A DNA stretch of 64,000 nucleotides from Clostridia bacterium. GTDB lineage: Bacteria > Bacillota > Clostridia > Oscillospirales > CAG-272. Positions 1 to 64,000 of this stretch are shown piece by piece (within the stretch, counting starts at the first letter, position 1; the number at the start of each line of letters is the position of its first letter). The stretch covers positions 5,220 to 69,219 of the forward strand of contig JAFVYZ010000045.1 in assembly GCA_017508425.1 (NCBI GenBank), in the 5' to 3' direction. The position numbers and the translations under genes were made by a program. The notes under the pieces are model-generated. The model was not told the origin of the DNA, did no database searches, and saw nothing but the letters and a program-made list of their open reading frames with translations.

Positions 1-1
1 G

Positions 2-553
2 GTTCTTGCCAGAGCCGTTGCGGCCTCGAGCATTCCTGTTATCTCGGCCGTCGGACACGAGACCGACGTAACACTTTGTGATTTTGTGGCGGATCTGCGC
101 GCCCCCACGCCGTCAGCGGCGGCGGAGCTTGCGGTCCCCGATCTTGTGGAGCTCAAGCGATTGCTTGGCGTGCGTGCAAGCTACCTTGTGAGGATGCTTT
201 CCTCGCGTATCGAGGCGGCAAGAGGCGCTGTCAATGCGCTTGCGGCGGCACGCTCCTTGCGTTCGCCCGTGGCCTATATTGATGATAAGCGTATGGCACT
301 GACCTATCTTTCGGAAAAGCTTGACGGAGGCGTTCGGCTTGCGCTTTTAAAGCAAAAAAATCGTTTTTCGTCTCTTTGCAGTAAGCTTGAGGCCCTCAAT
401 CCATTGGGTGTCCTTTTACGCGGCTATGCGGTAGTCTTTGATGAGCAAGGGAGCGCACTTTCCGGCATAGGACAAATTGAATGCGGCAGCAACGTTTTTG
501 TTCGGCTGTCAGACGGCACCTTTGAGGCGACCGTGATAAAGAAAGGTGAATGA
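2..553 (+). CDS. xseA: Exodeoxyribonuclease VII large subunit (5'-truncated by window edge)
   Basis: Frame open from base 2: [33 protein letters not shown] ... [12 protein letters not shown]; xseB follows. Confidence 0.95.
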
Positions 554-555
554 AT

Positions 556-783
556 ATGGCACAAAAGGAATTGGAATTTGAACAAGCGCTTCAAAGGCTT
601 GAGGCGGTTGTAAAGAAGCTTGAAGCCGGCAACGTGTCGCTGGATGAGGCCTTGGCCGGTTACGAAGAGGGGATTTCGTTGGTTCGTTTTTGCAATGAGA
701 AGCTGGATGCTGCCGAGCTTCGTGTGGATGCCGTTCGAATGACTGAGGAAGGTGCTTCGATCGCACCGTTTGATAAGGAATAA
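556..783 (+). CDS. xseB: Exodeoxyribonuclease VII small subunit
   Basis: FEQALQRLEAVVKKLE..SLDEALAGYEEG motif; ATG 556 has better RBS spacing than 550. Confidence 0.93.
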   Translation: MAQKELEFEQALQRLEAVVKKLEAGNVSLDEALAGYEEGISLVRFCNEKLDAAELRVDAVRMTEEGASIAPFDKE

Positions 784-1673
784 TGATGAATATTGAACAA
801 CATCTTGCAAAGGACGTTCAGGTGATCAATGATGAGATCGAGGCACTTTGCCAACGTAAGGATCCCGATTTTGCTCCCGTTCTCGATGCGATGGCATACA
901 GCTTGCTGGCCCCGCGTGCCAAGCGCATCCGTCCCGTCCTGACATTGGCCTTTTGCCGTTTGTTTGGCGGTGATTTGGCGGCGGCACTGCCGTGCGCGGT
1001 GGCACTTGAAATGGTGCACACCTATTCGCTGATCCACGATGATCTGCCTTGTATGGATAATGATGAGCTGCGACGCGGCCGTCCCACCTGCCACGTCGCA
1101 TACGGTGAGGCAACGGCCCTGCTTTCGGGCGACGCACTGTTGACCCGTGCGTTTGAGGTGCTGGGGGAAAATACGGCAATGTCCGATCGCACCGTGCGCG
1201 ATGCAGTACAGGTGCTTGCCCGTGCGGCCGGTGCTTTTGGAATGATCGGTGGTCAGGTCATTGACCTCGCCGGTGAAAAAGAGATCTTGCCCTTACTGCG
1301 GCTTCTTAAGTTACATGAAAACAAAACGGGAGCATTGATCGTTGCATCCGCCTTGCTCGGCTGCCTTTCTGCGGGTCTTACGCTTTCGGATGAGCGTACT
1401 AAGGCCGCAAAGCGATATGCCGAAGGCATTGGTCTTGCGTTCCAAATCGTTGATGACGTTATTGATGCTACCGCGACCGTTGAAACAGCCGGCAAGAGCG
1501 TGGGATCGGATCAAAAGCAGCACAAGACCACCTTTCTCTCGTATTACACGGCACAAGAGGCCTTAGCGTATGCTCACCGCGTGAGTGAAGAAGCGAAAAT
1601 GAGTATTGCATCCTTTGAGGGAAATGAGTTTTTGCTCGAGCTTGCTGATTATTTGATAAAGCGTAAATTTTGA
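783..1673 (+). CDS. ispA: Polyprenyl (farnesyl/geranylgeranyl) diphosphate synthase
   Basis: KRIRP, HTYSLIHDDLPCMDND..RRGRPT (FARM), FQIVDDVID (SARM). Confidence 0.93.
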   Translation: MMNIEQHLAKDVQVINDEIEALCQRKDPDFAPVLDAMAYSLLAPRAKRIRPVLTLAFCRLFGGDLAAALPCAVALEMVHTYSLIHDDLPCMDNDELRRGRPTCHVAYGEATALLSGDALLTRAFEVLGENTAMSDRTVRDAVQVLARAAGAFGMIGGQVIDLAGEKEILPLLRLLKLHENKTGALIVASALLGCLSAGLTLSDERTKAAKRYAEGIGLAFQIVDDVIDATATVETAGKSVGSDQKQHKTTFLSYYTAQEALAYAHRVSEEAKMSIASFEGNEFLLELADYLIKRKF

Positions 1674-1690
1674 TTGAACGGAGTTTACAA

Positions 1691-2188
1691 ATGGGAGTTT
1701 TAAAGGAAAATTTCATTGCATTTTTTACCAATCGCGTTTTGATGTGTGCGGTTCTTTCCTGGATAGTGGCTCAAATTTTAAAGATTTTCACATCCCCTGC
1801 GCATCGTGAGGAATTTTCGGTCCTGCGCCTGCTGGCAGGCAGCGGCGGTATGCCGAGCTCACACTCGGCGGTCGTAACGGGTGCGGCATTTTCTTGCGGT
1901 ATTTTATACGGCTTTGGTTCACCGTTGTTTGCCATTTCGGCCGTGCTGGCGGTTGTGGTTATGCGCGACGCCGCGGGAGTGCGCCGTGAATCGGGCAAGC
2001 AAGCGGCGGCGATCAATCAAATGTCAAGAGAGCTCAATAAAAAGCACAAATCGACCGACTTTGATCTTTTGACTGAGCTTCTCGGTCACACGCCCTTGCA
2101 GGTGTTCTTTGGCGGTGTTCTCGGCATTGTGATGGCATACTGCTGCCAGCTTTTACTCTTTCCTGCGCTTTTCGGACCGTTGGTATGA
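1691..2188 (+). CDS. Divergent PAP2 family membrane protein (DUF212/YuiD-like)
   Basis: GSGGMPSSHSA, DAAGVRR..GKQA, LGHTPLQV; usual position after ispA. Confidence 0.88.
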   Translation: MGVLKENFIAFFTNRVLMCAVLSWIVAQILKIFTSPAHREEFSVLRLLAGSGGMPSSHSAVVTGAAFSCGILYGFGSPLFAISAVLAVVVMRDAAGVRRESGKQAAAINQMSRELNKKHKSTDFDLLTELLGHTPLQVFFGGVLGIVMAYCCQLLLFPALFGPLV

Positions 2189-2961
2189 GGCTTGACGTAT
2201 TTTTGGTCGAGGCAGGGCATGCACCCAGCCGAGAAAGTGCCAAGCGCTTGATCGAATCGGGTCTGGTTACACTTGATGGCAAGGTTATCACAAAGCCGGC
2301 AAGCCACGTGGAGGGTGAACCGGTCGTCAACATCGTTTTGCCGCGCTACGTAGGGCGCGGCGGCGAAAAGCTGGAGGCGGCATTGCAAGCCTTTGGTCAA
2401 GACGTTACGGGTCTTCGTGCCCTTGATATCGGTGCTTCCACAGGTGGGTTTACCGATTGCCTTTTACAGCACGGAGCGCGTGAGGTCGTAGCATTGGATG
2501 CGGGGATCGGACAGCTACATCCCACCTTAAGAAAAGACGGTCGAGTAAAGAATATTGAAAAATACAACGCTCGTTATTTGAACGTGAATGATACGGGGAT
2601 CGTAGATGTAGCGGTGCTTGACGTATCGTTTATCTCACAAACCCTGATCTTGCCGCAAATTCCTGCCGTTCTCGGTGAGGGTGGCAAGCTCATTTCGCTG
2701 ATCAAGCCGCAATTTGAGGCGGGGCGCGGCGCCCTCAATAAGCAGGGCGTGGTTCGCCATCCCAAGGATCGACTGTTTGCCGTTTCGCGTGTGCTTGAGG
2801 CGGCGCGTGCCGTAGGACTCATTCTCAGGGGACTTATGCCCTCGCCCATCCTCGGCGGCGATGGAAATGAGGAATTTTTAGCACTCTTTTGCCTTGGGGC
2901 AAAGGAGATGCCGATCGATATTGAAAAAACTGTAATGGATAAGGCGGTGATACTTTTATGA
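2185..2961 (+). CDS. tlyA: TlyA family rRNA 2'-O-methyltransferase
   Basis: S4 domain MRLD..L; YVGRGGEKL, LDIGASTGGFTD, DVSFIS, LIKPQFE, GGDGNEEF. Confidence 0.93.
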   Translation: MRLDVFLVEAGHAPSRESAKRLIESGLVTLDGKVITKPASHVEGEPVVNIVLPRYVGRGGEKLEAALQAFGQDVTGLRALDIGASTGGFTDCLLQHGAREVVALDAGIGQLHPTLRKDGRVKNIEKYNARYLNVNDTGIVDVAVLDVSFISQTLILPQIPAVLGEGGKLISLIKPQFEAGRGALNKQGVVRHPKDRLFAVSRVLEAARAVGLILRGLMPSPILGGDGNEEFLALFCLGAKEMPIDIEKTVMDKAVILL

Positions 2962-3836
2962 TGAAAAACATAGCACTTATCACAAACTTTAACATTTATG
3001 ATAAGGCGAATGCGGCCCTCATCGTGGCGGAGGAGCTTGTGAAGTACGGTGCCAACGTGCTTTTGGCCTCGATCAACAAGGATCGCATTTTCCGTATGCA
3101 CAAGAACAAAAAGGAATATATCTATTTGCCTCTTGATGAGCTCTATCGCGAGGCGGATGCCGTGATCGTGCTCGGCGGTGATGGCTCGTTACTGGATGCT
3201 GCACGTCGAGCGGCACCGAACGGCAAGCCCTTGCTCGGCGTCAACATGGGGCGTCTCGGCTTTATGACGGAGCTTGAAATGACCGAGCTTTCCTTGCTTG
3301 AAAAGCTTTTTACGGGTGAGTTCGATTTGGATGATCGCGCAATGCTCCATGTCACCGTCAAGACCTCGGGAGGCGGCACGAGAGCGGAATCCTTTGCGCT
3401 TAATGACGCCGTTATTTCAAACGGCTCGGTGGCGCGCATCGTTGATCTTGAGCTTCACGAGGGTGGGGAGCTTGTTACCACGTACCGCGCCGACGGTGTG
3501 ATCGTGGCGACACCGACGGGCTCGACCGCTTATTCAATGTCTGCCGGCGGACCGATCGCGGATCCAGGCCTCCCTTGCCTTTGCGTCACACCCATTTGCT
3601 CGCATTCCTTAACGGCACGTCCCATTATGTTCCGTGACAATGCCGTACTTGAGATCAAGAATACCTGCCAGCGTGAAAAGATGCTGTATTTGACGGTGGA
3701 CGGTAAGATCAATTTTGAAATTTACCGCGGCGATTCCGTGGTCGTCACGCGATCGGATATGAAAACCTCGTTGATCCGCTTCAAGAAAAGCGGCTTTTAC
3801 AACCGTTTGCAAAGCAAAATGAACGCCTACGATTAA
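2958..3836 (+). CDS. nadK: NAD(+) kinase
   Basis: LGGDGS, GVNMGRLGF, LND, ADGVIVATPTGSTAYSMSAGGP. Confidence 0.95.
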   Translation: MMKNIALITNFNIYDKANAALIVAEELVKYGANVLLASINKDRIFRMHKNKKEYIYLPLDELYREADAVIVLGGDGSLLDAARRAAPNGKPLLGVNMGRLGFMTELEMTELSLLEKLFTGEFDLDDRAMLHVTVKTSGGGTRAESFALNDAVISNGSVARIVDLELHEGGELVTTYRADGVIVATPTGSTAYSMSAGGPIADPGLPCLCVTPICSHSLTARPIMFRDNAVLEIKNTCQREKMLYLTVDGKINFEIYRGDSVVVTRSDMKTSLIRFKKSGFYNRLQSKMNAYD

Positions 3837-3852
3837 CGTGAAGGAGTGCAAT

Positions 3853-4308
3853 ATGAAAAGCAATAGACAAAAGAAAATACTTGAGATCGTGAACCGTCAT
3901 CACGTGGAGACCCAGGATGACCTGATCGCTTATCTTGAGACCGAAGGATATTCGGTGACGCAAGCGACCATTTCGCGCGACATTCGCGAGCTGCAGCTCA
4001 CGAAGGTATTGACCACACACGGGACCTATCGTTACATTGCGCCCAAGCGCGAGGATATGGTGTCGGGGCTTAAATTCAATGCAGCATTGGTCGATTCGAT
4101 CACCAGCGTCGAATACGCTCTCAACATCATCGTCATTAAGACCTATCCCGGCTTGGCACAGGCTGTGGCGGCAGGGGTTGACAACCTTGCAATCGCTGAG
4201 GTGCTGGGATGCGTTGCGGGCGACGACACCATTCTTGTCGCCACCAAAAACGAGAGCGCAGCCAAGAGCATCAGTGAGCGCATCCATATTATTATGAAAG
4301 ACGGGTAA
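3853..4308 (+). CDS. argR: Arginine repressor
   Basis: TQATISRDIREL, GCVAGDDT; RBS AAGGAG before ATG 3853. Confidence 0.95.
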   Translation: MKSNRQKKILEIVNRHHVETQDDLIAYLETEGYSVTQATISRDIRELQLTKVLTTHGTYRYIAPKREDMVSGLKFNAALVDSITSVEYALNIIVIKTYPGLAQAVAAGVDNLAIAEVLGCVAGDDTILVATKNESAAKSISERIHIIMKDG

Positions 4309-4311
4309 GCT

Positions 4312-5991
4312 ATGCTACGATCACTCCATATTGAAAATATGGCGATCATGGCCTCCCTTGATGTGGATTTTGACCGCGGATTTACCGCTATCACGGGTGA
4401 AACGGGTGCCGGAAAATCGGTGATGATCGACGCGCTCACCTTTTTGCTTGGGGCAAAGCCTGCGCGCGATTTGTTGCGTCAGGGGGCTGAAACGGGAATG
4501 GTGAGTGCCATTTTCTCGGACATCGGGACAGCGGCGCTTGATTATCTTAACAGCGTAGGATTCCTGCAGGAGCCCTCGCCCGATACCGAGCTTTTACTGT
4601 CGAGAACCGTGGATAAAAACGGCAAAACCGCGGCACGTCTGAACGGCCGTATGATCCCGCAAGCCATACTCCGTGAATTATCCGCCTTTCTTGTCAGCAT
4701 CCAAGGGCAAAATGACAATCAACTGTTAATGCAACCCTCGGTACAGCAATCGATGCTGGACGGTGTGACTGATTTTGGCAGTGCACTTTCGCGTTATCGC
4801 GCGTGTTATCAAAAACGCGCTGAGCTGGAAACACAGCTGAACGGCATTATGAAGGACACCGCCGAAAAGGCGCGCTTGTCGGACATTTTGCGCTTTCAAA
4901 TTGCCGAGATCAATGAGGCTGGCCTGCATAACGGTGAGGAGGAGGCCTTGCTTTTGCGCCGTCAAAAGCTGCAATATGCGGAAAAGATCACCAAGCAGTC
5001 AAGCTTTACCTACCACGTGCTGCTCGGTAGTGAAAAGGCCTCAGCTTCCTTGATCCTTGACCGAGCCGCAGCGGCAATGAAGGGCATTTCGGGCGTGGTA
5101 CCCGAGGCGGCCGATATGGCCGAAAGGCTATCGGCGATGCGCTATGAGATCGAGGATATTGCGAGCGCGGCAAGGGATTTCGCCGATGACGTGGAGGGGA
5201 ACCCCACCGAGGCCTTGAACGCAGTGGAATCGCGCTTGGATCTGATCAGTAGATTGGAGCGCAAGTACGGCAAGGATATCCCCGAGATCCTGGCGTTTCG
5301 CGAGAATGCCGTAAACAAGCTTCGCTTGCTTGAATTCGGTGAGGAAGAGGGTGAGCGCATCCAAAAGGAGATCACGGCTCTTGAGCGGGAAATGAAGGCC
5401 TTGGCCTGTGAATGCCACGCCGCGCGACTTGAAGCGGCGGCATCCTTAAACGATAGGATCATGAGTGAGCTTGCCTTTTTGGATATGCCCTCGGTTCGCT
5501 TTGAAATTGCCGTGAACGATACCGGGCGGTTTTTGCCGGAGGGTACCGATGAGGTCGTTTATATGATCTCTACCAACAAAGGGGAGGCGATGAAACCGCT
5601 TTCCCGCGTGGCATCGGGTGGTGAATTGTCCCGTGTGACGCTGGCTCTTCGCAGTGTTTTAAACGATCGCGAAGGTGTGGCGACGGCTATTTTTGATGAG
5701 GTGGATACCGGTATTTCGGGCAAGACCGCACGAAAGATCGGCATTAAGCTTCTTGAAATTGCCCAAACGATGCAGGTGCTTTCGGTTACGCACTCGGCTC
5801 AGGTCGCGTCGCTTGCAACGGCACATTACAAGATCGCCAAGCACGAGGAAAACGGCCGTACCGTTTCTACTGTAATTCCGCTTGACCGTGAGGGACGCAT
5901 TGCGGAGGTGGCACGAATCCTTGGCGGAATCAAGGTCACCGATACGCAGCGCCGTGCCGCGATCGAAATGATCGAAGAGGGTGAAAAATGA
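4312..5991 (+). CDS. recN: DNA repair protein RecN
   Basis: TGETGAGKS Walker A, coiled coil, SGGELSR signature, IFDEVDTGISG. Confidence 0.96.
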   Translation: MLRSLHIENMAIMASLDVDFDRGFTAITGETGAGKSVMIDALTFLLGAKPARDLLRQGAETGMVSAIFSDIGTAALDYLNSVGFLQEPSPDTELLLSRTVDKNGKTAARLNGRMIPQAILRELSAFLVSIQGQNDNQLLMQPSVQQSMLDGVTDFGSALSRYRACYQKRAELETQLNGIMKDTAEKARLSDILRFQIAEINEAGLHNGEEEALLLRRQKLQYAEKITKQSSFTYHVLLGSEKASASLILDRAAAAMKGISGVVPEAADMAERLSAMRYEIEDIASAARDFADDVEGNPTEALNAVESRLDLISRLERKYGKDIPEILAFRENAVNKLRLLEFGEEEGERIQKEITALEREMKALACECHAARLEAAASLNDRIMSELAFLDMPSVRFEIAVNDTGRFLPEGTDEVVYMISTNKGEAMKPLSRVASGGELSRVTLALRSVLNDREGVATAIFDEVDTGISGKTARKIGIKLLEIAQTMQVLSVTHSAQVASLATAHYKIAKHEENGRTVSTVIPLDREGRIAEVARILGGIKVTDTQRRAAIEMIEEGEK

Positions 5992-6476
5992 AAGGGAAGA
6001 CTAACGTAATGCGTATGCTTGATGCGGCAAAGATTGCTTACCGTGCCTGCGAATACGAGGTCGATGAAAACAACCTTGCCGGCACGCACATTGCCGAGGA
6101 GATCGGCTTGCCGTATGAGAAGGTGTATAAGACTCTTGTGGCCCGCGGCGACAAAACGGGGCCTGTGGTATTTGTGATCCCTTGTCACCTTGAAATAGAC
6201 CTTAAAAAAGCAGCCAAAGAAACGGGGAACAAACGCATTGAAATGATTCCCGTCAAGGATCTGTTGGTTTTAACGGGGTATATCCGCGGCGGATGCTCGC
6301 CGATCGGGATGAAAAAGAAATTTCCCACCTTCATCAGTCACTTTGTCACCGAGCAAGAGGAAATTACCGTCAGTGCCGGTGTGCGTGGCATTCAATTATT
6401 GCTTAACAAGGATGCGCTTGTCCATTTTGTGGGAGCAAAATGTGCGGATATTACGATTTTACTTGACAATCCTTAA
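5988..6476 (+). CDS. ybaK: Cys-tRNA(Pro) deacylase YbaK/EbsC
   Basis: KTNVMRMLD, YKTLV, TGYIRGGCSPIGMKK, VSAGVRG. Confidence 0.92.
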   Translation: MKGKTNVMRMLDAAKIAYRACEYEVDENNLAGTHIAEEIGLPYEKVYKTLVARGDKTGPVVFVIPCHLEIDLKKAAKETGNKRIEMIPVKDLLVLTGYIRGGCSPIGMKKKFPTFISHFVTEQEEITVSAGVRGIQLLLNKDALVHFVGAKCADITILLDNP

Positions 6477-6491
6477 AAATCGTATTAAAAT
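6463..6491 (+). promoter_or_regulatory. SigA-type promoter of glyQS
   Basis: TTGACA-N17-TAAAAT. Confidence 0.7.
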
Positions 6492-6525
6492 AGTATTTAC
6501 TTATTTATATTTATAGGAGCGAACT

Positions 6526-7941
6526 ATGAACAACAGCGAAAAAACAATGGAAAAAATCGTAGCCCTTTGTAAGAACCGCGGATTTATTTTTCCCGGTTCC
6601 GAAATTTACGGCGGTCTTGCCAATTCTTGGGACTACGGCCCTCTTGGCGTAGAGTTTAAAAATAATGTAAAACGCGCCTGGTGGAAAAAATTCGTGCAGG
6701 AGAGCCGTTTTAACGTCGGACTTGACAGTGCGATCATCATGAATCCCGAAGCATGGGTAGCCTCCGGCCACGTGGGCGGATTTTCGGATCCCTTGATGGA
6801 CTGCAAGTCCTGCAAGGCCCGTCATCGCGCTGATAAGCTGATTGAAGAGTATGCTTTTGAAAATGGCCTTGAGGACAATCCTGCCGGTTGGAGCTTTGAG
6901 CAAATGTCGGCCTATATTGAGGAAAAGGGAATCGTTTGCCCCGTGTGCGGCAAGCGTGATTTCACCGCGATCAAGAAGTTTAACCTGATGTTTAAGACCT
7001 TTGTGGGCGTAAATGAGGATACTGCCAATACTGTATATCTTCGTCCCGAAACGGCACAGGGCATCTTTGTAAACTTCCCCGCGATCGCACGCTCCACCCG
7101 TCGCAAGCTCCCCTTCGGTGTTTGTCAGATCGGTAAATCCTTCCGTAACGAGATCACGCCCGGCAACTTTGTTTTCCGTACCCGTGAGTTTGAGCAAATG
7201 GAGCTTGAGTTCTTTTGCAAGCCCGGCACGGACCTTGAGTGGTTCGCTTATTGGAAGGACTTTTGCAAGAAGTGGCTCCTTGATCTCGGCATGAGAGAGG
7301 AGAACCTGCGCCTTCGTGATCACGATCCCGAGGAGCTTGCCTTCTATTCGAAGGGCACCACGGATTTTGAGTTCCTGTTCCCGTTTGGTTGGGGTGAGCT
7401 TTGGGGCATTGCTGACCGTACGGATTATGACCTTTCTCAGCACGCAAAGCACAGCGGCAAGGACCTTACCTATTTCGATCCCGAAACGAATGAGCACTAC
7501 GTGCCCTACGTGGTAGAGCCCTCTCTTGGTGCTGACCGTGTGGCTCTTGCCTTCCTTGTTGACGCGTACGATGAGGAAGTGATCGACGAGGCTAAGAATG
7601 ACACCCGTGTCGTTCTTCACCTGCACCCGGCTCTTGCACCTTATAAGGTAGCTGTGCTCCCGCTTTCGAAGAAGCTCTCCGAGAAGGCGCTTGAGGTTCG
7701 TGATGAGCTGGCAAAGTACTTTGCGGTAGATTATGATGAGGCCGGCTCGATCGGCAAGCGTTACCGCCGTGAGGACGAGATCGGTACCCCTCTTTGCGTT
7801 ACCATCGACTTTGAGACCGTGGGTGATGCCGAAAAGGCGGCTGACAACTGTGTAACGGTTCGCGACCGTGATACCATGGAGCAGGTTCGTGTTCCGATTT
7901 CCGAGCTTCGCGCATATATTGAAAAGAAGATTGCATTTTAA
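6526..7941 (+). CDS. glyQS: Glycine--tRNA ligase, homodimeric (alpha2) type
   Basis: [63 protein letters not shown]. Confidence 0.97.
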
Positions 7942-7973
7942 TTGTCCTATTAAGTAAAAAAGGGGGGGACGTT

Positions 7974-8681
7974 TTGTTTACGATACGGATCGCTGAATTG
8001 AATGTTAAAGTAAATAACCGTTACCCCTATGCCGAAAGGTTTTGCCGCGAGTTTTTTTGTGAGTGTACCGTGCCCGATATAGAGGTTTGTGTGAGTGACG
8101 AGGAGCTCGAGGCAGAACGCTTGCTGGATCCTTACAATTCCACGGACGGCTATCTTGAGTGCATTTGCATCTATCGCAAAATTGCCTTGGAGCTGCCGAG
8201 GTTTGATGCTATGGTCTTCCACGCTTCGGTGGTGTCTGTGGATGGTATGGCCTACGCCTTTGCCGCGCACAGCGGTACGGGAAAATCGACCCACACTGAT
8301 CTTTGGCTCCGTGTATTTGGGGAGCGCGCAAAGATCGTAAACGGTGACAAGCCCATTTTTCGGTTGATCGACGGTAAGTGGCACGCCTTTGGCACGCCTT
8401 GGCGCGGTAAAGAGGGGCTTGGTGACAGCACGTCGGCACCACTTCGCGCAATTTGCTTTTTGGAGCGCGGCAAGAATAATGAGATCGCACCTCTCGGTGA
8501 CGCTGAGGCGGTTTCTCGCTTGTTTTCTCAAGTGCTTTTACCTCGAGAGGCCGATATGGCCGAAAAGCAACTCTCGCTGCTCGATCATTTGATCTCGAGC
8601 ACGCCAACCTATTTACTCCGTTGCAATATGCTGCCCGAGGCGGCTGTTGTTTCCTATCAAGCGATGTCAAAGGAGAACTGA
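7974..8681 (+). CDS. HPr-kinase-related P-loop protein (SynChlorMet ScmC-like)
   Basis: FHASVV..DG.AYAFAAHSGTGKSTH, IVNGDKP, GTPWRGKE; adjacent to PqqD; TTG start after G-rich RBS. Confidence 0.75.
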   Translation: MFTIRIAELNVKVNNRYPYAERFCREFFCECTVPDIEVCVSDEELEAERLLDPYNSTDGYLECICIYRKIALELPRFDAMVFHASVVSVDGMAYAFAAHSGTGKSTHTDLWLRVFGERAKIVNGDKPIFRLIDGKWHAFGTPWRGKEGLGDSTSAPLRAICFLERGKNNEIAPLGDAEAVSRLFSQVLLPREADMAEKQLSLLDHLISSTPTYLLRCNMLPEAAVVSYQAMSKEN

Positions 8682-8682
8682 A

Positions 8683-8949
8683 ATGATCCGCAGCAAGGAC
8701 TTTATCAAACGAAAGATCGCCACACAGTACGTGATCGTGGCACTGGGGCAGGCGACCAAAAAATTTAACGGTATGGTATCCGTTAACGAAACCGGAAGCT
8801 TTATTTGGGATGCGCTTGAATCCGACATTTCCATGGATGAATTGGTTGAAAAAATCACTGAAAATTATGAGATCGATGCCGAAACGGCACGTGCTCACGC
8901 CACCGACTTTGTGAATACCTTGAAGGGAGTCGGTGCGATTGTTGAATAA
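8683..8949 (+). CDS. PqqD family protein (stand-alone RiPP recognition element)
   Basis: 88 aa; FIKRKIA..YVIV..NGMVSVNETGSFIWDAL..ELVEKITENYEID..A..F..L; RBS AGGAG. Confidence 0.88.
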   Translation: MIRSKDFIKRKIATQYVIVALGQATKKFNGMVSVNETGSFIWDALESDISMDELVEKITENYEIDAETARAHATDFVNTLKGVGAIVE

Positions 8950-9394
8950 ATCTTATTCCATGGAGGAGCTTCACCCCTTGCTTTGCGAGGTGATCGAAAG
9001 CGGTGGCGAATTTCGCCTGTGGCCGCGCGGCACCAGTATGCGTCCTCTTTTGCGTGAGGGACGCGACAGTGTGGCCTTGGTATCTCCTCGGGGATGCAGG
9101 AAACGCGATATTTGCCTTTATCGCCGCGCGGACGGGGCGTTTGTACTCCATCGATTGATGAAATTTGACAAGGACGGGAATCCCGTGTTTTGCGGCGACA
9201 ATCAAACGAAATTGGAAGTCGGTGTAAAAGTGGAAGATATTCTTGCGCGTGCTGTGGCCGTTTATCGCGGCGAAAAGCGTGTGCCTGTAACGGCCTTTCG
9301 CTATCGGCTTTACACCTTGCTTTACGGCATATTGCCCCTTCGTTGGCTGTGGCTTTTACCGCGCCGTATTTTAGCGAGGCTTCGAAGAAAATAA
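8933..9394 (+). CDS. S24/S26 family peptidase
   Basis: GTSMRPLL (catalytic Ser), DICLYRR...VLHRL, CGDN; hydrophobic/basic C-terminus; start codon uncertain (8933-8942). Confidence 0.82.
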   Translation: MRLLNKSYSMEELHPLLCEVIESGGEFRLWPRGTSMRPLLREGRDSVALVSPRGCRKRDICLYRRADGAFVLHRLMKFDKDGNPVFCGDNQTKLEVGVKVEDILARAVAVYRGEKRVPVTAFRYRLYTLLYGILPLRWLWLLPRRILARLRRK

Positions 9395-9429
9395 AAAAGA
9401 ACGGTGCGCCGGAGCGCACCGTTCTTTTT
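9394..9429. terminator. Bidirectional intrinsic terminator
   Basis: AAAAAGAACGGTGCGC-CGGA-GCGCACCGTTCTTTTT between convergent genes. Confidence 0.9.
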
Positions 9430-9433
9430 ATGT

Positions 9434-9616
9434 TTAGATTGCGTCACTGTAAAAGGGAAAATCGACCGTAGCCTCGGTCTTTTCCTTTTCTTTTTTGGAT
9501 TCTTTGATGTTTTCTACGATCATAAAGATCGTGAAATAAGCCATACTTACCACCATAAGAACGGAAAGGACAATGGCGAGGATGCGTGCGTAAATTTTGG
9601 TTTTTTTGTTGCTCAT
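9434..9616 (-). CDS. Small single-pass membrane protein (60 aa)
   Basis: RBS GAAGGA; basic N-terminus, one hydrophobic helix, charged tail; last gene of the directon before the terminator. Confidence 0.7.
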   Translation of the reverse strand: MSNKKTKIYARILAIVLSVLMVVSMAYFTIFMIVENIKESKKEKEKTEATVDFPFYSDAI

Positions 9617-9637
9617 AATTGTTTTCCTTCTTTCATT

Positions 9638-11893
9638 TTATAAAGTGTCGTCGATGCTGATTTGCATCGCGTCAATATTCTTTTCGCTAAGGAGCACACC
9701 GGTCGCGGGAATCTTGTATTTGCGGTATCCCTTGGCATCACCGTAGCGCTCGGTAAAGTTGGTCAAAACCTCACGTACGCGTTTTTCTTTTTTTCCAAGA
9801 GTAATGATGCTATTGCCCTTGGAGCTGCGTGTGGTCATCACGGGAATGAGCGAGGACTTGACAACGATTGCGCGGTCGCCATCGGTCAAAAGCATCAGCT
9901 CGAAGGGGTTTTTCTCGACCTCGTAGAAGATGCCTGCGATGGGCGACGCGTCGGAATAAGCGCCTGTGAGCTTGCGACGGTTGCCCTTGGCAATGTAAGC
10001 GGTGATGGGTACGCGCACACCCTTGCCGTTTTCAAAGACAAAGACCATATTTTCGCCCTCGGGATAGGTGTTTTGCACGCGCATGAAGATCGGGCGCTCC
10101 TCCTTGTCCATCGAGAGCTTGGCACTCAGGAAGTCGCCCATGGCCGAGGCCTTGGTGGTGATAAAGTCATTGACGGCAACGCGATATACCTGTGCTTTAT
10201 CGGTGAAGATCAAAAGATTATCCTTATTTTCGGCATCAAAAAGCTGGACGATTTCATCGCCATCCTTGAGTTTTTGCTCATCATTTCCGCGAAGAGATTG
10301 GAAGGTAATCTTTTTAAAGTAGCCTTCCTTGGTCAGGACCAAACGCACAGGATAGTTTTCAACGGGATCAATATCCTCTACCTCAGGAATATCCGAGGCG
10401 AAAATAAGCTGTGAGCGGCGAGGCTGTCCGTATTTTTTCTTGATATCAAGGAGCTGTGAAGCAATCTTGGCACGCAGCTTCAATTCATCAGCCAAGGTTT
10501 CTTCGATTTCGGCAATGGCTTGCTTCAAGGCATCCATTTCCGCCAAGCAATTCAAAATGTATTTTTTGTTTAAATTGCGGAGCTTGATATTGGCAACATA
10601 CTCAGCCTGCAGGCGATCGATTCCAAAGCCGTTCATCAAATCGGGCACCACTTGGTCATCGCTTTCGGCGCCGCGAATGATGCGCACGGCCTTGTCAATA
10701 TCAAGTAGGATCTTACCAAGGCCCGTTACGAGATGACGGCGGTCGCGTTTCTTTTTGAGGTCAAAGCGAAGCTCGCGGCGCACACACTCAAGTCGGAAAA
10801 GGATCCATTCCTTTAAAATATCGATCACACCGAGCTGGCGCGGAACCGAATTGATCAAAACGTTAAAATTACATTTGAAGCTATCCTCAAGAGGGGTGAG
10901 CTTGAAGAGCTGATTCATCAGCTTGTCGGGGTCGGTGTCTTTTTTTACCTCAAGGGTGAGTTTAAAGCCGTCAATACCGATCTCGTCGCGGAAATCCACA
11001 ATATCCTTGACCTTGCCTTCCTTGACCAGCGTGGTAATGCTGTCACGGATCGCCTCGATCGTGGTGGAATAGGGAATTTGTAAGATCTCAATGCATCGGG
11101 CCGTCTTGTCATACGTATAGCGAGAACGGATGCGGAAGGAGCCCTGACCGGTTTCGTAAATATTACGCATTTGCTCGCGATCGTAAACGATAAGGCCGCC
11201 ACCCGAAAAATCGGGAGCCTTGATGAGGTCAAGAATACGGTCGATCGAGGCCTTGGGGTTTTTGAGGAGTGCAATGGCACCGTCGCAGACCTCGCCGAGG
11301 TTAAAGGAGCAAATGTTCGAGGCCATACCGACGGCGATACCGACGTTCGGGGTCACCAAGACATTCGGGAAGGTGGTCGGCAGGAGCACGGGCTCCTTCA
11401 TTGTGCCATCGTAGTTGTCAATAAGATCCACAGCGTCCTTGTCAATACCCTCGAAAAGCTCGTGACAAATGGTATCGAGCTTGGCCTCGGTGTAACGGGA
11501 GGCCGCATATTTCATGTCGCTTGAATATTGCTTTCCGAAGCTGCCCTTAGAATCGACAAAGGGGTGCAGGAGCGTCGCGTTGCCACGCGTGAGACGTACC
11601 ATCGTTTCGTAAATGGCGGCATCACCGTGGGGGTTCAGCTTCATGGTTTGACCTACAATATTGGCGCTTTTCGTGCGTGCGCCCGTTAAAAGTCCCATTT
11701 TATACATTGTATAAAGGAGCTTACGGTGCGAGGGCTTAAAGCCGTCGATCTCGGGGATCGCACGCGAAATGATCACGCTCATAACGTAGGGCATATAGTT
11801 TTTTTCAATCGTTTCGGTAATCGGCTGGGGGGTAGCCGGCGCGTGGACGATCTGTGAGAGTGCGGTGACAGGCGAGGATTTTTTCTTTGCCAT
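9638..11893 (-). CDS. Type IIA topoisomerase A subunit (ParC/GyrA-like)
   Basis: SRAIPEIDGFKPSHR, NPHGDAAIYE, AASRYTEAKL (catalytic Tyr), GIAVGMAS; no recognisable GyrA box. Confidence 0.9.
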   Translation of the reverse strand: MAKKKSSPVTALSQIVHAPATPQPITETIEKNYMPYVMSVIISRAIPEIDGFKPSHRKLLYTMYKMGLLTGARTKSANIVGQTMKLNPHGDAAIYETMVRLTRGNATLLHPFVDSKGSFGKQYSSDMKYAASRYTEAKLDTICHELFEGIDKDAVDLIDNYDGTMKEPVLLPTTFPNVLVTPNVGIAVGMASNICSFNLGEVCDGAIALLKNPKASIDRILDLIKAPDFSGGGLIVYDREQMRNIYETGQGSFRIRSRYTYDKTARCIEILQIPYSTTIEAIRDSITTLVKEGKVKDIVDFRDEIGIDGFKLTLEVKKDTDPDKLMNQLFKLTPLEDSFKCNFNVLINSVPRQLGVIDILKEWILFRLECVRRELRFDLKKKRDRRHLVTGLGKILLDIDKAVRIIRGAESDDQVVPDLMNGFGIDRLQAEYVANIKLRNLNKKYILNCLAEMDALKQAIAEIEETLADELKLRAKIASQLLDIKKKYGQPRRSQLIFASDIPEVEDIDPVENYPVRLVLTKEGYFKKITFQSLRGNDEQKLKDGDEIVQLFDAENKDNLLIFTDKAQVYRVAVNDFITTKASAMGDFLSAKLSMDKEERPIFMRVQNTYPEGENMVFVFENGKGVRVPITAYIAKGNRRKLTGAYSDASPIAGIFYEVEKNPFELMLLTDGDRAIVVKSSLIPVMTTRSSKGNSIITLGKKEKRVREVLTNFTERYGDAKGYRKYKIPATGVLLSEKNIDAMQISIDDTL

Positions 11894-11916
11894 ATCGTGA
11901 TAACCTTTCTGTTGCG

Positions 11917-12957
11917 TTAAACTTTCTTTACGGTGTGTGCAGCGGCACGAATGAGACGGTTATAGAGTGCAAGCCCAAGGCCTTTTTGAGGCGGCAAATG
12001 GGCAAAAAGAGCCGTAATATTAGGGTTTGTATCCGCCTCGCGCAGCACGGCAAATAAGCGGTGCGCTTGCGTTGAGAGATCATCCTTGGCACCCACGGAA
12101 AAAAGGACGGCACCCTGAGGCATTTTCGGTATTTCTTCATCGTAGCAAAGAATACCGGTGTTTGCATTCTTGGCCGCCTCACACATAAAGGCGGTGACCG
12201 CCTCATCTTCGCCATCAAGCAGTGTTAAGGGGGCACCCGGTGCGTAATGACGGTATTTCATACCGGGGGAAAGCGGCTTTTCATTTTCGCGCAGTCCTTC
12301 AACGACCGCGGGGGCGATTTCAACCTCGCCAAGGGCAAGGCAAAGTGCATCGTATGTAATGGCCCCGGGGCGCAGGAGTGTCGGCTTTTCGCCGGCAAGA
12401 GAAACAATGGTGGATTCAAGCCCTACCTCTGCGGCACCGCCGTCAATGATAATATCGACCTTCCCCAAAAGATCGTTAACGACGTGTGAGGCAAGCGTGG
12501 GGGAGGGCTTGCCCGAAAGATTGGCGGAGGGGGCGGCGATGGGGACGCCTGCCGCTTTGATAAGCGCATGAGCCACAGGATGTGCCGGGCAGCGAAGTGC
12601 TACGGTATCAAGCCCACCGGTTACGGTTTTGGGCACGATGTCCTTTTTTGGCAAAATGACGGTAAGCGGTCCCGGCATAAACTGTGCCGCAAGCCGATCG
12701 TAAAGATCGTTTGTATAGGCATATTTTTCGGCCTCTTTGGGCTCGGAAATGTGTAGAATGAGGGGGTTGTCCGATGGACGTCCCTTGGCGCGATAAATGG
12801 CTTCAGCAGCCAAAGGGTCGGTTCCGTTACCTCCAATCCCATAGACGGTCTCGGTGGGGAATACCACAAGACCGCCGTGGCAGATCACATCGGCAGCGTG
12901 CGCGATCTCCGCGTTTTTATCGGTTGTGTCTAAAACGGTCAGTAATTCGGTTTTCAA
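11917..12957 (-). CDS. sua5: L-threonylcarbamoyladenylate synthase, Sua5 type
   Basis: FPTETVYG, KGRPSDNPLILH, APSANLSG, SPGMKYRHYAP plus C-terminal SUA5 domain. Confidence 0.94.
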   Translation of the reverse strand: MKTELLTVLDTTDKNAEIAHAADVICHGGLVVFPTETVYGIGGNGTDPLAAEAIYRAKGRPSDNPLILHISEPKEAEKYAYTNDLYDRLAAQFMPGPLTVILPKKDIVPKTVTGGLDTVALRCPAHPVAHALIKAAGVPIAAPSANLSGKPSPTLASHVVNDLLGKVDIIIDGGAAEVGLESTIVSLAGEKPTLLRPGAITYDALCLALGEVEIAPAVVEGLRENEKPLSPGMKYRHYAPGAPLTLLDGEDEAVTAFMCEAAKNANTGILCYDEEIPKMPQGAVLFSVGAKDDLSTQAHRLFAVLREADTNPNITALFAHLPPQKGLGLALYNRLIRAAAHTVKKV

Positions 12958-12969
12958 GCCAAAAACTCC

Positions 12970-14037
12970 TTAGGTTTCTTGTTGCAATTTAAGGGCGGTA
13001 TCGGCCGCGATCAGCGCATCAATGACGTCACCGATGTTGCCGTTTAAAATTTTTTCAAGTGAATACAGTGTCAGCCCGATGCGATGATCGGTCAGGCGCC
13101 CTTGAGGATAATTATAGGTTCTGATACGCTCACTGCGATCACCTGTCCCCACTTGGGTGCGTCTTGTGCTTGCGATCTCGTTGTTTCTTGCTGTTTGCTT
13201 GATGTCAAGCAATTTTGCATAGAGCATTTTGAGGGCTTTGTCACGGTTTTTAAACTGACTGCGCTCCTCCTGACATTCGACCACAATACCGGTTGGCTTA
13301 TGCGTCAGGCGGACTGCGGATTCGGTTTTGTTGATGTGCTGACCACCGGCGCCGCTGCTTTTGCAGGATTCCATAATAATGTCGGCGGGGTTGATCTCAA
13401 CGTCAACGGCTTCGGCCTCGGGGAGGACGGCTACCGTTACAGTAGAGGTTTGAATGCGTCCTTGCGATTCGGTTACGGGGACGCGCTGAACACGGTGTAC
13501 GCCCGATTCAAATTTGAATCTTGAATAAGCGCCGTCGCCCTCTACCATAAACACGATCTCGCGAAAGCCGCCGAGCTCGGTCTCATTTTGACTCATACGC
13601 GAGGTTTTGAATCCGGCGGTTTCGGCGTACATCGCATACATACGGTATAAAACGGCGGCAAATAACGCCGCTTCCTCACCGCCGGCCCCGGCGCGGATCT
13701 CTACAATGACGTTTTTATCGTCATTCTCGTCGCGCGGCAAGAGCAAGATCTTCAGCTCCTGTTCCAGTGCTGTAAGCCGGGCTTCGAGTGCTCTTATTTC
13801 CTCAGCGGCAAGAGCCTTGATCTCGCGGTCCTCCGTTGAAAGAAGAAGATCTTTGGCATCCATTAGCTCTTCGCTTGTTTTTTGATACGTGCGGTAAGCG
13901 GTTGCCAGGGGCTCAAGTCGGCGGTATTCCTTAATGAGTGCGGTGTACGCAGCGTTGTCGGTGACAACGGCCGGGTCGGCACTGCGTTCTTCCAGCTCGC
14001 GGAAGCGTGTTTCCGCGACGATCAGCTTGTCAAACAT
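12970..14037 (-). CDS. prfA: Peptide chain release factor 1
   Basis: GVHRVQRVPVTE (PxT), GAGGQHINKT, RSERIRTYNYPQ. Confidence 0.97.
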   Translation of the reverse strand: MFDKLIVAETRFRELEERSADPAVVTDNAAYTALIKEYRRLEPLATAYRTYQKTSEELMDAKDLLLSTEDREIKALAAEEIRALEARLTALEQELKILLLPRDENDDKNVIVEIRAGAGGEEAALFAAVLYRMYAMYAETAGFKTSRMSQNETELGGFREIVFMVEGDGAYSRFKFESGVHRVQRVPVTESQGRIQTSTVTVAVLPEAEAVDVEINPADIIMESCKSSGAGGQHINKTESAVRLTHKPTGIVVECQEERSQFKNRDKALKMLYAKLLDIKQTARNNEIASTRRTQVGTGDRSERIRTYNYPQGRLTDHRIGLTLYSLEKILNGNIGDVIDALIAADTALKLQQET

Positions 14038-15422
14038 CAGGCGCGCGAGAAGGCGACAAAGGCACGGTAGGCCTCATAAAGATCTACCTTGGAGATCACC
14101 TCGTAAGGGGCGTGCATCGAAATGACAGGAACGCCGAGATCCACGGTTTCAATATTGTGCTCGGCAATATACTTGGCAACCGTGCCGCCACCGCCGATAT
14201 CGACCTTGCCGAGCTCACCGGCTTGCCATACGATCCCTGCATCCTCCATCACCTTGCGCAGCCATCCCACGTATTCGGCGCTGGCGTCATTCGTGGAGGA
14301 TTTGCCGCGTGAGCCGGTGTATTTGGTCAGTACAACACCTGCCGAAAGCAAGGGGGTGTTTCGTTTTTCAAAAACATCGGAGAAGTTGGGGTCAAAGGCA
14401 CAGGAAACGTCAGCCGAAAGGCATTTCGAATGAAGACGAACCACGGCAGGGTTTCCACCAAGGGCGGTTGCCATTTCGTTCAACAGGTCAGGCAAAAGAG
14501 CACTCTTCATACCCGTATTGCCGTCGCTACCCGTTTCCTCTTTATCGGCAAGCACGCAAAGCAGGGTGTGCTTGGGGGCGGTTTCCTCTAAAATAGCGGT
14601 AAGAGCCGGGTATGCGCATACGCGGTCATCGTGCCCGTACGCGCCGACCAAGGAACGGTCAAATCCAATATCGCGGGCCTTGAAGGCGGGCACAAGTGAA
14701 AGCTCGGCTGAGAGAAAATCATCCTCGGTAATGCCGTATTTTTCGTTTAAAAGAATCATCGTATTCAGCTTGATCGCCTCGCCCTCGGCACCCACGAACG
14801 GGCGGCTGCCGACAAGGACATTCAGCTTTTCGCCGGGGATGGCCTCACCCAAGGGCTTTTTGTCGGTCTCGTGGCCGAGATTGGGGAGTAGATCGTTGAT
14901 ATAAAACACGGGGTCGTTTTCATCCTCGCCAATACTTACTGTAACGCGTGCCCCGTCCTTTTTGACGATCACACCGTGAAGCGAAAGCGGCGTTGCGACC
15001 CATTGATACTTGCGAATGCCGCCGTAGTAATGCGTTTTGAAAAAGCTCATCCCGCCGTCCTCAAAAAGAGGGCATTGCTTCAGATCCAGGCGGGGGGAGT
15101 CAATGTGTGCGGCGTTGATGCGCACACCCTTTTCGATCGGCTCGGTGCCGATCACGAAAAGATAAAGGCTTTTGTCACGATTGTTAAAGTAAAATTTATC
15201 ACCTGCCGCAAGGGGCATACCCAGTGAGTAGGGGCGAAAGCCTTTTTCCTCAGCCATCTTCACCGCGGTAGCAACCGCCTCACGCTCGGTTTTGGCGGCA
15301 TCCAAAAAGGCCTTATAGCCCTTAGCGTATTCAAATGCCGTATCAACAACAGCAGCATCGTTGCGATCATAAACGCTTTTCTTTTTGTATAAGAGCTTTT
15401 CGCTCAGTTCCTTTGCGTTCAT
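14037..15422 (-). CDS. M18 family aminopeptidase
   Basis: AHIDSPRLDLK, YYGGIRKYQW, GHDDRVC, DKEETGS, SADV, GGGGT, MHAPYE. Confidence 0.92.
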   Translation of the reverse strand: MNAKELSEKLLYKKKSVYDRNDAAVVDTAFEYAKGYKAFLDAAKTEREAVATAVKMAEEKGFRPYSLGMPLAAGDKFYFNNRDKSLYLFVIGTEPIEKGVRINAAHIDSPRLDLKQCPLFEDGGMSFFKTHYYGGIRKYQWVATPLSLHGVIVKKDGARVTVSIGEDENDPVFYINDLLPNLGHETDKKPLGEAIPGEKLNVLVGSRPFVGAEGEAIKLNTMILLNEKYGITEDDFLSAELSLVPAFKARDIGFDRSLVGAYGHDDRVCAYPALTAILEETAPKHTLLCVLADKEETGSDGNTGMKSALLPDLLNEMATALGGNPAVVRLHSKCLSADVSCAFDPNFSDVFEKRNTPLLSAGVVLTKYTGSRGKSSTNDASAEYVGWLRKVMEDAGIVWQAGELGKVDIGGGGTVAKYIAEHNIETVDLGVPVISMHAPYEVISKVDLYEAYRAFVAFSRA

Positions 15423-15424
15423 AT

Positions 15425-16003
15425 TTACTCCTTCAACTGGTATTTTTTAAGATATTCGTGGTAGGCATCAAGGACCCTTGCCACGTAATTTTCGGTTTCT
15501 TCAAACGGAATGGTAAACAGGACCGTACCGTCCGAAAGGGTGGGATCTGCAAGCCAAGCGGCAACACGACCCTCGCCTGCATTGTAAGCGGCAAGGGCAG
15601 CCTGCCAATGGCCAAACCGCTCGAAAAGGTAAGAAAGGTAATAGGTGCCGTAGCGTACGTTGACGGTCGGGTCCCAAAGATCCTTGTCCGAAAGGTCCTC
15701 GTGCAAATGCTCTTTTTTTAAATAGCGAAACGTATCGGGTAAGATTTGCATCAGGCCCTGTGCGCCCACGGAGGAGTGAGCATCGGCCTTAAAATCGCTT
15801 TCGACACGAATGACCGCCATCACCATGGCGGGGGACACGTGATAGGCGCGCGCCGATAAAAGCACGGAATCATAAATCGCATCCTCACGCCGTTGGCGCA
15901 TAAGACCGGTGCCAAGATCGGCCAAAAAAATGGACAAAATGGCAAGAAGCAGGAAAAGGGAAACGATCGTTAATGGATGCTTGGACGCTCCTTGTTTACG
16001 CAT
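15425..16003 (-). CDS. Lytic transglycosylase (SLT domain), membrane anchored
   Basis: AVIRVESDF, GAQGLMQI, AAYNAG, ETENYV. Confidence 0.9.
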   Translation of the reverse strand: MRKQGASKHPLTIVSLFLLLAILSIFLADLGTGLMRQRREDAIYDSVLLSARAYHVSPAMVMAVIRVESDFKADAHSSVGAQGLMQILPDTFRYLKKEHLHEDLSDKDLWDPTVNVRYGTYYLSYLFERFGHWQAALAAYNAGEGRVAAWLADPTLSDGTVLFTIPFEETENYVARVLDAYHEYLKKYQLKE

Positions 16004-16611
16004 TCTTTTAAAACCCCCGTTTTTAAAAGCAGATCTGTCAGTGCTTTTTGAAGGTCGGCCTTGTCGGCATTGTTTTCAAGAATGTAATCGCACCGCTCAC
16101 GGTAAAAATCATCGCTTTTTTGGGCATTTAACCGTTTCTCGGCCGCCTCTTTAGATAGGGAATCGCGTGCCATGATCCGCGCCTCTCTCAGGTTCTTGTT
16201 TGCGATAATACCGATGACAAAATCACATTCAAGATGAGCGTTTGCCTCGAAAAGCAGGGGCGCATCGATCACTGCGGCAACAACGCCGCGCGCCTTGAAG
16301 TCCGCTAAACCTTTCTTCAACTCGCTCATAACATATTTATGAGTGACTTTGTTCAAAGTATGCAAAAGCGCGGGGGTGTTGGGCTTGCCGAAAACGGTTG
16401 CGGCCAAGCGCTCGCGCGATACTAGACCCTTTTCATCAAGAATGTCATTGCCGAAGGTAGCGGTCAACTCATTGGTGCAATCACCATGCTTCAAAAGAAG
16501 TGCATGATAGATCGCATCGGCATCAAGGATCGGGATGCCGAAGGTGCGAAAGATGTCTGCGGCGGCGCTTTTGCCGGCACCGCTGCTGCCTGTAAGACCA
16601 ATCACTTGCAT
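15970..16611 (-). CDS. coaE: Dephospho-CoA kinase
   Basis: IGLTGSSGAGKS, DAD, DAPLLFE. Confidence 0.93.
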   Translation of the reverse strand: MQVIGLTGSSGAGKSAAADIFRTFGIPILDADAIYHALLLKHGDCTNELTATFGNDILDEKGLVSRERLAATVFGKPNTPALLHTLNKVTHKYVMSELKKGLADFKARGVVAAVIDAPLLFEANAHLECDFVIGIIANKNLREARIMARDSLSKEAAEKRLNAQKSDDFYRERCDYILENNADKADLQKALTDLLLKTGVLKECVNKERPSIH

Positions 16612-16644
16612 AAAAGCACCCCCAAAAGATTATTATTAAATAGT

Positions 16645-16732
16645 ATTATACTACATTTAGTATTAAAATGCAAGAGAAAATCACAACATAGTGTGTTTTT
16701 GACTTGAAATTTTTGAGGTTTTAGGTTATAAT
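16645..16732. promoter_or_regulatory. Divergent SigA-type promoters (coaE directon; HAD-murB-whiA-dnaE directon)
   Basis: Minus strand TTGCAT-N17-TATAAT (16673-16645); plus strand TTGAAA-N17-TATAAT (16704-16732). Confidence 0.7.
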
Positions 16733-16765
16733 GAATGCTGGAGTAAGATTTCCTTTGTGGGGGTG

Positions 16766-17461
16766 ATGGATTTGAGCAAGTATAAAATCATTCTTTTTGA
16801 TGCGGACAATACGCTGTTTGATTTTTCCCGTGCCGAGCGTGAGGCACTTTCGGATACTCTCAGGGCCTCCGGAATTGAGCCGACCGAGGAGCGAATTGAA
16901 GCCTATATTGCAATAAACGATCGCTTGTGGAAGCGCCTTGAGCGCGGAGAGATCGAAAAAGACGCCCTGCGTGAGGAGCGCTTTCGCGAGCTTTGCGAGG
17001 TATTCAGCTTTTCGGCAAGCGTCTCCAAATTGGCAGGGGATTACGTAGAATTTTTATCGCGCAAAGCATATCTGCTTGAGGGAGCGGAGGAAATTTGCCG
17101 TTCTCTTGCCGAAAAATACCGCTTATACATCGTAACCAACGGCATTAAGACCGTACAGGAGAGACGCTTTTCCGCATGTGAGCTAAAGCCCTTTTTTGAG
17201 GACCTGTTTATTTCGGAAGAGCTCGGCTTTGAAAAGCCGCATCGCAGTTACTTTGACGCCGTTGCCGCGCGCATTTCGGATTTTTCGCCCGAACATGCGT
17301 TGATCGTGGGTGACTCCCTGACCTCGGATATGAGGGGCGGTGTCAATTACGGCATTGACACTTGCTGGTATAACCCGAACGGCGTCGAAAACAAGCAAAA
17401 ATTGCCCATTACCTATCAGATCAGGGCTTTGGGGGATCTTATCCCCCTGCTCCTTGCTTGA
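16766..17461 (+). CDS. YjjG-family HAD nucleotidase
   Basis: LFDADNTLFDF, VTNG, EKP, VGDSLTSD; start uncertain (16757-16772). Confidence 0.88.
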   Translation: MDLSKYKIILFDADNTLFDFSRAEREALSDTLRASGIEPTEERIEAYIAINDRLWKRLERGEIEKDALREERFRELCEVFSFSASVSKLAGDYVEFLSRKAYLLEGAEEICRSLAEKYRLYIVTNGIKTVQERRFSACELKPFFEDLFISEELGFEKPHRSYFDAVAARISDFSPEHALIVGDSLTSDMRGGVNYGIDTCWYNPNGVENKQKLPITYQIRALGDLIPLLLA

Positions 17462-18363
17462 TGCGGCCGCGCATTGAGGAAGTTTTAAAGGAACAACGTA
17501 TAAATTTTATTTTAAACGCAAAAACCGACATGCTTTCCACCTTCCGCATCGGCGGTACGTGCGATATTTTGGTGGAGCCCTGCTGTCTTAATGAGCTGAT
17601 TACCGCCGTTATGATTTGCGAACGCGTGGGGGTCCCCTATACGGTCATTGGCCGCGGAAGCAACATACTCTTTCCCGACGGGCATCTTGAGCGGGTGCTG
17701 ATCCGCACCTCGCGACTTACCGGAGTGCGTCGCGAGGGGAGTGCTTTTATCGTCGATTGCGGCGTAAGCCTGCCACGCCTTTCACGCCTTGCGGCCTCGC
17801 TCGGATTTTCCGATCTTGCCTTTGCATGCGGAATTCCCGGCACGGTTGGCGGCGGTGTCTTTATGAATGCCGGTGCACACGGGAAATCTCTTGGAGAGCT
17901 TGTGAAATGGGTAAAAGTATTGTGTCCCGAGACGGGCAAAATAAAGACTATTTTTAATGAAGAATTGAGTTTTTCTTATCGAAATAGCGCATTTCAACAA
18001 AATAACCATATTATTTTGCAGGTTTGTCTATCGCTTTTTGAAGCTCAGGATCCCGATGCGGTCGCAGCCAAGATCAAGGCCAATCTTTTGCAAAGATCCG
18101 CCACTCAGCCGCTTTCTTTCCCCTCGGCCGGCAGCGTTTTTCGGCGCCGAAGCGAGGGGGAGCCTCTTGGTCGTATTATTGATGATTTGGGTCTGAAGGG
18201 CATCCGCTGCGGCGGTGCTGTCGTATCCGAAAAGCACGCCGGATTTATTGTGAATTTGGGGGATGCCAAGGCTGAGGACGTCAAAACATTGATCGCGATC
18301 ATAAAGGGGATCGTCAAACGAAAAAAAGGCTTTGAGCCCGACGTGGAAATTAAAATACTGTAA
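17461..18363 (+). CDS. murB: UDP-N-acetylenolpyruvoylglucosamine reductase
   Basis: TFRIGG, GRGSNIL, GIPGTVGG.VFMNAGAHG, FSYRNS, PSAGSVF, KHAGFIVN. Confidence 0.94.
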   Translation: MRPRIEEVLKEQRINFILNAKTDMLSTFRIGGTCDILVEPCCLNELITAVMICERVGVPYTVIGRGSNILFPDGHLERVLIRTSRLTGVRREGSAFIVDCGVSLPRLSRLAASLGFSDLAFACGIPGTVGGGVFMNAGAHGKSLGELVKWVKVLCPETGKIKTIFNEELSFSYRNSAFQQNNHIILQVCLSLFEAQDPDAVAAKIKANLLQRSATQPLSFPSAGSVFRRRSEGEPLGRIIDDLGLKGIRCGGAVVSEKHAGFIVNLGDAKAEDVKTLIAIIKGIVKRKKGFEPDVEIKIL

Positions 18364-18376
18364 GTGAGGAAAAAGG

Positions 18377-19216
18377 ATGAACTACTCGTTGCAACTAAAG
18401 GATGAATTGATCGCATACGCGCCGCGAAAAGCGTGTTGTAAAAAATCGTATATGCGCGGTCTTTTTATCAATGCCGCGAGGACTAAAAGTAATTCTATCG
18501 TTCTCTCGTTGACTGCGCTTTCCGCGCGTCACGAGTGCGCGCGCGTTTATCGCGAGATCTATCGCGCGGAGGCGTTGATCGACTCGAGAAAGATGCTGTT
18601 TTCTTCAAGCCGTTTGTATCGCGAGCTCACCGAAAGCATGCCGTCCTTTGATTGTCCGCGTTGTAAAATGCATTTTTTGCGTGGCGCTTTTGTGTCGGCA
18701 GGGTCTATGACCGATCCTGATAAATCCTATCATCTTGAATTTAAGGTTTTTGATGAGGAGGGACAATCGCTCCTGAATTCGCTGTTTCAAGAGCATGGGT
18801 GGCGTGGGAGCGAGCGCTCACACCGCGACGGCGTTGGTATTTATTTCAAAAAAAGCGCTACGATCGAGGAGATCCTCTCAGCGCTGGGTGCCAATACGGC
18901 ACTTTTTGCCTTGATGAATGCCAAGATCGAGCGCGGCATTCGAAACGAAGAAAACCGTGCGACGAATTGTGTGGCCAAAAACATTGGAAAATCGATCGAG
19001 GCATCGACGAAGGTGATTGATGCCATTCTTCGGATCCGCGAGGCGGCACGCTTTGAGGCCATGCCGCAGGAGCTTTGCGAGACCGCACAGCTTCGTGAGA
19101 AAAATCCCGACGCATCGCTGTCGGATTTGGCCAAGCTTCATAATCCGCCGCTTACAAAGTCGGGATTAAATCACAGACTTCAAAAGATCGTTCAATTTTC
19201 TCAAAATATGACGTAA
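18377..19216 (+). CDS. whiA: DNA-binding protein WhiA
   Basis: FLRGAFV.AGS.TDP.KSYHLE, NRATNC..AN-like, KSGLNHRL. Confidence 0.9.
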   Translation: MNYSLQLKDELIAYAPRKACCKKSYMRGLFINAARTKSNSIVLSLTALSARHECARVYREIYRAEALIDSRKMLFSSSRLYRELTESMPSFDCPRCKMHFLRGAFVSAGSMTDPDKSYHLEFKVFDEEGQSLLNSLFQEHGWRGSERSHRDGVGIYFKKSATIEEILSALGANTALFALMNAKIERGIRNEENRATNCVAKNIGKSIEASTKVIDAILRIREAARFEAMPQELCETAQLREKNPDASLSDLAKLHNPPLTKSGLNHRLQKIVQFSQNMT

Positions 19217-19236
19217 AAATCAAGGGAGGTGAGTGC

Positions 19237-22200
19237 GTGTCCTCGTTTGTACATTTGCATTTACACAGTGAATATAGCCTGCTTGACGGGGCCTGCCGTG
19301 TGCGCGATATTGCAAAACGCGCCAAGGAATGCGGTCACAGCGCGGTAGCCCTTACCGACCACGGCGTGATGTACGGTGCGGTCGCATTTTGGCGCGCCTG
19401 TATGGCCGAAGGCATCAAGCCGATCATCGGTTGTGAGGTTTACGTAGCACCGCGCTCTCGCTTTTCAAAGAGCGTACAGGATGCGCACCCCAATCACCTT
19501 GTTTTACTTTGCAAAAACGAGATTGGTTACCAAAACCTGATCGCGCTGGTTTCGCGCGGATTCACCGAGGGCTTTTATTCCAAGCCTCGCGTGGATACCG
19601 AGCTTTTAAGGGAACACGCCGAGGGACTGATCGCGCTTTCGGGCTGCCTTGCCGGCCGTATCCCTCAGCTGCTGCTCGGCGGTGATGTGGAGGGGGCCGA
19701 AAAAACGGCATTTGAATATGCCGATATTTTCGGAAAAGATAATTTTTATATTGAAATTCAAGATCACGGGCTTGCCGAGCAAAAGCAAGTTTTGCCGATG
19801 CTTGCATCTCTTGCTCAAAAATGCTCCTTGCCGCTGGTTGCCACCAATGACTGCCATTATTTGTTACGCTCGGATGCGGAAACGCAGGCGGTATTGATGT
19901 GCATTCAAACCAACAGTCGCCTTGATGACGGTCGCCCTCTCGGCTTTGAGACCGATGAATTTTATTACAAAGATACCGACGAGATGAAAATGCTGCTCGG
20001 TGCTTATGAGGGCGCGATCGAAAACACGGTGAAAATTGCCGAGCAGTGTAATTTTTCCTTTGATTTTTCAAAAAATCATCTGCCGAAATTTCCGTGCCCC
20101 GCGGGGACGAATGCCGTTTCGCATCTTCGCGATCTCAGTGAAAAGGGCCTTTCCCGTCTTATGGCATCGGGCGGCGTTGCGCTCGATCGCTACGGCTCTT
20201 CCGCTTACCGCGAGCGCATGGCGTACGAGCTTTCGGTGATTGAAAAAATGGGCTATGCCGATTATTTCCTTATTGTACAGGATTACGTGAATTTTGCCAA
20301 ATCAAGATCCATTCCCGTTGGTCCCGGACGTGGCTCCGGAGCCGGAAGCTTGGTGGCCTATTGTCTTGGTATTACCGACGTGGATCCGCTGCGCTTTGAT
20401 TTGCTTTTCGAGCGTTTTCTCAATCCCGAGCGTGTCAGCATGCCCGATATTGACGTTGATTTTTGCTACAATCGACGCGATGAGGTCATCGATTATGTGA
20501 CAAGACGATACGGGCGAGAGCACGTTTCTCAAATCATTACCTTTGGTACTCTTGCCGCACGCGCGGCTGTGCGCGACGTCGGCAGGGCGTTGGGGCTCCC
20601 GTATGCCGACGTTGATGCTGTGGCCAAGGCCATTCCGCGCGAGCTCGGCATTACCATTGCCGACGCGCTCAAAAAACAACCGCTTGCCGCGCTTTATGAG
20701 AGCAAGCGAGAAATCAAAAAGCTGATCGACCTTGCAATGGCCTTGGAGGGGATGCCTCGAAACGCCTCGATCCACGCGGCCGGCATTGTGATCACCGAAA
20801 AGCCGATCTCCACGTATTTGCCATTGGCAACTCCTACGGGTGCGTTGGTAACCCAGTACGATATGGATACCGTAGCGGCTCTGGGACTTCTTAAATTTGA
20901 CTTTTTGGGTCTTCGTTATTTAACGATCATTGAGGATGCCGTAAGATCCATACGCCGAGAGGATCCCGATTTTGACATCAAGAGCATCCCACTTGACGAT
21001 GCTGCTACCTATCGACTGATCTCGCGCGGTGCAACGTCGGGGATCTTTCAATTGGAGTCGGGCGGTATGCGGCAAATGCTGGCCAACCTCGCTCCAAACT
21101 GCTTCGAGGATATTGTGGCGGCGATCGCACTTTATCGCCCCGGCCCCATGGATTCGATTCCCGAATTCATTAAAAATCATCACGATCCCGAACGGGTCAC
21201 GTACAGCATTCCTCAGCTTGAACCCATTTTACGCTCCACTTATGGATGCGTGGTGTACCAAGAGCAGGTCATGCAAATTTTCCGCGAGCTGGCCGGGTAC
21301 AGCTTTGGTCACGCTGATATTGTACGCCGTGCAATGTCTAAGAAAAAGGCCTCGGTGATGGAGGCGGAGCGCGGTTCTTTTCTCGAGGGATGTGCGAAAA
21401 ACGGCATCTCCAAGGTGTTGGCCGGCGAGCTCTTTGACAAGCTCTCGGATTTCGCCAATTACGCCTTCAACAAAAGCCACGCGGCGGCATACGCTATGAT
21501 CTCCTATCAAACCGCATATTTGAAGGAGCACGCGCCCAAAGCTTATTTTGCGGCGTTGCTTACCTCGGAGCTGGGGAATATGCCCAAAATCGCTGCGTAT
21601 ATTGCCGAGGTTGGCCGCCGCGGTGTGCGCGTCCTGCCGCCCGACATCAATGCTTCGGAGATCGATTTCAGCGTTTCGGGCGAGCATATTCGATTTGGGC
21701 TTTTGGCTTTGAAAAACGTCGGCAAGCAATTCCTTGAAATGGTCGTGGAGGAGCGAAAGCTCGCCGGTCCTTACCGTTCCTTTGACGATTTTCTTGACCG
21801 AATGGCCGCACATGACCTGAACAAGCGCCAAATCGAAGCCCTTATAAAATCAGGGGCGTTTGATTCGCTCGGCATATACCGAAGCCGCTTGCTTGCGGTT
21901 TATGAGCAAATGATCGATCAATTCCAAAGTAAGAACCGTACCAACCTCACAGGACAGATCGATATGTTTTCTACCGATCTCGGCATGGCACCGACCGTTT
22001 CTTACCCCGACCTGCCCGAGCTTGAGCTGCGACAGCTGTTGGCCGCCGAAAAGGAGGCCGCCGGTATGTATTTTTCAGGACACGTGTTGGATGGATTTTC
22101 CGAGGCACTTTCCGATCCGCGGTATCAGTCGATTGAAACGCTTTTGGAGGAAAATGAAGAGGGAGATACGCTTGTTGATCGTCAAAACGTAACGGTAGCG

Positions 22201-22692
22201 GGTATCATTACCGCCCTCACCACCAAATCGACCAAAACGGGCGATCCAATGGCCTTCTTTACGGTGGAGGACCGTATGGGCGAGATCGAGTGTATCGCTT
22301 TCCCGAAGATCCGCGAAAAATTCATCGATGTGATCCTGTCGGATAACGTTGTCGCGATTGACGGGCAAATCTCGCTTCGTGAGGATGAAAATCCCAAGAT
22401 CATTGTGTCACGTATGACCGAGCTTCCCGCGAATGGCGCGAAGGGTGCCGATGCGACGGGCGGCAGGCTGTCAAGCGCAAGGATCCTTTATTTGCGCGTG
22501 CCGTCCTTGGCGGACCCTCTTTGCCAAAAGGTGCGAGACCTGCTTTCGCGTTTTTCGGGCACGCTTCCCGTATCTGTTTTTGACGCCTCGACCAAAACCT
22601 ACCACAAGCAACAAACCGGTATTTTGCCGAGTGAAAAGGCGTTTGACGCGCTTTGTGCCTTGCTTGGAAGTGAAAACGTGGTGCCAAAATAA
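19237..22692 (+). CDS. dnaE: DNA polymerase III alpha subunit
   Basis: HLHLHSEYSLLDG PHP domain, GRGSGAGS, MPDIDVDF, YAFNKSHA, OB fold. Confidence 0.97.
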   Translation: MSSFVHLHLHSEYSLLDGACRVRDIAKRAKECGHSAVALTDHGVMYGAVAFWRACMAEGIKPIIGCEVYVAPRSRFSKSVQDAHPNHLVLLCKNEIGYQNLIALVSRGFTEGFYSKPRVDTELLREHAEGLIALSGCLAGRIPQLLLGGDVEGAEKTAFEYADIFGKDNFYIEIQDHGLAEQKQVLPMLASLAQKCSLPLVATNDCHYLLRSDAETQAVLMCIQTNSRLDDGRPLGFETDEFYYKDTDEMKMLLGAYEGAIENTVKIAEQCNFSFDFSKNHLPKFPCPAGTNAVSHLRDLSEKGLSRLMASGGVALDRYGSSAYRERMAYELSVIEKMGYADYFLIVQDYVNFAKSRSIPVGPGRGSGAGSLVAYCLGITDVDPLRFDLLFERFLNPERVSMPDIDVDFCYNRRDEVIDYVTRRYGREHVSQIITFGTLAARAAVRDVGRALGLPYADVDAVAKAIPRELGITIADALKKQPLAALYESKREIKKLIDLAMALEGMPRNASIHAAGIVITEKPISTYLPLATPTGALVTQYDMDTVAALGLLKFDFLGLRYLTIIEDAVRSIRREDPDFDIKSIPLDDAATYRLISRGATSGIFQLESGGMRQMLANLAPNCFEDIVAAIALYRPGPMDSIPEFIKNHHDPERVTYSIPQLEPILRSTYGCVVYQEQVMQIFRELAGYSFGHADIVRRAMSKKKASVMEAERGSFLEGCAKNGISKVLAGELFDKLSDFANYAFNKSHAAAYAMISYQTAYLKEHAPKAYFAALLTSELGNMPKIAAYIAEVGRRGVRVLPPDINASEIDFSVSGEHIRFGLLALKNVGKQFLEMVVEERKLAGPYRSFDDFLDRMAAHDLNKRQIEALIKSGAFDSLGIYRSRLLAVYEQMIDQFQSKNRTNLTGQIDMFSTDLGMAPTVSYPDLPELELRQLLAAEKEAAGMYFSGHVLDGFSEALSDPRYQSIETLLEENEEGDTLVDRQNVTVAGIITALTTKSTKTGDPMAFFTVEDRMGEIECIAFPKIREKFIDVILSDNVVAIDGQISLREDENPKIIVSRMTELPANGAKGADATGGRLSSARILYLRVPSLADPLCQKVRDLLSRFSGTLPVSVFDASTKTYHKQQTGILPSEKAFDALCALLGSENVVPK

Positions 22693-22729
22693 CAAAATTC
22701 GCGTTTGTTACCATATTGATTCAGTATGG

Positions 22730-22777
22730 ATCACCCCCATTTTGCCGCACACTATCGGCGAGTGGGGGTGATTTTTT
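22730..22777 (+). terminator. Hairpin plus U-tract after dnaE that also covers the PBP RBS
   Basis: ATCACCCCCATTTTGCCG-loop-CGGCGAGTGGGGGTGAT followed by a T run. Confidence 0.65.
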
Positions 22778-25157
22778 GCATTACAAAAAAATAGGAAATA
22801 AAGCGGCAAGCGTCTTTTTGTCTTTGACCCTTGCAATTCTTGCTTCGCTTTCGGTCTTGGTAGCCGGCTTTGGAATATGGGCTTGTACGGTTCCCGACGG
22901 TGAGCTGAAGGAGGAATTGTTCGCCATCGGCGTTGCCGATCGCACCACGCGACTTTTCGTGTACGATGCAAGCGGCAATGAGAAGGAGCTTGCGGGAGAC
23001 CGCGTCAGCGGCTTTGAAAATTCACTTTACTGTTCGGTAAATAATATGTCTCCCTACCTAAAAAACGCTTTTATTGCCATTGAGGACAAGCGATTTTATG
23101 ATCACGGCGGCATTGATTGGGCAAGGACGTTGGCGGCCGCAAAGGGCTATGTTTCGGGGCAAAATGACGGAGCCTTTGGCGGTTCTACAATTACGCAACA
23201 GCTGATTAAAAATCTTACGGGCGAAAGTGAGAAAACGCTCTCCCGAAAGGTGAGTGAGCTGATCCGTGCGGCCAAGGTGGAGCGAAAATTATCCAAAAAC
23301 GCCATCCTTGAGCAATATTTGAACGTGGTAAATTTGGCCGAAAACTGTTACGGTGTTAAAACCGCCGCCAATGCTTATTTTTCAAAGGAGCCGAGCGAAT
23401 TATCCCTGGCGGAATCGGCCACCATTGCGGCCATTACCAACAATCCCACAAAATACAATCCCATCCGTCATCCCGAGCAAAACAAAAAGCGCCGCGACGT
23501 GATCCTTTTGGAAATGCTCGCTCAAAAAATGATTAGTGAGGAGGAATACCGAGAGGCGATTTCGACCGGCATTGAATTGAAGGTGAATAAGGATGCCATG
23601 ACGGGACGTGTAAATTCCTGGTATGCCGATCTTGCCATTTCCGACGTGATAAAGGATCTTGTGAAGGAAAAGGGATATACCGAGGCGGCTGCCGGGCGGC
23701 TTGTTTATTGCGGCGGTCTTAAGATCTACGTGGCGATGAATGAGGAGCTGCAAAAAATCGTGAGTGAATATTACGAGAATACAAGTCATTTTCCCGTTCA
23801 TCAAGGAGGGGAGCAGGCACAAAGCTCGCTGATGATCATAGACCCCAAAAACGGAGATATTTTGGCCATTGCAGGTGCTGTTGGCAAAAAGGCCTTCAAT
23901 CGCGTTCAAAATTTTGCCACCGATACCAAGCGCCCGTCGGGCTCAGTGATCAAGCCGCTGTCGGTCTATGCGCCGGCAATTGAAAAAAATATCATCACGT
24001 ATGGCACGGTCTTTGATGATGTTCCGCTTCTTTTTCGGCAAAACGGTGCGCCTTGGCCTAAAAATTCTCCGGACATCTATCGAGGGCTGACGACCGTAAG
24101 CACGGCCTTAACGCATTCTGTTAATACCGTTTCGGTTTCAATATTGCGACGTCTCGGGGCGAAGGAATCGTACCGATTTTTAAAGGAAAGATTAGGATTT
24201 ACAAGCCTTTCGGGAGAAAAAGATCTTGGTGCGGCGGCCTTAGCACTCGGACAGCAGCATCAGGGTGTTTCACTTCGAGAATTGCTGGGCGGTTACACGG
24301 CCTTGGCCAACGAGGGTGTGTTTGAGGGAACAAGAAGCTATTATAAGGTCCTTGACAGTAAGGGGGAATTGCTTCTTTCAAAGGAAAGTGAGGAGCGGCG
24401 TGTTCTTTCGGCCGATACGGCATATATTACCACCATGATGCTACGCCGTGCCGTGCGGGAGGGGACCGGTAAAGCGATCACTCTCAAAGAAAGGGTCGAT
24501 GTGGCGGGCAAAACGGGAACAAGCAGCAACAATTGCGACAAATGGTTTATCGGCTATACTCCCACGCTCCTTTGCGGTGTCTGGTACGGTTATGAATACC
24601 CGAAGTCGGTGGCGGACGTTTCCGGAAATCACGCATTGAAGATTTTTGATGACATTATGACGTGTGCTGCCGAGAAAGGCGCTATGCAAAATGAGAGCTT
24701 TCATACGCCCGAAAACGTCGTTGCGGTACGGTACTGCAAAGACTCGGGGCAGCCGCTCGGTGAGGCTTGCTCCTTTGATCCGCGAGGCGATCGCTCCGAG
24801 ATCGGTTATTTCAAAAAGGGGACGGAGCCCCGGGGAGAATGCCGCTGCCACGTGCTGATCGACTACTGTGACCAAGGTGGTGTCGCAACCGACGTGTGCC
24901 CCGAAGAAGGAACTCATAAAATCGCACTTTTACGAGTCTTGAGAACCTTTCCGCGCCAGATCAAGGTGCTCGATGCACCGTATTCTTATGGAGGAATATT
25001 TGTCAAAAAGGGACGGGAATTATCAAATAATGAGCCGTATTATGCGAATAAATACGAAACAAAGCAAAATTTCGGCATCGGAATGGGCGTAATACCGTAC
25101 AATCACGCATGCAATATTCATGGGGGAGATGATTTTTGGCGACGGCGCGCAGGATGA
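22776..25157 (+). CDS. Class A penicillin-binding protein (transglycosylase/transpeptidase)
   Basis: EDKRFYDHGG, GGSTITQQL, RK..E, SVIK (SxxK), SVN, KTG; TTG start after GGGGGTG. Confidence 0.92.
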   Translation: MHYKKIGNKAASVFLSLTLAILASLSVLVAGFGIWACTVPDGELKEELFAIGVADRTTRLFVYDASGNEKELAGDRVSGFENSLYCSVNNMSPYLKNAFIAIEDKRFYDHGGIDWARTLAAAKGYVSGQNDGAFGGSTITQQLIKNLTGESEKTLSRKVSELIRAAKVERKLSKNAILEQYLNVVNLAENCYGVKTAANAYFSKEPSELSLAESATIAAITNNPTKYNPIRHPEQNKKRRDVILLEMLAQKMISEEEYREAISTGIELKVNKDAMTGRVNSWYADLAISDVIKDLVKEKGYTEAAAGRLVYCGGLKIYVAMNEELQKIVSEYYENTSHFPVHQGGEQAQSSLMIIDPKNGDILAIAGAVGKKAFNRVQNFATDTKRPSGSVIKPLSVYAPAIEKNIITYGTVFDDVPLLFRQNGAPWPKNSPDIYRGLTTVSTALTHSVNTVSVSILRRLGAKESYRFLKERLGFTSLSGEKDLGAAALALGQQHQGVSLRELLGGYTALANEGVFEGTRSYYKVLDSKGELLLSKESEERRVLSADTAYITTMMLRRAVREGTGKAITLKERVDVAGKTGTSSNNCDKWFIGYTPTLLCGVWYGYEYPKSVADVSGNHALKIFDDIMTCAAEKGAMQNESFHTPENVVAVRYCKDSGQPLGEACSFDPRGDRSEIGYFKKGTEPRGECRCHVLIDYCDQGGVATDVCPEEGTHKIALLRVLRTFPRQIKVLDAPYSYGGIFVKKGRELSNNEPYYANKYETKQNFGIGMGVIPYNHACNIHGGDDFWRRRAG

Positions 25158-25170
25158 AAAATTGAGTCCC

Positions 25171-25208
25171 AAAAAAGAGGGATCGCGGTAAAGCGATCCC
25201 TCTTTTTT
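25171..25208. terminator. Bidirectional intrinsic terminator
   Basis: AAAAAAGAGGGATCGC-GGTAAA-GCGATCCCTCTTTTTT. Confidence 0.9.
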
Positions 25209-26263
25209 TATTGGATTTTTCCGCCACCGACGACGATATCCCCATCGTAAAGGACAAGAGATTGCCCGGGTGACACGGCGCGCTGCGGCTCGTCAAATTC
25301 TACGATCATTTCATCCTTACCCGTTTGCTCTACACGTGCCGGTGCCGCCTCTTGACGGTAACGTGCCTTTGCAAGCAATTTCAGGGGTGACGTTACGCTG
25401 TCGAAGGGAATAAAGTTGAGATTGGTAATGGTTAACCGTCTTGTGAAAAGATTCTCATTTTCACCAAGGGTCACGGTGTTGTCGTGTGCGGATTTGGATA
25501 CCACAAATGCAGGCTTGCCCAGTGCAATGCCAAGACCCTTGCGCTGGCCTATGGTGTAATGGATAATGCCGCGGTGCTCTCCCAACACTCGACCGTCCGG
25601 AGAAAGAAATGCACCCGGCTTCGGCACAACTGCGCCAAAATCCTCAATGAACTTGGCATAATCACCATCGGGGATAAAGCAAATGTCCTGACTTTCGCGT
25701 CGGCTTGCCGCCTCAAATCCGTTTTTTGCCGCAAGCTCCCTTACCTCACACTTGCTCATGGTTCCTAAGGGGAATTCTACCGAAGAAAGCATTTCCTGCG
25801 TGAGCGTATAAAGCACGTAAGATTGGTCTTTGGCGGTATCCTTGGCGCGGCGCAGCAAAAAACGCCCGTTAGCATCCCTTTCAACTTGGGCGTAGTGTCC
25901 TGTGGCAATGCGGTCGTAACCGTGCTCCTTGGCAAAATGCAAAAGGGCCCCGAATTTGATCTCTTTATTGCAGTCGATGCAAGGATTCGGCGTTTTTCCG
26001 TCCAAATAGGCTTTTATAAATGCTTTTACAACCTTTTCCTTGAACGAGTCGCTCAAATTGGCAACAAAATGGGGGATCCCCAGCATACCACAGGTTTTTT
26101 TGGCATCCTCAATATCTTTTATCGCGGCCTCGGCGTGCTTGCCGGGGGTAAAGGAAAGCTGCATGGTAACGCCCGCAGCCTCACGTCCTCTTCCGGCCAG
26201 TAAGGCCGAAACGGCACTGTCAACGCCCCCGCTCATAGCGATCATTATTTTTTCATTCATCAT
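25208..26263 (-). CDS. mnmA: tRNA 2-thiouridylase
   Basis: AMSGGVDS, TPNPCIDCN, ATGHYA, KDQSY, ESQDICF, TIGQRKGL, PGQ. Confidence 0.96.
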   Translation of the reverse strand: MMNEKIMIAMSGGVDSAVSALLAGRGREAAGVTMQLSFTPGKHAEAAIKDIEDAKKTCGMLGIPHFVANLSDSFKEKVVKAFIKAYLDGKTPNPCIDCNKEIKFGALLHFAKEHGYDRIATGHYAQVERDANGRFLLRRAKDTAKDQSYVLYTLTQEMLSSVEFPLGTMSKCEVRELAAKNGFEAASRRESQDICFIPDGDYAKFIEDFGAVVPKPGAFLSPDGRVLGEHRGIIHYTIGQRKGLGIALGKPAFVVSKSAHDNTVTLGENENLFTRRLTITNLNFIPFDSVTSPLKLLAKARYRQEAAPARVEQTGKDEMIVEFDEPQRAVSPGQSLVLYDGDIVVGGGKIQ

Positions 26264-26766
26264 TTTGCATTCCAATCGTATTTGGTGAGGTGGCCGATTT
26301 CGCAAAGACCCTCAAAGTCTCGTTGACGGAAGATCTCATAAACCGCGATCGCCACCGAATTGGAAAGATTAAGACTGCGCAGCTTGTCGCGCATGGGGAT
26401 ACGTACCGCCGTTTCGGGATGTGCAAAGAGCAGATCCTCGGGCAAGCCCGCGCTCTCCTTGCCAAACATCAAAAAGACCTCATCAGGATAGAAAACGTCG
26501 GCATAGGTATTTTGTGCCTTGGTGGTAAAAAAGTAAATGGGCTTATCGCCGTGCTTGCTCAAAAAATCGGCAAGACCGTCATAATAGGTGATATCAAGCT
26601 TGTCCCAGTAATCAAGCCCGGCACGCTTTAATTTTTTATCATCAATGGCAAATCCGAGGGGCTTTATCAGGTGCAAGGATGCCCCTGTGGCCGCGCAGGT
26701 CCGTGCCACGTTGCCTGTATTTTGCGGGATCTCGGGTTCAAATAAAACGATATGAACGTGTGGCAT
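26260..26766 (-). CDS. trmL: tRNA (cytidine(34)-2'-O)-methyltransferase
   Basis: PEIPQNTGN, KRAGLDYW, FGKESAGL, RSLNLSN. Confidence 0.95.
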   Translation of the reverse strand: MPHVHIVLFEPEIPQNTGNVARTCAATGASLHLIKPLGFAIDDKKLKRAGLDYWDKLDITYYDGLADFLSKHGDKPIYFFTTKAQNTYADVFYPDEVFLMFGKESAGLPEDLLFAHPETAVRIPMRDKLRSLNLSNSVAIAVYEIFRQRDFEGLCEIGHLTKYDWNAK

Positions 26767-26922
26767 AAAAAACTCCTTTGCCCATGTACTGCTCCTATTA
26801 TAACTGATTTTTCGCCGTCTTGCAAGCACTCAAAAATAATTTGCAATTTTTTTGTTTTTGCTATGGAAATTCGACTTAATATGTAGTATAATAATTATAG
26901 TTTTATATCCAGGGAGGAAACT

Positions 26923-29664
26923 ATGGGACTTTTTCGAAAGATCTTCGGTTCATACAGCGACCGACAAATCAAAAAGCTGCGTCATATTGCAGACCTGATC
27001 GAGTCGCTTTCCGATAAATACAAAGCAATGACCAACGAGGAGCTGGCAAACGTAACGCCGACGCTCAAGGCGCGCCTCGCGGCAGGAGAAACGCTTGACG
27101 ATATTCTCCCCGATGCCTTTGCGGCTGTGCGTGAGGCCGATGCAAGAGTTCTTGGCAAGCGCCCCTTTTATGTACAGTTGCTTGGCGGTATCATTTTACA
27201 TCAAGGCCGAATTGCCGAAATGAAGACGGGTGAGGGTAAGACCTTGGTCGCCACGATGCCCGCATACCTGAACGCCCTCTCGGGCCGCGGCGTTCACGTG
27301 GTGACGGTCAACGATTATCTTGCGCGCCGCGACAGTGAGGAAATGGGCCGTGTGTATGCGTTCATGGGCCTTTCTACCGGTCTTGTGGTTCACGGCATTT
27401 CGCCTGATGAGAAAAAAGCCGCTTATGAGGCGGACATTACGTACGGCACCAACAACGAGTTTGGTTTTGATTACCTGCGCGACAACATGGTGGTTTACAA
27501 AAAGGATATGGTCCAGCGCGGCCACGCCTTTGCCATCGTCGATGAGGTGGACTCGATCCTCATTGATGAGGCACGCACCCCTCTTATTATTTCGGGTGCC
27601 GGTCAAAAATCCACCGATCTTTACGAGCGCGCCAACACGCTGGTACGTAAAATGACAAAGCTCGTGCGCAAGGAAGTGGATAACAAGGAGGCCACCGATG
27701 ACATCGAGGCCGATTATTTGGTGGATGAAAAGGGAAGAAACGCCATTCTTACGCCACGCGGCGCCAAGCTTGCCGAGGAGTTTTTCGGTCTTGAAAACTT
27801 TGGCGATCCTGCCAATACCGAGATCGCCCATCACGTTAATCAAGCGATTCACGCCTGGGGCGTCATGCGCCGTGACGTGGATTACGTGGTCAACGAAAAC
27901 GGCGTAATGATCGTCGATGCCTTTACAGGCCGCATTATGCCCGGCCGCCGCTACTCCAACGGGTTGCATCAGGCCATCGAGGCCAAAGAAGGGGTGGAGG
28001 TTCAGCGTGAGAACAGGACGCTTGCGACCATTACCTTCCAAAATTACTTCCGCATGTACGATAAGCTCTCTGGCATGACGGGTACCGCCTTGACCGAGGA
28101 AATGGAATTCCGTGAGATCTATGCACTCGATGTAGTCGAGGTCCCTACCAACAAGCCGATGATCCGCATCGACCAAAATGATGCGGTCTATAAAAACATT
28201 AAGGGCAAGACCGATGCGATCGTTCAGCAGATCAAGGCTTGTCACGAAAAGGGACAACCTGTGCTTGTCGGTACCGTGAGCGTTGATAAATCCGAAGAGC
28301 TTTCCGCGCGTTTAAAACGCGAGGGCATTAAGCACAACGTTCTCAATGCCAAGCACCACGAGCGTGAAGCGGAGATCATTGCCCAAGCCGGCAAATTCGG
28401 GGCGGTCACCATTTCCACCAATATGGCAGGACGCGGTACCGACATTATGCTTGGAGGAAATTCCGAATTCCTTGCCAAAAATGAAATGAGAAAGCAGGGC
28501 TTTGGTGAAGAGCTGATCGCCATGGCAACCGGCACCACCGATATTGAGGATGAGGAGGTGCGTGCCGCACGCGAGATTTTCCACGCGCTCAATGCAAAAT
28601 TCAAGGCACAGATCGAGCCGGAGGCGGAGCAGGTGCGTGAGGCGGGAGGCCTTTATATTCTTGGCACTGAGCGTCATGAGAGCCGCCGTATCGACAATCA
28701 GCTGCGCGGCCGTTCGGGCCGTCAGGGCGATCCCGGTGAATCTCGCTTCTTCCTCTCGCTTGAGGATGATTTGATGCGCTTGTTTGGTGCGGACCGCATT
28801 GCGGGTATTGTAGAGCGTCTTGGTCTGCCCGACGATCAGCCCATCAATGCAGGGATCCTGTCGAGCTCGATCGAAAATGCACAAAAGCGCATCGAAGACC
28901 AAAACTTTAAGCGCCGCAAAAACGTGCTCACTTACGATGATGTGATGAATCAACAGCGCAATTTGATCTACAAGCAACGTCTTGAGGTCTTGAACGGAGA
29001 GGATATTTCCGAAACGATCCTTTCCATGATTCGATCAACGATCGAAGAAAACGTCGATCATTTCCTGGGCGACGGCAGTGAAGAGGCTCTTAATTTTGAG
29101 GGACTTGAGGCTGTATATAAATCCTATCTTTTGAAGCCGGGCGAAAGTTTTGAAAAAATCTTCGAGGATATGAAAAAGCCGAGCGATTTGACCGATTTCC
29201 TCGTATCGCGCGCCGAGGCACTGTATGCTGAAAAGGAAAAGCTTTTCGGCACTGAAGTGTTCCGCGAGGTCGAGCGCTCGATTTTGCTCCAGTCGGTCGA
29301 TATGCACTGGATGGAGCACATTGATACCATGGACGACCTGAAGGGTAGCATCGGACTTCAGGCCTACGCACAGCGCGACCCCGTCACCGAATACCGTTTG
29401 CAGGGCGCGGATATGTTTGATACGATGATTGCCGAAATCCGTGACGAAACGGTACGTCGAGTGCTTACGGTGATCCCGAGGCCTCAACCGATCGCACGCG
29501 TTCAAATCGCAAAGCCCTTAAAGGAAAATCTTACGGACGGCGCAACCGACAAAAAGAAAACCATTGTGGTGCGCAAGGCTGAAAAGATCGGAAGAAACGA
29601 TCTTTGCCCGTGCGGCAGCGGCAAAAAATACAAGAAGTGCTGCGGCGCCGGCGGAAAAGAATAA
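26923..29664 (+). CDS. secA: Preprotein translocase ATPase SecA
   Basis: EMKTGEGKT, DEVDSILIDEARTPL, TNMAGRGTDI, C-terminal CPCGSGKKYKKCC. Confidence 0.98.
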   Translation: MGLFRKIFGSYSDRQIKKLRHIADLIESLSDKYKAMTNEELANVTPTLKARLAAGETLDDILPDAFAAVREADARVLGKRPFYVQLLGGIILHQGRIAEMKTGEGKTLVATMPAYLNALSGRGVHVVTVNDYLARRDSEEMGRVYAFMGLSTGLVVHGISPDEKKAAYEADITYGTNNEFGFDYLRDNMVVYKKDMVQRGHAFAIVDEVDSILIDEARTPLIISGAGQKSTDLYERANTLVRKMTKLVRKEVDNKEATDDIEADYLVDEKGRNAILTPRGAKLAEEFFGLENFGDPANTEIAHHVNQAIHAWGVMRRDVDYVVNENGVMIVDAFTGRIMPGRRYSNGLHQAIEAKEGVEVQRENRTLATITFQNYFRMYDKLSGMTGTALTEEMEFREIYALDVVEVPTNKPMIRIDQNDAVYKNIKGKTDAIVQQIKACHEKGQPVLVGTVSVDKSEELSARLKREGIKHNVLNAKHHEREAEIIAQAGKFGAVTISTNMAGRGTDIMLGGNSEFLAKNEMRKQGFGEELIAMATGTTDIEDEEVRAAREIFHALNAKFKAQIEPEAEQVREAGGLYILGTERHESRRIDNQLRGRSGRQGDPGESRFFLSLEDDLMRLFGADRIAGIVERLGLPDDQPINAGILSSSIENAQKRIEDQNFKRRKNVLTYDDVMNQQRNLIYKQRLEVLNGEDISETILSMIRSTIEENVDHFLGDGSEEALNFEGLEAVYKSYLLKPGESFEKIFEDMKKPSDLTDFLVSRAEALYAEKEKLFGTEVFREVERSILLQSVDMHWMEHIDTMDDLKGSIGLQAYAQRDPVTEYRLQGADMFDTMIAEIRDETVRRVLTVIPRPQPIARVQIAKPLKENLTDGATDKKKTIVVRKAEKIGRNDLCPCGSGKKYKKCCGAGGKE

Positions 29665-29687
29665 GACGCAAAGAAAGGAGAAGTAAT

Positions 29688-30290
29688 ATGGGATTCGGAC
29701 TGCTTTTGATCGGATATTTTTTGATGAACGTGCTGCCCGTGATATCGGTCTTTTCATCGGCCATGCTATTGGGGCTCCCGTTGATCCTTGTGGGCCTTTA
29801 CCGACTTTCGCCGTATCATAAAACCTTTTATTTCTCCTATTTTTTTACCTATACAGGTATCCCGTTTGCCCTTTATTATACGCTTTACGCGTTTGGCAAA
29901 TTGGGGGTAGTGCCGGCATTTGCTGCCCTTGGTGGGACGCTTTTTGCCGTGGTTCAATGGACCTATCTTATTTGGAGCTTGGCGTTTCATATCCTGGTGC
30001 TCCTTGGTGTCAGTAGGCTCTCGGGCGAGCTTGGGCTTTATGGCTTTCAAAGCAACGCCATAAGAAACCTGACCTTTTCAAGCATTTACTACGTGCTCTT
30101 TTTATTCGTAAGGCTACCGTTTTTTGAGGCCTACGCCAGACCCTTTGTGATTCCGCTGGTTATTTTACGTTATCTTTGTATTTTCTTGAACTTGTGGCTC
30201 TTTTTCCGCACTTGGCAGGTTATTTTGCCCGAGGGCAGTGATGCCGAGCCCCCCAAAGAAAGAAGAAAAGAGGAGGGCAAAAAACAATGA
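29688..30290 (+). CDS. Hypothetical polytopic membrane protein
   Basis: RBS AAAGGAG; about 6 hydrophobic segments. Confidence 0.75.
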   Translation: MGFGLLLIGYFLMNVLPVISVFSSAMLLGLPLILVGLYRLSPYHKTFYFSYFFTYTGIPFALYYTLYAFGKLGVVPAFAALGGTLFAVVQWTYLIWSLAFHILVLLGVSRLSGELGLYGFQSNAIRNLTFSSIYYVLFLFVRLPFFEAYARPFVIPLVILRYLCIFLNLWLFFRTWQVILPEGSDAEPPKERRKEEGKKQ

Positions 30291-31678
30291 AAGCAAGACC
30301 CATGGGATTTGTGCTCATTTTGATCGGCCTTTGCTTTTTCTTTAATCCCTATATGGCCGCGATCGACGTCCTGCCCGACTTTATCGGATGTCTTTTGATC
30401 GCACTCGGTCTTGTGCCGAGCTCGCGTGTCTTTTGGGGATTGAAGGATGCACGTCGCCGCTTTTTGATTCTAGCCGCGCTCGATGCCGTCAAACAGCTGA
30501 TGCTTGTTTTTATTTTCAGTAACACGGCGCTCGGTGAGCAAGAGGTGCTTTTGCTGATCGTGGCTTTCCTCAGCGCAACGGTGGAGACCTTGTTTGCCGT
30601 ACTTGCCATGCACACGCTCTTTGGCGGTCTTGCTTGGATGCTTGATTCTTTCGGACGAAAAGATCTTGTAACCGCTCCGGTCGGTAGCCGTTCAAGGACC
30701 GAACGTTTGGCGCGCTTTACCGTCATTTTTATTATTCTCAAGGAAGCACTTTTGCTGTTGCCTGAATTTGCGGCACTTTTGAACAGCACTTATGTATATT
30801 CCAATTTCGTAAATCTTTACGATTACATTGGTCTGATGCGTGCCTTGGTCATTTTCCCCGTGCTCGGCCTTGGCATTGCGTGGCTTTGCGCGGTGATCTC
30901 TTATTTCATACGCCTGCTCCGCGACCGTGACTTTATGCTCGACCTTCAGCAACAATACACCTCTTACCTTTCATCACATCCCGGCGTTCGCATTATGGCA
31001 AGGTATTTTTTGGCACTCCTGCTTTTGGCTTTTGGTGCCTTTTTTCTGACTGACTTTTATCTTGATTTCAAAAACATAATCTCGGATACAGTAGGCGGTT
31101 GCCTTTTGCTTGCAGGTGTGTTGCTCTTGGGCGCAAAAAAAAAGGTATGGCTTCCTGCGGCCGTTTCGGCTATGCTCTATACCGTAATCGCTGCGATATC
31201 CGGTGCAAAATCCTACAATTTTGTCTCATCACACATTGGTGCCGACATCACACGCAGTGAGGAGGTGGCGGCGCAGTACACCGAAATGTGGCTTTTTGCA
31301 CTTTTTGAGTTGCTCGTATTCCTTGCTTTTTTGGCATTTTTGCTCCTTACTCTACGTGCGATTCTTATCAAGTGGGGCGGATATCGCCCCGAGCACACCG
31401 ACGCCGACTTTGAAGAGCGCCACGAGCGTCGGATCCGCGATGAATTTGACTGGTATTTTATCAAGTGCTATATTTTCGGATTTATCAGCGCGCTCCTGTC
31501 ATTTTTGTTTGATTACATTAAAACATGGCCTGATACCGAGAAATTGCGTTACTTTGCACGCCTCATGGAGGCTCTTTGGATCCCCGATTTTATCATGGCG
31601 CTTTTCTTTGCCGTTTATTTCTCGTATTTACTGACCCTGGTATTTGCTAAAATCGGCGAGCGTTTTCAATATGAATGA
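30287..31678 (+). CDS. Hypothetical polytopic membrane protein, apparently internally duplicated
   Basis: RBS GGAGG; about 12 hydrophobic segments; IDVLPDFIG..L..GL and NIISDTVG..L..GV open the two halves. Confidence 0.8.
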   Translation: MKARPMGFVLILIGLCFFFNPYMAAIDVLPDFIGCLLIALGLVPSSRVFWGLKDARRRFLILAALDAVKQLMLVFIFSNTALGEQEVLLLIVAFLSATVETLFAVLAMHTLFGGLAWMLDSFGRKDLVTAPVGSRSRTERLARFTVIFIILKEALLLLPEFAALLNSTYVYSNFVNLYDYIGLMRALVIFPVLGLGIAWLCAVISYFIRLLRDRDFMLDLQQQYTSYLSSHPGVRIMARYFLALLLLAFGAFFLTDFYLDFKNIISDTVGGCLLLAGVLLLGAKKKVWLPAAVSAMLYTVIAAISGAKSYNFVSSHIGADITRSEEVAAQYTEMWLFALFELLVFLAFLAFLLLTLRAILIKWGGYRPEHTDADFEERHERRIRDEFDWYFIKCYIFGFISALLSFLFDYIKTWPDTEKLRYFARLMEALWIPDFIMALFFAVYFSYLLTLVFAKIGERFQYE

Positions 31679-31706
31679 ATAACCGTGCACTCGCACACAC
31701 AAACTA
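31677..31706 (+). promoter_or_regulatory. SigG-like (forespore) promoter
   Basis: GAATA-N18-CAAACTA versus sigG consensus GHATR-N17/18-CATWHTA. Confidence 0.6.
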
Positions 31707-31749
31707 CCAAGGAACACTTCGTGTTCGAAATCAAAGGGAGATTTGTGTG

Positions 31750-31902
31750 ATGCAAAACTACAATCAAAACAACAACCAAAATAACAATCAAAACAAGAGC
31801 AATCAAAGCAACAACCAAAATAAGAACCAGAACCAAAACCAAAACAAGAACAACCAAAGCAACAATCAAAATAACAATCAAAACAAGAACCAAAACCGTT
31901 AA
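31750..31902 (+). CDS. 50-aa Asn/Gln-rich small protein
   Basis: RBS AAGGGAG, ATG 31750, in-frame AAC/AAT/CAA/CAG codon variation, stop and terminator directly after. Confidence 0.78.
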   Translation: MQNYNQNNNQNNNQNKSNQSNNQNKNQNQNQNKNNQSNNQNNNQNKNQNR

Positions 31903-31920
31903 TTCGGGATTTTCCCGAGG

Positions 31921-31949
31921 GGCAGGGGCGCTTGTTCGCCCCTGCTTTT
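31921..31949 (+). terminator. Intrinsic terminator
   Basis: GCAGGGGCG-CTTGTT-CGCCCCTGC-TTTT. Confidence 0.8.
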
Positions 31950-31965
31950 ATAAGTGAGGATAATT

Positions 31966-34374
31966 ATGACTGAACTTGAAAACCGCTATCTTTCGGTCAA
32001 GCGCGCTCTTTTTGACCGCTACTACAATGCGTTAAACGAAGAGCAACGCCGTGCCGTATATCATATCAACGGACCGCTTTTGATATTGGCGGGTGCGGGA
32101 AGCGGCAAGACTACCGTGTTGGTCCACCGCATTGCCTACATACTTCGCTTTGGAAATGCATATCATAGCGATTACGTTCCCTTTGACCTGGATGCTGCCC
32201 ATGTGGACGCACTTGAAAAAACGGCCCGATCGAGCATCGATCGCGAGGAGCTGGAGGCGATCCTCTCAGAATTCACCAACAGTCCTTGCCCCCCTTGGCG
32301 TATTTTGGCAATTACCTTTACCAACAAGGCCGCAGGGGAGATCAAAGCGCGTCTTGCCGGCGCTTTTCCTGATGATCCGGACATTACAGGCAATATTTGG
32401 GCCGGTACCTTCCACTCGATCTGTATGAGGATCCTGCGCCGTTACACCGAGCTTGCAGGCCTGCGTCCCGGATTTTCGGTATATGATGCGGATGACAGCA
32501 AAAAAGCGATCCAAGCGATCTTAAAAGAGATGGATATTGGCGACGCCGTGCTTTCGGCAAAATCGGCGCAAAACTACATCAGTCGCGCCAAGGACCGTAT
32601 GATCACACCCGAAGAATATATGCTGGAATTCGGCAACGATGCAAGGCAAAAAACGGTGGCCGCCGTTTATGATGCTTATCAAAAACGCCTTGCCGCATCC
32701 AATGCGCTCGACTTTGATGACATTATTTGCCGCACGGTCAAGCTGCTTGAAGAAAACAAGGAGATCCTGCAAAGCTATCAAAGCCAGTTCCGTTACGTGT
32801 CGGTTGACGAGTATCAGGATACCAACGAAGCGCAGTTCCGCCTAACCGCTCTCCTTTCGGGTGGCTGGCGCAATTTGATGGTAGTGGGCGATGATGACCA
32901 AAGCATTTATAAGTTCCGCGGTGCGACCATTGCCAACATTCTCGGCTTTGACCGCGTGTTCAGCGATGCCGGTGTAATTCGCTTGGAGCAAAATTATCGA
33001 TCCACACAATCGATCCTTGATGCCGCAAACGCCATTATTTCGCACAACGAGGGGCGAAAAGGAAAAACCCTTTGGACCGATCGCGGCAAGGGAAGCAAGA
33101 TCCATTTGCTCAATCCCGACAATCAAAACACCGAGGCCCGCACCATCATCGATACCGTCATTCGTAAGGTGTCGAAGGAGGGAATGCACTACCGTGATTT
33201 TGCCGTTCTTTACCGTACCAATGCCCAATCCAACGCACTGGAAATGGCATTTACAAGAAGCGGCATCCCTTATCGTATGCTGGGCGGTGTACGTTTCACC
33301 GACCGAAAAGAGATCCGTGACCTGGTGGCCTACCTCCAGCTCATCAACAATCATGAGGACCAGGATCGCCTCCTGCGTATCGTAAACGAGCCTCGTCGCA
33401 AGATCGGTGACAAAACGCTTGCTGCAGTTGCCGAGATCGCAGCCTTTGAGGGCGTCTGTATGTTTGACGTTATGTCACGTGCTGATGCTTACGTTGCACT
33501 TGCGCGCTCGGCCTCCACGCTTATCGGCTTTACCAAGCTGATCAACGATCTTACCGATCTCTCGGGCGTGATGGCACTGGATGATTTCGTCAAAGAGGTT
33601 TTGGAGCGCACGGGTTACCGTCAAATGATCAAGGATATGGGGCCCGAAGAGGCCGATCGCCTTGACAACCTTGATGAATTTATTTCTAACGTAGTAGAAT
33701 ATCAAAATGAGACCGATACCCCAACCCTGGTTGAATTTTTGGAAGAAACCGCTCTTATTGCCGACGTTGACCGTTACGATGAGTCGGCCGACGCTGTGGT
33801 CCTGATGACCATCCATAGCGCCAAGGGCCTTGAGTTTCCCCAAGTCTTCTTGCCGGGATTTGAGGAGGGAATTTTCCCGGGACTTCAAACCGTGCTTGGC
33901 GGACAAGCTGAAATTGAGGAAGAGCGCCGCCTTGCATATGTTGCCGTCACGCGTGCTAAGGATGAGCTTTACATTCTGCACACCAAATCACGTATGCTTT
34001 ACGGCCGCACCAGCCCGAATCCTCCTTCACGCTTTTTGGCTGAGATCCCCGAGGAATTGCTGGAGCTGCCAAAGCCCGCTCCCGGCACTGCCGCTTACGC
34101 GCAAGGTGCCGCCCGACAAAATGCGGCACAGCGTTCTTACGGTGGACTGCGCACGGCAAGCGCCGACCGCATCACAGTCGGCCCCACGCGCTCGGCTGAT
34201 ACGGCAAGTGTGCCCGTCTTTGCAGTGGGCGATCGTGTGCGTCACGTGCTTTTTGGAGATGGCGATATTCTCTCGGCGCAAAAGATGGGAACAGACTGCC
34301 TTTACGAGATTGCATTTGATACCAAAGGTACCAAGAAGCTGATGGGAAAATACGCGAAGTTGAAGAAAATATGA
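31966..34374 (+). CDS. pcrA: ATP-dependent DNA helicase PcrA/UvrD
   Basis: AGAGSGKT, ITFTNKAA, VDEYQDTN, VGDDDQSIY.FRGA, TIHSAKGLEF, EERRLAYVAVTRA; C-terminal Tudor-like domain. Confidence 0.96.
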   Translation: MTELENRYLSVKRALFDRYYNALNEEQRRAVYHINGPLLILAGAGSGKTTVLVHRIAYILRFGNAYHSDYVPFDLDAAHVDALEKTARSSIDREELEAILSEFTNSPCPPWRILAITFTNKAAGEIKARLAGAFPDDPDITGNIWAGTFHSICMRILRRYTELAGLRPGFSVYDADDSKKAIQAILKEMDIGDAVLSAKSAQNYISRAKDRMITPEEYMLEFGNDARQKTVAAVYDAYQKRLAASNALDFDDIICRTVKLLEENKEILQSYQSQFRYVSVDEYQDTNEAQFRLTALLSGGWRNLMVVGDDDQSIYKFRGATIANILGFDRVFSDAGVIRLEQNYRSTQSILDAANAIISHNEGRKGKTLWTDRGKGSKIHLLNPDNQNTEARTIIDTVIRKVSKEGMHYRDFAVLYRTNAQSNALEMAFTRSGIPYRMLGGVRFTDRKEIRDLVAYLQLINNHEDQDRLLRIVNEPRRKIGDKTLAAVAEIAAFEGVCMFDVMSRADAYVALARSASTLIGFTKLINDLTDLSGVMALDDFVKEVLERTGYRQMIKDMGPEEADRLDNLDEFISNVVEYQNETDTPTLVEFLEETALIADVDRYDESADAVVLMTIHSAKGLEFPQVFLPGFEEGIFPGLQTVLGGQAEIEEERRLAYVAVTRAKDELYILHTKSRMLYGRTSPNPPSRFLAEIPEELLELPKPAPGTAAYAQGAARQNAAQRSYGGLRTASADRITVGPTRSADTASVPVFAVGDRVRHVLFGDGDILSAQKMGTDCLYEIAFDTKGTKKLMGKYAKLKKI

Positions 34375-34388
34375 AATGAGGTCGCATT

Positions 34389-35054
34389 ATGAAAGAAAAT
34401 AAGTTTTCATTTAGGCAATTAAGGCTCTTTGCCTTTGCCCTGTCCGCCCTGGCTCTGGTCTTCTTCGTTTTAGCTTGTGCAACCAACGATGGAACCGCGA
34501 TCTTCTTTGGAGTTATGGCTGCAGCTTCACTTTTTACCGGCTGCGTGTGCCTTTATCTCGCGCACCGTATTACCACCAAGCACACCAATTTTTTCTTGTT
34601 TGATCGCAGGCGCGGTATTACCCTGACTCCCGAAACGCTCACGTTTCCTTTTATCAATGACAATCTTACATATTTCCTTTCCGCCTATGTGGATAAGTCA
34701 CTGGACTTGTGGGAGGAGATCCCCAAAAACCTGGAAATGGCTTTTGAGGCAACGCCCGCTTATCGCACCCCCGTGGCCTTTCGCATGCTCCACGATATGT
34801 CTTTGCAGGAGGAAAAGGATATTGTACCGCTCTTTCTTGCTGCCGAGAAGCGCACGGTAGCTGCGCTTTGCCGCGCGATCAAAGCCGGCGGAGATAAGGA
34901 AATGGCGGATATCATCTTTGAAATGAAGTGTGATCCCGAGCGCTTATCTACGCGCATCGTACCGTTTTTCAAGAAAAACAAACGAATTTTTGAAGGTAGG
35001 CTCTATCATTACGTGAAAAATCATATTGATGAATTTGACACGGCCAAAAAATAA
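34389..35054 (+). CDS. Hypothetical protein with two N-terminal TM helices
   Basis: RBS GAGG; 221-aa ORF between pcrA and a terminator. Confidence 0.75.
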   Translation: MKENKFSFRQLRLFAFALSALALVFFVLACATNDGTAIFFGVMAAASLFTGCVCLYLAHRITTKHTNFFLFDRRRGITLTPETLTFPFINDNLTYFLSAYVDKSLDLWEEIPKNLEMAFEATPAYRTPVAFRMLHDMSLQEEKDIVPLFLAAEKRTVAALCRAIKAGGDKEMADIIFEMKCDPERLSTRIVPFFKKNKRIFEGRLYHYVKNHIDEFDTAKK

Positions 35055-35060
35055 AACAAT

Positions 35061-35097
35061 AAAAAACGCCTGCAACTCGGTTGCAGGCGTTTTTTTT
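35061..35097 (+). terminator. Intrinsic terminator
   Basis: AAAAAACGCCTGCAAC-TCG-GTTGCAGGCGTTTTTTT. Confidence 0.9.
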
Positions 35098-35170
35098 GCG
35101 CCAAAATTTGTGCCGCGTAAAGAAATAGAAGATGCTAAAAATAAGGATGGTGATGAAAGGAGTATTCGAT

Positions 35171-35950
35171 ATGAAACGAATTTTATTATTTTTCACGTGC
35201 CTCCTTATGTTGTCTTTAAATACCATAAGGATCGGCGCCGCTACACGCGAAATTCATTGGTACACCGTAAAAAACAAGGAGCACAAGCAAGCGTTGGTAC
35301 CGGGCGAGCTTGCAGAGGTAGAGAAGCACGGAGGAGTGTATATCGATCACCGTCATGGGGATGACAATCCCGACAAGATCATTTATCTTACCTTTGATGT
35401 GGGCTATGAAAACGGAAACGTTGAAAAAACACTCAATACACTCAAAGAAAAAAACGCGCCGGGGGCCTTTTTTGTTTTAAAGCATTTTGTGACCGAGCGC
35501 AGTGATCTTTTGTTGCGTATGAAGGCCGAAGGACACGATATTTGCAATCATACGGCCAGTCACAAAAATTTAGCACGCGCCACCGGGGAAGAGATAAAAG
35601 CCGAGATCGAGGAGCTTGAACGGGCTGTGGAATCGGTGACAGGCGAAGGGACCAAGGCGTATTTCAGGCCACCTGAGGGTACCTTCTCCATCGAAATGCT
35701 CGAACACGTTTGCGCGCTTGGCTATAAAACGGTATTTTGGAGCTTTGCTTATGCTGATTGGGACAACCAAAAGCAACCGGATCCTCAAAAAGCACTTGAA
35801 AAGATCCTTTGTCATGCGCACAACGGTGCGGTGATTTTATTGCACCCAACCTCCGCAACCAATGCCGAAATTTTGGGGGATCTGATCGATGCACTCAGGA
35901 AAGAGGGATACCGCTTCGGGAGGCTGGATGAATTATGCGTGGCACGCTGA
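35171..35950 (+). CDS. pdaA: Polysaccharide deacetylase, PdaA-like (spore cortex muramic delta-lactam synthesis)
   Basis: Signal peptide; IYLTFDVGYENG, NHTASH, YFRPPEG, FWSFAYADW, HNGAVILLH. Confidence 0.8.
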   Translation: MKRILLFFTCLLMLSLNTIRIGAATREIHWYTVKNKEHKQALVPGELAEVEKHGGVYIDHRHGDDNPDKIIYLTFDVGYENGNVEKTLNTLKEKNAPGAFFVLKHFVTERSDLLLRMKAEGHDICNHTASHKNLARATGEEIKAEIEELERAVESVTGEGTKAYFRPPEGTFSIEMLEHVCALGYKTVFWSFAYADWDNQKQPDPQKALEKILCHAHNGAVILLHPTSATNAEILGDLIDALRKEGYRFGRLDELCVAR

Positions 35951-36630
35951 AAAAAAGATTTCTCGCTCTCGCCCTCTCGCTTCTTACCATTTGCGCATTG
36001 ACGATGCCGGTATTTGCCTCGCCGAAGATCATTTATCGCCATACCGGCAGCAGCGAGAAGAAAAGGGTTGCACTTACCTTTGATGATGGCCCCCATCCGC
36101 GATACACGCCGCAAATTCTTGATATTTTGGCCGAATACGGCGTCGAAGCAACCTTTTTTACGGTGGGCTCGAACGTAGAGGCTTATCCCAAAATCATTGA
36201 AAGAGTGCTTGCCGAGGGACACGAGGTTGGCAATCACACGTATCACCATTACCACACCACCAACGTAAAGGGTGAGGTGTTGACCAAGGATATTTTGGAA
36301 TGCGGCCACATACTCAAAAAGCATACGGGACAGGTGCCGCACCTATTTCGGCCGCCCGAAGGTGTATTTAATGAGGAGATTAAGCAGCTTTGCGAGGAGC
36401 AGGGATATATTATCGTAATGTGGAGCGTCGATACCAGGGATTGGGCGCATCCTGCCATTGAAGATATTTGCAAAAACGTACGCGAAAACGTACGGGACGG
36501 TTCCATCATCTTAATGCATGATTTTATCGGCAAAAACAGTCCGACTCCTGCAGCACTTCGGCGTATCATACCGATGCTGCAGGAGTCGGGGTTTGAATTT
36601 GTTACAGTCAGTCGTTTGCTTGAGGGGTGA
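35935..36630 (+). CDS. Polysaccharide deacetylase (NodB/PdaB-like)
   Basis: ALTFDDGP, GNHTYHH, FRPPEG, WSVDTRDW, GSIILMHD. Confidence 0.9.
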   Translation: MRGTLKKRFLALALSLLTICALTMPVFASPKIIYRHTGSSEKKRVALTFDDGPHPRYTPQILDILAEYGVEATFFTVGSNVEAYPKIIERVLAEGHEVGNHTYHHYHTTNVKGEVLTKDILECGHILKKHTGQVPHLFRPPEGVFNEEIKQLCEEQGYIIVMWSVDTRDWAHPAIEDICKNVRENVRDGSIILMHDFIGKNSPTPAALRRIIPMLQESGFEFVTVSRLLEG

Positions 36631-37567
36631 TGTCCTCATCCTCATCGCTTACCTCATAAGGGTCGATCATATAACGCTTGATCGCGGGGTAAGCGGCATA
36701 CATTGAAATAAAGCCAAGGAGTGCAAGCAAATAGAAGAACGGAAGGATCAAGGGCACGGTAAAGCCAACCGAGAGGCCCCAAAGGATCGCCACAGCATTC
36801 AAAATCACTACGAAGAAAATACCGAGTACGGCAAGAACGTTGCGCTTGATGCCAAGCATTGTAAAGAGCAATGCGTTTTTGAGAAGCTTGTAGATCGAAA
36901 GATCAAAAGTAATCATCATCGGATAAATGTAAAAACGCATTGTGAGATAAAGAATGCCAAGAGCCAGCACCAGGCCGTACATCAGCCCGTAACCAAAGCC
37001 TTGAGACAGGGGATAGAAGAAGAAAATATCGGCGGCAAGCACGACGATCAGAGTAAGGTCCAAAATGCCGAAAAGAAGCCCCTGCTTTAAATTTCGGCGA
37101 ATGGCATAAAAGTAATCCGACCACAAGAAGGCCGAGTCACCGCGCACAAGACTGCGTAAATTGTATGCAGCCCCTACGTTTTGCCATCCCCACGTAATCA
37201 CGGTAAAGCCGATCATGATCGCGATAACGACCAATCTGCCGGTGGTCAAAACAGGAACGTTGAGCTGTCCGCCAAAAGCACCGATCAGTGTGGCGGCCGC
37301 CGGTGATCCTCCTGCAATATACGTGCCGAGCAAGGGGGCATATACAGCGTGCTCTACCGTCGGGGTCGTTGCACCGAAGAAATAGACCAGCAGCGCGACC
37401 ACAAGGGGAATGACTTGGAGCACCATCATCAAATTCAAGGTTAAAAGCTTTCCGGCCTTGCGCCAAAGCAGCTTAAAGAAAAATTTTAGTGTTGGCGTGG
37501 TATCCTCCGCCTCGGCATCCGGACGTTCTCTTTGTAAAAAAGACCACAATTTTTTTTGACTTCCCAT
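36608..37567 (-). CDS. YesL/DUF624-like membrane protein
   Basis: Multi-TM; LVRG...WSDYF.AIRRNLKQ, YPMMITFD...LLKNA; RBS AAAGGA. Confidence 0.65.
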   Translation of the reverse strand: MGSQKKLWSFLQRERPDAEAEDTTPTLKFFFKLLWRKAGKLLTLNLMMVLQVIPLVVALLVYFFGATTPTVEHAVYAPLLGTYIAGGSPAAATLIGAFGGQLNVPVLTTGRLVVIAIMIGFTVITWGWQNVGAAYNLRSLVRGDSAFLWSDYFYAIRRNLKQGLLFGILDLTLIVVLAADIFFFYPLSQGFGYGLMYGLVLALGILYLTMRFYIYPMMITFDLSIYKLLKNALLFTMLGIKRNVLAVLGIFFVVILNAVAILWGLSVGFTVPLILPFFYLLALLGFISMYAAYPAIKRYMIDPYEVSDEDEDITPQAND

Positions 37568-37588
37568 AAATTATCCTTTCTTTACGAT

Positions 37589-38119
37589 TCAAACCGTGGG
37601 CAAGTGCAACAGGAGCCTTGGCCACAAAAAATAGATTATTGCTGTAAAGAGCAGCAAAAGAATTGTTTCAAGAAAATATCTCCCAAACGGCCTTGAAAAC
37701 AAAAGGGTAAAATCACGTCCGTGATCCTCGTAAGAAAAACGGGCGGCACTCGAGGCCGTCAAGAGAAAAAGCAGCCCTGCGGCCGCAACCAAGAAAAAAC
37801 AAGCATTCCATACCCAAAACGAAGCCAGTCCCACCTTGGCAAAGCACGTGATGCGATGCATAAAATAAGCATCATAAAGCCCCTTGCCGATCGAAATTAA
37901 GCACAAATAGGCGTTGCTTACCGTTGATAAGGCCGCAAGGGCGGCTAAGACCACAAGCATTACCGAAACGGAAGCCACGCAGTCTAAAAAGGGAAGAGCC
38001 TTGGTGCTTTGGGTCGCCATCAAAATGCCGACCACTACTGCGCAGATGTAAAGAAGCGCATAACGCCAAAAAAGGCGCGCGTTGATGTTGACGCCATCGG
38101 TTGGTACAAGCTTATGCAC
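37589..38119 (-). CDS. Hypothetical membrane protein, possibly mother-cell sporulation (distant SpoIIM-like)
   Basis: 4-5 TM; GTG 38119 after GGGGGTG; sigE-like GCATA-N16-CATATAGT upstream. Confidence 0.6.
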   Translation of the reverse strand: MHKLVPTDGVNINARLFWRYALLYICAVVVGILMATQSTKALPFLDCVASVSVMLVVLAALAALSTVSNAYLCLISIGKGLYDAYFMHRITCFAKVGLASFWVWNACFFLVAAAGLLFLLTASSAARFSYEDHGRDFTLLFSRPFGRYFLETILLLLFTAIIYFLWPRLLLHLPTV

Positions 38120-38275
38120 ACCATCACCCCCTAAAAGCACTATATGGGAAGCGAAGGCGAGCTATGCTATTTTTCACTTACAATATATTTTAACATACTA
38201 AAAAGAAAAAATCAACCTCCAACGGCGAATAATAAAAGAAAAGAGCCCTTCAAATGAAAGAAGGACTCCTTTTTC

Positions 38276-39598
38276 TTATTTTGCCTCAGGCAAAGAATCG
38301 CGCAATAACACGTATTGCGGCTTTTCAAGGCCCTTAACCGATTTGGGAGTGATACGAACCTCGCCAACGTCTTTACGGGCAGGGATCTCATACATGGTTG
38401 AAAGCATCAAGTTCTCCATAATGGCGCGAAGGCCGCGTGCGCCGGTATTGCGCTCCAAGGCTAGCTCCGCAATTGCTTCAAGTGCGCCTTCTTCGAAGGA
38501 GAGCTTCACGCCGTCCATTTCAAAAAGCTTCTCGTATTGGCGAACAAGCGAATTTTTCGGTTCGCGGATGATTCGCACCAACGCCTCACGGTCCAGCTCA
38601 GTCAAGGATACGATCACGGGTACACGACCAACCAATTCGGGAATCAAGCCGTATTTGACGATATCCTGCGGTAATACGTCGCGGTAAAGACCCGCCTTTT
38701 TCTTTTCGGACTTCTTCAAGATCTCGCCGCCAAAGCCCACCGTTTGATTGCCCTTGCGCTTTTCGATCAACGCTTCAAGCCCCTCAAAGGCGCCGCCGCA
38801 GATAAATAAAATGTTTTTGGTATTGATTTGAATGAATTCTTGGTTCGGATGTTTACGCCCACCCTGAGGGGGAACATTTGCAACCGTACCCTCCAATATT
38901 TTAAGCAGTGCTTGCTGCACGCCCTCGCCCGACACGTCACGAGTGATAGAGCGATTTTCGCTTTTTCTGGCGATCTTGTCGATCTCATCAATATAAATGA
39001 TACCGCGCTCGGCCAGGGAAATGTCGAAATCCGCAGCTTGAATCAAGCGCAGAAGAATATTCTCAACATCCTCGCCCACATAACCGGCCTCGGTCAAGGT
39101 CGTGGCATCGGCAATGGCAAAGGGCACGTGCAATGTTTTGGCAAGCGTTTGGGCAAGATAAGTTTTTCCGACGCCCGTGGGACCCAGCAAAAGAACGTTG
39201 CTCTTTTGCAGCTCGATCTCATCGGTCCCGGCGGTGACTTCCTGCTTTTGACGGCGCTTTTTCGCACCGCCGGTTTTCTCGGCGTGCAAAATACGCTTGT
39301 AGTGATTGTAAACCGCTACCGACAGCGCAATCTTGGCGTCATCCTGCCCGATTACGTAAGCATCAAGTGCCGCTTTGATTTGAGTGGGACGGGGAAGCGT
39401 GTCAAGCGAAAAGCCCTGCTCGCTTTCCTTGGGAGCCTCGATCTCATCGAGAAAATCCGCGCAAGTATCTACGCAATAATTGCAAATATAAAGCCCTGTG
39501 GTGGAGGGAATGAGAATCGCCTGGTTTTCATTTCTACCGCAAAACGAGCAGTAGCCCATACCGCGTCCGCTCCCCTTACCGGAGGTTGTGTTTGCCAT
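38276..39598 (-). CDS. clpX: ATP-dependent Clp protease ATP-binding subunit
   Basis: CSFC..C..C zinc finger, [26 protein letters not shown]. Confidence 0.97.
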
Positions 39599-39609
39599 AA
39601 TTACCTCAC

Positions 39610-40215
39610 TTAATTTCTTTTTGCCAATACCTTATCAACAAGACCGTAAGCGAGCGCCTGCTCGGCCGTCATAAAGTTATCACGGTCGGTATCGCGTGCG
39701 ATCTCCTCAATGGTCTTACCGGTATTCTCGGCAAGGATGCGATTGAGTGTGTCGCGTGTGCGAAGAATCAAGTCGGCTTGGATCTTAATATCCGAGGCCT
39801 GACCGCGTGCGCCGCCAAGAGGCTGGTGGATCATGATCTCGCTGTTGGGAAGTGCAAGTCGCTTACCCTTGGTGCCTGCGGACAAAAGGAATGCGCCCAT
39901 GGATGCCGCCATACCGATGCAGATGGTCGATACGTCGCATTTGATGTAATTCATCGTATCGTAAATGGCCATGCCTGCCGTCACCGATCCGCCGGGACTG
40001 TTGATGTAAAAGCAAATATCCTTGTCGGGATCCTGCGCCTCGAGAAAGAGCATTTGTGCTACCACAAGAGAAGCGGTGGTATCGTTCACCTCATCGGACA
40101 GGAAAATGATGCGGTCGTTGAGAAGTCGCGAAAAAATGTCATAAGAACGCTCGCCGCGTCCGGTTTGCTCCACAACCATGGGAACAAGGGCGTTGTTACG
40201 GAAAAAATCCATCAT
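39610..40215 (-). CDS. clpP: ATP-dependent Clp protease proteolytic subunit
   Basis: [26 protein letters not shown]. Confidence 0.97.
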
Positions 40216-40260
40216 AATTCTTTCAAAACCTCCGTTTTTTGATATTTTGAGTATAGAGCC

Positions 40261-40290
40261 TTATAGCCGCGGCATTTGCCGCGGCTATAA
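40261..40290 (-). terminator. Stem-loop between tig and clpP
   Basis: TTATAGCCGCGGC-ATTT-GCCGCGGCTATAA; weak U-tract. Confidence 0.65.
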
Positions 40291-40303
40291 GCTTATCGAG
40301 GAA

Positions 40304-41689
40304 TTACGCCTCGGTCTTTTCTTCGATTTCTTCAGCCGGTGCAGCGGCCTTTTTGGGAGCAGCCTTCTTGGTGCCGGTCGATTTCTTCGCAGGAGCCTTC
40401 TTGGGCTTCTCATCGGTCACAACGGCGTTCTCGCGTACGAGATCCATAGCCTTCTTCACTCTCATATCGTCGCTGATCGCGTCGGTGGGAAGGCTTGCCT
40501 TCACCTGGTCGACAGGCATATTATATGCCGCGGCGATGCGATCGTATTCAGCGTTGATATCCTCTTCGGTCGCCTCGACCTTTTCAAGCTCGGCGATCTT
40601 CTCAAGTGCAAGACGTGCCTTTACCTGACGCTCAGCCTGAGGGCGGAACTCCTCACGCATCTTTTCAAGGGTCATACCGGTATATTTCATATAGGTGTTG
40701 AGATCAAGACCGGACATACGCAGGCGGTTGTCGTAATCGCGCAGAAAGTTCTCGGTCTCAGCCTCAAACATGGGAGCGGGGATATCTGCTTCCATCTTTT
40801 CAATGAGCGTTTCAACGAGCTGCTCTCCGATGGCAGCCTCAGAAGCATCCGCGTGTCTCTTCTCGATTTTTGCCTTGATGTCTGCCTTGTATTCGGCAAA
40901 CGTATCAAATTCCGAAACGTCCTTGGCAAAATCATCGTCAAGCTCGGGAAGCTCGACACGAGTGAGCGCGTGGATCTTGCACTTGAAGGTAGCCTCCTTA
41001 CCGGCAAGGTCAGCGGAATGGTACTCGGTGGGGAAGGTCACGTTTACATCGAACTCATCGTCAACCTTGTGGCCAACGATCTGCTCTTCAAAACCGGGGA
41101 TAAAGGTGTTCGAGCCAAGCTTCAGGGCATAATCCTCACCCTTGCCGCCATCGAATGCCTTACCGTCGCAAAAGCCCTCGTAATCAATCACAGCCGTATC
41201 GCCCATCTCTGCGGCGCGGCCCATAACCTCAGCCTCGCGAGAGTTGCGCTCGCGCACGGTGTTGATCTCAGCATCCACCTCTTCATCGGTTACAGGTGCT
41301 ACGTTACGGGTAGCGGCAAGACCGAGATAATCAGTAATCTGAACGTCGGGCTTAACAAAGACCTTCGCAGAGAGCACAAGGCCGTTGTCATCGATCGAAA
41401 CAACGTCAAAATCGGGCTGTGCCACGGGAGTGATGCCGGCCTCTTCTACGGCCTCGGTGTAAGCACCGGGAATAATATCGTTAATTGCGGTTTCATAGAA
41501 CACGCCCTTGCCGTACATCTTCTCAATGATCGAGCGGGGAGCCTTACCCTTGCGGAAACCGGGCACGCTGATCTTTTTGCCTTCCTTTTGATATGCCTTG
41601 GTTACGGCAGCCTCAAAAGTCGCCTGGTCAACCGAGATCTCAAGCTCGTATTTGCTGTTCTCGATTTTTTCAGCCTTCAACAATTTCAT
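40304..41689 (-). CDS. tig: Trigger factor
   Basis: PGFRKGKAP, FKBP domain FIPGFEEQ; RBS GGAGG; upstream TTGACA-N17-TACAAT (41758-41730). Confidence 0.96.
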   Translation of the reverse strand: MKLLKAEKIENSKYELEISVDQATFEAAVTKAYQKEGKKISVPGFRKGKAPRSIIEKMYGKGVFYETAINDIIPGAYTEAVEEAGITPVAQPDFDVVSIDDNGLVLSAKVFVKPDVQITDYLGLAATRNVAPVTDEEVDAEINTVRERNSREAEVMGRAAEMGDTAVIDYEGFCDGKAFDGGKGEDYALKLGSNTFIPGFEEQIVGHKVDDEFDVNVTFPTEYHSADLAGKEATFKCKIHALTRVELPELDDDFAKDVSEFDTFAEYKADIKAKIEKRHADASEAAIGEQLVETLIEKMEADIPAPMFEAETENFLRDYDNRLRMSGLDLNTYMKYTGMTLEKMREEFRPQAERQVKARLALEKIAELEKVEATEEDINAEYDRIAAAYNMPVDQVKASLPTDAISDDMRVKKAMDLVRENAVVTDEKPKKAPAKKSTGTKKAAPKKAAAPAEEIEEKTEA

Positions 41690-41785
41690 TTTTTCTTCCT
41701 CCAAAGATTGAAAAATTCACACAAAGTATATTGTAACGATTTTACTTGAATTTGTCAAGTGTTTTCTACAAAATAATATATTATA

Positions 41786-42523
41786 TTACGCATTTTCCGA
41801 GGGTAAGATGCGACGGGGATAAAAATCCAAATAATCCGACGAGATCAGGGAGAGCTCGAGGTCGCCCGCCTTTTGCATTTGAGGCACGTTATATTTGCCG
41901 TGAATGTGTCCGAAATAACAACGCTTCACGCCGTATTCGTTCATTAGATCGAGCATTTCTTGTGAAATAAATTCGCCAAACAGGGGCGGGAAGTGCAAAA
42001 AGACCACGATCTCTTTGTTTTCGTGCTCGCCCACCTGAAGACGCTTGGCTGCATCAAGGCTCAGCTTAAGTCGCTCGCGCTCGCGGTTTGAGATCTTTTC
42101 ATAATCGACCTCTCCAACCGTGATCTGCTGTGTTTTTTCGAGAAACCAGCCGCGCGTGCCACACACGATAAAATCCTCTACCACGTAGGCATTGTTGTAG
42201 AGCAAGGATAACGTATGAAAGCCGCATTCCTCAAAAAAACGGTTGCATTTGGTGGCAGTATCCCACCAAAAATCATGATTGCCCTTGCCAAGGAGCTTTT
42301 TGCCGGGCAAAGCATCAAGAAATGCAAAGTCAAGGCGTGCCCCCTCGAGATTCATTGCCCAGGAAATATCGCCCGGTATCACCACGGTATCATTCTCACG
42401 CACCACGCGGCGCCAGCGATCGGCAATTTTTTTCATATAATCCTGCCATCTTGCACCAAACACGTCCATAGGGTGATCCTGAGCACCGGACAAATGCAAA
42501 TCGGCTATGGTAAAGAGTGCCAT
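41786..42523 (-). CDS. Calcineurin-like metallophosphoesterase
   Basis: DLH, GDISW, GNHD, HFPP, GHIH; RBS AGGAGG. Confidence 0.9.
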   Translation of the reverse strand: MALFTIADLHLSGAQDHPMDVFGARWQDYMKKIADRWRRVVRENDTVVIPGDISWAMNLEGARLDFAFLDALPGKKLLGKGNHDFWWDTATKCNRFFEECGFHTLSLLYNNAYVVEDFIVCGTRGWFLEKTQQITVGEVDYEKISNRERERLKLSLDAAKRLQVGEHENKEIVVFLHFPPLFGEFISQEMLDLMNEYGVKRCYFGHIHGKYNVPQMQKAGDLELSLISSDYLDFYPRRILPSENA

Positions 42524-42608
42524 ACTCACCCTCCTTTCTTTTTGAACGTATAAAAGGGAAGAAAAAGCGCATACTGATACTATCCCCTTGAAAGGAGAGT
42601 ATAGAAAA

Positions 42609-42788
42609 ATGGAAAAAATGAATGGATGCTGCGAAAACATCAATCAGGGCATTACCTGTGATGTGAAGAACTGCCAATACCACGAGGGCGACTGCCATTG
42701 CACGGCAAAAAAGATTGCCGTAGGCCCTAGCTTTGCTGCCTCGAGCACTGACACCGTATGCGCTACGTTTAAGCCCAAAAAGGACTAA
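42609..42788 (+). CDS. DUF1540-like small Cys-rich protein
   Basis: I.CDVKNC.YH....CTA..I.V........T.CATF; RBS AAAGGAG; sigG-like GTATA-N17-CATACTG (42548-42576). Confidence 0.82.
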   Translation: MEKMNGCCENINQGITCDVKNCQYHEGDCHCTAKKIAVGPSFAASSTDTVCATFKPKKD

Positions 42789-42805
42789 TTTTATTTAAAT
42801 CAAGG

Positions 42806-42834
42806 AAGTTGCCCGTTTTTCGGGCAACTTTTTT
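42806..42834. terminator. Intrinsic terminator between convergent genes
   Basis: AAGTTGCCCG-TTTTT-CGGGCAACTT followed by a T run. Confidence 0.8.
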
Positions 42835-44317
42835 ATTTTCCGAGATAAGCGAACATGGTAGCAGGCATATCCCGACTTTCGATGACATCGGTAAAGCGTA
42901 CTTGGCGCTCGGCAATGCCGCGAAGGGGATACGTGATCTCAACGCCGGTTCTCATCGAGAGCTCATCAAGTGCCCCAAGCGGTGAGGTGGGAGTACGATC
43001 GGTAAGTGCCGTATAAACATCGGCGGCAAACTTGTAGGGGCTTGCGGTCGAGGCCACCACCATCGGCTTTTTATCGCCCGTTTTGGTTTGATAATCCTTA
43101 GCGGCCGATACCGCCACAGCGGTGTGCGTATCAATCAAATATCCATACTCATCCATCGTATCGCGAATGGTCTTGGCGGTTGCCTGCTCGTCGGCGTAAT
43201 AACCTGCGAAATGCGCGTCGATCACGCTCTTGGTGGCCGCATCAACGGTGTAAGCACCCGTTTCATTGAGCGATCTCATATAAGCCGCCGTCTTTTCCGC
43301 GCCTGCGGCAAAGTAAAGCAAACGCTCAAGATTGCTTGAAATCAGGATGTCCATAGAAGGAGACATCGTGAGATAGAAATCGCGATTTCGATCGTAGGTG
43401 CCGGTTTCCAGGAAATCGGTCAAAATATTGTTTTTGTTCGAGGCACAAACCAAACGGTCGATCGGCAAGCCCATCCGTTTGGCAAGATATGCAGCAAAAA
43501 TGTTGCCGAAGTTGCCCGTGGGTACGGTTACGTTAATGAGATCGCCGTATTTGATCTCGCCTGAGTTTAAAAGATCGCAGTAGGCCGACACATAATACAC
43601 GATCTGAGGAGCAAGGCGCCCCCAGTTGATGGAATTTGCCGAGGAAAGGAAATATCCCTTCTTGTCAAGATCCTTGGCGATCTCCGAATCCGAGAAGATC
43701 TTCTTCACGCCGGTTTGCGCGTCGTCGAAGTTGCCCTTGATGGCCGTTACGTTGACATTGGCCCCCGTTTGAGTCTGCATTTGCAGCTTTTGTACGGTGC
43801 TCACACCGTCAACAGGGTAAAATACCATCATTTTGATACGTTCAATATCCTTGTAGCCCTCCAGTGCGGCCTTGCCGGTATCGCCCGAGGTTGCCACTAA
43901 AATCAGCGCCGTGCGATCCTCACCCGTTTTTACCAAAGCGCGCGACAAAAGGCGGGGCATGATCTGAAGCGCCATATCCTTAAAGGCCGCCGTCGGGCCG
44001 TGCCAAAGCTCCATCACGTGCAGGGAATCGTTTAACTTATGTAAGGGTGCGGCGCCTCCGACAAAGGATTTGGGTGCGTAAGCCGCCTTACAATCAGCGA
44101 GCAGCTCCTCGGCGGTATAATCTGTCAAAAATTTGCCGAGAATGGTCGCGGCGCGAGCAGGGTAATCCATTGCGCACAGGGCCTCCACATCGGCACGGGT
44201 CAGTTGGGGGATCGTTTCGGGCACAAAAAGGCCACCGTCAGCGGCAAGACCTTGCTTGATAACCTGGGCCGCAGACAGCTTGGCGGCGCTTTGATCTCGT
44301 GTACTTTGAAATTTCAT
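42833..44317 (-). CDS. thrC: Threonine synthase
   Basis: GLAADGGLF, HGPTAAFKD (PLP Lys), ATSGDTG, SANSINWGR, VPTGNFGN. Confidence 0.96.
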   Translation of the reverse strand: MKFQSTRDQSAAKLSAAQVIKQGLAADGGLFVPETIPQLTRADVEALCAMDYPARAATILGKFLTDYTAEELLADCKAAYAPKSFVGGAAPLHKLNDSLHVMELWHGPTAAFKDMALQIMPRLLSRALVKTGEDRTALILVATSGDTGKAALEGYKDIERIKMMVFYPVDGVSTVQKLQMQTQTGANVNVTAIKGNFDDAQTGVKKIFSDSEIAKDLDKKGYFLSSANSINWGRLAPQIVYYVSAYCDLLNSGEIKYGDLINVTVPTGNFGNIFAAYLAKRMGLPIDRLVCASNKNNILTDFLETGTYDRNRDFYLTMSPSMDILISSNLERLLYFAAGAEKTAAYMRSLNETGAYTVDAATKSVIDAHFAGYYADEQATAKTIRDTMDEYGYLIDTHTAVAVSAAKDYQTKTGDKKPMVVASTASPYKFAADVYTALTDRTPTSPLGALDELSMRTGVEITYPLRGIAERQVRFTDVIESRDMPATMFAYLGK

Positions 44318-44345
44318 ATTGAGCTCCTTTTGTATGTGCTAATTA

Positions 44346-44750
44346 TTATCTTCTTATATTGGCATTTGCCCCAAAGGCATCGGGGATATGATTGATTTTA
44401 ACAGGGCGCAGTCGCTTTTCACGGTCAAGATAGACCTCCACCACATCAAAGCGCGGGGCAAGAGATGTTTTATATTCCTTTAAAAAAGCCATAGCAGCCA
44501 TGACAGTATGTACACGCTTTGCGCGATCTACCGCATCTGCAGGGCGTGAAAGAGGAAGCTTTTCTCCCAAAAAGGTCCTGGTCTTAACCTCCACGAATAC
44601 AATATGCTGCTTATCCTTTACCACAAGGTCCAGCTCCTGCTTGCCAAAATGGCAATTACGCGCCACTAAGCGGAAGCCGGAGCGCCGCAAAAATCGTGCC
44701 GCTGTGCGCTCACCACGTCGCCCGATCTCTTGCTTTGTATACTCTCGCAT
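44346..44750 (-). CDS. YraN family (UPF0102) protein
   Basis: G..GE..A..FL, ELDLV, FVEVKTR, RFDV. Confidence 0.9.
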   Translation of the reverse strand: MREYTKQEIGRRGERTAARFLRRSGFRLVARNCHFGKQELDLVVKDKQHIVFVEVKTRTFLGEKLPLSRPADAVDRAKRVHTVMAAMAFLKEYKTSLAPRFDVVEVYLDREKRLRPVKINHIPDAFGANANIRR

Positions 44751-44751
44751 A

Positions 44752-45354
44752 TCAATCGTTATCTAAAAAACGGATGAATTTTTTGCGGTAGATCTCACAA
44801 GGACCGTATGTTCGCAAAGCATCCATATGTGCCTTGGTACCATAGCCCTTGTGCTTGGCGATCCCGTATTCGGGATGAGCCGCATCAAGCTCCAGGCAAA
44901 GTCGGTCACGCGTCACCTTCGCAAGGATTGAGGCTGCGGCAATGCTTGGCGATACGGCATCGCCGTGTACCACGGCACGACATGGAATGGTAAAGCCTCT
45001 GGTCTGATTGCCGTCAATGAGGGCAAAATCCGCCTTGACGGAAAGTCCGTCAATCGCACGGCGCATGGCGTGCAGAGTCGTGGAAAGGATATCGGTCTCG
45101 TTGATCTCCTCAACGCTTCCGAGTACCACACAGTAAGCAATGGCTTTTTCGCAGATCTCATCATAGAGCTGCTCTCGCTTCTTTTCGGAAAGCTTTTTGG
45201 AGTCATTTAATCCCTCGATCACAAGACCGGTGGGTAAAATGCAGGCGGCCGCAGCAACCGGACCGCAAAGCGGTCCGCGGCCGGCCTCATCTACACCGCA
45301 AACGGCGGAATATCCTTCATTTTCAAGGGCGAGCTCAAGATCATAGGTCAACAT
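44752..45354 (-). CDS. rnhB: Ribonuclease HII
   Basis: GVDEAGRGPL.GPV, DSKKL, IDG, AASILAKVTRD, KHKGYGT. Confidence 0.96.
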   Translation of the reverse strand: MLTYDLELALENEGYSAVCGVDEAGRGPLCGPVAAAACILPTGLVIEGLNDSKKLSEKKREQLYDEICEKAIAYCVVLGSVEEINETDILSTTLHAMRRAIDGLSVKADFALIDGNQTRGFTIPCRAVVHGDAVSPSIAAASILAKVTRDRLCLELDAAHPEYGIAKHKGYGTKAHMDALRTYGPCEIYRKKFIRFLDND

Positions 45355-46232
45355 TATTGCACCCCCTTCGGAAAGGCATCAAGTGTGATGCGACCGATCT
45401 TGGCCGCGCGGAATTCATCCAAAAGGGTGTTGGCGGTGCGCTCGGTGTTTACCTCGCCGCCTCCCACCAAAAATCCGCGGCGACGGCCGATCGCCTCAAA
45501 AAGATCATAATCGCTCATTTCACCTTCAAGAATCGTTGCATCGAGCTTATAGCGTGCGGCAAGGAGTGAAGGATATCTACGGCGAAGCTTGGAAACCAAA
45601 GCCACCGCCAAGGTCTCGATCTCTACAACATCATCCTTGATCGCACCCGTAATGGCAAGATTTTCGCCCGTGGCCCGGTCATCAAAGCGCGGCCAAAGCA
45701 CGCCGGGCATGTCCATAAGATCAAGCCCCTCCTTGGTCGTGACCCACTGCGGTGCCACCGTGACACCGGGACGGTTCTCCACCTTGGCTTTTTTGGTACC
45801 GCCAAGCAGGTTGATGAGGGATGATTTCCCGACGTTCGGAATCCCGACGACCATAGCCTTGAGCTTTCGGCCGTGCATACCTTTATCCTCATATCGCTTG
45901 ATCTTATCGGCAAGAACGGTACGAATGGCCGGAAGCAGGCGATCCATGCCTTTTTTACTGATACAATCAAAGGGAATGCAAATTTGACCCTCGCCCGTAT
46001 AGTGACGTACCCATTTTTCGGTGGAAACGGGGTCAGCCAGCATGGATTTGTTGAGAAGCGTTACGAGCGGCTTGCCCTCGACCAGGCGCATGATTTCGGG
46101 ATTTCTTGAGCTTTGGGGAATGCGCGCATCCAAAAGCTCGATCACTATATCAACGTTTTTCAGGTTTTCTCCGATCAGGCGGCGCGTTTTCGCCATATGC
46201 CCCGGAAACCATTGAATAATATCGGTTGGCAT
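45354..46232 (-). CDS. rbgA: Ribosome biogenesis GTPase RbgA/YlqF
   Basis: IQWFPGHMAK, DARIP.SS, GIPNVGKSS, DMPG. Confidence 0.95.
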   Translation of the reverse strand: MPTDIIQWFPGHMAKTRRLIGENLKNVDIVIELLDARIPQSSRNPEIMRLVEGKPLVTLLNKSMLADPVSTEKWVRHYTGEGQICIPFDCISKKGMDRLLPAIRTVLADKIKRYEDKGMHGRKLKAMVVGIPNVGKSSLINLLGGTKKAKVENRPGVTVAPQWVTTKEGLDLMDMPGVLWPRFDDRATGENLAITGAIKDDVVEIETLAVALVSKLRRRYPSLLAARYKLDATILEGEMSDYDLFEAIGRRRGFLVGGGEVNTERTANTLLDEFRAAKIGRITLDAFPKGVQ

Positions 46233-46240
46233 TTGTCACC

Positions 46241-46843
46241 TCATTTAAATACATGAAAGGGAGAAAGGCGCAATACGGCACGGCCGAGCACGCAATTCTC
46301 ATGGACCATACCGATATGCTCATTGCGACTGTCGGCGGAATTGTTTCGATTATCGCCCAAAACAAACAAGTGATGCTCAGGTACCGCAAAGATCTCAACG
46401 GTCTTACCCTCGGCCACCTCGTCAAAGGCACCGGTATCATAATAGGCGTATGCGCTTTCATCAAGCATCTCATTGGCCTCGAATGCATCGTCGTTTGAAA
46501 CGTAAACCGCTTTGTTTAAATAGTCGATCTTCACAAACTGCCCCTCGGTCGCGATCACGCGCTTGACAATGGGCTTGTTATAGTATTCCACGTCGGAATC
46601 CGACAGGTGAAAAACCACAATATCACCCGTTTCGGGCCGATAGAAGAAATCAGAAATAAGGAGCTTTTCGCCGTGCGTAAGTGTACGGTTCATGGAAGGG
46701 CCGTCCACCGAGCAAAGACGCAGGAAAAACGTCATCAAAAGGATCACAAACACCAACGCAAACACAAAAACCTCAACGTATTCGATGAGATTGGCTGCAA
46801 AGCTCGATGTGGTATTTGCTTTTTGCGGCTTCTTGTTCGCCAT
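46241..46843 (-). CDS. lepB: Signal peptidase I
   Basis: TM helix, VDGPSM, GDIVVF, IVKRVIA, GDNRNNSADSR. Confidence 0.93.
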   Translation of the reverse strand: MANKKPQKANTTSSFAANLIEYVEVFVFALVFVILLMTFFLRLCSVDGPSMNRTLTHGEKLLISDFFYRPETGDIVVFHLSDSDVEYYNKPIVKRVIATEGQFVKIDYLNKAVYVSNDDAFEANEMLDESAYAYYDTGAFDEVAEGKTVEIFAVPEHHLFVLGDNRNNSADSRNEHIGMVHENCVLGRAVLRLSPFHVFK

Positions 46844-46865
46844 ATAAAACTCCTTTCCTTGAAAA

Positions 46866-48080
46866 TCAATTTGCGGTCATGATCTCCATCAAACGATAGC
46901 CGTTGGCAAGATAATTGTTTTTTGCCGCTGCCGTTTCCTCGGTGAAGGTATCTACACCGGGGAGCACCGCCTCCGAATCATAAATGAAAAAGGGAACCGG
47001 GGAAATGGTGTGCGTGCGAAGGCGCGTCGGGGTAGGATGATCGGGCAATACCATAACCTTAAAGGGCTCGCCGCATTCCTCAAGATAGGAAAGCACGGGA
47101 GCAAGGATCTCGGCGTCAATACGCTCGATCGAAATAACTTTATTATCAACCTCGGCACGGTGGCCGCATTCATCGGGACCCTCAACGTGTACGTAAACCA
47201 GCTCAATCCCCTCACGGAATGCCTCGATAGCCGCATCCGCCTTGCCCTTGTAGTTGGTGTGTACGTTACCCGTAGCACCCTCAACATCGATCGAACGCAT
47301 GCCGGCACAAAGGCCAATGCCTTTGATGAGGTCCACGGCCGAAATAACAGCCCCAGAGAGGTTCCACTTATCGCTGAAAGAGGGAAGCTGGGGCTTTTTG
47401 CCGGGGCTCCAGAACCAAGCGGAGTTGGCAGGCTTCAAACCGCGCGCGCGGCGCGCCTCGTTGACGGGGTGATGATTGAGGATCTCGAAGCTCTCCTTCA
47501 TCATTTGATAAAATTCGGCGCCGCCGTTGTCCTCACGGGGCAAATACTCGCCAATGCGGCGGCCGAGAATATCGTGCGGACGCATAAACTGATATTTGTC
47601 ATCTCCGTTTTTGCGGATCAGGCAATGGCGATAGCTGACGCCCGTGTAAAAGTGGCGCTCATCGTTGCCAAAATGAGCTTGCAGGGCCTTGATGAGCTCA
47701 TCGGCCTCGGCGGTAGTGATCTCGTCCGCACTGTGATCGAGGATGATCTTATCCTCGTAGGCCTCGCCCTCATCGGACAAGGTCACGACGTTGCAACGGT
47801 ACGCCGTTTCGTCGGGCTGCATCTCAATGCCCATGCTGACCGCCTCAAGAGGGGAGCGGCCCTTGGAATAAATTTTAGGATCGTACGAAAGAATGGCAAG
47901 ATTGGCTGTATCGCTTTCAGGTACCATCCCTTCGGGGACGTTTGAAACCGTGCCGACAAGGGCCTTTTGGGCAAGCCCATCCATTACGGGCTTGACGGCC
48001 TTTTGCATGGGGGTTTTGTTGTCAAGAGCGGCGATGGGCTCATCGGCCATGCCGTCGGGAATTAAAACAAGATATTTCAT
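46866..48080 (-). CDS. apgM: ApgM-type cofactor-independent phosphoglycerate mutase family protein
   Basis: DGMAD, PESDTAN, GRSPLEA, HVEGPDECGH, PDHPTP...TH. Confidence 0.85.
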   Translation of the reverse strand: MKYLVLIPDGMADEPIAALDNKTPMQKAVKPVMDGLAQKALVGTVSNVPEGMVPESDTANLAILSYDPKIYSKGRSPLEAVSMGIEMQPDETAYRCNVVTLSDEGEAYEDKIILDHSADEITTAEADELIKALQAHFGNDERHFYTGVSYRHCLIRKNGDDKYQFMRPHDILGRRIGEYLPREDNGGAEFYQMMKESFEILNHHPVNEARRARGLKPANSAWFWSPGKKPQLPSFSDKWNLSGAVISAVDLIKGIGLCAGMRSIDVEGATGNVHTNYKGKADAAIEAFREGIELVYVHVEGPDECGHRAEVDNKVISIERIDAEILAPVLSYLEECGEPFKVMVLPDHPTPTRLRTHTISPVPFFIYDSEAVLPGVDTFTEETAAAKNNYLANGYRLMEIMTAN

Positions 48081-48194
48081 TTTTTACCTCTGGATAACGC
48101 GCCCATGGGCGCGTTTAAATATTTATAATAACATATTATAGCATAAAATGTAGGGAAGGGCAACACCGAAACGCAGAATTTTCAAAAAAGCTGA

Positions 48195-48222
48195 AAAAAA
48201 CGCCGCTGAAGCGGCGTTTTTT
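48195..48222 (-). terminator. Intrinsic terminator
   Basis: AAAAAACGCCGC-TGAA-GCGGCGTTTTTT. Confidence 0.85.
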
Positions 48223-48229
48223 GTAAAAA

Positions 48230-48655
48230 TTATTGCAAATTATCCACAATTCTATGGGTGTAGGCCAGAAGCGCGTCCTTTTCTTCGGGCTTGATCTTAT
48301 CAAGGAAGGAAAGGAAGCCGCATTTTACGTAATGTACCTCCTCAGCCACGTTGGTGCCGGCCTCGGCAAGAATGGCCTTCATGCGGTTGGCGGCAGCCTC
48401 GTTACCGTCGATCACCAATGCTACGTTTTGTGCACGTGCCTTGGTCAGCTCACGGCAGAACAGACGCAGCTGATCCTCGGGCTCGCCCTTGAGAGAGAGC
48501 ATCAGAATAACCAAACGCTCGTTGTTGCAGGAATAAGCAGGGGGGATCTTGTCAACCGCGTTGATCGCAAGATCATATTCTGCTTTGATCAGATTTGCCA
48601 TGTCGGCAATTTTTTGCTTATTAGATGCGTAAAGTACACGCATTTTGATCGCCAT
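48230..48655 (-). CDS. Hypothetical protein, degenerate flavodoxin-like
   Basis: RBS GGAGG; MRVLYAS..A..I alpha/beta pattern; promoter TTGCCA-N17-TATACT (48731-48703). Confidence 0.72.
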   Translation of the reverse strand: MAIKMRVLYASNKQKIADMANLIKAEYDLAINAVDKIPPAYSCNNERLVILMLSLKGEPEDQLRLFCRELTKARAQNVALVIDGNEAAANRMKAILAEAGTNVAEEVHYVKCGFLSFLDKIKPEEKDALLAYTHRIVDNLQ

Positions 48656-48832
48656 AATAACCTCCAAAAATAACAAAAATAATGTAAATTTTGCTTTAAA
48701 ATAGTATAACATATCAGGGCCAAAATGGCAAATGTTTTTACGAAAAAGCCCCAAAAATCGTTTATTTTTACAGTTTGCCGCTTGCTTTTTTGGTGATAAT
48801 TACGAGTTTTTGAAACACAAAGGTGCGTAAGG

Positions 48833-48858
48833 TAAATTGTTGAGCACTCAACAATTTA
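48833..48858. repeat. Perfect 12-bp inverted repeat
   Basis: TAAATTGTTGAG-CA-CTCAACAATTTA. Confidence 0.85.
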
Positions 48859-49012
48859 TTTATGATTAAAAAAGTCGTGAGCAAGCATTTGTCAAGCGTG
48901 GCCTGTTATATTTCGTTTTTCACCAATCAGCAACTTGTCCGCTTGCGCTAAAAATTTCAATCGCAACCGCAAGATACCGCTTTTTATGAAGTAGCGTATT
49001 CTTAAAAAACAG

Positions 49013-49171
49013 GCGTTAAAAATTTTTGTCAAAAACGACGTAGGGTATAACCGCCGTAAAAATTTTTAACGCGGGTTTTAAAGCAAAAGTCAAAAAATTG
49101 CAAAATTTAAAAAAGAGCACTCAAAAAAATATCCGCCATAGGGGTGTAGGTCGTTGACGTTAAAAATTTTT
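49013..49171. repeat. Three copies of CGTTAAAAATTTTT
   Basis: Plus at 49014-49027 and 49158-49171, reverse at 49058-49071; degenerate copy at about 48946. Confidence 0.85.
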
Positions 49172-49407
49172 AGAGCACGGTAGATGTGTTAACAGCGGAG
49201 GTTCCGGAATTAACGCCCAAAAAAGCAATAAAAGAAAATGAACAAAAAATAGATTTCAATTTACCAAGTAATCAAAGCATTGTAAAAAAACAAAGGCATA
49301 AACACAAGATCCCAATATCATGGAACCTAAAACCGCACAGGATTCACAAAAGTCCCAAAGCCCAAGAAATTGAGAAAAACCCTATATCAAGGCCTTTTTC
49401 ATTCCCT

Positions 49408-49439
49408 TTTTTATACAAAACTTGACTTTTGTATAAAAA
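49408..49439. other. 13-6-13 palindrome, candidate dif-like recombination site
   Basis: TTTTTATACAAAA-CTTGAC-TTTTGTATAAAAA; the palindrome is directly visible, the function is inferred. Confidence 0.45.
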
Positions 49440-49581
49440 TAAGTGTTACGAAATAGGAGCCTTGCTTTTAAACTTAGTGTTTCCCTGGCCCGGGTGCATA
49501 CGGCATTTTAATAAAAAACCAAAAGGATACCGCTTCTTGCTTACCAACACAAGCACCTTATCCTTTTGGCTTTTCGGAAAA

Positions 49582-49851
49582 TTATTCGTTTGGGATTGCT
49601 TTTTGATATTTCCTTCGTGTCGCTTCTCCGCCGCGCAAATGGCGTTCGTCCTTGTTTTCCTGCAAAATCTTACCAACTTCATAATACAAGCCGGCGTTTT
49701 GAATACGCAGATCCTTTGTAACATCCTTATGTACCGTGCTTTTGCTGATGCCAAAGTGTGCAGCGGCACTACGTACCGTCGCGTGATGCTTCAAAATATA
49801 TTTACCCAGCATTTCACATCGAGTACCGAAAAGCGGATCAAAATTTTGCAT
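49582..49851 (-). CDS. spoIIID: Sporulation transcription regulator SpoIIID
   Basis: YIL...ATVR.AA..FGISKSTVHKDVT..L....NK.ERHLRGGEATR.KY; sigE-like CATAAGAT -10 upstream. Confidence 0.93.
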   Translation of the reverse strand: MQNFDPLFGTRCEMLGKYILKHHATVRSAAAHFGISKSTVHKDVTKDLRIQNAGLYYEVGKILQENKDERHLRGGEATRRKYQKAIPNE

Positions 49852-49940
49852 AATTCTTCTCTTCTCTGTTGAAATTTTGTCGGATTTTTGCTATACTATC
49901 TTATGCACGAAGTATTGACGAAAGAACAAAGGACTGCAAG

Positions 49941-50714
49941 ATGATAAAAGAAGATATAAAATTTGAAAATTCTACGATTTTCGAGGGGATGACTTCAATT
50001 TCGGCACTGCTTTCGGCACGTGAGGCAGGGACAAACGATCGCCCGATCCTTGAAATTCGTTATGATCGCCAAAAAAAGGCAAAAAAAGCACGTGAGATCG
50101 CATTTTTAACGGCCAAATGCAAGGAGCTGGGTGTTCCGCTTTGTGAAACCACGGCTGAGGAGCTTGACGGACTTTGCGTCGGCAAGACTCACGGTGGCAT
50201 TATTGCCGTTTGCGGTGCGCGCACGCTTCCCTTGCCCACGGCCGAGCTTCTCCCAAAAAACGGTTTTCTTTGCTTGCTTGAGGGCATTGAAGACCCTTAT
50301 AATTTCGGGTATGCGGTGCGTTCTCTTTACGCCGCCGGGTGCGATGCCGTTTTGGTTGGAGAGCGAAATTGGATGAACGCGGCGGGTGTTGTAGCACGCG
50401 CCTCAGCCGGCACCTCGGAGCTCCTACCCGTTTTCAGTGGCAATCCCGAAGAAACCGTAAAAATTGCCAAAGCGCTTGGCTATACCGTCATTTGTGCGGG
50501 CATCCGAAATTCAGTTTCCTATACCGACTCCGCGCTCCGTAAGCCCTTGCTGTTGGTGGTGGGCGGCGAAAAGCGCGGCGTATCGGCCGGGGTGTTGGCG
50601 CTTTGTGACGAGGTCGTGCGTATTGACTACGGCAGAAGCTTCCGCGGCTCACTTTCCACCGCTGCAGCGGTGGCCGTGCTCGGATTTGAAATTTTGAAGA
50701 AAAACCAAGAATAA
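49941..50714 (+). CDS. TrmH/SpoU family RNA methyltransferase
   Basis: HGGI, LEGIEDPYNFG..RS, RASAG, VVGGE.RG, SL..AAA. Confidence 0.88.
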   Translation: MIKEDIKFENSTIFEGMTSISALLSAREAGTNDRPILEIRYDRQKKAKKAREIAFLTAKCKELGVPLCETTAEELDGLCVGKTHGGIIAVCGARTLPLPTAELLPKNGFLCLLEGIEDPYNFGYAVRSLYAAGCDAVLVGERNWMNAAGVVARASAGTSELLPVFSGNPEETVKIAKALGYTVICAGIRNSVSYTDSALRKPLLLVVGGEKRGVSAGVLALCDEVVRIDYGRSFRGSLSTAAAVAVLGFEILKKNQE

Positions 50715-50779
50715 GACTAAATTTACAACAAAATAGACCATTATTTCTTATTTTAGGCATAGAAAATTTCATTTTACTG

Positions 50780-50808
50780 TTGCAACCATCGCTTGTTTTT
50801 GATATAAT
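50780..50808 (+). promoter_or_regulatory. SigA-type promoter of purA
   Basis: TTGCAA-N17-TATAAT with extended TG. Confidence 0.7.
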
Positions 50809-50840
50809 ATTGGTTGGTAAAAAATTAGGGAGGTAGCTTT

Positions 50841-52115
50841 ATGCTTACATCTATTGTTGGTATTAACTGGGGTGACGAAGGCAAGGGCCGCATGGTTGAC
50901 CTTCTTTCCGAGCAGCAGGACATCGTCGTTCGTTATCAGGGTGGCAACAACGCAGGCCACACCGTCATCAACGAGCGCGGCAAGTTTATTCTCAACCTTC
51001 TGCCCTCGGGCATTCTTCGTCCCGACGTGGTTTGCGTGATGGGCAACGGTATGGCGATCGACCTCGCACACCTTGAAAAAGAGAGTGCAAAGCTCATCGA
51101 GGCGGGCGTTGAGGTTTCCCCCCGCAACCTGAAGATCAGTGACCGTGCGATCCTCACACTTCCCTATCACGTGCAGCTCGACTGCCTTGAAGAGGAGCGT
51201 TTGGCCGGTGAAAAGTACGGCTCTACCCGTCGCGGCATCGCGCCCGTTTACGGCGACAAATATATGAAAAAGGCCATTCGCGCAGGCGACCTGCTCGATC
51301 TTGACTACCTGGCAAAGCGCCTGAAGGGCGTTGTCGCCTACAAGTCTCTCATGATCGAGGGCGTTTACAAGGCAGAGCCCCTTAACTATGACGAGCTCTT
51401 TGCTTGGCTGAAGAAATACGCCGATATGTACAAGGATTACATCATTGACACCGGCATTTACCTCACTGAGGCCGTGAAGGCCGGCAAGCGCATCATGTTT
51501 GAGGCGCAGCTCGGCGCCCTTCGTGACATTGATTTCGGCATTTACCCCTACACCTCCTCTTCCTCCACCATTGCGGCTTACGCGCCCATTGGCGCGGGCA
51601 TTCCCGGTGTGAAGCTTGATGAGGTTTACGGTGTAATGAAGGCTTATTCCACCTGCGTGGGTGAGGGCCCCTTCACCTGCGAGTGGTTCGGTGAGGAAGC
51701 TGAGGAGCTTCGCGCCGCCGGCGGTGAGTACGGTGCCGCTACGGGCCGTCCCCGTCGCGTGGGTCCGTTTGATGTGGTTGCTTCCCGCTACGGCTGCCGC
51801 GTACAGGGTGCGGACTACATTGCTCTGACCAAGACCGATATTCTTTCTTATATGAAGAAAATCCCGATCTGCGTTGCCTACGACGTAAACGGCAAGCGCG
51901 TGACCGAGTTCCCCACCGGCGAGGCTCTTAATATCGCAAAGCCTATTTACGAGTATGTTGACGGCTGGAACTGCGATATTTCGGGTTGCCGCACCATTGA
52001 GGATATGCCGAAGGAGCTCATCGCTTACGTTAAGAAGATCGAGGAGCTGGTTGATTGCAAGATCAAGTACGTATCGGTCGGCGCTGAGCGCGAGGCCTAC
52101 GTGCAGATGTTTTAA
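50841..52115 (+). CDS. purA: Adenylosuccinate synthetase
   Basis: WGDEGKG, GGNNAGHT, GIYPYTSSS, EYGAATGRPRRVG. Confidence 0.97.
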   Translation: MLTSIVGINWGDEGKGRMVDLLSEQQDIVVRYQGGNNAGHTVINERGKFILNLLPSGILRPDVVCVMGNGMAIDLAHLEKESAKLIEAGVEVSPRNLKISDRAILTLPYHVQLDCLEEERLAGEKYGSTRRGIAPVYGDKYMKKAIRAGDLLDLDYLAKRLKGVVAYKSLMIEGVYKAEPLNYDELFAWLKKYADMYKDYIIDTGIYLTEAVKAGKRIMFEAQLGALRDIDFGIYPYTSSSSTIAAYAPIGAGIPGVKLDEVYGVMKAYSTCVGEGPFTCEWFGEEAEELRAAGGEYGAATGRPRRVGPFDVVASRYGCRVQGADYIALTKTDILSYMKKIPICVAYDVNGKRVTEFPTGEALNIAKPIYEYVDGWNCDISGCRTIEDMPKELIAYVKKIEELVDCKIKYVSVGAEREAYVQMF

Positions 52116-52122
52116 GTAACAG

Positions 52123-52167
52123 AATAAATTATCCCCCCTTACCGTTTGGTGAGGGGGGATATTTATT
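52123..52167. terminator. Bidirectional terminator
   Basis: AATAAATTATCCCCCCT...AGGGGGGATATTTATT. Confidence 0.75.
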
Positions 52168-52185
52168 TGTAACTTTAACTGAAAT

Positions 52186-54750
52186 TTACCAAGGAGTAGG
52201 CACACCGTCAACCCAGCGCCAATAGTTGCCCGTGGCGGTAGGCTGCTCGGCGGAATAGTAATAGCGGGTGGCAGAGGTTAAGGAACCGTTGTTGTAACCC
52301 AAATCTATACCGGACCATTCATTTGCCGTCCCCTTGTAATATACACTTCCGAGATTGCTGCAATCATAGAACGCATACTCGCCGATGCTCGTGACGCTCG
52401 CGGGAATCGTGATCGACTTAAGGCTATTGCAATCATCGAAAGCCTGTGCGCCGATGCTAATGACGCTATCTGGGATCGTGAAGGATACAAGATGGTCTTT
52501 CCAAGCAAACGCACAAGCAGCGATGCCTACGGTATTAGCGCGCAAATGAACCGATGTTACATTCTGATCAGAATCAACTGCCCATTTATCCACGTAAGAT
52601 ACACCGTTCTCTTTTTGAAGAATACCCGTGCAATCATAGAACACAAATTCGGCGATGCTGGTGACGCTATCGGGAATCACGATGGATGTGAGCCCTTTGC
52701 AATTACCGAACGCATAAGAGCCGATGCTGGTGACGCTATTAGGAATCACGATGGACTTGAGGCCAGTGCAACCCTCGAACGTCTGCTCATAGATATGGGT
52801 GACCTTATTGGGAATCACGATGGATGTGAGCCCCGTGCAATCCCGGAACGCACTTCCGCCGATGCGGGTGACGCTCGCGGGGATCGTTATCGACGTGAGG
52901 CTGCCGCAACCCTCGAACGCAGAAGAGCCGATGCTCGTCAGCTGGCTGTTCTCACCAAACGTCACAGACGCGAGGTTGCTACAACGTTCAAACGCACAAT
53001 AGCCGATTTCTACGATGCTTGCAGGGACGAAGACCGAAACGATGGTATCGTTATCACAAAACGCCTCCTTACAAATGGCTATCACGGGCTTGCCTGCGTA
53101 GGTATCGGCAATTATAATTTGGCTAGTTGTGCCCTCATAGCCAATAACAGCAGCAGTGGTACCGTCGGCAGAAAGATCATACATAATGCCCTCTCCCCCC
53201 GTAATGGCGCGATTGCAAATAGTGCAATAGCCGGTTTTTGTATCAACGGTATGCTCTACCCTCCCCTCGGTTGCATCGCAATGTTGACAATCGTACCAAT
53301 GGTAGGAGCCGTCGTGCGAATAGGTGGTTTTATAGATGTGGGAGACCTTTTCGGTAAGATTGGTGATCTCCACCTTGCCACAAGTGGTACAGGTGTTGGT
53401 ATCATAGCCGACCGCATGACAGGTAGGGGGTGTGGTTACCGTTTCAAAATCATGGTCAGCGGCACTGCCCTGCTTCCATTCGAGCACGTTGCAGGTAAGG
53501 CAGATGCGGTAAAAGAGCCTATTTTCACAATAGACGTTTGCGTTGCCGCTGTAATCCACCCAGTCGGTGCCGAAGGTATGCTTGTGTGCGGAAAGCAGTG
53601 CGGCTACCTGTCTTTCCAGCTCAGCAAATCTTGCCTCGCTTGCAGTTTGCAGATCGGTAATCATGCCGTTGATCGTTGCAATTTCACTGTCGTGGTCAGA
53701 GGCAAGGATATCGAGCTTATTTTGCAGTTCGGTTTTGGCATCACTGATTGCCTTTTCGTTGGCGGCGATCTTGCTGTTGATCTCCGCTACGGCGGTATTG
53801 TATGTAGCGGTTAATTCGTCAAGCTCTGCCTTAGTTGCATCTGCCTTTTCGGTCAGTGCGGCAAGCTCCTCTTTGTGCTTGTCACCCAGTGCATTGATCG
53901 CCGCTTCGTTTGCCGTATCGGCAGTTTTCAGTGCTTCAAGGTCAGTCGCATATTTTGCCTCAAGCGCATCCAAGTCTGCTTGGGTGGCATCTGCCTTTAC
54001 GGTGAGTGCATCAAGCTCCTCTTTGTGCTTATCGCCCAGTGCCTTGATCGCGGCTTCGTTATCCTTATCCGCCTTTTGCAGTGCTTCAAGGTCGGTTGCG
54101 TATTTCGTTTCAAGTGCATCGAGCTCTGCTTGGGTGGCATCTGCCTTTGCGGTCAGTGCATCAAGCTCCTGTTGGTGCTTATCGCCCAGTGCTTTGATCG
54201 CGGCATCGTTTGCCGTGTCGGCGGCTTGCAGGGCGGCAAGGTCGGTGGCGTACTGTGCTTCAAGCGCATCTAAGTCTGCTTGGGTAGCATCTGCCTTTGC
54301 GGTGAGTGCATCAAGCTCCTCTTTGTGCTTGTCGCCCAGTGCTTTGATCGCCGCATCGTTTGCCGTGTCAGCCGCTTGCAGGGCTGCAAGGTCGGTGGCA
54401 TACTGTGCTTCAAGCAAATCCAAGTCTGCCTGCGTTGCCGTGTTTGCAGCAGTTAAAGCTGCCACAGCCTCGGCATGGGCGGCGGTCAGTGCATCATATT
54501 CCACCTTGTGCGCCACGTTTGCCGCTTCCAGCTCGGCAATTTTGGCGGTATAGGCATCGTTTAGTGCCTTGATTGCTGCCTCGTTGGCGGCAATTTTTTC
54601 ACTGAGTGCCGTTTCCAGTGTTTGTAACAGTGCTTCGGTATCCGTTTTGGTGTGGTAATTCTCTTCTTCCATGCATGCGGTAAAGCCTACCGTTATTGCC
54701 ATGGAAAGCAGTACCAGCAAAAGGACTGTTAACATTCTTTTTGCTGTCAT
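52186..54750 (-). CDS. Surface lipoprotein: tandem-repeat coiled-coil stalk, Cys/His modules, BspA-type leucine-rich repeats
   Basis: RBS AGGAGG; lipobox FTAC; 50-aa repeats; CxxC/H motifs; 23-aa LTSI.IP.SVTSIG..AF..C repeats. Confidence 0.88.
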   Translation of the reverse strand: MTAKRMLTVLLLVLLSMAITVGFTACMEEENYHTKTDTEALLQTLETALSEKIAANEAAIKALNDAYTAKIAELEAANVAHKVEYDALTAAHAEAVAALTAANTATQADLDLLEAQYATDLAALQAADTANDAAIKALGDKHKEELDALTAKADATQADLDALEAQYATDLAALQAADTANDAAIKALGDKHQQELDALTAKADATQAELDALETKYATDLEALQKADKDNEAAIKALGDKHKEELDALTVKADATQADLDALEAKYATDLEALKTADTANEAAINALGDKHKEELAALTEKADATKAELDELTATYNTAVAEINSKIAANEKAISDAKTELQNKLDILASDHDSEIATINGMITDLQTASEARFAELERQVAALLSAHKHTFGTDWVDYSGNANVYCENRLFYRICLTCNVLEWKQGSAADHDFETVTTPPTCHAVGYDTNTCTTCGKVEITNLTEKVSHIYKTTYSHDGSYHWYDCQHCDATEGRVEHTVDTKTGYCTICNRAITGGEGIMYDLSADGTTAAVIGYEGTTSQIIIADTYAGKPVIAICKEAFCDNDTIVSVFVPASIVEIGYCAFERCSNLASVTFGENSQLTSIGSSAFEGCGSLTSITIPASVTRIGGSAFRDCTGLTSIVIPNKVTHIYEQTFEGCTGLKSIVIPNSVTSIGSYAFGNCKGLTSIVIPDSVTSIAEFVFYDCTGILQKENGVSYVDKWAVDSDQNVTSVHLRANTVGIAACAFAWKDHLVSFTIPDSVISIGAQAFDDCNSLKSITIPASVTSIGEYAFYDCSNLGSVYYKGTANEWSGIDLGYNNGSLTSATRYYYSAEQPTATGNYWRWVDGVPTPW
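53836..54435 (-). repeat. Four tandem 150-bp (50-aa) coding repeats
   Basis: CAAGCTCCT recurs at 53862, 54012, 54162, 54312; unit TQADLDALEAQYATDLAALQAADTANDAAIKALGDKHKEELDALTAKADA. Confidence 0.92.
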
Positions 54751-54770
54751 GTCTTTTTCCCTCCTAAAAT

Positions 54771-54929
54771 AAAAAAAGTGCGCAACCGAAGCTACGCACC
54801 GAAAAATGCAGCTCCGATTGTCGCCAAACAATTACTGACACTCACAACAAGTATGCAGAAAAGAGCATGCATTTTTACCATAATAAAAATGCACACTTGT
54901 CGTGAAAAATATTCGTAATTGTTTGGCAA
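54771..54929 (-). ncRNA. Structured 5' leader RNA / attenuator, family unidentified
   Basis: Nested 13-bp and 16-bp stems, G-U pairs valid only on the minus strand, cUUCGg terminator plus U-tract before the RBS. Confidence 0.75.
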
Positions 54930-54934
54930 TTTTT

Positions 54935-54963
54935 ATTGTAGCACACACGCGCGTGTTTGTAAA
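54935..54963 (-). promoter_or_regulatory. SigA-type promoter for the leader RNA / LRR gene
   Basis: TTTACA-N17-TACAAT with extended TG. Confidence 0.7.
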
Positions 54964-54979
54964 GAGTTTTTTATAGCAA

Positions 54980-55009
54980 AAAATCCCTGCGCTTTAGCGC
55001 AGGGATTTT
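54980..55009 (-). terminator. Terminator of the rhaA-rhaD operon
   Basis: AAAATCCCTGCGC-TTTA-GCGCAGGGATTTT. Confidence 0.85.
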
Positions 55010-55025
55010 ACTGTATATTGTGTTA

Positions 55026-55853
55026 TCAATCGTCAAGAAACTCCTCGCGGAGTGTGACGCCAAAGTCACGTGCGATGGCGCGAAGGTTTGCATCCGTGAT
55101 CGTTTGCAGGATTTTGCCGCCGCCTGCAGACATGGCGAGATTGTAGATCTCTGCCGCCTTTTCGATGGTGTGCATCAAACCAAAGGTGATATCAAGGTCG
55201 GGTCCCGAGCAAAAGAGTCCGTGATGCGCCCATACAACCGCTTCAAACTCCTCCATTTGCTTGGAGGTGGCAAGTGCGATCTCGGCGCCCCCCGGCACCA
55301 TCCACTCTACCATACCGACACCACCCGGGAAAACAACAGGACATTCGGTCGCCGACTGCCAAAGTGCGCGGGTAAATGCCTTGGCGGTCAGGGGGGTGGT
55401 ATAGGTCATGGCAATGATATTGGCGGGGTGTGCGTGGTAAATGACACGGCAAGCGCCGTTCGTTGCCTTGACGCGCACGGCGTGGTTCATAAAGTGGCTC
55501 GGGAACTCGCTCGTGGGGCGCGCACCGTCTTCAAGCCCCCAAACGATGCGCCAGGCGCTTCCCTCTTTGTTGATCTCCACAATGCCAATGGAATGCGCGG
55601 GGTCAAGCATCACGTTGCGGAAAAACTTACCGCTGCCCGTGGTGAGGAAATACTCCCCACCGAGATGCGCCGCCGACACGCCCATTTCGTTCCACTCGCG
55701 GGGCTCGTTAAAGTAGGGGCGGCAAAGGGCTACATCCTCCTCGGTCATGCGATAGGTGAGGTTGCCGCCGTTTCTCTCGTGCCAGCCCTGCTCCCAGCCG
55801 TCGTTGCAGGCTCTAATATAATCCTTTACGATTTTAATATCTAAAATGCTCAT
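55026..55853 (-). CDS. rhaD: Rhamnulose-1-phosphate aldolase
   Basis: GWHERNGGNL, TGSGKFFRN, PTSE, HAHP, W.HHG. Confidence 0.93.
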   Translation of the reverse strand: MSILDIKIVKDYIRACNDGWEQGWHERNGGNLTYRMTEEDVALCRPYFNEPREWNEMGVSAAHLGGEYFLTTGSGKFFRNVMLDPAHSIGIVEINKEGSAWRIVWGLEDGARPTSEFPSHFMNHAVRVKATNGACRVIYHAHPANIIAMTYTTPLTAKAFTRALWQSATECPVVFPGGVGMVEWMVPGGAEIALATSKQMEEFEAVVWAHHGLFCSGPDLDITFGLMHTIEKAAEIYNLAMSAGGGKILQTITDANLRAIARDFGVTLREEFLDD

Positions 55854-55854
55854 T

Positions 55855-57111
55855 TCAGTGTCCTCTCTTTGAAAGCACGTCATTTTCGTATTTCAAGATC
55901 TCGGGATACCACTCGCCGTCCTCGGGTTTTCCGCACGCACGGCAGTATTCCCCCCAAACATCACCGAAGGGATAGATTTTAAGCTCCTCCTGTAGCGCCA
56001 TCAGCTCACCGAATCTACCCTCGTCCTGCAGGGCTTTCAGCTTGTCGTTTGGTTGGAGAAGCGCGAACAGCAACGCTTTTTGCACGTTACGGAAGCCCGT
56101 GACCCATGCGCTGATACGGTTGATGGAGGCATCAAAATAATCAAGCGCGATAAATACGCGATCCAGCGCGTCGCAACGCACGATCTCCTTGCAGATCTCC
56201 TTGGTTTCATCATCAAAGAGCACCACGTGATCGGAATCCCAACGCACGCCGCGTGTGATGTGGAGCGCCATATGCTTGTCGTAAGCAAGTATTGCGGAGA
56301 TCTTATCGCTGACGACCTCGGTGGGGTGATAATGACCGTTATCCATCAAAGAAATACAGTCGTCACGCCCTGCGGCATACTTGAGGCACCACTCGGCGGA
56401 GCCGACGGTGTAGCTTTCAACACCAATACCAAACACCTTACTCTCAGCACAAGGAAACACCTTTGTTTTATCAAAGGGCTCGGAGAGGATCTCATCAAAA
56501 GACTCTTTATAGCGCACGCGCGGACCGAGGCGGTCGGCGGGGATATCCTTGTAGCCGTCACCCGTCCAAATATTCATCACGCAGGGCTGCCCCAGCTCGT
56601 CGGCAAGATACTGCGAGATGCGCACCGAGGCCTTGCCGTGCTCCACCCAAAATTTACGCGTGTCCTCATTCGGGGAGGAGAGCGTCAAGGGATCGCACAT
56701 CGGATGGCCGAAAAACGTAGGATTAAAGTCACATCCCATACCGCGCGCCTTGCAAAACTCCACCCATTTGGAAAAATGCTTGGGTTCGAGCTTGTCGCGA
56801 TCGACCCAACCGCCGTTTTCCTCATCGAAAATGGCATAGCAGGCGTGAAGATTGAGCTTTACCGTGCCGGGCACGAGCGCGACGACCTTATCAATATCCT
56901 GCATCAGCTCCGCGGGAGTGGTTGCCTTGCCAAGGTAATTGCCCGTGATCTGAATACCGCCCGAAAGGCTCTTTTCTTTTTGATCAAAGCCGCCCACATC
57001 ATCGCCTTGCCAGCAGTGGAGCGCGACCGGCACTTTTCTTAATTTTTCAATTGCGGCATCGGTATCAATACCCAGTGCCGCATATTTCTTTTTGGCCTCG
57101 GAATAGGACAT
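55855..57111 (-). CDS. rhaA: L-rhamnose isomerase
   Basis: HCWQGDDV.GF, DFNPTFF, ESKVFGIG.ESYTVGS, GHYHPTE, VRWDSDHVV. Confidence 0.96.
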   Translation of the reverse strand: MSYSEAKKKYAALGIDTDAAIEKLRKVPVALHCWQGDDVGGFDQKEKSLSGGIQITGNYLGKATTPAELMQDIDKVVALVPGTVKLNLHACYAIFDEENGGWVDRDKLEPKHFSKWVEFCKARGMGCDFNPTFFGHPMCDPLTLSSPNEDTRKFWVEHGKASVRISQYLADELGQPCVMNIWTGDGYKDIPADRLGPRVRYKESFDEILSEPFDKTKVFPCAESKVFGIGVESYTVGSAEWCLKYAAGRDDCISLMDNGHYHPTEVVSDKISAILAYDKHMALHITRGVRWDSDHVVLFDDETKEICKEIVRCDALDRVFIALDYFDASINRISAWVTGFRNVQKALLFALLQPNDKLKALQDEGRFGELMALQEELKIYPFGDVWGEYCRACGKPEDGEWYPEILKYENDVLSKRGH

Positions 57112-57270
57112 AACAACCTCCTAAATCGTAATGATACATTATAAATTTTAACACATTATGAACCATCAAAAAAGGTCTTTGATTTTACAAGAAAGTGTGT
57201 TTTTTTATGGAGATAATACCGTATTACACCTGCCATTTGACAAAAAAGGACCTTTTTTTACGAAAAGCCC

Positions 57271-57299
57271 TTGAAAGCCGTGCGCTTCTGTGTTATACT
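57271..57299 (+). promoter_or_regulatory. SigA-type promoter of the AraC regulator
   Basis: TTGAAA-N17-TATACT. Confidence 0.65.
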
Positions 57300-57334
57300 G
57301 TTTTTATATTGAAGCTTTATGAAGGAGGCGTACC

Positions 57335-58312
57335 GTGAAATCTGAGATCTTATCCCGTCTTGCTTATATTAACGATGAGGAAAAGCGCATCATCGAGGGC
57401 GAGCAAAAAATCAATAAAAAGCTCTATTCCGCGTTCGCCAAGGAATTTATCATCAATCATCACCGATTGATGCAGGAGGGCGAGCAAATTGCACTCCGCC
57501 GCCACACAAGATTTACCGATTTTCCCTCCCATGGGCACAACTATGTAGAAATGACATACGTTTGCTCGGGCGAGGTCACACACGTCATCAAGCATCGCGA
57601 GGTCAAGATGCACGCGGGGGACGTGCTGCTTCTCAACCGCCACACTCAGCACAGTGTGCGCAAAACGGGCGAGGACGATATTGCCATCAACGTCCTGCTC
57701 GCGACCGATTGCTTCCATTCCTTTGCCTCGATCCTGCCCGCCGACTCTCCCCTTTCCTCATTTATGGCGGAAAACATCCGCTCCAACGGTGAGGCCGAGT
57801 ACATGCTTTTCTCGACCGAGGGTGTACCGCCCCTTGAAAACCTTTTTGAAAATCTTTGCTATGCCATGGTCGGCAACGATATTTTAAGCCCCGACATTTT
57901 AAAAACCACCGTGGCACTCATCTTGCGTCATTTTGCCGAGATGCCCGACTGTATGATCACCGCCGCGCGCCACCGCTCGGGTGCGGAGCTCTTGCAGGCT
58001 CGCATTGAGGAGTATTTGCGTACCGAATTCCGAACCGCCACTCTCACCGAGCTTGCGGATAAGCTGGGGCTCAGTGTCCCCTATCTTTCCAAGCGTGTGC
58101 GCGAGCTTTGCGGCACCACCTTTAGCAAGCTCCTACAGGAGGCACGCTTCAGAGAGTCGCTTCGTTTGCTTGAAACGACCGATTTGCCCGTTGGCGACAT
58201 TATTATCGCCGTTGGCTATGAAAACACGAGCTTCTTCCACAATCAATTCCGCGCACGCTATCACTGCTCTCCCTTCAAATGGCGTAGGCAGCAAGGCGAA
58301 ATTCAAGAATGA
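57335..58312 (+). CDS. AraC-family transcriptional regulator (probable rhamnose regulator)
   Basis: Cupin H.HNYVEM.YV; C-terminal double HTH (GYENTSFF..F); divergent from rhaA. Confidence 0.9.
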   Translation: MKSEILSRLAYINDEEKRIIEGEQKINKKLYSAFAKEFIINHHRLMQEGEQIALRRHTRFTDFPSHGHNYVEMTYVCSGEVTHVIKHREVKMHAGDVLLLNRHTQHSVRKTGEDDIAINVLLATDCFHSFASILPADSPLSSFMAENIRSNGEAEYMLFSTEGVPPLENLFENLCYAMVGNDILSPDILKTTVALILRHFAEMPDCMITAARHRSGAELLQARIEEYLRTEFRTATLTELADKLGLSVPYLSKRVRELCGTTFSKLLQEARFRESLRLLETTDLPVGDIIIAVGYENTSFFHNQFRARYHCSPFKWRRQQGEIQE

Positions 58313-58313
58313 T

Positions 58314-58348
58314 AAAAAAAGCCACGCCGACGGCGTGGCTTTTTTTAT
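58314..58348. terminator. Bidirectional intrinsic terminator
   Basis: AAAAAAAGCCACGCC-GAC-GGCGTGGCTTTTTTT. Confidence 0.9.
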
Positions 58349-58355
58349 TAAAAAC

Positions 58356-59189
58356 TTACGAATTGCCGCAGCAGCGACCACGACCGTTTCCGTTCGCCGC
58401 AGAAGTAGGCGCAACCGTGCTGGGACAAAAAGCAGAAGTCGGGAAAGGCAGCTGGCGGAACATGCAGCAGGGATCCTCATCGGCCACGTCGGTGCATTCC
58501 TTATCGGGCAAGCAAAACTCAGTGGCTTCAACAAGCAGTTGACCCTCGCGCACCAGGCGAATAACCGAAAAAAGCCCCAAGGAAATGGCAAGATAGCGGT
58601 CAACACCGTTATCATCGCCCGAAAGCGCACCACAAAGCGTATCGGTCACGGCCGAAGGAATGTCACAGCAACGGCAGCAGCAATGGCAGTGACACGCCTC
58701 TACGATACGTGCACCCAGCACCACGGGCTCCACGACCTCGATGACCGCCTCAGGGGTGTTATGACCGCAGGTGACAGGCTCAGGCGCCGCGCAGAAATTA
58801 TCGCACGCCTTACTGCGGAAGATGCTCACGTTGCTCTCGCCGCCAAAAAGCACCACGCGCTTTTCAAGCACCGCCACGCCCTCGATGGTCTGGGATTGCC
58901 CCACGGGTACGCAGACCTCAAACTCGCACCGCACGTAAAATCTCACCAAAACCGTATAAAAGCCACTATTGAACTGCACGGGATCTACCGAGATATTCGA
59001 AGCCACAAGCTTGGCACACTTCACACGAACATTTCCCGTGCGAGCGATGAGTTCTTCGCCCCCACAGGTAAGGAACACGCGAACGTCCTCAAAACAATCC
59101 CTGTCGCGGCAAGCATCAAGGATGCGCGACGCCTCGATCCCAAAGCGTTCGCCTGCCCCGCCCAAACAGGAAAATCTGTTATCTCCCAT
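58356..59189 (-). CDS. Cys-rich hypothetical protein, possibly spore coat
   Basis: RBS GGAGGAGG; RILDACRDRDCFED, CHCHCCCRCC, PCCMF; mother-cell-type CATAGGAT -10 upstream. Confidence 0.75.
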   Translation of the reverse strand: MGDNRFSCLGGAGERFGIEASRILDACRDRDCFEDVRVFLTCGGEELIARTGNVRVKCAKLVASNISVDPVQFNSGFYTVLVRFYVRCEFEVCVPVGQSQTIEGVAVLEKRVVLFGGESNVSIFRSKACDNFCAAPEPVTCGHNTPEAVIEVVEPVVLGARIVEACHCHCCCRCCDIPSAVTDTLCGALSGDDNGVDRYLAISLGLFSVIRLVREGQLLVEATEFCLPDKECTDVADEDPCCMFRQLPFPTSAFCPSTVAPTSAANGNGRGRCCGNS

Positions 59190-59274
59190 AGGAAAATGGT
59201 TCCTCCTCCAAAAGATTCAAGAGCAATACTGCTCTTCCCTATTATCCTATGAGGAGTGTGTCGAATTTGACAAT

Positions 59275-61548
59275 TTATTGTAAAAGAAAGCGATATTTTT
59301 CAAGATACACGAAGTATTCGCACCCTTCAAGAACCTCAAAAAGCACAAGAGCTTGCTCGTTTGGGATCAAGAGTGTGCCGTGATCCCCCTCGACCGGTAC
59401 AACCGCCTTGTGCGGCACGGGACCGTGCGCGCCCAAAATGTATAGATCGGCATTCACGGGCGGTGCTTCTTTTTTTGTCAGGGAGCGGTATTCGGACAAG
59501 GCGGTGCTCTCATAATATAGAAGCGAGTCCCCATAGGATACCGAAAGGAAGAGTGCGGGCTCGGTCGATCGCGACATAAAGATCGGCTCACCGATCAACA
59601 TTGTGCCTGTTTCAAAAATCTTGACCTCACCTCCATAGGGATAGAGCACCACCGATACGTTTTCCTCGCTCGCCAAGGAAAAGAGCGATTCAAAAATCGC
59701 AAGCTCCGCTTCATTTCTCGGCTCGGGGAGCCATAACGCATGTACCACGTTACGCTCACTAAACCGTGAAAAGGAAACGACCTGCGCCTTGTGGTAATGC
59801 GTAAACACCATCACATCAAGCTCGGTGGCACCGGCATCCTGCAGCAATCGCCAGCCCTCGGACAGCTGCGTGGAGCTGCCGCTTGAAAGATCCACCAGCA
59901 CGGCACCCTCATTCCCAATAAGACCGATGCTTTCATTTTTACCGCTCATACGGTAAAGCGCCGTAAGCTCCCCCTCCCCGTTTGCCCTTGTCAGCGTCAA
60001 GCAAAGTGCAAACAACACGACAAGAGATGCGATCGGTGTAAGGGTCAACCACCGCCGCCGTCCGAGCGGAAGGAGTAAAAGCACGATAGCCGCGATCACG
60101 CAAGGAATGATGACGTAAGGCGCAAAATCGTACGAAAGAGACAACACGGCATCGGGGGTCGAGAACCGTTGCGCAAGATCAAGGATCAAGGTGCCGATCC
60201 CGCGGCAAAGAAAAGCTATAGGTAAACACCAATCGCACACCAGCAAAAGGATCCCGAAAAGCAAAAACGGAGCGGCGAGCGGGATCATAACCAAATTGGA
60301 GAGCGGGGTGAGCAAAGCAATCTCACCAAAGGTCAGCCATTGTATGGGTAAAATGGCAAAGCCGGCAAAAAGCGAGATCAAAAGTGAGGTCATCACAAAG
60401 CGCAGGATGGCCAAGTGCACGCCGACGATGCCCTTTCGTTTCGGCAAAAGGGACAGGAGCGCGCACTCGACCTCCTCAAAGGAAAGAATTCCAAAGGTAG
60501 CAAGGATCGTCAGTTGATAGGAGGTGCTGTAAAAGGCATACGGCTGCCAAAGCAAAATCACGGATGCGGCCACCAACAAGGAACTCAGTGCATCGGCACG
60601 ACTTTTAAAGAAAAAGCCAAGCAATACCAAGGAAAGCATGAAGACCGCACGGAGTGTGGAGGGTGTTGCACCCGTCAAGATCAAATATCCGAACATAAAA
60701 AGAAGCGTCAGGGCAATGCGGCTCTTTTTATGCGCGCCGAGCAAATAAAGAATACGCTCGAGAATTGCGGCCAAAATACCGATATGAAGACCGCTGATCG
60801 CCAAAAGATGCGAAACCCCGGCACGCCTGAAATTACGTGTGGTAGTGGGCGATATATCATCACGCTCACCCAGGAGCATTGCCGAAAGCAGGCTTCCGAC
60901 CTCCCCCTCCACCGAAAAGGTAAGGCGATCGCTGAGGCGAAATCTCAAGGCTTCAATTGCATCTATGATCTTGCTGCTTCGATGCTCCTGCAGCAAAAGC
61001 CCCTCGGTGGTTTCGAGCAAGAAGATCACCGAGCACCCCTTTGCGCGATGCTGATAATGCTGATTTTTATAGTAATTATCATAAGTAAGGTCTTTTACTG
61101 CAACGGTGCCCGATGCCACGTCGCCGCGGTAGAAGGGGGAGGAAAAGTCGGCGAGGATCAGGGCCCTTCCGCGGCAAGGGGTACCGTTGATCTCTTTCAC
61201 CTTCACAGTAAGCTGTGATGAGTAGGTATTGGTGTACTCCACCTCCTCTACCTCGAAAAGAACTGTGACTTTTTCTCCGATCTTTGAGGTCAAGGCCGCC
61301 GTTTGATAGAGATGATGGGCGCTCCTTGCGGCTCCAAGCAAAATACCAAGTGAAATAAGCGTCAAGCAAAGTCTTGAATAAGAATACCCTTGCCCCACCA
61401 TAAGGGCAACAAGCACAATGAAGAGGAAGGCGGCTGAAACAGCCACAACAAGTGCAACCGCAAAGGACAAAAAGGCGCAGCACAGCACAATACACAGCAA
61501 AAAGAACACCAAGGCACACGCCAAGGGCCGATTTTTGAAAATCGCCAC
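59275..61548 (-). CDS. comEC: ComEC/Rec2 competence protein
   Basis: N-terminal TMs plus OB region, GVSHLLAISGLHIG, PSTLRA, C-terminal beta-lactamase-like region. Confidence 0.9.
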   Translation of the reverse strand: MAIFKNRPLACALVFFLLCIVLCCAFLSFAVALVVAVSAAFLFIVLVALMVGQGYSYSRLCLTLISLGILLGAARSAHHLYQTAALTSKIGEKVTVLFEVEEVEYTNTYSSQLTVKVKEINGTPCRGRALILADFSSPFYRGDVASGTVAVKDLTYDNYYKNQHYQHRAKGCSVIFLLETTEGLLLQEHRSSKIIDAIEALRFRLSDRLTFSVEGEVGSLLSAMLLGERDDISPTTTRNFRRAGVSHLLAISGLHIGILAAILERILYLLGAHKKSRIALTLLFMFGYLILTGATPSTLRAVFMLSLVLLGFFFKSRADALSSLLVAASVILLWQPYAFYSTSYQLTILATFGILSFEEVECALLSLLPKRKGIVGVHLAILRFVMTSLLISLFAGFAILPIQWLTFGEIALLTPLSNLVMIPLAAPFLLFGILLLVCDWCLPIAFLCRGIGTLILDLAQRFSTPDAVLSLSYDFAPYVIIPCVIAAIVLLLLPLGRRRWLTLTPIASLVVLFALCLTLTRANGEGELTALYRMSGKNESIGLIGNEGAVLVDLSSGSSTQLSEGWRLLQDAGATELDVMVFTHYHKAQVVSFSRFSERNVVHALWLPEPRNEAELAIFESLFSLASEENVSVVLYPYGGEVKIFETGTMLIGEPIFMSRSTEPALFLSVSYGDSLLYYESTALSEYRSLTKKEAPPVNADLYILGAHGPVPHKAVVPVEGDHGTLLIPNEQALVLFEVLEGCEYFVYLEKYRFLLQ

Positions 61549-61648
61549 GATTTGTCACTTCCCTTCATTATTTTATTCTATATTATACGTTTCCCACGAT
61601 CAAATGTCAAGCAATTCCCCCCTTTGAAGGGCATTTTCAAGAAAATGC

Positions 61649-61677
61649 TTGACAAATACACTTTTCCTTTATATAAT
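61649..61677 (+). promoter_or_regulatory. Perfect-consensus SigA promoter of acpP
   Basis: TTGACA-N17-TATAAT. Confidence 0.85.
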
Positions 61678-61707
61678 GAAGGGGTAATAACTTTTGGAGG
61701 ACTTGAT

Positions 61708-61929
61708 ATGTTTGATAAAGTAAAGCAAATTCTGATTGATGAGCTGCAGCTTAACGAGAGTGAGATCACACTTGAGGCAGAGCTCTCGAAGGATCTTGGC
61801 ATCAACTCGATTGAACTTGCCGATCTTATCATGATGTGTGAAGAAGAATTTGGCATCGAAATCACTGAGGACGACGCCAACGAATTCATCACCGTCGGCG
61901 ACGTTGTAAACTATCTTGAAAAGCTTTAA
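61708..61929 (+). CDS. acpP: Acyl carrier protein
   Basis: 73 aa acidic; DLGINSIE...EEEFGIEI....TVGDVV.Y; RBS GGAGG. Confidence 0.9.
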   Translation: MFDKVKQILIDELQLNESEITLEAELSKDLGINSIELADLIMMCEEEFGIEITEDDANEFITVGDVVNYLEKL

Positions 61930-61940
61930 TTCCACAAAAT

Positions 61941-61984
61941 AAGCGCCCGTTTGCTTCGCTCTTGCAATGCAAACGGGCGCTTTT
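61941..61984 (+). terminator. Intrinsic terminator
   Basis: AAGCGCCCGTTTGC...GCAAACGGGCGCTTTT. Confidence 0.85.
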
Positions 61985-62030
61985 ATCATATTTTCTTCAC
62001 ACACTCTCTATAATTTTGTGAGGTGAAATT

Positions 62031-62750
62031 ATGATAAAGAAAATACATGTACTCTCTTTTCTTTGCGCATTTTTGGCGGTATCATTGCTCTCATCAGCCC
62101 TCTTTTCAAGGCTTTTTCAACAAGGAGCCGTCATATTGACGGGAAACGAGCCCAAGGAGCAACGCGTGATCGTCATCGACGCCGGGCACGGCGGCATTGA
62201 CGGGGGCACAAGCGGCTCCGACGGCACGCCGGAAAAGGAGCTTAACCTTGCAATTGCCAAAAAATTAGCCGCACTCTTTACGGTGTCGGGCTATACGGTG
62301 ATACAAACGCGCGAGGATGACCGATCCCTTGCCGCTCCCGATGCCCCCAAGGGTCACGTGAAGCAATCCGATCTGGATGCACGCCTTGAGGTATTGACCA
62401 AGCATCCGAATTCCCTTTTTTTGAGCATTCACATGAACGCCTATCAAGGTACGCCCTGCCGGGGGCTTCAAGTTTGGTATTCTCAAAATAACGAGGCCTC
62501 GGCAGAATATGCCTTGACTGTTCAGTCGGGGGTAAAAGCCTACCTCCAGCAGGACAATCACCGAAAGATCAAGGCGGCAACCTCCTCCATTTATTTGCTT
62601 AAAAAGGCCATCAATCCCGCCATTCTTATTGAGTGCGGCTTTCTCTCCAACGAGGAGGAGTGTGAAAAGCTAAAAAACGAAGAATACCAAAAGGCGTTGG
62701 CGCTTGCAATTTTTGCTTCTTTACACCAAAAAATGCGTTGTAATACTTGA
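62031..62750 (+). CDS. N-acetylmuramoyl-L-alanine amidase (CwlD-like)
   Basis: N-terminal anchor; IDAGHGGIDGG, EKELNL, K.SDL..R, SIHMN, IECGFLSN; sigE-like TCATA/TATAATTT upstream. Confidence 0.88.
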   Translation: MIKKIHVLSFLCAFLAVSLLSSALFSRLFQQGAVILTGNEPKEQRVIVIDAGHGGIDGGTSGSDGTPEKELNLAIAKKLAALFTVSGYTVIQTREDDRSLAAPDAPKGHVKQSDLDARLEVLTKHPNSLFLSIHMNAYQGTPCRGLQVWYSQNNEASAEYALTVQSGVKAYLQQDNHRKIKAATSSIYLLKKAINPAILIECGFLSNEEECEKLKNEEYQKALALAIFASLHQKMRCNT

Positions 62751-62802
62751 TACCCAAGGAAAAGCGTGGTATAATGGAAGCAATAACGATGTGGAGGCGC
62801 CA

Positions 62803-64000
62803 ATGAAAGGTCTTAAAACGGTTTACGTTTGCTCCGAATGTGAATACAGCTCCCCCAAATGGATGGGAAAATGCCCCTCTTGCGGTGCGTGGAACAGCTT
62901 TGTTGAGGACGTTATCGCCGAAGAGAAAAAGGGTACCGCCGCCCAAAAGCATGCCCTGACAGCACGTACGGGTGACCAACGCGCCACACCCTACCGCGAA
63001 CTCGAAATGCCCTCTTACATTCGCACGGCCACGGGGCTTCTTGAGCTCGACCGCGTGCTGGGTGGGGGTCTTGTACTGGGATCGGTGGTGCTGCTCTCGG
63101 GCGAGCCGGGCATCGGCAAATCCACACTTTTGATGCAAATTTCTGACATTCTCGGCTCACATCGCCGCGTGCTCTACATTTCGGGCGAGGAATCGAGCGG
63201 TCAATTGAAGCTGCGCGCCGAGCGTCTTGGCGTGAAGGGCGAAAATCTCTCGATTTTGACCGAAACCAATATCGAAAAAATTTTAGCCGAGATCGATCGC
63301 GTCAAGCCCGACGTTGCGATCGTGGATTCGATCCAAACCATTTACAGTGAAAATATCGCCTCCACCGCGGGGGCCGTGACGCAGGTGCGCGAAAGTGCGC
63401 TTGCGCTCATTAACAAGGCCAAGGCCGACAATATTTCCGTGATCCTCGTAGGTCACGTGAATAAGGAGGGCAGCATCGCAGGCCCCAAGATTCTTGAGCA
63501 CATGGTCGATGCCGTGCTTTATTTTGAGGGCGAGCGTCAGCAAACCTATCGCATCATCCGTGCGATCAAAAACCGCTATGGCTCAACCAATGAGATCGGC
63601 GTGTTTGAAATGACCGATGAGGGGCTGTGTGAGGTGCAAAACCCCTCGGAAATGCTACTGGCGGGCAGACCGCAAAACACCTCCGGCAACTGTGCCGTAT
63701 GCACCATGGAGGGCACAAGACCCCTCATTGCCGAAATTCAGGCGCTTGTCAGCGCCACCGCCTTCCCTGCTCCGCGCCGCACCTCAAACGGCATTGATTA
63801 CAACCGTCTTTGCCTGATTTTAGCCGTGCTTGAAAAGCGCCTGGGGCTCCGTTTTTCGGCAAACGACGTGTATATTAACGTCATCGGCGGTATGCGCCTT
63901 GACGAGCCTGCCTCCGACCTTGCGGTCGCCATGGCACTCATCTCGTCCCTGACCGACCGCGCCGTGCCCGACGATCTCATTGCCATCGGCGAGCTGGGGC
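62803..64000 (+). CDS. radA: DNA repair protein RadA/Sms (3'-truncated by window edge; absent from the ORF track)
   Basis: YVCSECEYSSPKWMGKCPSCGAWNS zinc finger, GEPGIGKST, KNRYG; promoter TTGATA-N17-TATAAT (62747-62775). Confidence 0.96.
   Translation, partial: MKGLKTVYVCSECEYSSPKWMGKCPSCGAWNSFVEDVIAEEKKGTAAQKHALTARTGDQRATPYRELEMPSYIRTATGLLELDRVLGGGLVLGSVVLLSGEPGIGKSTLLMQISDILGSHRRVLYISGEESSGQLKLRAERLGVKGENLSILTETNIEKILAEIDRVKPDVAIVDSIQTIYSENIASTAGAVTQVRESALALINKAKADNISVILVGHVNKEGSIAGPKILEHMVDAVLYFEGERQQTYRIIRAIKNRYGSTNEIGVFEMTDEGLCEVQNPSEMLLAGRPQNTSGNCAVCTMEGTRPLIAEIQALVSATAFPAPRRTSNGIDYNRLCLILAVLEKRLGLRFSANDVYINVIGGMRLDEPASDLAVAMALISSLTDRAVPDDLIAIGELG

What the first reader, a model, noticed from the sequence alone, without database searches (positions are those of the whole stretch)
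31677..31949. Stand-alone 50-aa 80% Asn/Gln protein under a sigG-like promoter: candidate clostridial gamma-SASP analogue or prion-like spore protein
Seen: MQNYNQNNNQNNNQNKSNQSNNQNKNQNQNQNKNNQSNNQNNNQNKNQNR has 27 N and 13 Q of 50 residues, no acidic residues and no aliphatic residues beyond the start Met. It has a full expression unit: GAATA-N18-CAAACTA, a 5' mini-hairpin GAACAC-TTC-GTGTTC, RBS AAGGGAG and a GC-rich terminator. Synonymous codon variation (AAC/AAT, CAA/CAG) stays in frame, which suggests selection on the protein rather than a microsatellite. Established: Bacillus gamma-type SASP (SspE) is a sigG-dependent, monocistronic, N/Q-rich amino-acid store, and Clostridia are generally regarded as lacking it; N/Q tracts also drive yeast prion amyloids. 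Inference: this is a convergent forespore amide-nitrogen storage protein or a functional amyloid that gene callers would miss or mask as low complexity.
Basis: partly seen in the sequence, partly recalled or inferred. Interest (0 to 1): 0.8.

Follow-up and report, generated by a model that had tools for sequence, protein, structure and literature searches.

The report
Tiny asparagine/glutamine spore-type protein gene
A real, conserved gene in a group of animal-gut Clostridia encodes a 5-6 kDa protein made almost only of asparagine and glutamine, and its promoter looks like those used inside the developing spore, so it is probably a new kind of small spore protein.

Summary
Window 31750-31902 (+) encodes a 50-aa peptide with 27 Asn and 13 Gln. 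It has TGAATA-N18-CAAACTA upstream, a strong ribosome-binding site and a terminator.

It is a conserved gene, not a chance microsatellite.
- 26 of 30 same-genus loci carry a 22-69-aa N/Q ORF at the same place, upstream of pcrA.
- 24 of those 26 have TGAATA/TGCATA-N17/18-CA(T/C/A)ACTA-like boxes, 26 of 26 an RBS, and 25 of 26 a terminator.
- Both Asn and both Gln codons are used at near genome-typical ratios. His, one transversion from Gln, appears once in 412 CAN codons.
- Homologues occur in other genera of the family.

The genome has SigG, Spo0A, one alpha/beta SASP and GPR. No Pfam or NCBIfam family matches, and it is not a gamma-SASP homologue. AlphaFold2 predicts disorder.

Best reading: a forespore (sigmaG/F-type) small, basic, disordered spore protein. 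A nitrogen and amino-acid depot is the likeliest role. Expression, location and function are untested.

An earlier report of this scan (e1-3630778) described the same kind of gene on other DNA.

The parts
31676..31706 (+). Forespore-type (sigmaG/F-like) promoter: TGAATA, an 18-nt spacer, CAAACTA. The -35 box overlaps the TGA stop of the upstream membrane-protein gene.
   Evidence: Sequence. The same boxes occur in 24 of 26 genus orthologues with an unconserved spacer. Where the ORF is absent (4 loci), the box after the membrane gene is absent too.
31712..31726 (+). 5'-UTR stem-loop GAACAC-TTC-GTGTTC, a possible 5' mRNA stabiliser.
   Evidence: MFE -6.0, z -1.8. Unrelated hairpins sit at the same place in some relatives, but only 8 of 24 reach z < -1.5.
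31734..31740 (+). Ribosome-binding site AAGGGAG, 9 nt before the ATG. An in-frame GTG lies at 31747.
   Evidence: A GGAG/GAGG RBS is present in 26 of 26 orthologues.
31750..31902 (+). ORF of 50 codons plus stop: 80% Asn+Gln, net charge +5, pI 10.6, 5989 Da.
   Evidence: Orthologues in 26 of 30 genus loci. AlphaFold2 mean pLDDT 53.4 with no secondary structure.
31919..31949 (+). Intrinsic terminator: GGGGCAGGGGCG, loop CTTGTT, CGCCCCTGC, TTTT.
   Evidence: A hairpin plus T run follows the stop in 25 of 26 orthologues. The simple scanner did not list it.
30287..31678 (+). Upstream neighbour: a 463-aa multi-pass membrane protein of no known family. Conserved neighbour, probably not part of the unit.
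   Evidence: no Pfam or NCBIfam family. Found in 111 of 121 family genomes. An N/Q ORF follows it in 11 of 27 parsed other-genus loci.
31966..34374 (+). Downstream neighbour: pcrA (UvrD-type helicase). Not part of the unit.
   Evidence: In the more distant genus members a sigmaA-like TTGC..N17..TATAAT promoter lies between the ORF's terminator and pcrA.

Best explanation
The ORF is a genuine, independently transcribed gene. It belongs to a previously undescribed family of 4-8 kDa, intrinsically disordered, basic proteins built almost entirely of Asn and Gln, punctuated by Lys, Arg and Ser.

Proposed mechanism:
1. It is transcribed in the forespore by sigmaG (possibly also sigmaF) RNA polymerase from a near-consensus promoter.
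2. It is translated efficiently from a strong RBS.
3. It accumulates in the spore core as a small soluble spore protein.
4. There it most likely serves as a dense reserve of amide nitrogen and amino acids. About 89% of residues (N, Q, K, R) carry side-chain nitrogen. The reserve would be proteolysed at germination by a protease other than GPR.
5. A secondary or alternative role is as a polar, water-replacing matrix in the dehydrated core.

Shown here:
- Gene anatomy and conservation.
- Purifying selection on composition.
- The promoter footprint.
- A sporulation-competent gene set in the host.

Inferred:
- Which sigma factor acts.
- Forespore expression and abundance.
- Core location.
- The storage or matrix role.
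For: 1. Conservation. 39 of 40 genus genomes have pcrA. Of 30 loci fetched, 26 carry a short N/Q ORF directly upstream on the same strand. 23 of these are 37-69 aa with 62-88% N+Q. Three are weak (L017, 22 aa; L019, 40% N+Q; L029, 52% N+Q).

2. Expression signals.
- 24 of 26 have TGAATA (23) or TGCATA (1), a spacer of 17 nt (7) or 18 nt (17), and a -10 of CATACTA (12), CACACTA (8), CAAACTA (2), CAAACTT (1) or CACAATA (1). The spacer sequences are unrelated.
- 26 of 26 have GGAG/GAGG, and 25 of 26 have a hairpin plus T run.
- The four loci without the ORF lack the TGAATA box.

3. Protein-level selection, pooled over 1225 codons.
- AAC 368 / AAT 201 and CAA 189 / CAG 222, close to the genome-wide ratios of 0.58 and 0.40.
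- Codon position 2 is A in 1115 of 1225.
- His appears once against 411 Gln, while Lys appears 88 times.
- Net charge stays between +3 and +5 over lengths of 22-69 aa.

4. Host biology.
- SigG equivalog NF006071 scores 415 bits against a cut-off of 372.
- Spo0A_C, one alpha/beta SASP and GPR are present.
- In the same genome a relaxed form of the motif also precedes SpoVAD.
- The genus's alpha/beta SASP gene has xCATA-N17-CACAATA in 10 of 16 parsed loci.

5. Promoter type. The invariant positions (C1, A2, T6, A7 of the -10, with variable position 3, and a GnATA -35) fit sigmaG rather than sigmaE/K. Saujet 2013 (PMC3789822, passages) supports this: sigmaF and sigmaG consensus sequences resemble those of B. 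subtilis, sigmaG has a conserved A at the 3' side of the -10, and sigmaE/K use a CATA...T -10 with ATA or AC at -35. The B. subtilis sigmaG hexamers themselves are recalled, not read here.

6. Wider family.
- The NQNQNQN DNA pattern is found in 15 of 121 family genomes, against 3 for the reversed control.
- 10 of 14 other-genus hits are 43-79-aa N/Q ORFs.
- 11 of 27 parsed loci downstream of the membrane-protein orthologue carry one.
- The strict promoter motif occurs in 5 of 16 distinct ORFs, against 0.046 expected from shuffles.

7. Monocistronic unit. A separate sigmaA-like promoter for pcrA follows the terminator in the distant genus members.

8. Predicted disorder: pLDDT 53.4 with no secondary structure.
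Against: - No expression evidence of any kind was obtained.
- The sigma assignment rests on motif resemblance. SigmaF and sigmaG promoters are promiscuous (PMC7438776, passages).
- In this genome the strict motif also precedes an L-lactate dehydrogenase gene.
- The canonical sigmaG target here, the alpha/beta SASP gene, has a somewhat different promoter (xCATA, CACAATA) and a long leader.
- In other genera only 5 of 16 ORFs match the strict motif. The rest have variant boxes that I judged only by eye.
- The gene is dispensable in some lineages, with clean absence in 4 of 30 genus loci.
- Presence is not enriched among GPR-positive genomes: 12 of 16 N/Q-positive genomes have GPR, against 96 of 121 overall.
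- Nearly all family genomes sampled keep sporulation genes, so no contrast with non-sporulating relatives was available.
- A reserve made of two amino acids is very unbalanced. No protease for it is known, and the peptide contains no acidic or aromatic GPR-type site.
- Hexanucleotide slippage keeps the frame by itself, so in-frame length variation is weak evidence.
Confidence: 0.55

Rival explanations
1. Functional amyloid, gel or condensate. The peptide is a free-standing prion-like (N/Q-rich) module. It self-assembles reversibly in the forespore or spore into a gel or cross-beta matrix that immobilises or protects core contents. Storage would be incidental.
For: - 80-90% N+Q over 40-70 residues, with Tyr near both ends in many orthologues.
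- Predicted disordered as a monomer.
- Precedent: the Asn-rich repeat region of C. difficile GerG forms gels in vitro and scores as prion-like (PMC5241399, passages).
Against: - Lys or Arg every 6-10 residues and a constant net charge of +3 to +5 would oppose tight stacking.
- Nothing computed here shows self-association.
- GerG is sigmaE-controlled, about 30% Asn and much larger, and its repeats are dispensable for function.
Confidence: 0.15
2. It is a real small protein, but not forespore-specific. The boxes would be read by another sigma factor (mother-cell sigmaE/K or a stress sigma), making it a coat, cortex or general stress hydrophilin.
For: - Sporulation -10 elements of the four sigmas resemble each other.
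- The strict motif also precedes ldh, and relaxed matches precede the enolase gene.
- The SASP promoter in the genus differs in its -35.
Against: - Position 3 of the -10 varies (T 12, C 9, A 3 of 24), while T6 and A7 are almost fixed. This is the opposite of the CATA...T pattern quoted for sigmaE/K.
- The -35 is GnATA with a 17/18-nt spacer.
- The peptide has no signal peptide or hydrophobic segment.
Confidence: 0.12
3. A cis-regulatory or RNA-level element. The ORF would be a leader peptide whose translation senses Asn/Gln-tRNA supply and sets read-through of the terminator into pcrA. Alternatively, the A/C-rich RNA acts as a protein sponge.
For: - In the window and its closest relatives there is no room for a sigmaA promoter between the terminator and the pcrA RBS.
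- The only sigmaA-like site nearby lies at 31446-31474, inside the membrane gene.
- A weak sub-threshold CrcZ-like Rfam match exists (17.7 bits against a gathering score of 95).
Against: - No conserved antiterminator alternative to the terminator was seen in the sequences printed. This is judged by eye.
- In the distant genus members pcrA has its own TTGC..TATAAT promoter after the terminator.
- In other genera the ORF is followed by unrelated genes.
- pcrA has no link to Asn/Gln supply.
- His avoidance and synonymous drift indicate selection on the protein.
- No Hfq gene was found in the 83%-complete genome.
Confidence: 0.05
4. A non-functional by-product: an expanded hexanucleotide repeat that happens to be open and sits behind a fortuitous promoter-like sequence.
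For: - The DNA is a degenerate tandem repeat.
- Other frames are open too.
- (NQ)n-coding microsatellites without start codons are common across prokaryotes.
- One low-depth contig in run X2 shows a 63-nt expansion.
Against: - ATG, RBS, promoter boxes and terminator are kept across a genus whose PcrA N-termini are only 62-79% identical, and into other genera.
- Codon choice is randomised while composition is held.
Confidence: 0.03

Closest known systems
Gamma-type SASP (SspE) of Bacillales
   Same: - Small, very hydrophilic, low-complexity and Gln/Asn-enriched.
- Monocistronic gene with a sigmaG-type promoter and its own terminator.
- Proposed role as an amino-acid reserve for outgrowth.
- Reported absent from Clostridia (PMC3533761), so this could fill the same niche.
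   Different: - No sequence relationship: no PF04259 match to the peptide or anywhere in the genome.
- Far more extreme composition (80-90% N+Q).
- Basic rather than near-neutral.
- No acidic or aromatic GPR-type cleavage site is possible, because the needed residue types are missing. The site's make-up is recalled.
- About half the size.
Minor SASPs of Bacillus (SspG-SspP, Tlp, CsgA)
   Same: Tiny (about 4-8 kDa) forespore-specific proteins of narrow phylogenetic range and mostly unknown function (PMC3533761).
   Different: No Pfam or NCBIfam hit. Their compositions are not N/Q-dominated (recalled).
GerG of Clostridioides difficile
   Same: A sporulation-induced protein with an Asn-rich, repeat-number-variable, disordered region that gels in vitro and scores as prion-like (PMC5241399).
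   Different: - GerG is sigmaE-controlled (mother cell), several-fold larger and about 30% Asn with Met, Pro and Ser.
- Its repeats are only one region of the protein and are dispensable for its function.
- No homology was detected or claimed.
Yeast-type Q/N-rich prion domains and bacterial prion-like domains
   Same: N/Q-dominated composition, predicted disorder, and scattered Tyr.
   Different: Here the N/Q tract is the whole protein, it is short (about 50 aa), and it carries regular positive charges. No aggregation data exist.
Cyanophycin (a functional analogy only)
   Same: A nitrogen-dense polyamide reserve. Here 89% of residues are N, Q, K or R.
   Different: Cyanophycin is made non-ribosomally from Asp and Arg. 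This peptide is gene-encoded.

Membership tests
Gamma-type SASP (PF04259 / SspE) | Sequence similarity to the SASP_gamma profile | tested here: not met
   Pfam scan of the peptide found 0 families at E <= 10. PF04259 had no match in the whole genome at E <= 1, while B. subtilis scored over the cut-off in the control.
Gamma-type SASP (PF04259 / SspE) | Monocistronic gene behind a sigmaG-type promoter | tested here: met
   Motif level only. TGAATA-N18-CAAACTA in the window. 24 of 26 orthologues have the boxes and 25 of 26 a terminator. Dependence on sigmaG in vivo cannot be tested with these tools.
Gamma-type SASP (PF04259 / SspE) | GPR cleavage site(s) containing acidic and aromatic/small residues (feature recalled) | tested here: not met
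   The 50-aa peptide has no D, E, F, A, G, I or T. Four N/Q-positive genomes lack detectable GPR.
Gamma-type SASP (PF04259 / SspE) | Abundant in the spore core and degraded at germination | not testable with these tools
   No proteomic data or usable RNA data were available.
Alpha/beta-type SASP (PF00269) | Match to the SASP profile | tested here: not met
   One search found no match. The genome's single PF00269 gene is elsewhere (C52).
Prion-like / Q/N-rich domain | N/Q-dominated, disordered stretch of some tens of residues | tested here: met
   40 of 50 residues are N or Q. pLDDT is 53.4 with no secondary structure. PLAAC itself was not run.
Prion-like / Q/N-rich domain | Self-templating aggregation | not testable with these tools
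   Needs ThT, EM or genetic assays.
Leader-peptide transcription attenuator | Alternative antiterminator/terminator pairing coupled to the ORF, controlling a gene related to the sensed amino acid | tested here: not met
   No conserved alternative pairing was seen in the sequences printed. pcrA has its own promoter in the distant genus members. The downstream gene differs in other genera.

The most novel reading that the evidence does not exclude
Gut Oscillospiraceae-type Clostridia pack their spore core with a ribosomally made, nitrogen-dense poly-amide peptide. It would be a free-standing prion-like domain that reversibly gels or vitrifies with core solutes during dehydration and is liquefied and eaten at germination. 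One 50-residue molecule would then serve as both the nitrogen store and the protective glass, as a convergent replacement for gamma-SASP.
Probability: 0.15. Interest if true: 0.85.

Novelty: new variant of a known kind. Interest (0 to 1): 0.65.

Why it matters
Clostridia are reported to lack the gamma-type SASP that serves Bacillus spores as an amino-acid reserve (PMC3533761). What takes its place, if anything, is an open question. This family offers a concrete candidate that can be tested cheaply with acid extraction and intact-mass measurement of spores, a reporter fusion, and a synthetic peptide.

It would also be the most extreme natural N/Q protein with a defined developmental context in bacteria. 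That makes it a minimal model for how cells handle, exploit or avoid N/Q aggregation.

On the practical side, profile and BLAST-style tools are blind to it. A family profile failed to find even its own source gene. Such genes are therefore systematically under-annotated in gut metagenomes.

Tried and rejected
- **Protein search in relatives.** The single peptide found 1 of 40 relatives, although synteny later showed 26 of 30. The tool is insensitive to this composition.
- **Profile search.** Profile A1 against 151 order genomes found nothing, not even G000. The positive control failed, so the result is uninformative.
- **The search for homologous proteins.** 540 word-sharing candidates, none at E <= 0.01.
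- **Exact look-up.** None of six peptides is in the 15-billion-protein collection.
- **Sequencing runs.**
  - The DNA occurs in animal-gut metagenomes of 7 studies.
  - Two metatranscriptome runs held about 10% of the sampled words.
  - Their contigs lie on parts of the membrane gene and pcrA, and none lies on the ORF.
  - Contigs cannot show absence, so this says nothing about expression.
  - DNA contigs of X2 (31238-32100) and X4 (30766-31914) cross the ORF without a difference.
- **Complex prediction.** Four copies gave no verdict (score 0.01), which is not evidence either way.
- **Genome-contig scan for NQNQNQNQN.**
  - Most are start-less microsatellites or tracts inside large proteins.
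  - Only four, from Clostridia or Oscillospiraceae MAGs (L069, L092, L125, L144), look like this family.
  - Three short perfect-repeat ORFs elsewhere (L076, L117, L131) were not followed up.
  - The range outside this family therefore remains unknown.
- **Link to GPR.** No enrichment. The four GPR-less carriers still have SigG-like, SASP and SpoVAD genes.
- **Rfam.** Only a chance-level CrcZ match over the ORF.
- **Literature.**
  - The search for the B. subtilis sigmaG consensus letters failed, so that consensus is recalled.
  - Vyas 2011 on gamma-SASPs is not held.
  - Supplementary tables of Saujet 2013 and Soutourina 2020, which hold the promoter lists, were not seen.
  - Searches that found no description of such a protein.
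Full report
**What is there**

Window 31750-31902 (+) is a 50-codon ORF. Its product has 27 Asn, 13 Gln, 4 Lys, 3 Ser, 1 Tyr, 1 Arg and the initiator Met (5989 Da, pI 10.6).
- TGAATA (31676-31681), an 18-nt spacer, and CAAACTA (31700-31706);
- a 6-bp hairpin (31712-31726);
- AAGGGAG (31734-31740), 9 nt before the ATG;
- a G+C-rich hairpin with a T run (31919-31949).

The TGA inside the -35 box is the stop codon of the upstream 463-aa membrane-protein gene. pcrA starts at 31966.

The DNA is a degenerate repeat and another frame is also open, so openness alone proves nothing. In the 1.77-Mb genome it is the only ORF of this kind. Its best 25-aa window is 0.88 N+Q, and the next ORF reaches 0.48.

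**Conservation in the genus**

A protein search with the peptide found only one relative, so I used synteny instead. The PcrA N-terminus was found in 39 of 40 genus genomes, at 62-79% identity. Thirty loci were fetched.

In 26 of these 30, a short N/Q-rich ORF lies directly upstream of pcrA on the same strand.
- 23 are 37-69 aa with 62-88% N+Q.
- Three are weaker: L017 (22 aa, next to a contig end), L019 (40% N+Q) and L029 (52% N+Q).

In the other four loci (L014, L016, L018, L022) the membrane gene is followed by pcrA after only 12-85 nt. These are clean absences, and the TGAATA box is missing there too.

Pooled over the 26 peptides (1251 residues), the composition is N 569, Q 411, K 88, S 41, R 41, and D+E 25. 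Net charge is +3 to +5 in every one, whatever the length.

**Expression signals are footprinted**

In 24 of 26 loci a regular expression finds the following:
- -35 box: TGAATA (23) or TGCATA (1).
- Spacer: 17 nt (7) or 18 nt (17), with unrelated sequence.
- -10 box: CATACTA (12), CACACTA (8), CAAACTA (2), CAAACTT (1) or CACAATA (1).

The two misses are L017 and L032. L032 has GGTATA followed by a GAATACTA-type box.

All 26 have a GGAG/GAGG RBS, and 25 of 26 have a hairpin plus T run after the stop.

Some relatives have unrelated hairpins at the same place, but only 8 of 24 fold better than shuffles at z < -1.5 (mean z -0.98).

**Selection acts on the protein**

Over 1225 codons:
- Both Asn codons (AAC 368, AAT 201) and both Gln codons (CAA 189, CAG 222) are used. 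The ratios are close to those of long ORFs in the genome (0.58 AAC, 0.40 CAA).
- Codon position 2 is A in 1115 of 1225.
- CAY (His), one transversion from Gln, occurs once. AAR (Lys), one transversion from Asn, occurs 88 times.
- Thr and Leu never occur.

A drifting microsatellite would not hold composition while randomising synonymous sites. I give little weight to in-frame length variation, because 6-nt slippage preserves the frame anyway.

**Is the organism a spore-former, and is the promoter forespore-type?**

The genome encodes:
- a SigG equivalog (NF006071, 415 bits against a cut-off of 372) and a SigF-like paralogue;
- Spo0A_C;
- one alpha/beta SASP;
- GPR.

The conserved -10 positions (C1, A2, T6, A7, with variable position 3) and the GnATA -35 with a 17/18-nt spacer fit the sigmaG pattern. 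I recall the B. subtilis hexamers; two searches for them in print failed. Passages of Saujet 2013 (PMC3789822) state three relevant points. The C. difficile sigmaF and sigmaG consensus sequences resemble those of B. subtilis and each other. SigmaG promoters have a conserved A at the 3' side of the -10. SigmaE/K use a CATA...T -10 with ATA or AC at -35. This does not match the variable third position seen here.

Internal comparators:
- A relaxed motif precedes SpoVAD.
- gpr has a sigmaF-like ACATA-N15-GGGGATAATA (read by eye).
- The genus's SASP gene has xCATA-N17-CACAATA about 100-135 nt upstream in 10 of 16 parsed loci. Thirty loci were given to the script and 14 were not parsed.

Caveats:
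- The strict motif has just two hits in the genome, and the other one precedes an L-lactate dehydrogenase gene.
- SigmaF and sigmaG specificity overlaps (PMC7438776).

**Beyond the genus**

- The DNA pattern for NQNQNQN occurs in 15 of 121 family genomes (97 genera, G000 included). The reversed control occurs in 3.
- Of the 14 other-genus loci, 10 hold 43-79-aa N/Q ORFs, one hit is inside a large frame, and three gave no qualifying ORF.
- The 463-aa membrane protein is present in 111 of 121 family genomes.
- In 11 of 27 parsed other-genus loci an N/Q ORF (>= 50% N+Q) starts 66-102 nt after it. A twelfth (L222) appeared in a later script, and L218 is borderline.
- Several of these loci are again followed by pcrA, and others by unrelated genes.
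- The strict promoter motif is found upstream of 5 of 16 distinct other-genus ORFs, against 0.046 expected from shuffles.
- The remaining ORFs have related boxes (GAATA with CAnATAAT, or AATACT) that I judged only by eye.

Among the 80 loci listed, only four look like this family. All four are Clostridia or Oscillospiraceae MAGs, and one is titled Faecousia sp.. From these record titles I infer that the family is Oscillospiraceae-like. The window's DNA is held by animal-gut metagenomes of 7 studies.

**What it is not**

- No Pfam or NCBIfam family matches the peptide.
- PF04259 (gamma-SASP) matches nothing in the genome.
- The peptide lacks the residue types of a GPR site (the site's make-up is recalled).
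- It is not a pcrA leader. No conserved antiterminator is visible, distant genus members have a sigmaA-like promoter between the terminator and pcrA, and downstream genes differ in other genera.
- Rfam gives only a chance-level CrcZ match.
- No Hfq gene was found in the 83%-complete genome.

**Structure**

AlphaFold2 with the 23-row alignment gives mean pLDDT 53.4 and no secondary structure, consistent with disorder.

**Phylogenetic profile**

GPR is found in 96 of 121 family genomes. Of 16 N/Q-positive genomes, 12 have it, so there is no enrichment. The four without GPR still have SigG-like, SASP and SpoVAD genes. Almost all sampled relatives keep sporulation genes, so the profile cannot test the link to sporulation.

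**Interpretation**

The gene, its frame and its regulatory boxes are real and under selection. That much is shown.

The step from a sigmaG/F-like promoter in a spore-former to a forespore protein is a strong inference. The function is a weaker one. I favour a nitrogen and amino-acid depot for three reasons:
- 89% of residues carry side-chain nitrogen.
- The expression signals look built for high output.
- Clostridia are reported to lack SspE (PMC3533761).

A gel or glass-forming matrix role is the main alternative, with C. difficile GerG as precedent for an Asn-rich, gel-forming sporulation protein (PMC5241399).

**Novelty and earlier notes**

Literature searches found no description of such a protein. 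The ESM Atlas holds the exact sequence as an unnamed entry, next to clusters of 47-aa hypothetical proteins.

An earlier report of this scan on another genome (e1-3630778) reached the same kind of conclusion for a 68-codon N/Q ORF. I did not examine that locus.

Noticed in passing
G000 C52:99370-99560 (L036) and L187-L199: The single alpha/beta SASP gene of this genus has a conserved leader of about 100-135 nt. It contains an invariant GCTCTTGAAAATAGA-type box and a G+C-rich hairpin, downstream of xCATA-N17-CACAATA. No Rfam family covers the leader itself. The only nearby hit is a weak sub-threshold Termite-leu match elsewhere in L036.
   Followed up: partly
window 31919-31968 and 31446-31474: In the window and its closest relatives the ORF's terminator abuts the pcrA RBS, leaving no room for a sigmaA promoter. 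The nearest sigmaA-like site (TTGACT-17-TATATT) lies inside the membrane gene. It is unclear how this pcrA is transcribed. More distant genus members have TTGC..N17..TATAAT after the terminator.
   Followed up: partly
window 29604-31678: Two overlapping membrane-protein genes (228 and 463 aa) lie between secA and the ORF and match no Pfam or NCBIfam family. The larger is present in 111 of 121 family genomes and is the commonest upstream neighbour of the N/Q gene.
   Followed up: partly
L080 (Clostridiaceae MAG) and L114 (Cytobacillus sp.): Two proteins whose body looks like a CotF-type spore coat protein begin with an (NQ)n tract. The CotF resemblance is judged by eye, not by a family search.
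   Followed up: no
family genomes G224, G256, G281, G230: GPR (PF03418) was not found in 25 of 121 family genomes. These include two that are 96-99% complete and still have SigG-like, alpha/beta SASP and SpoVAD genes.
   Followed up: partly
window 31762-31796, run X2: One low-depth (3.1x) metagenome contig carries a 63-nt in-frame expansion of the repeat (it goes back 35 nt, with 28 extra letters). This suggests repeat-number variation between strains.
   Followed up: no
G000 C52:91256 (+): A perfect TGAATA-N18-CAAACTA lies 28 nt upstream of an L-lactate dehydrogenase-like gene. It is the only other strict match in the genome.
   Followed up: no
L101 (Luteimonas sp. MAG): An ORF of at least 81 aa, rich in N, Q, E and R, with repeated QNRNQQD-type units in a gammaproteobacterium. 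It is unrelated in context.
   Followed up: no

Follow-up and report, generated by a model that had tools for sequence, protein, structure and literature searches.

The PyrR-controlled pyr attenuators of Bacillus subtilis combine an anti-antiterminator, an antiterminator and a terminator in one hierarchy and occur in several copies per genome. In the OFF riboswitches SAM-I and M-box, an upstream domain captures the antiterminator strand and the terminator forms, in the M-box by compaction. The antisense-controlled attenuators of pT181 and pIP501 rely on a long leader with alternative folds, variable stems and a limited time window, and T-box leaders, ANTAR dual hairpins (both with a hexaloop that has A in its first position) and the RAT sites of BglG/LicT have a weak antiterminator that needs tRNA or protein. 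Here we describe a leader which, judged from its sequence, appears to work like the PyrR leaders and OFF riboswitches but lacks the features by which membership in the known classes was tested.

The window, the whole stretch of 64,000 nucleotides that was analysed, comes from the genome of a Clostridia bacterium. The leader is preceded by the terminator of a rhamnose operon (rhaA, rhaD) and followed by the gene for a predicted surface lipoprotein (Table 1), whose LRR_5 repeats were matched with an E-value of 2e-73; it is anchored to its own promoter and is probably a three-way transcription attenuator of this gene. The promoter, P1, P2, loop strand and terminator that had been placed by the first-pass annotation were each confirmed on the minus strand at the coordinates it gave. 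Together, the rhamnose genes, the leader and the LRR gene make up a block (window positions 52186–57111) which is absent between purA and an AraC gene in three congeners, where purA directly adjoins the AraC gene. A fourth congener has a different LRR lipoprotein at the purA-araC site, preceded by a decayed leader. This decayed leader (L174 3078–3232, G291:C11) retains a P1 remnant and a weak terminator without S, and a rhaD remnant is adjacent.

Table 1. Features of the leader and its surroundings (window positions; P1 and P2, stems; L, S and D, strands).
Feature	Position	Strand	Description or basis
Whole element		minus	folded leader; predicted terminated RNA ~157 nt
Promoter	54963–54935	minus	TTTACA-17-TACAAT, extended TG; sigma-A type; 10/12 matches
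P1 5' strand	54927–54915	minus	predicted transcript 5' end; folding, homologues
P1 3' strand	54835–54823	minus	13 Watson-Crick pairs with 54927–54915
P1alt		minus	P1 3' strand + linker, alternative small 4-bp hairpin; pairing check in homologues
A-rich bulge (AUA)	54914–54910	minus	P1/P2 hinge; conservation
P2 5' strand	54905–54890	minus	sequence varies among copies
P2 3' strand	54857–54842	minus	16 pairs with P2 5' strand, 2 of them G-U
L strand	54893–54884	minus	local partner holding S; L:S pairing in alignment
S strand	54879–54863	minus	predicted anti-antiterminator, partner L or D; S:D and L:S pairing
D strand	54815–54801	minus	distal partner of S
Linker + D	54820–54801	minus	antiterminator 5' half; folding and covariation
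Terminator hairpin	54800–54777	minus	10 pairs, UUCG loop; U-run to 54771
Antiterminator 3' half	54800–54783	minus	terminator left arm, loop, upper right arm
Ribosome binding site	54765–54760	minus	sequence
Start codon ATG	54750	minus	downstream gene
Surface lipoprotein gene	52186–54750	minus	854 aa, predicted; lipobox-like N-terminus, coiled-coil-like repeats, BspA-type LRR_5
Terminator after rhaD	54980–55009	not assigned	insulates the unit on the upstream side

The region 54935–54760 folds with z = -9.1, none of 200 shuffles being equally stable, and the P1-P2 domain alone gives z = -8.5. At minimum energy, the 3' region forms a longer hairpin between 54820–54805 and 54800–54783 (z = -4.8) in place of the terminator, and on these folds this hairpin is the predicted antiterminator. 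Stepwise nested folding of the window copy likewise ends in the antiterminator. It had been claimed earlier that the P2 loop segment pairs either locally or distally, and both partners could be located, one in L and one in D. Since the distal strand is also the 5' half of the antiterminator, the S:D pseudoknot would act as an anti-antiterminator. Thus, the earlier proposal of a transcription attenuator agrees with the anatomy, but it overlooked the antiterminator helix and gave no route to read-through. Two other pairings were considered and rejected. The P2 5' strand, taken as an antiterminator against the terminator right arm, could pair in the window, but inspection of several homologues showed this complementarity to be disrupted, and U-A-U triples appear to have the wrong strand polarity for the usual geometry.

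Homologues were detected by BLAST in 157 of 301 genomes and 67 of 97 genera of the same taxonomic family. A covariance model built on 30 copies gave one to eight matches in each of 55 of the 151 genomes searched in the order; across the phylum the same model matched 2 of 151 genomes, one of them the source genome. A strict sequence pattern was found in at least 120 stored stretches, with an estimated total of ~1,700, and the titles among the matches listed are those of gut and rumen Clostridia, nearly all metagenome bins. One copy (L135) is found in a record that bears the title Butyrivibrio crossotus, a species of which cultured strains exist. With two sequence patterns there was no match in IMG/VR, and plasmid sequences gave no match to the leader; two records titled 'Bacteriophage sp.' contain matches (titles unverified, one record carrying no annotation). 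The source genome (G000) holds three full copies (C30, C52 and C18) and one truncated copy (C8). We extracted 152 copies, of which P1 could be located in 142, and 136 were analysed, five badly anchored copies and one without an S match being left out. They fall into two size classes of 147–183 nt and 190–217 nt, the longer with an additional side hairpin and an extra stem. An extended -10 promoter lies upstream of nearly all copies, and because the spacer from the -10 to the first G of P1 is 6 nt in 105 of 135, this G is the likely transcription start. The hinge triplet is conserved (A 99%, U 95%, A 95% in 145 non-redundant copies, the column being anchored on the triplet itself), with AATA at the hinge in 104 of 136 copies. 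The structure had been proposed to be selected at the RNA level from its G-U pairs, and this bias was upheld among the homologues, the transcribed strand folding better than its complement in 136 of 136.

Tandem arrays of two to three promoter-RNA-terminator units occur at five loci (L165, L166, L167, L055 and L106). Tandem units were also seen at L141, G368:C186 and G313:C8. The linkers between tandem units are near-identical in appearance and their stems and interiors strongly different, and identical interiors recur between two species of one genus (L165 and L166). The truncated copy in the source genome (L162 2650–2727) runs directly from the promoter into the D strand, terminator, ribosome binding site and the gene for a 249-aa membrane protein. 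A search for truncated copies elsewhere returned mostly unrelated matches and three or so look-alikes. Several other elements were noted in passing. L204, L214, L215 and about a dozen further matches carry another recurring promoter-proximal hairpin with a U-run, which in L215 precedes a gene resembling ribosomal protein L33 and is possibly the leader of that operon. On C52 of the source genome, near 92293 on the minus strand, an L-loop-S-like stretch that may be due to chance runs into a terminator 1.3 kb from the leader copy. In L034 (576–650), a Gut-1 RNA (RF01706, 72.9 bits) lies beside a tRNA gene, ~0.9 kb from a leader copy.

In order to compare the two states, we used an alignment of 30 copies in MAFFT columns. 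P1 positions 1–9, the linker and D are partly fixed by the search patterns and thus only the free columns count as independent evidence. P1 positions 10 and 11, unused in selection, are paired in 99% and 96% of the 136 copies against 52% and 49% expected. For L:S, 91% of cells are paired and 3 of 10 pairs have changed on both sides; for S:D, 96% and 93% of cells are paired and 7 of 14 pairs have changed on both sides. All 136 copies can form an antiterminator with at least 10 pairs between D and the terminator; in 109 of them it is the more stable of the two hairpins, and in the other 27 the terminator is stronger. The average energy of D with the terminator is -19.5 kcal/mol for its own partner and -17.3 kcal/mol for a swapped one, and none of 5000 permutations was as low, a result which kinship inflates. 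Taken as whole states, OFF (P1, S:D, terminator) reaches 93.9% pairing, 16 of its 36 pairs having changed on both sides, and ON (P1, L:S, antiterminator) reaches 89.2%, with 15 of 36 so changed; on paired cells both exceed all 500 shuffles and lie far above slid controls. In the MAFFT columns, pairing at the top four pairs of the antiterminator is only 65%, and variation in its lowest three pairs is confined to one side. In a diverged subfamily (L230, L231 and L241), L, S, D and the terminator have all been rewritten together while S:D, antiterminator and terminator are retained; here the terminator beats the antiterminator in all three copies computed, two further copies that did not parse being left out.

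Homologues thus keep the promoter, P1, long-range pairing and terminator with compensatory changes. Sequence and covariation show a chain of four interlocked pairings that exclude one another (L:S, S:D, D:terminator and terminator). Three features of an attenuator are present: an intrinsic terminator directly before the ribosome binding site, a conserved antiterminator exclusive with it (in all 136 copies and the diverged ones), and a conserved anti-antiterminator exclusive with the antiterminator, as indicated by S:D covariation. We consider the attenuator logic itself very probable.

A cmscan against Rfam 15 at the gathering threshold gave no match in the window, in keeping with the initial view that no recognisable family is represented, and E-value-level matches over the element reached at most 18.6 bits, far below threshold. 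In 20 homologous loci, Rfam returned only tRNAs and one Gut-1 RNA, all outside the element. Titles and abstract starts in the literature contained no description of the family, which candidate-motif collections may still list. None of six motif strings occurs in the supplements of PMC8040213 other than its alignment archives, and a term search of the main text of bioRxiv 10.64898/2026.09.15.751765 gave nothing relevant.

The leader shares with the PyrR leaders the three-level hierarchy, an antiterminator stronger than the terminator and multiple copies. However, pyr leaders precede pyrimidine genes and have a PyrR-binding loop, whereas the leader described here has no Rfam match and the gene families behind it are unrelated to pyrimidine; its anti-antiterminator is a long-range pseudoknot from the tip of a 30–50 bp rod, guarded by a local hairpin. 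As in SAM-I and M-box, the antiterminator strand would be captured upstream, but there is no recognisable aptamer core, no Rfam match and no metabolic theme, and stem length varies. The long leader, alternative folds, transcriptional time window and variable stems resemble pT181 and pIP501; unlike those, the leader is chromosomal, has no plasmid match and precedes genes other than rep, and no antisense promoter was found, the plus strand over the window element containing none. T-box, ANTAR and BglG/LicT leaders are likewise terminator/antiterminator leaders of Firmicutes, but here the antiterminator is in most copies more stable than the terminator, and none of their signature features is present. 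A T-box would have a Stem I with specifier loop, a tRNA-pairing bulge in its antiterminator and amino-acid genes behind it; against one stand the lack of an Rfam match, the near-continuous antiterminator helix and the unrelated genes. For ANTAR, the first base of the sole candidate hexaloop (in P1alt) is G or U in all 136 copies. An RNA thermometer or a leader peptide is an unlikely trigger. The median OFF-ON difference is -10.6, -9.6 and -9.1 kcal/mol at 25, 37 and 42 °C (145 copies; nearest-neighbour model without a pseudoknot term), so that the balance barely depends on temperature in this range; distances across the element show no 3-nt periodicity by eye, and no ribosome binding site precedes candidate starts.

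How might such a leader switch? The P1-P2 rod would fold first, with S held by L. The emerging D strand would then zip onto the left arm and loop of the terminator, giving read-through. Alternatively, D would be caught by S from the exposed loop end, leading to termination near 54771 and release of a stable RNA of ~157 nt. For this, D, which leaves the base of the 30–50 bp rod through a 7-nt linker, would have to reach the rod tip, and the rod would have to bend at the conserved A-rich hinge. The pseudoknot cost of S:D is likely large, and a 14-bp helix in a closed loop probably cannot wind fully while polymerase holds the 3' end. In constrained folds, the first bases of the P2 3' strand replace S on part of L once S leaves, which would reduce the cost of freeing S; this cost correlates with the S:D energy (r = -0.51 in the short class, -0.35 in the long class). 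The distance from S to the base of P1 is narrow, 54–69 nt and 60–72 nt in the two classes (5th–95th percentile), as expected if the gap must be bridged in cis. Together with the A-rich bulge at the P1/P2 joint, this favours fold-back at the hinge.

We tentatively propose that transcription reads through by kinetic default unless a factor acting in trans, most probably a protein encoded elsewhere in the genome, favours the fold-back and turns the gene off. OFF could instead be the default, because it wins by a median of 9.6 kcal/mol when no pseudoknot penalty is charged. No protein family recurs beside the leader except as cargo in 560 ORFs from 145 loci (flanks up to 1.5 kb, ~0.3 kb in 40 loci). 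The same scan found no constant recombinase or reverse transcriptase neighbour of the kind linked to an IS110 bridge/seek RNA, a retron or another enzyme-linked ncRNA. The truncated C8 copy lacks S and yet has the terminator as its full-length fold, which a switch based on S alone does not predict. We rejected this copy as proof of constitutive read-through, since its antiterminator forms first but its terminator wins at full length.

The genes close behind the leader are mostly of surface, membrane or small accessory types. Among the 149 copies that had sufficient sequence, the start of a same-strand ORF follows within 50 nt in 107 and within 150 nt in 130, and 19 are followed by none; the median distance is 26 nt. 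By a crude test, 74 of the 130 downstream ORFs begin with a hydrophobic stretch. A Pfam scan of the first 380 residues of 96 of 132 downstream ORFs gave 9 LRR_5, 6 SHOCT, 6 zinc-ribbon, 3 AMP-binding, 2 AbrB/MazE and 2 XRE-type matches, single matches to lectins, an M23 peptidase and others, and no family for 45. LRR-type proteins are clustered in 26 of 145 loci. At one copy in the source genome (L002 1606–1764, on C52), a 52-aa peptide gene lies between the leader and the gene for a 1,265-aa surface protein.

One recurrent cargo is a small Cys-rich protein of 55–70 aa with a CCDECD motif and no Pfam family (L221–L250), which corresponds to an unnamed Atlas cluster of 2,357. The leader stands directly in front of its gene in 26 of 28 oriented loci (2 of 30 were not orientable), and several copies of the gene are truncated or frameshifted. 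We rejected this protein as an obligatory regulator: it occurs in just 20 of 201 genomes of the taxonomic family, with up to six matches in one genome, against about half for the leader, and is absent from the source genome (83% complete).

Some leader copies, mostly with the Cys-rich gene, sit in cassettes with serine-recombinase-type ends. Two leader and Cys-rich units from different genera share 95.9% identity across 631 bp and have unrelated flanks. Many of these units lie between inverted repeats of 17 bp, each at a distance of 9 nt from a TT; of 11 complete cassettes, 10 have the TT at both ends. In many cases the flanks correspond to the two arms of one host terminator, the mean arm score being 11.2 (6.6 for mismatched flanks) and 4 of 11 scores exceeding the control maximum. 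The elements thus appear to insert into the loops of host intrinsic terminators; the word 'terminator' does not occur in the main text of PMC10083194. In 9 of 32 metagenome matches, large serine recombinase genes (Resolvase, Recombinase and Zn-ribbon domains) have these ends on their flanks. TnpX-like large-serine-recombinase mobilisable elements resemble the cassettes in their recombinase-type ends and in having the same 2-bp core at both ends, but they parallel the vehicle, not the leader, and the window copy lacks such ends. The vehicle is generic and not leader-specific: the leader occurs in 0 of 36 end-anchored loci, and the end motif at 4 of 84 general leader loci compared with 12 of 23 Cys-rich loci.

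Non-autonomous cassettes of 0.7–3.2 kb, with symmetric ends around the TT core and varied cargo, were seen at L069, L113, L221, L222, L234 and L249, and recombinase-bearing elements at L257, L260, L263, L264, L267, L271, L273, L274 and L277. In some copies (L222, L233 and L069) a palindromic repeat of ~110 bp is nested between the cassette left end and the promoter. No cassette inverted repeats flank the window copy, and the terminators on both sides of its unit are intact and not split. In the source genome, cassette ends were found only on C7 (near 11471, minus strand) and C8 (near 241, minus strand), with no leader beside them, apart from weak matches on C43. A distant serine recombinase (28% identity) is encoded on C13 at 33928–35478.

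Among readings that compete with a regulatory protein, a new RNA-only switch class would be the most far-reaching and is doubtful. Here the 30–50 bp rod would fold back so that its tip captures the antiterminator, sensing a messenger, an ion or a trans RNA by which uncultured gut Clostridia control the display of surface proteins, and the switch would spread between genera on the terminator-loop recombinase cassettes. A more specific form, which we consider unlikely, is that the same switch is a new riboswitch class: the ligand, a small molecule or ion, would either bind at the site of stacking between S:D and the terminator or compact the rod, and would shut off the gene without protein. Anti-antiterminator logic is generally that of transcriptional OFF riboswitches, copies lie in front of several envelope genes as in second-messenger regulons, and some bases are conserved beyond pairing (the first G of S in 96%, the bulged base after it and the hinge AUA). 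Most conserved bases are nevertheless accounted for by the interlocked helices, the body of P2 is free in sequence and length, and the downstream genes, nearly half of those scanned having no Pfam family, share no metabolic theme.

Two further readings seem improbable to a similar degree. In the first, the P1 5' strand is lost to an antisense RNA, a protein or 5' decay in the course of the long delay set by P2, whereupon P1alt forms, the antiterminator is weakened and D reaches S. The 4-bp P1alt is possible in 99–100% of the 136 copies, its loop-closing bases are coupled within both size classes (G/A in 80 and U/G in 58 of 145), and P1 identity differs among copies of one genome. P1alt is short, however, its columns are part of the search pattern with almost no two-sided changes, and the coupling could reflect ancestry; besides the missing antisense promoter, a noisy fuzzy genome scan gave no convincing complementary RNA among the matches listed. 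In the second, the leader is a portable promoter that is off by default and gives accessory surface genes a fixed leak, or stochastic low or variable expression, without an external signal. Cassette movement between genera, the unrelated genes behind the leader and the decayed copy before a different LRR lipoprotein at the same site in a congener fit such an element, but four interlocked strands and a hinge kept across an order would be costly where a weak terminator would suffice.

A stand-alone small RNA gene, with downstream genes merely using read-through, is very unlikely. The tandem arrays with near-identical linkers and different interiors would suit it, as would helices protecting both ends, but the antiterminator is conserved throughout and gene spacing is tight; the L167 array also keeps a remnant of a ribosome binding site and gene start behind its first unit, which unit duplication would leave. 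The first-pass annotation had offered an sRNA of ~160 nt as its alternative, and this is made less likely by the same-strand gene within 50 nt of the terminator in most copies, though it may still apply to tandem units without a gene. Lastly, a DNA-level element (a MITE, an attC-like site or a segment invertible between the P1 repeats), suggested by perfect 13-bp inverted repeats, patchy distribution and several copies per genome, is hardly credible and largely refuted already: the leader begins at the predicted +1 and ends in a terminator, G-U pairs are tolerated on the transcribed strand only (136/136), no interior is inverted among the analysed copies (whose anchors required S forward), and the true mobile ends, where present, lie 150–340 nt outside the leader.

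The leader belongs to a large family of regulatory RNAs that is absent from Rfam and occurs in gut and rumen Clostridia, which are abundant and mostly uncultured. The genes marked by the family are dispersed surface, membrane and small regulatory genes, which probably respond to one common signal. The cassettes that target terminator loops are a separate lead on harmless insertion sites and the movement of accessory genes. Finding the signal would reveal a new riboswitch ligand or a new RNA-binding regulator.
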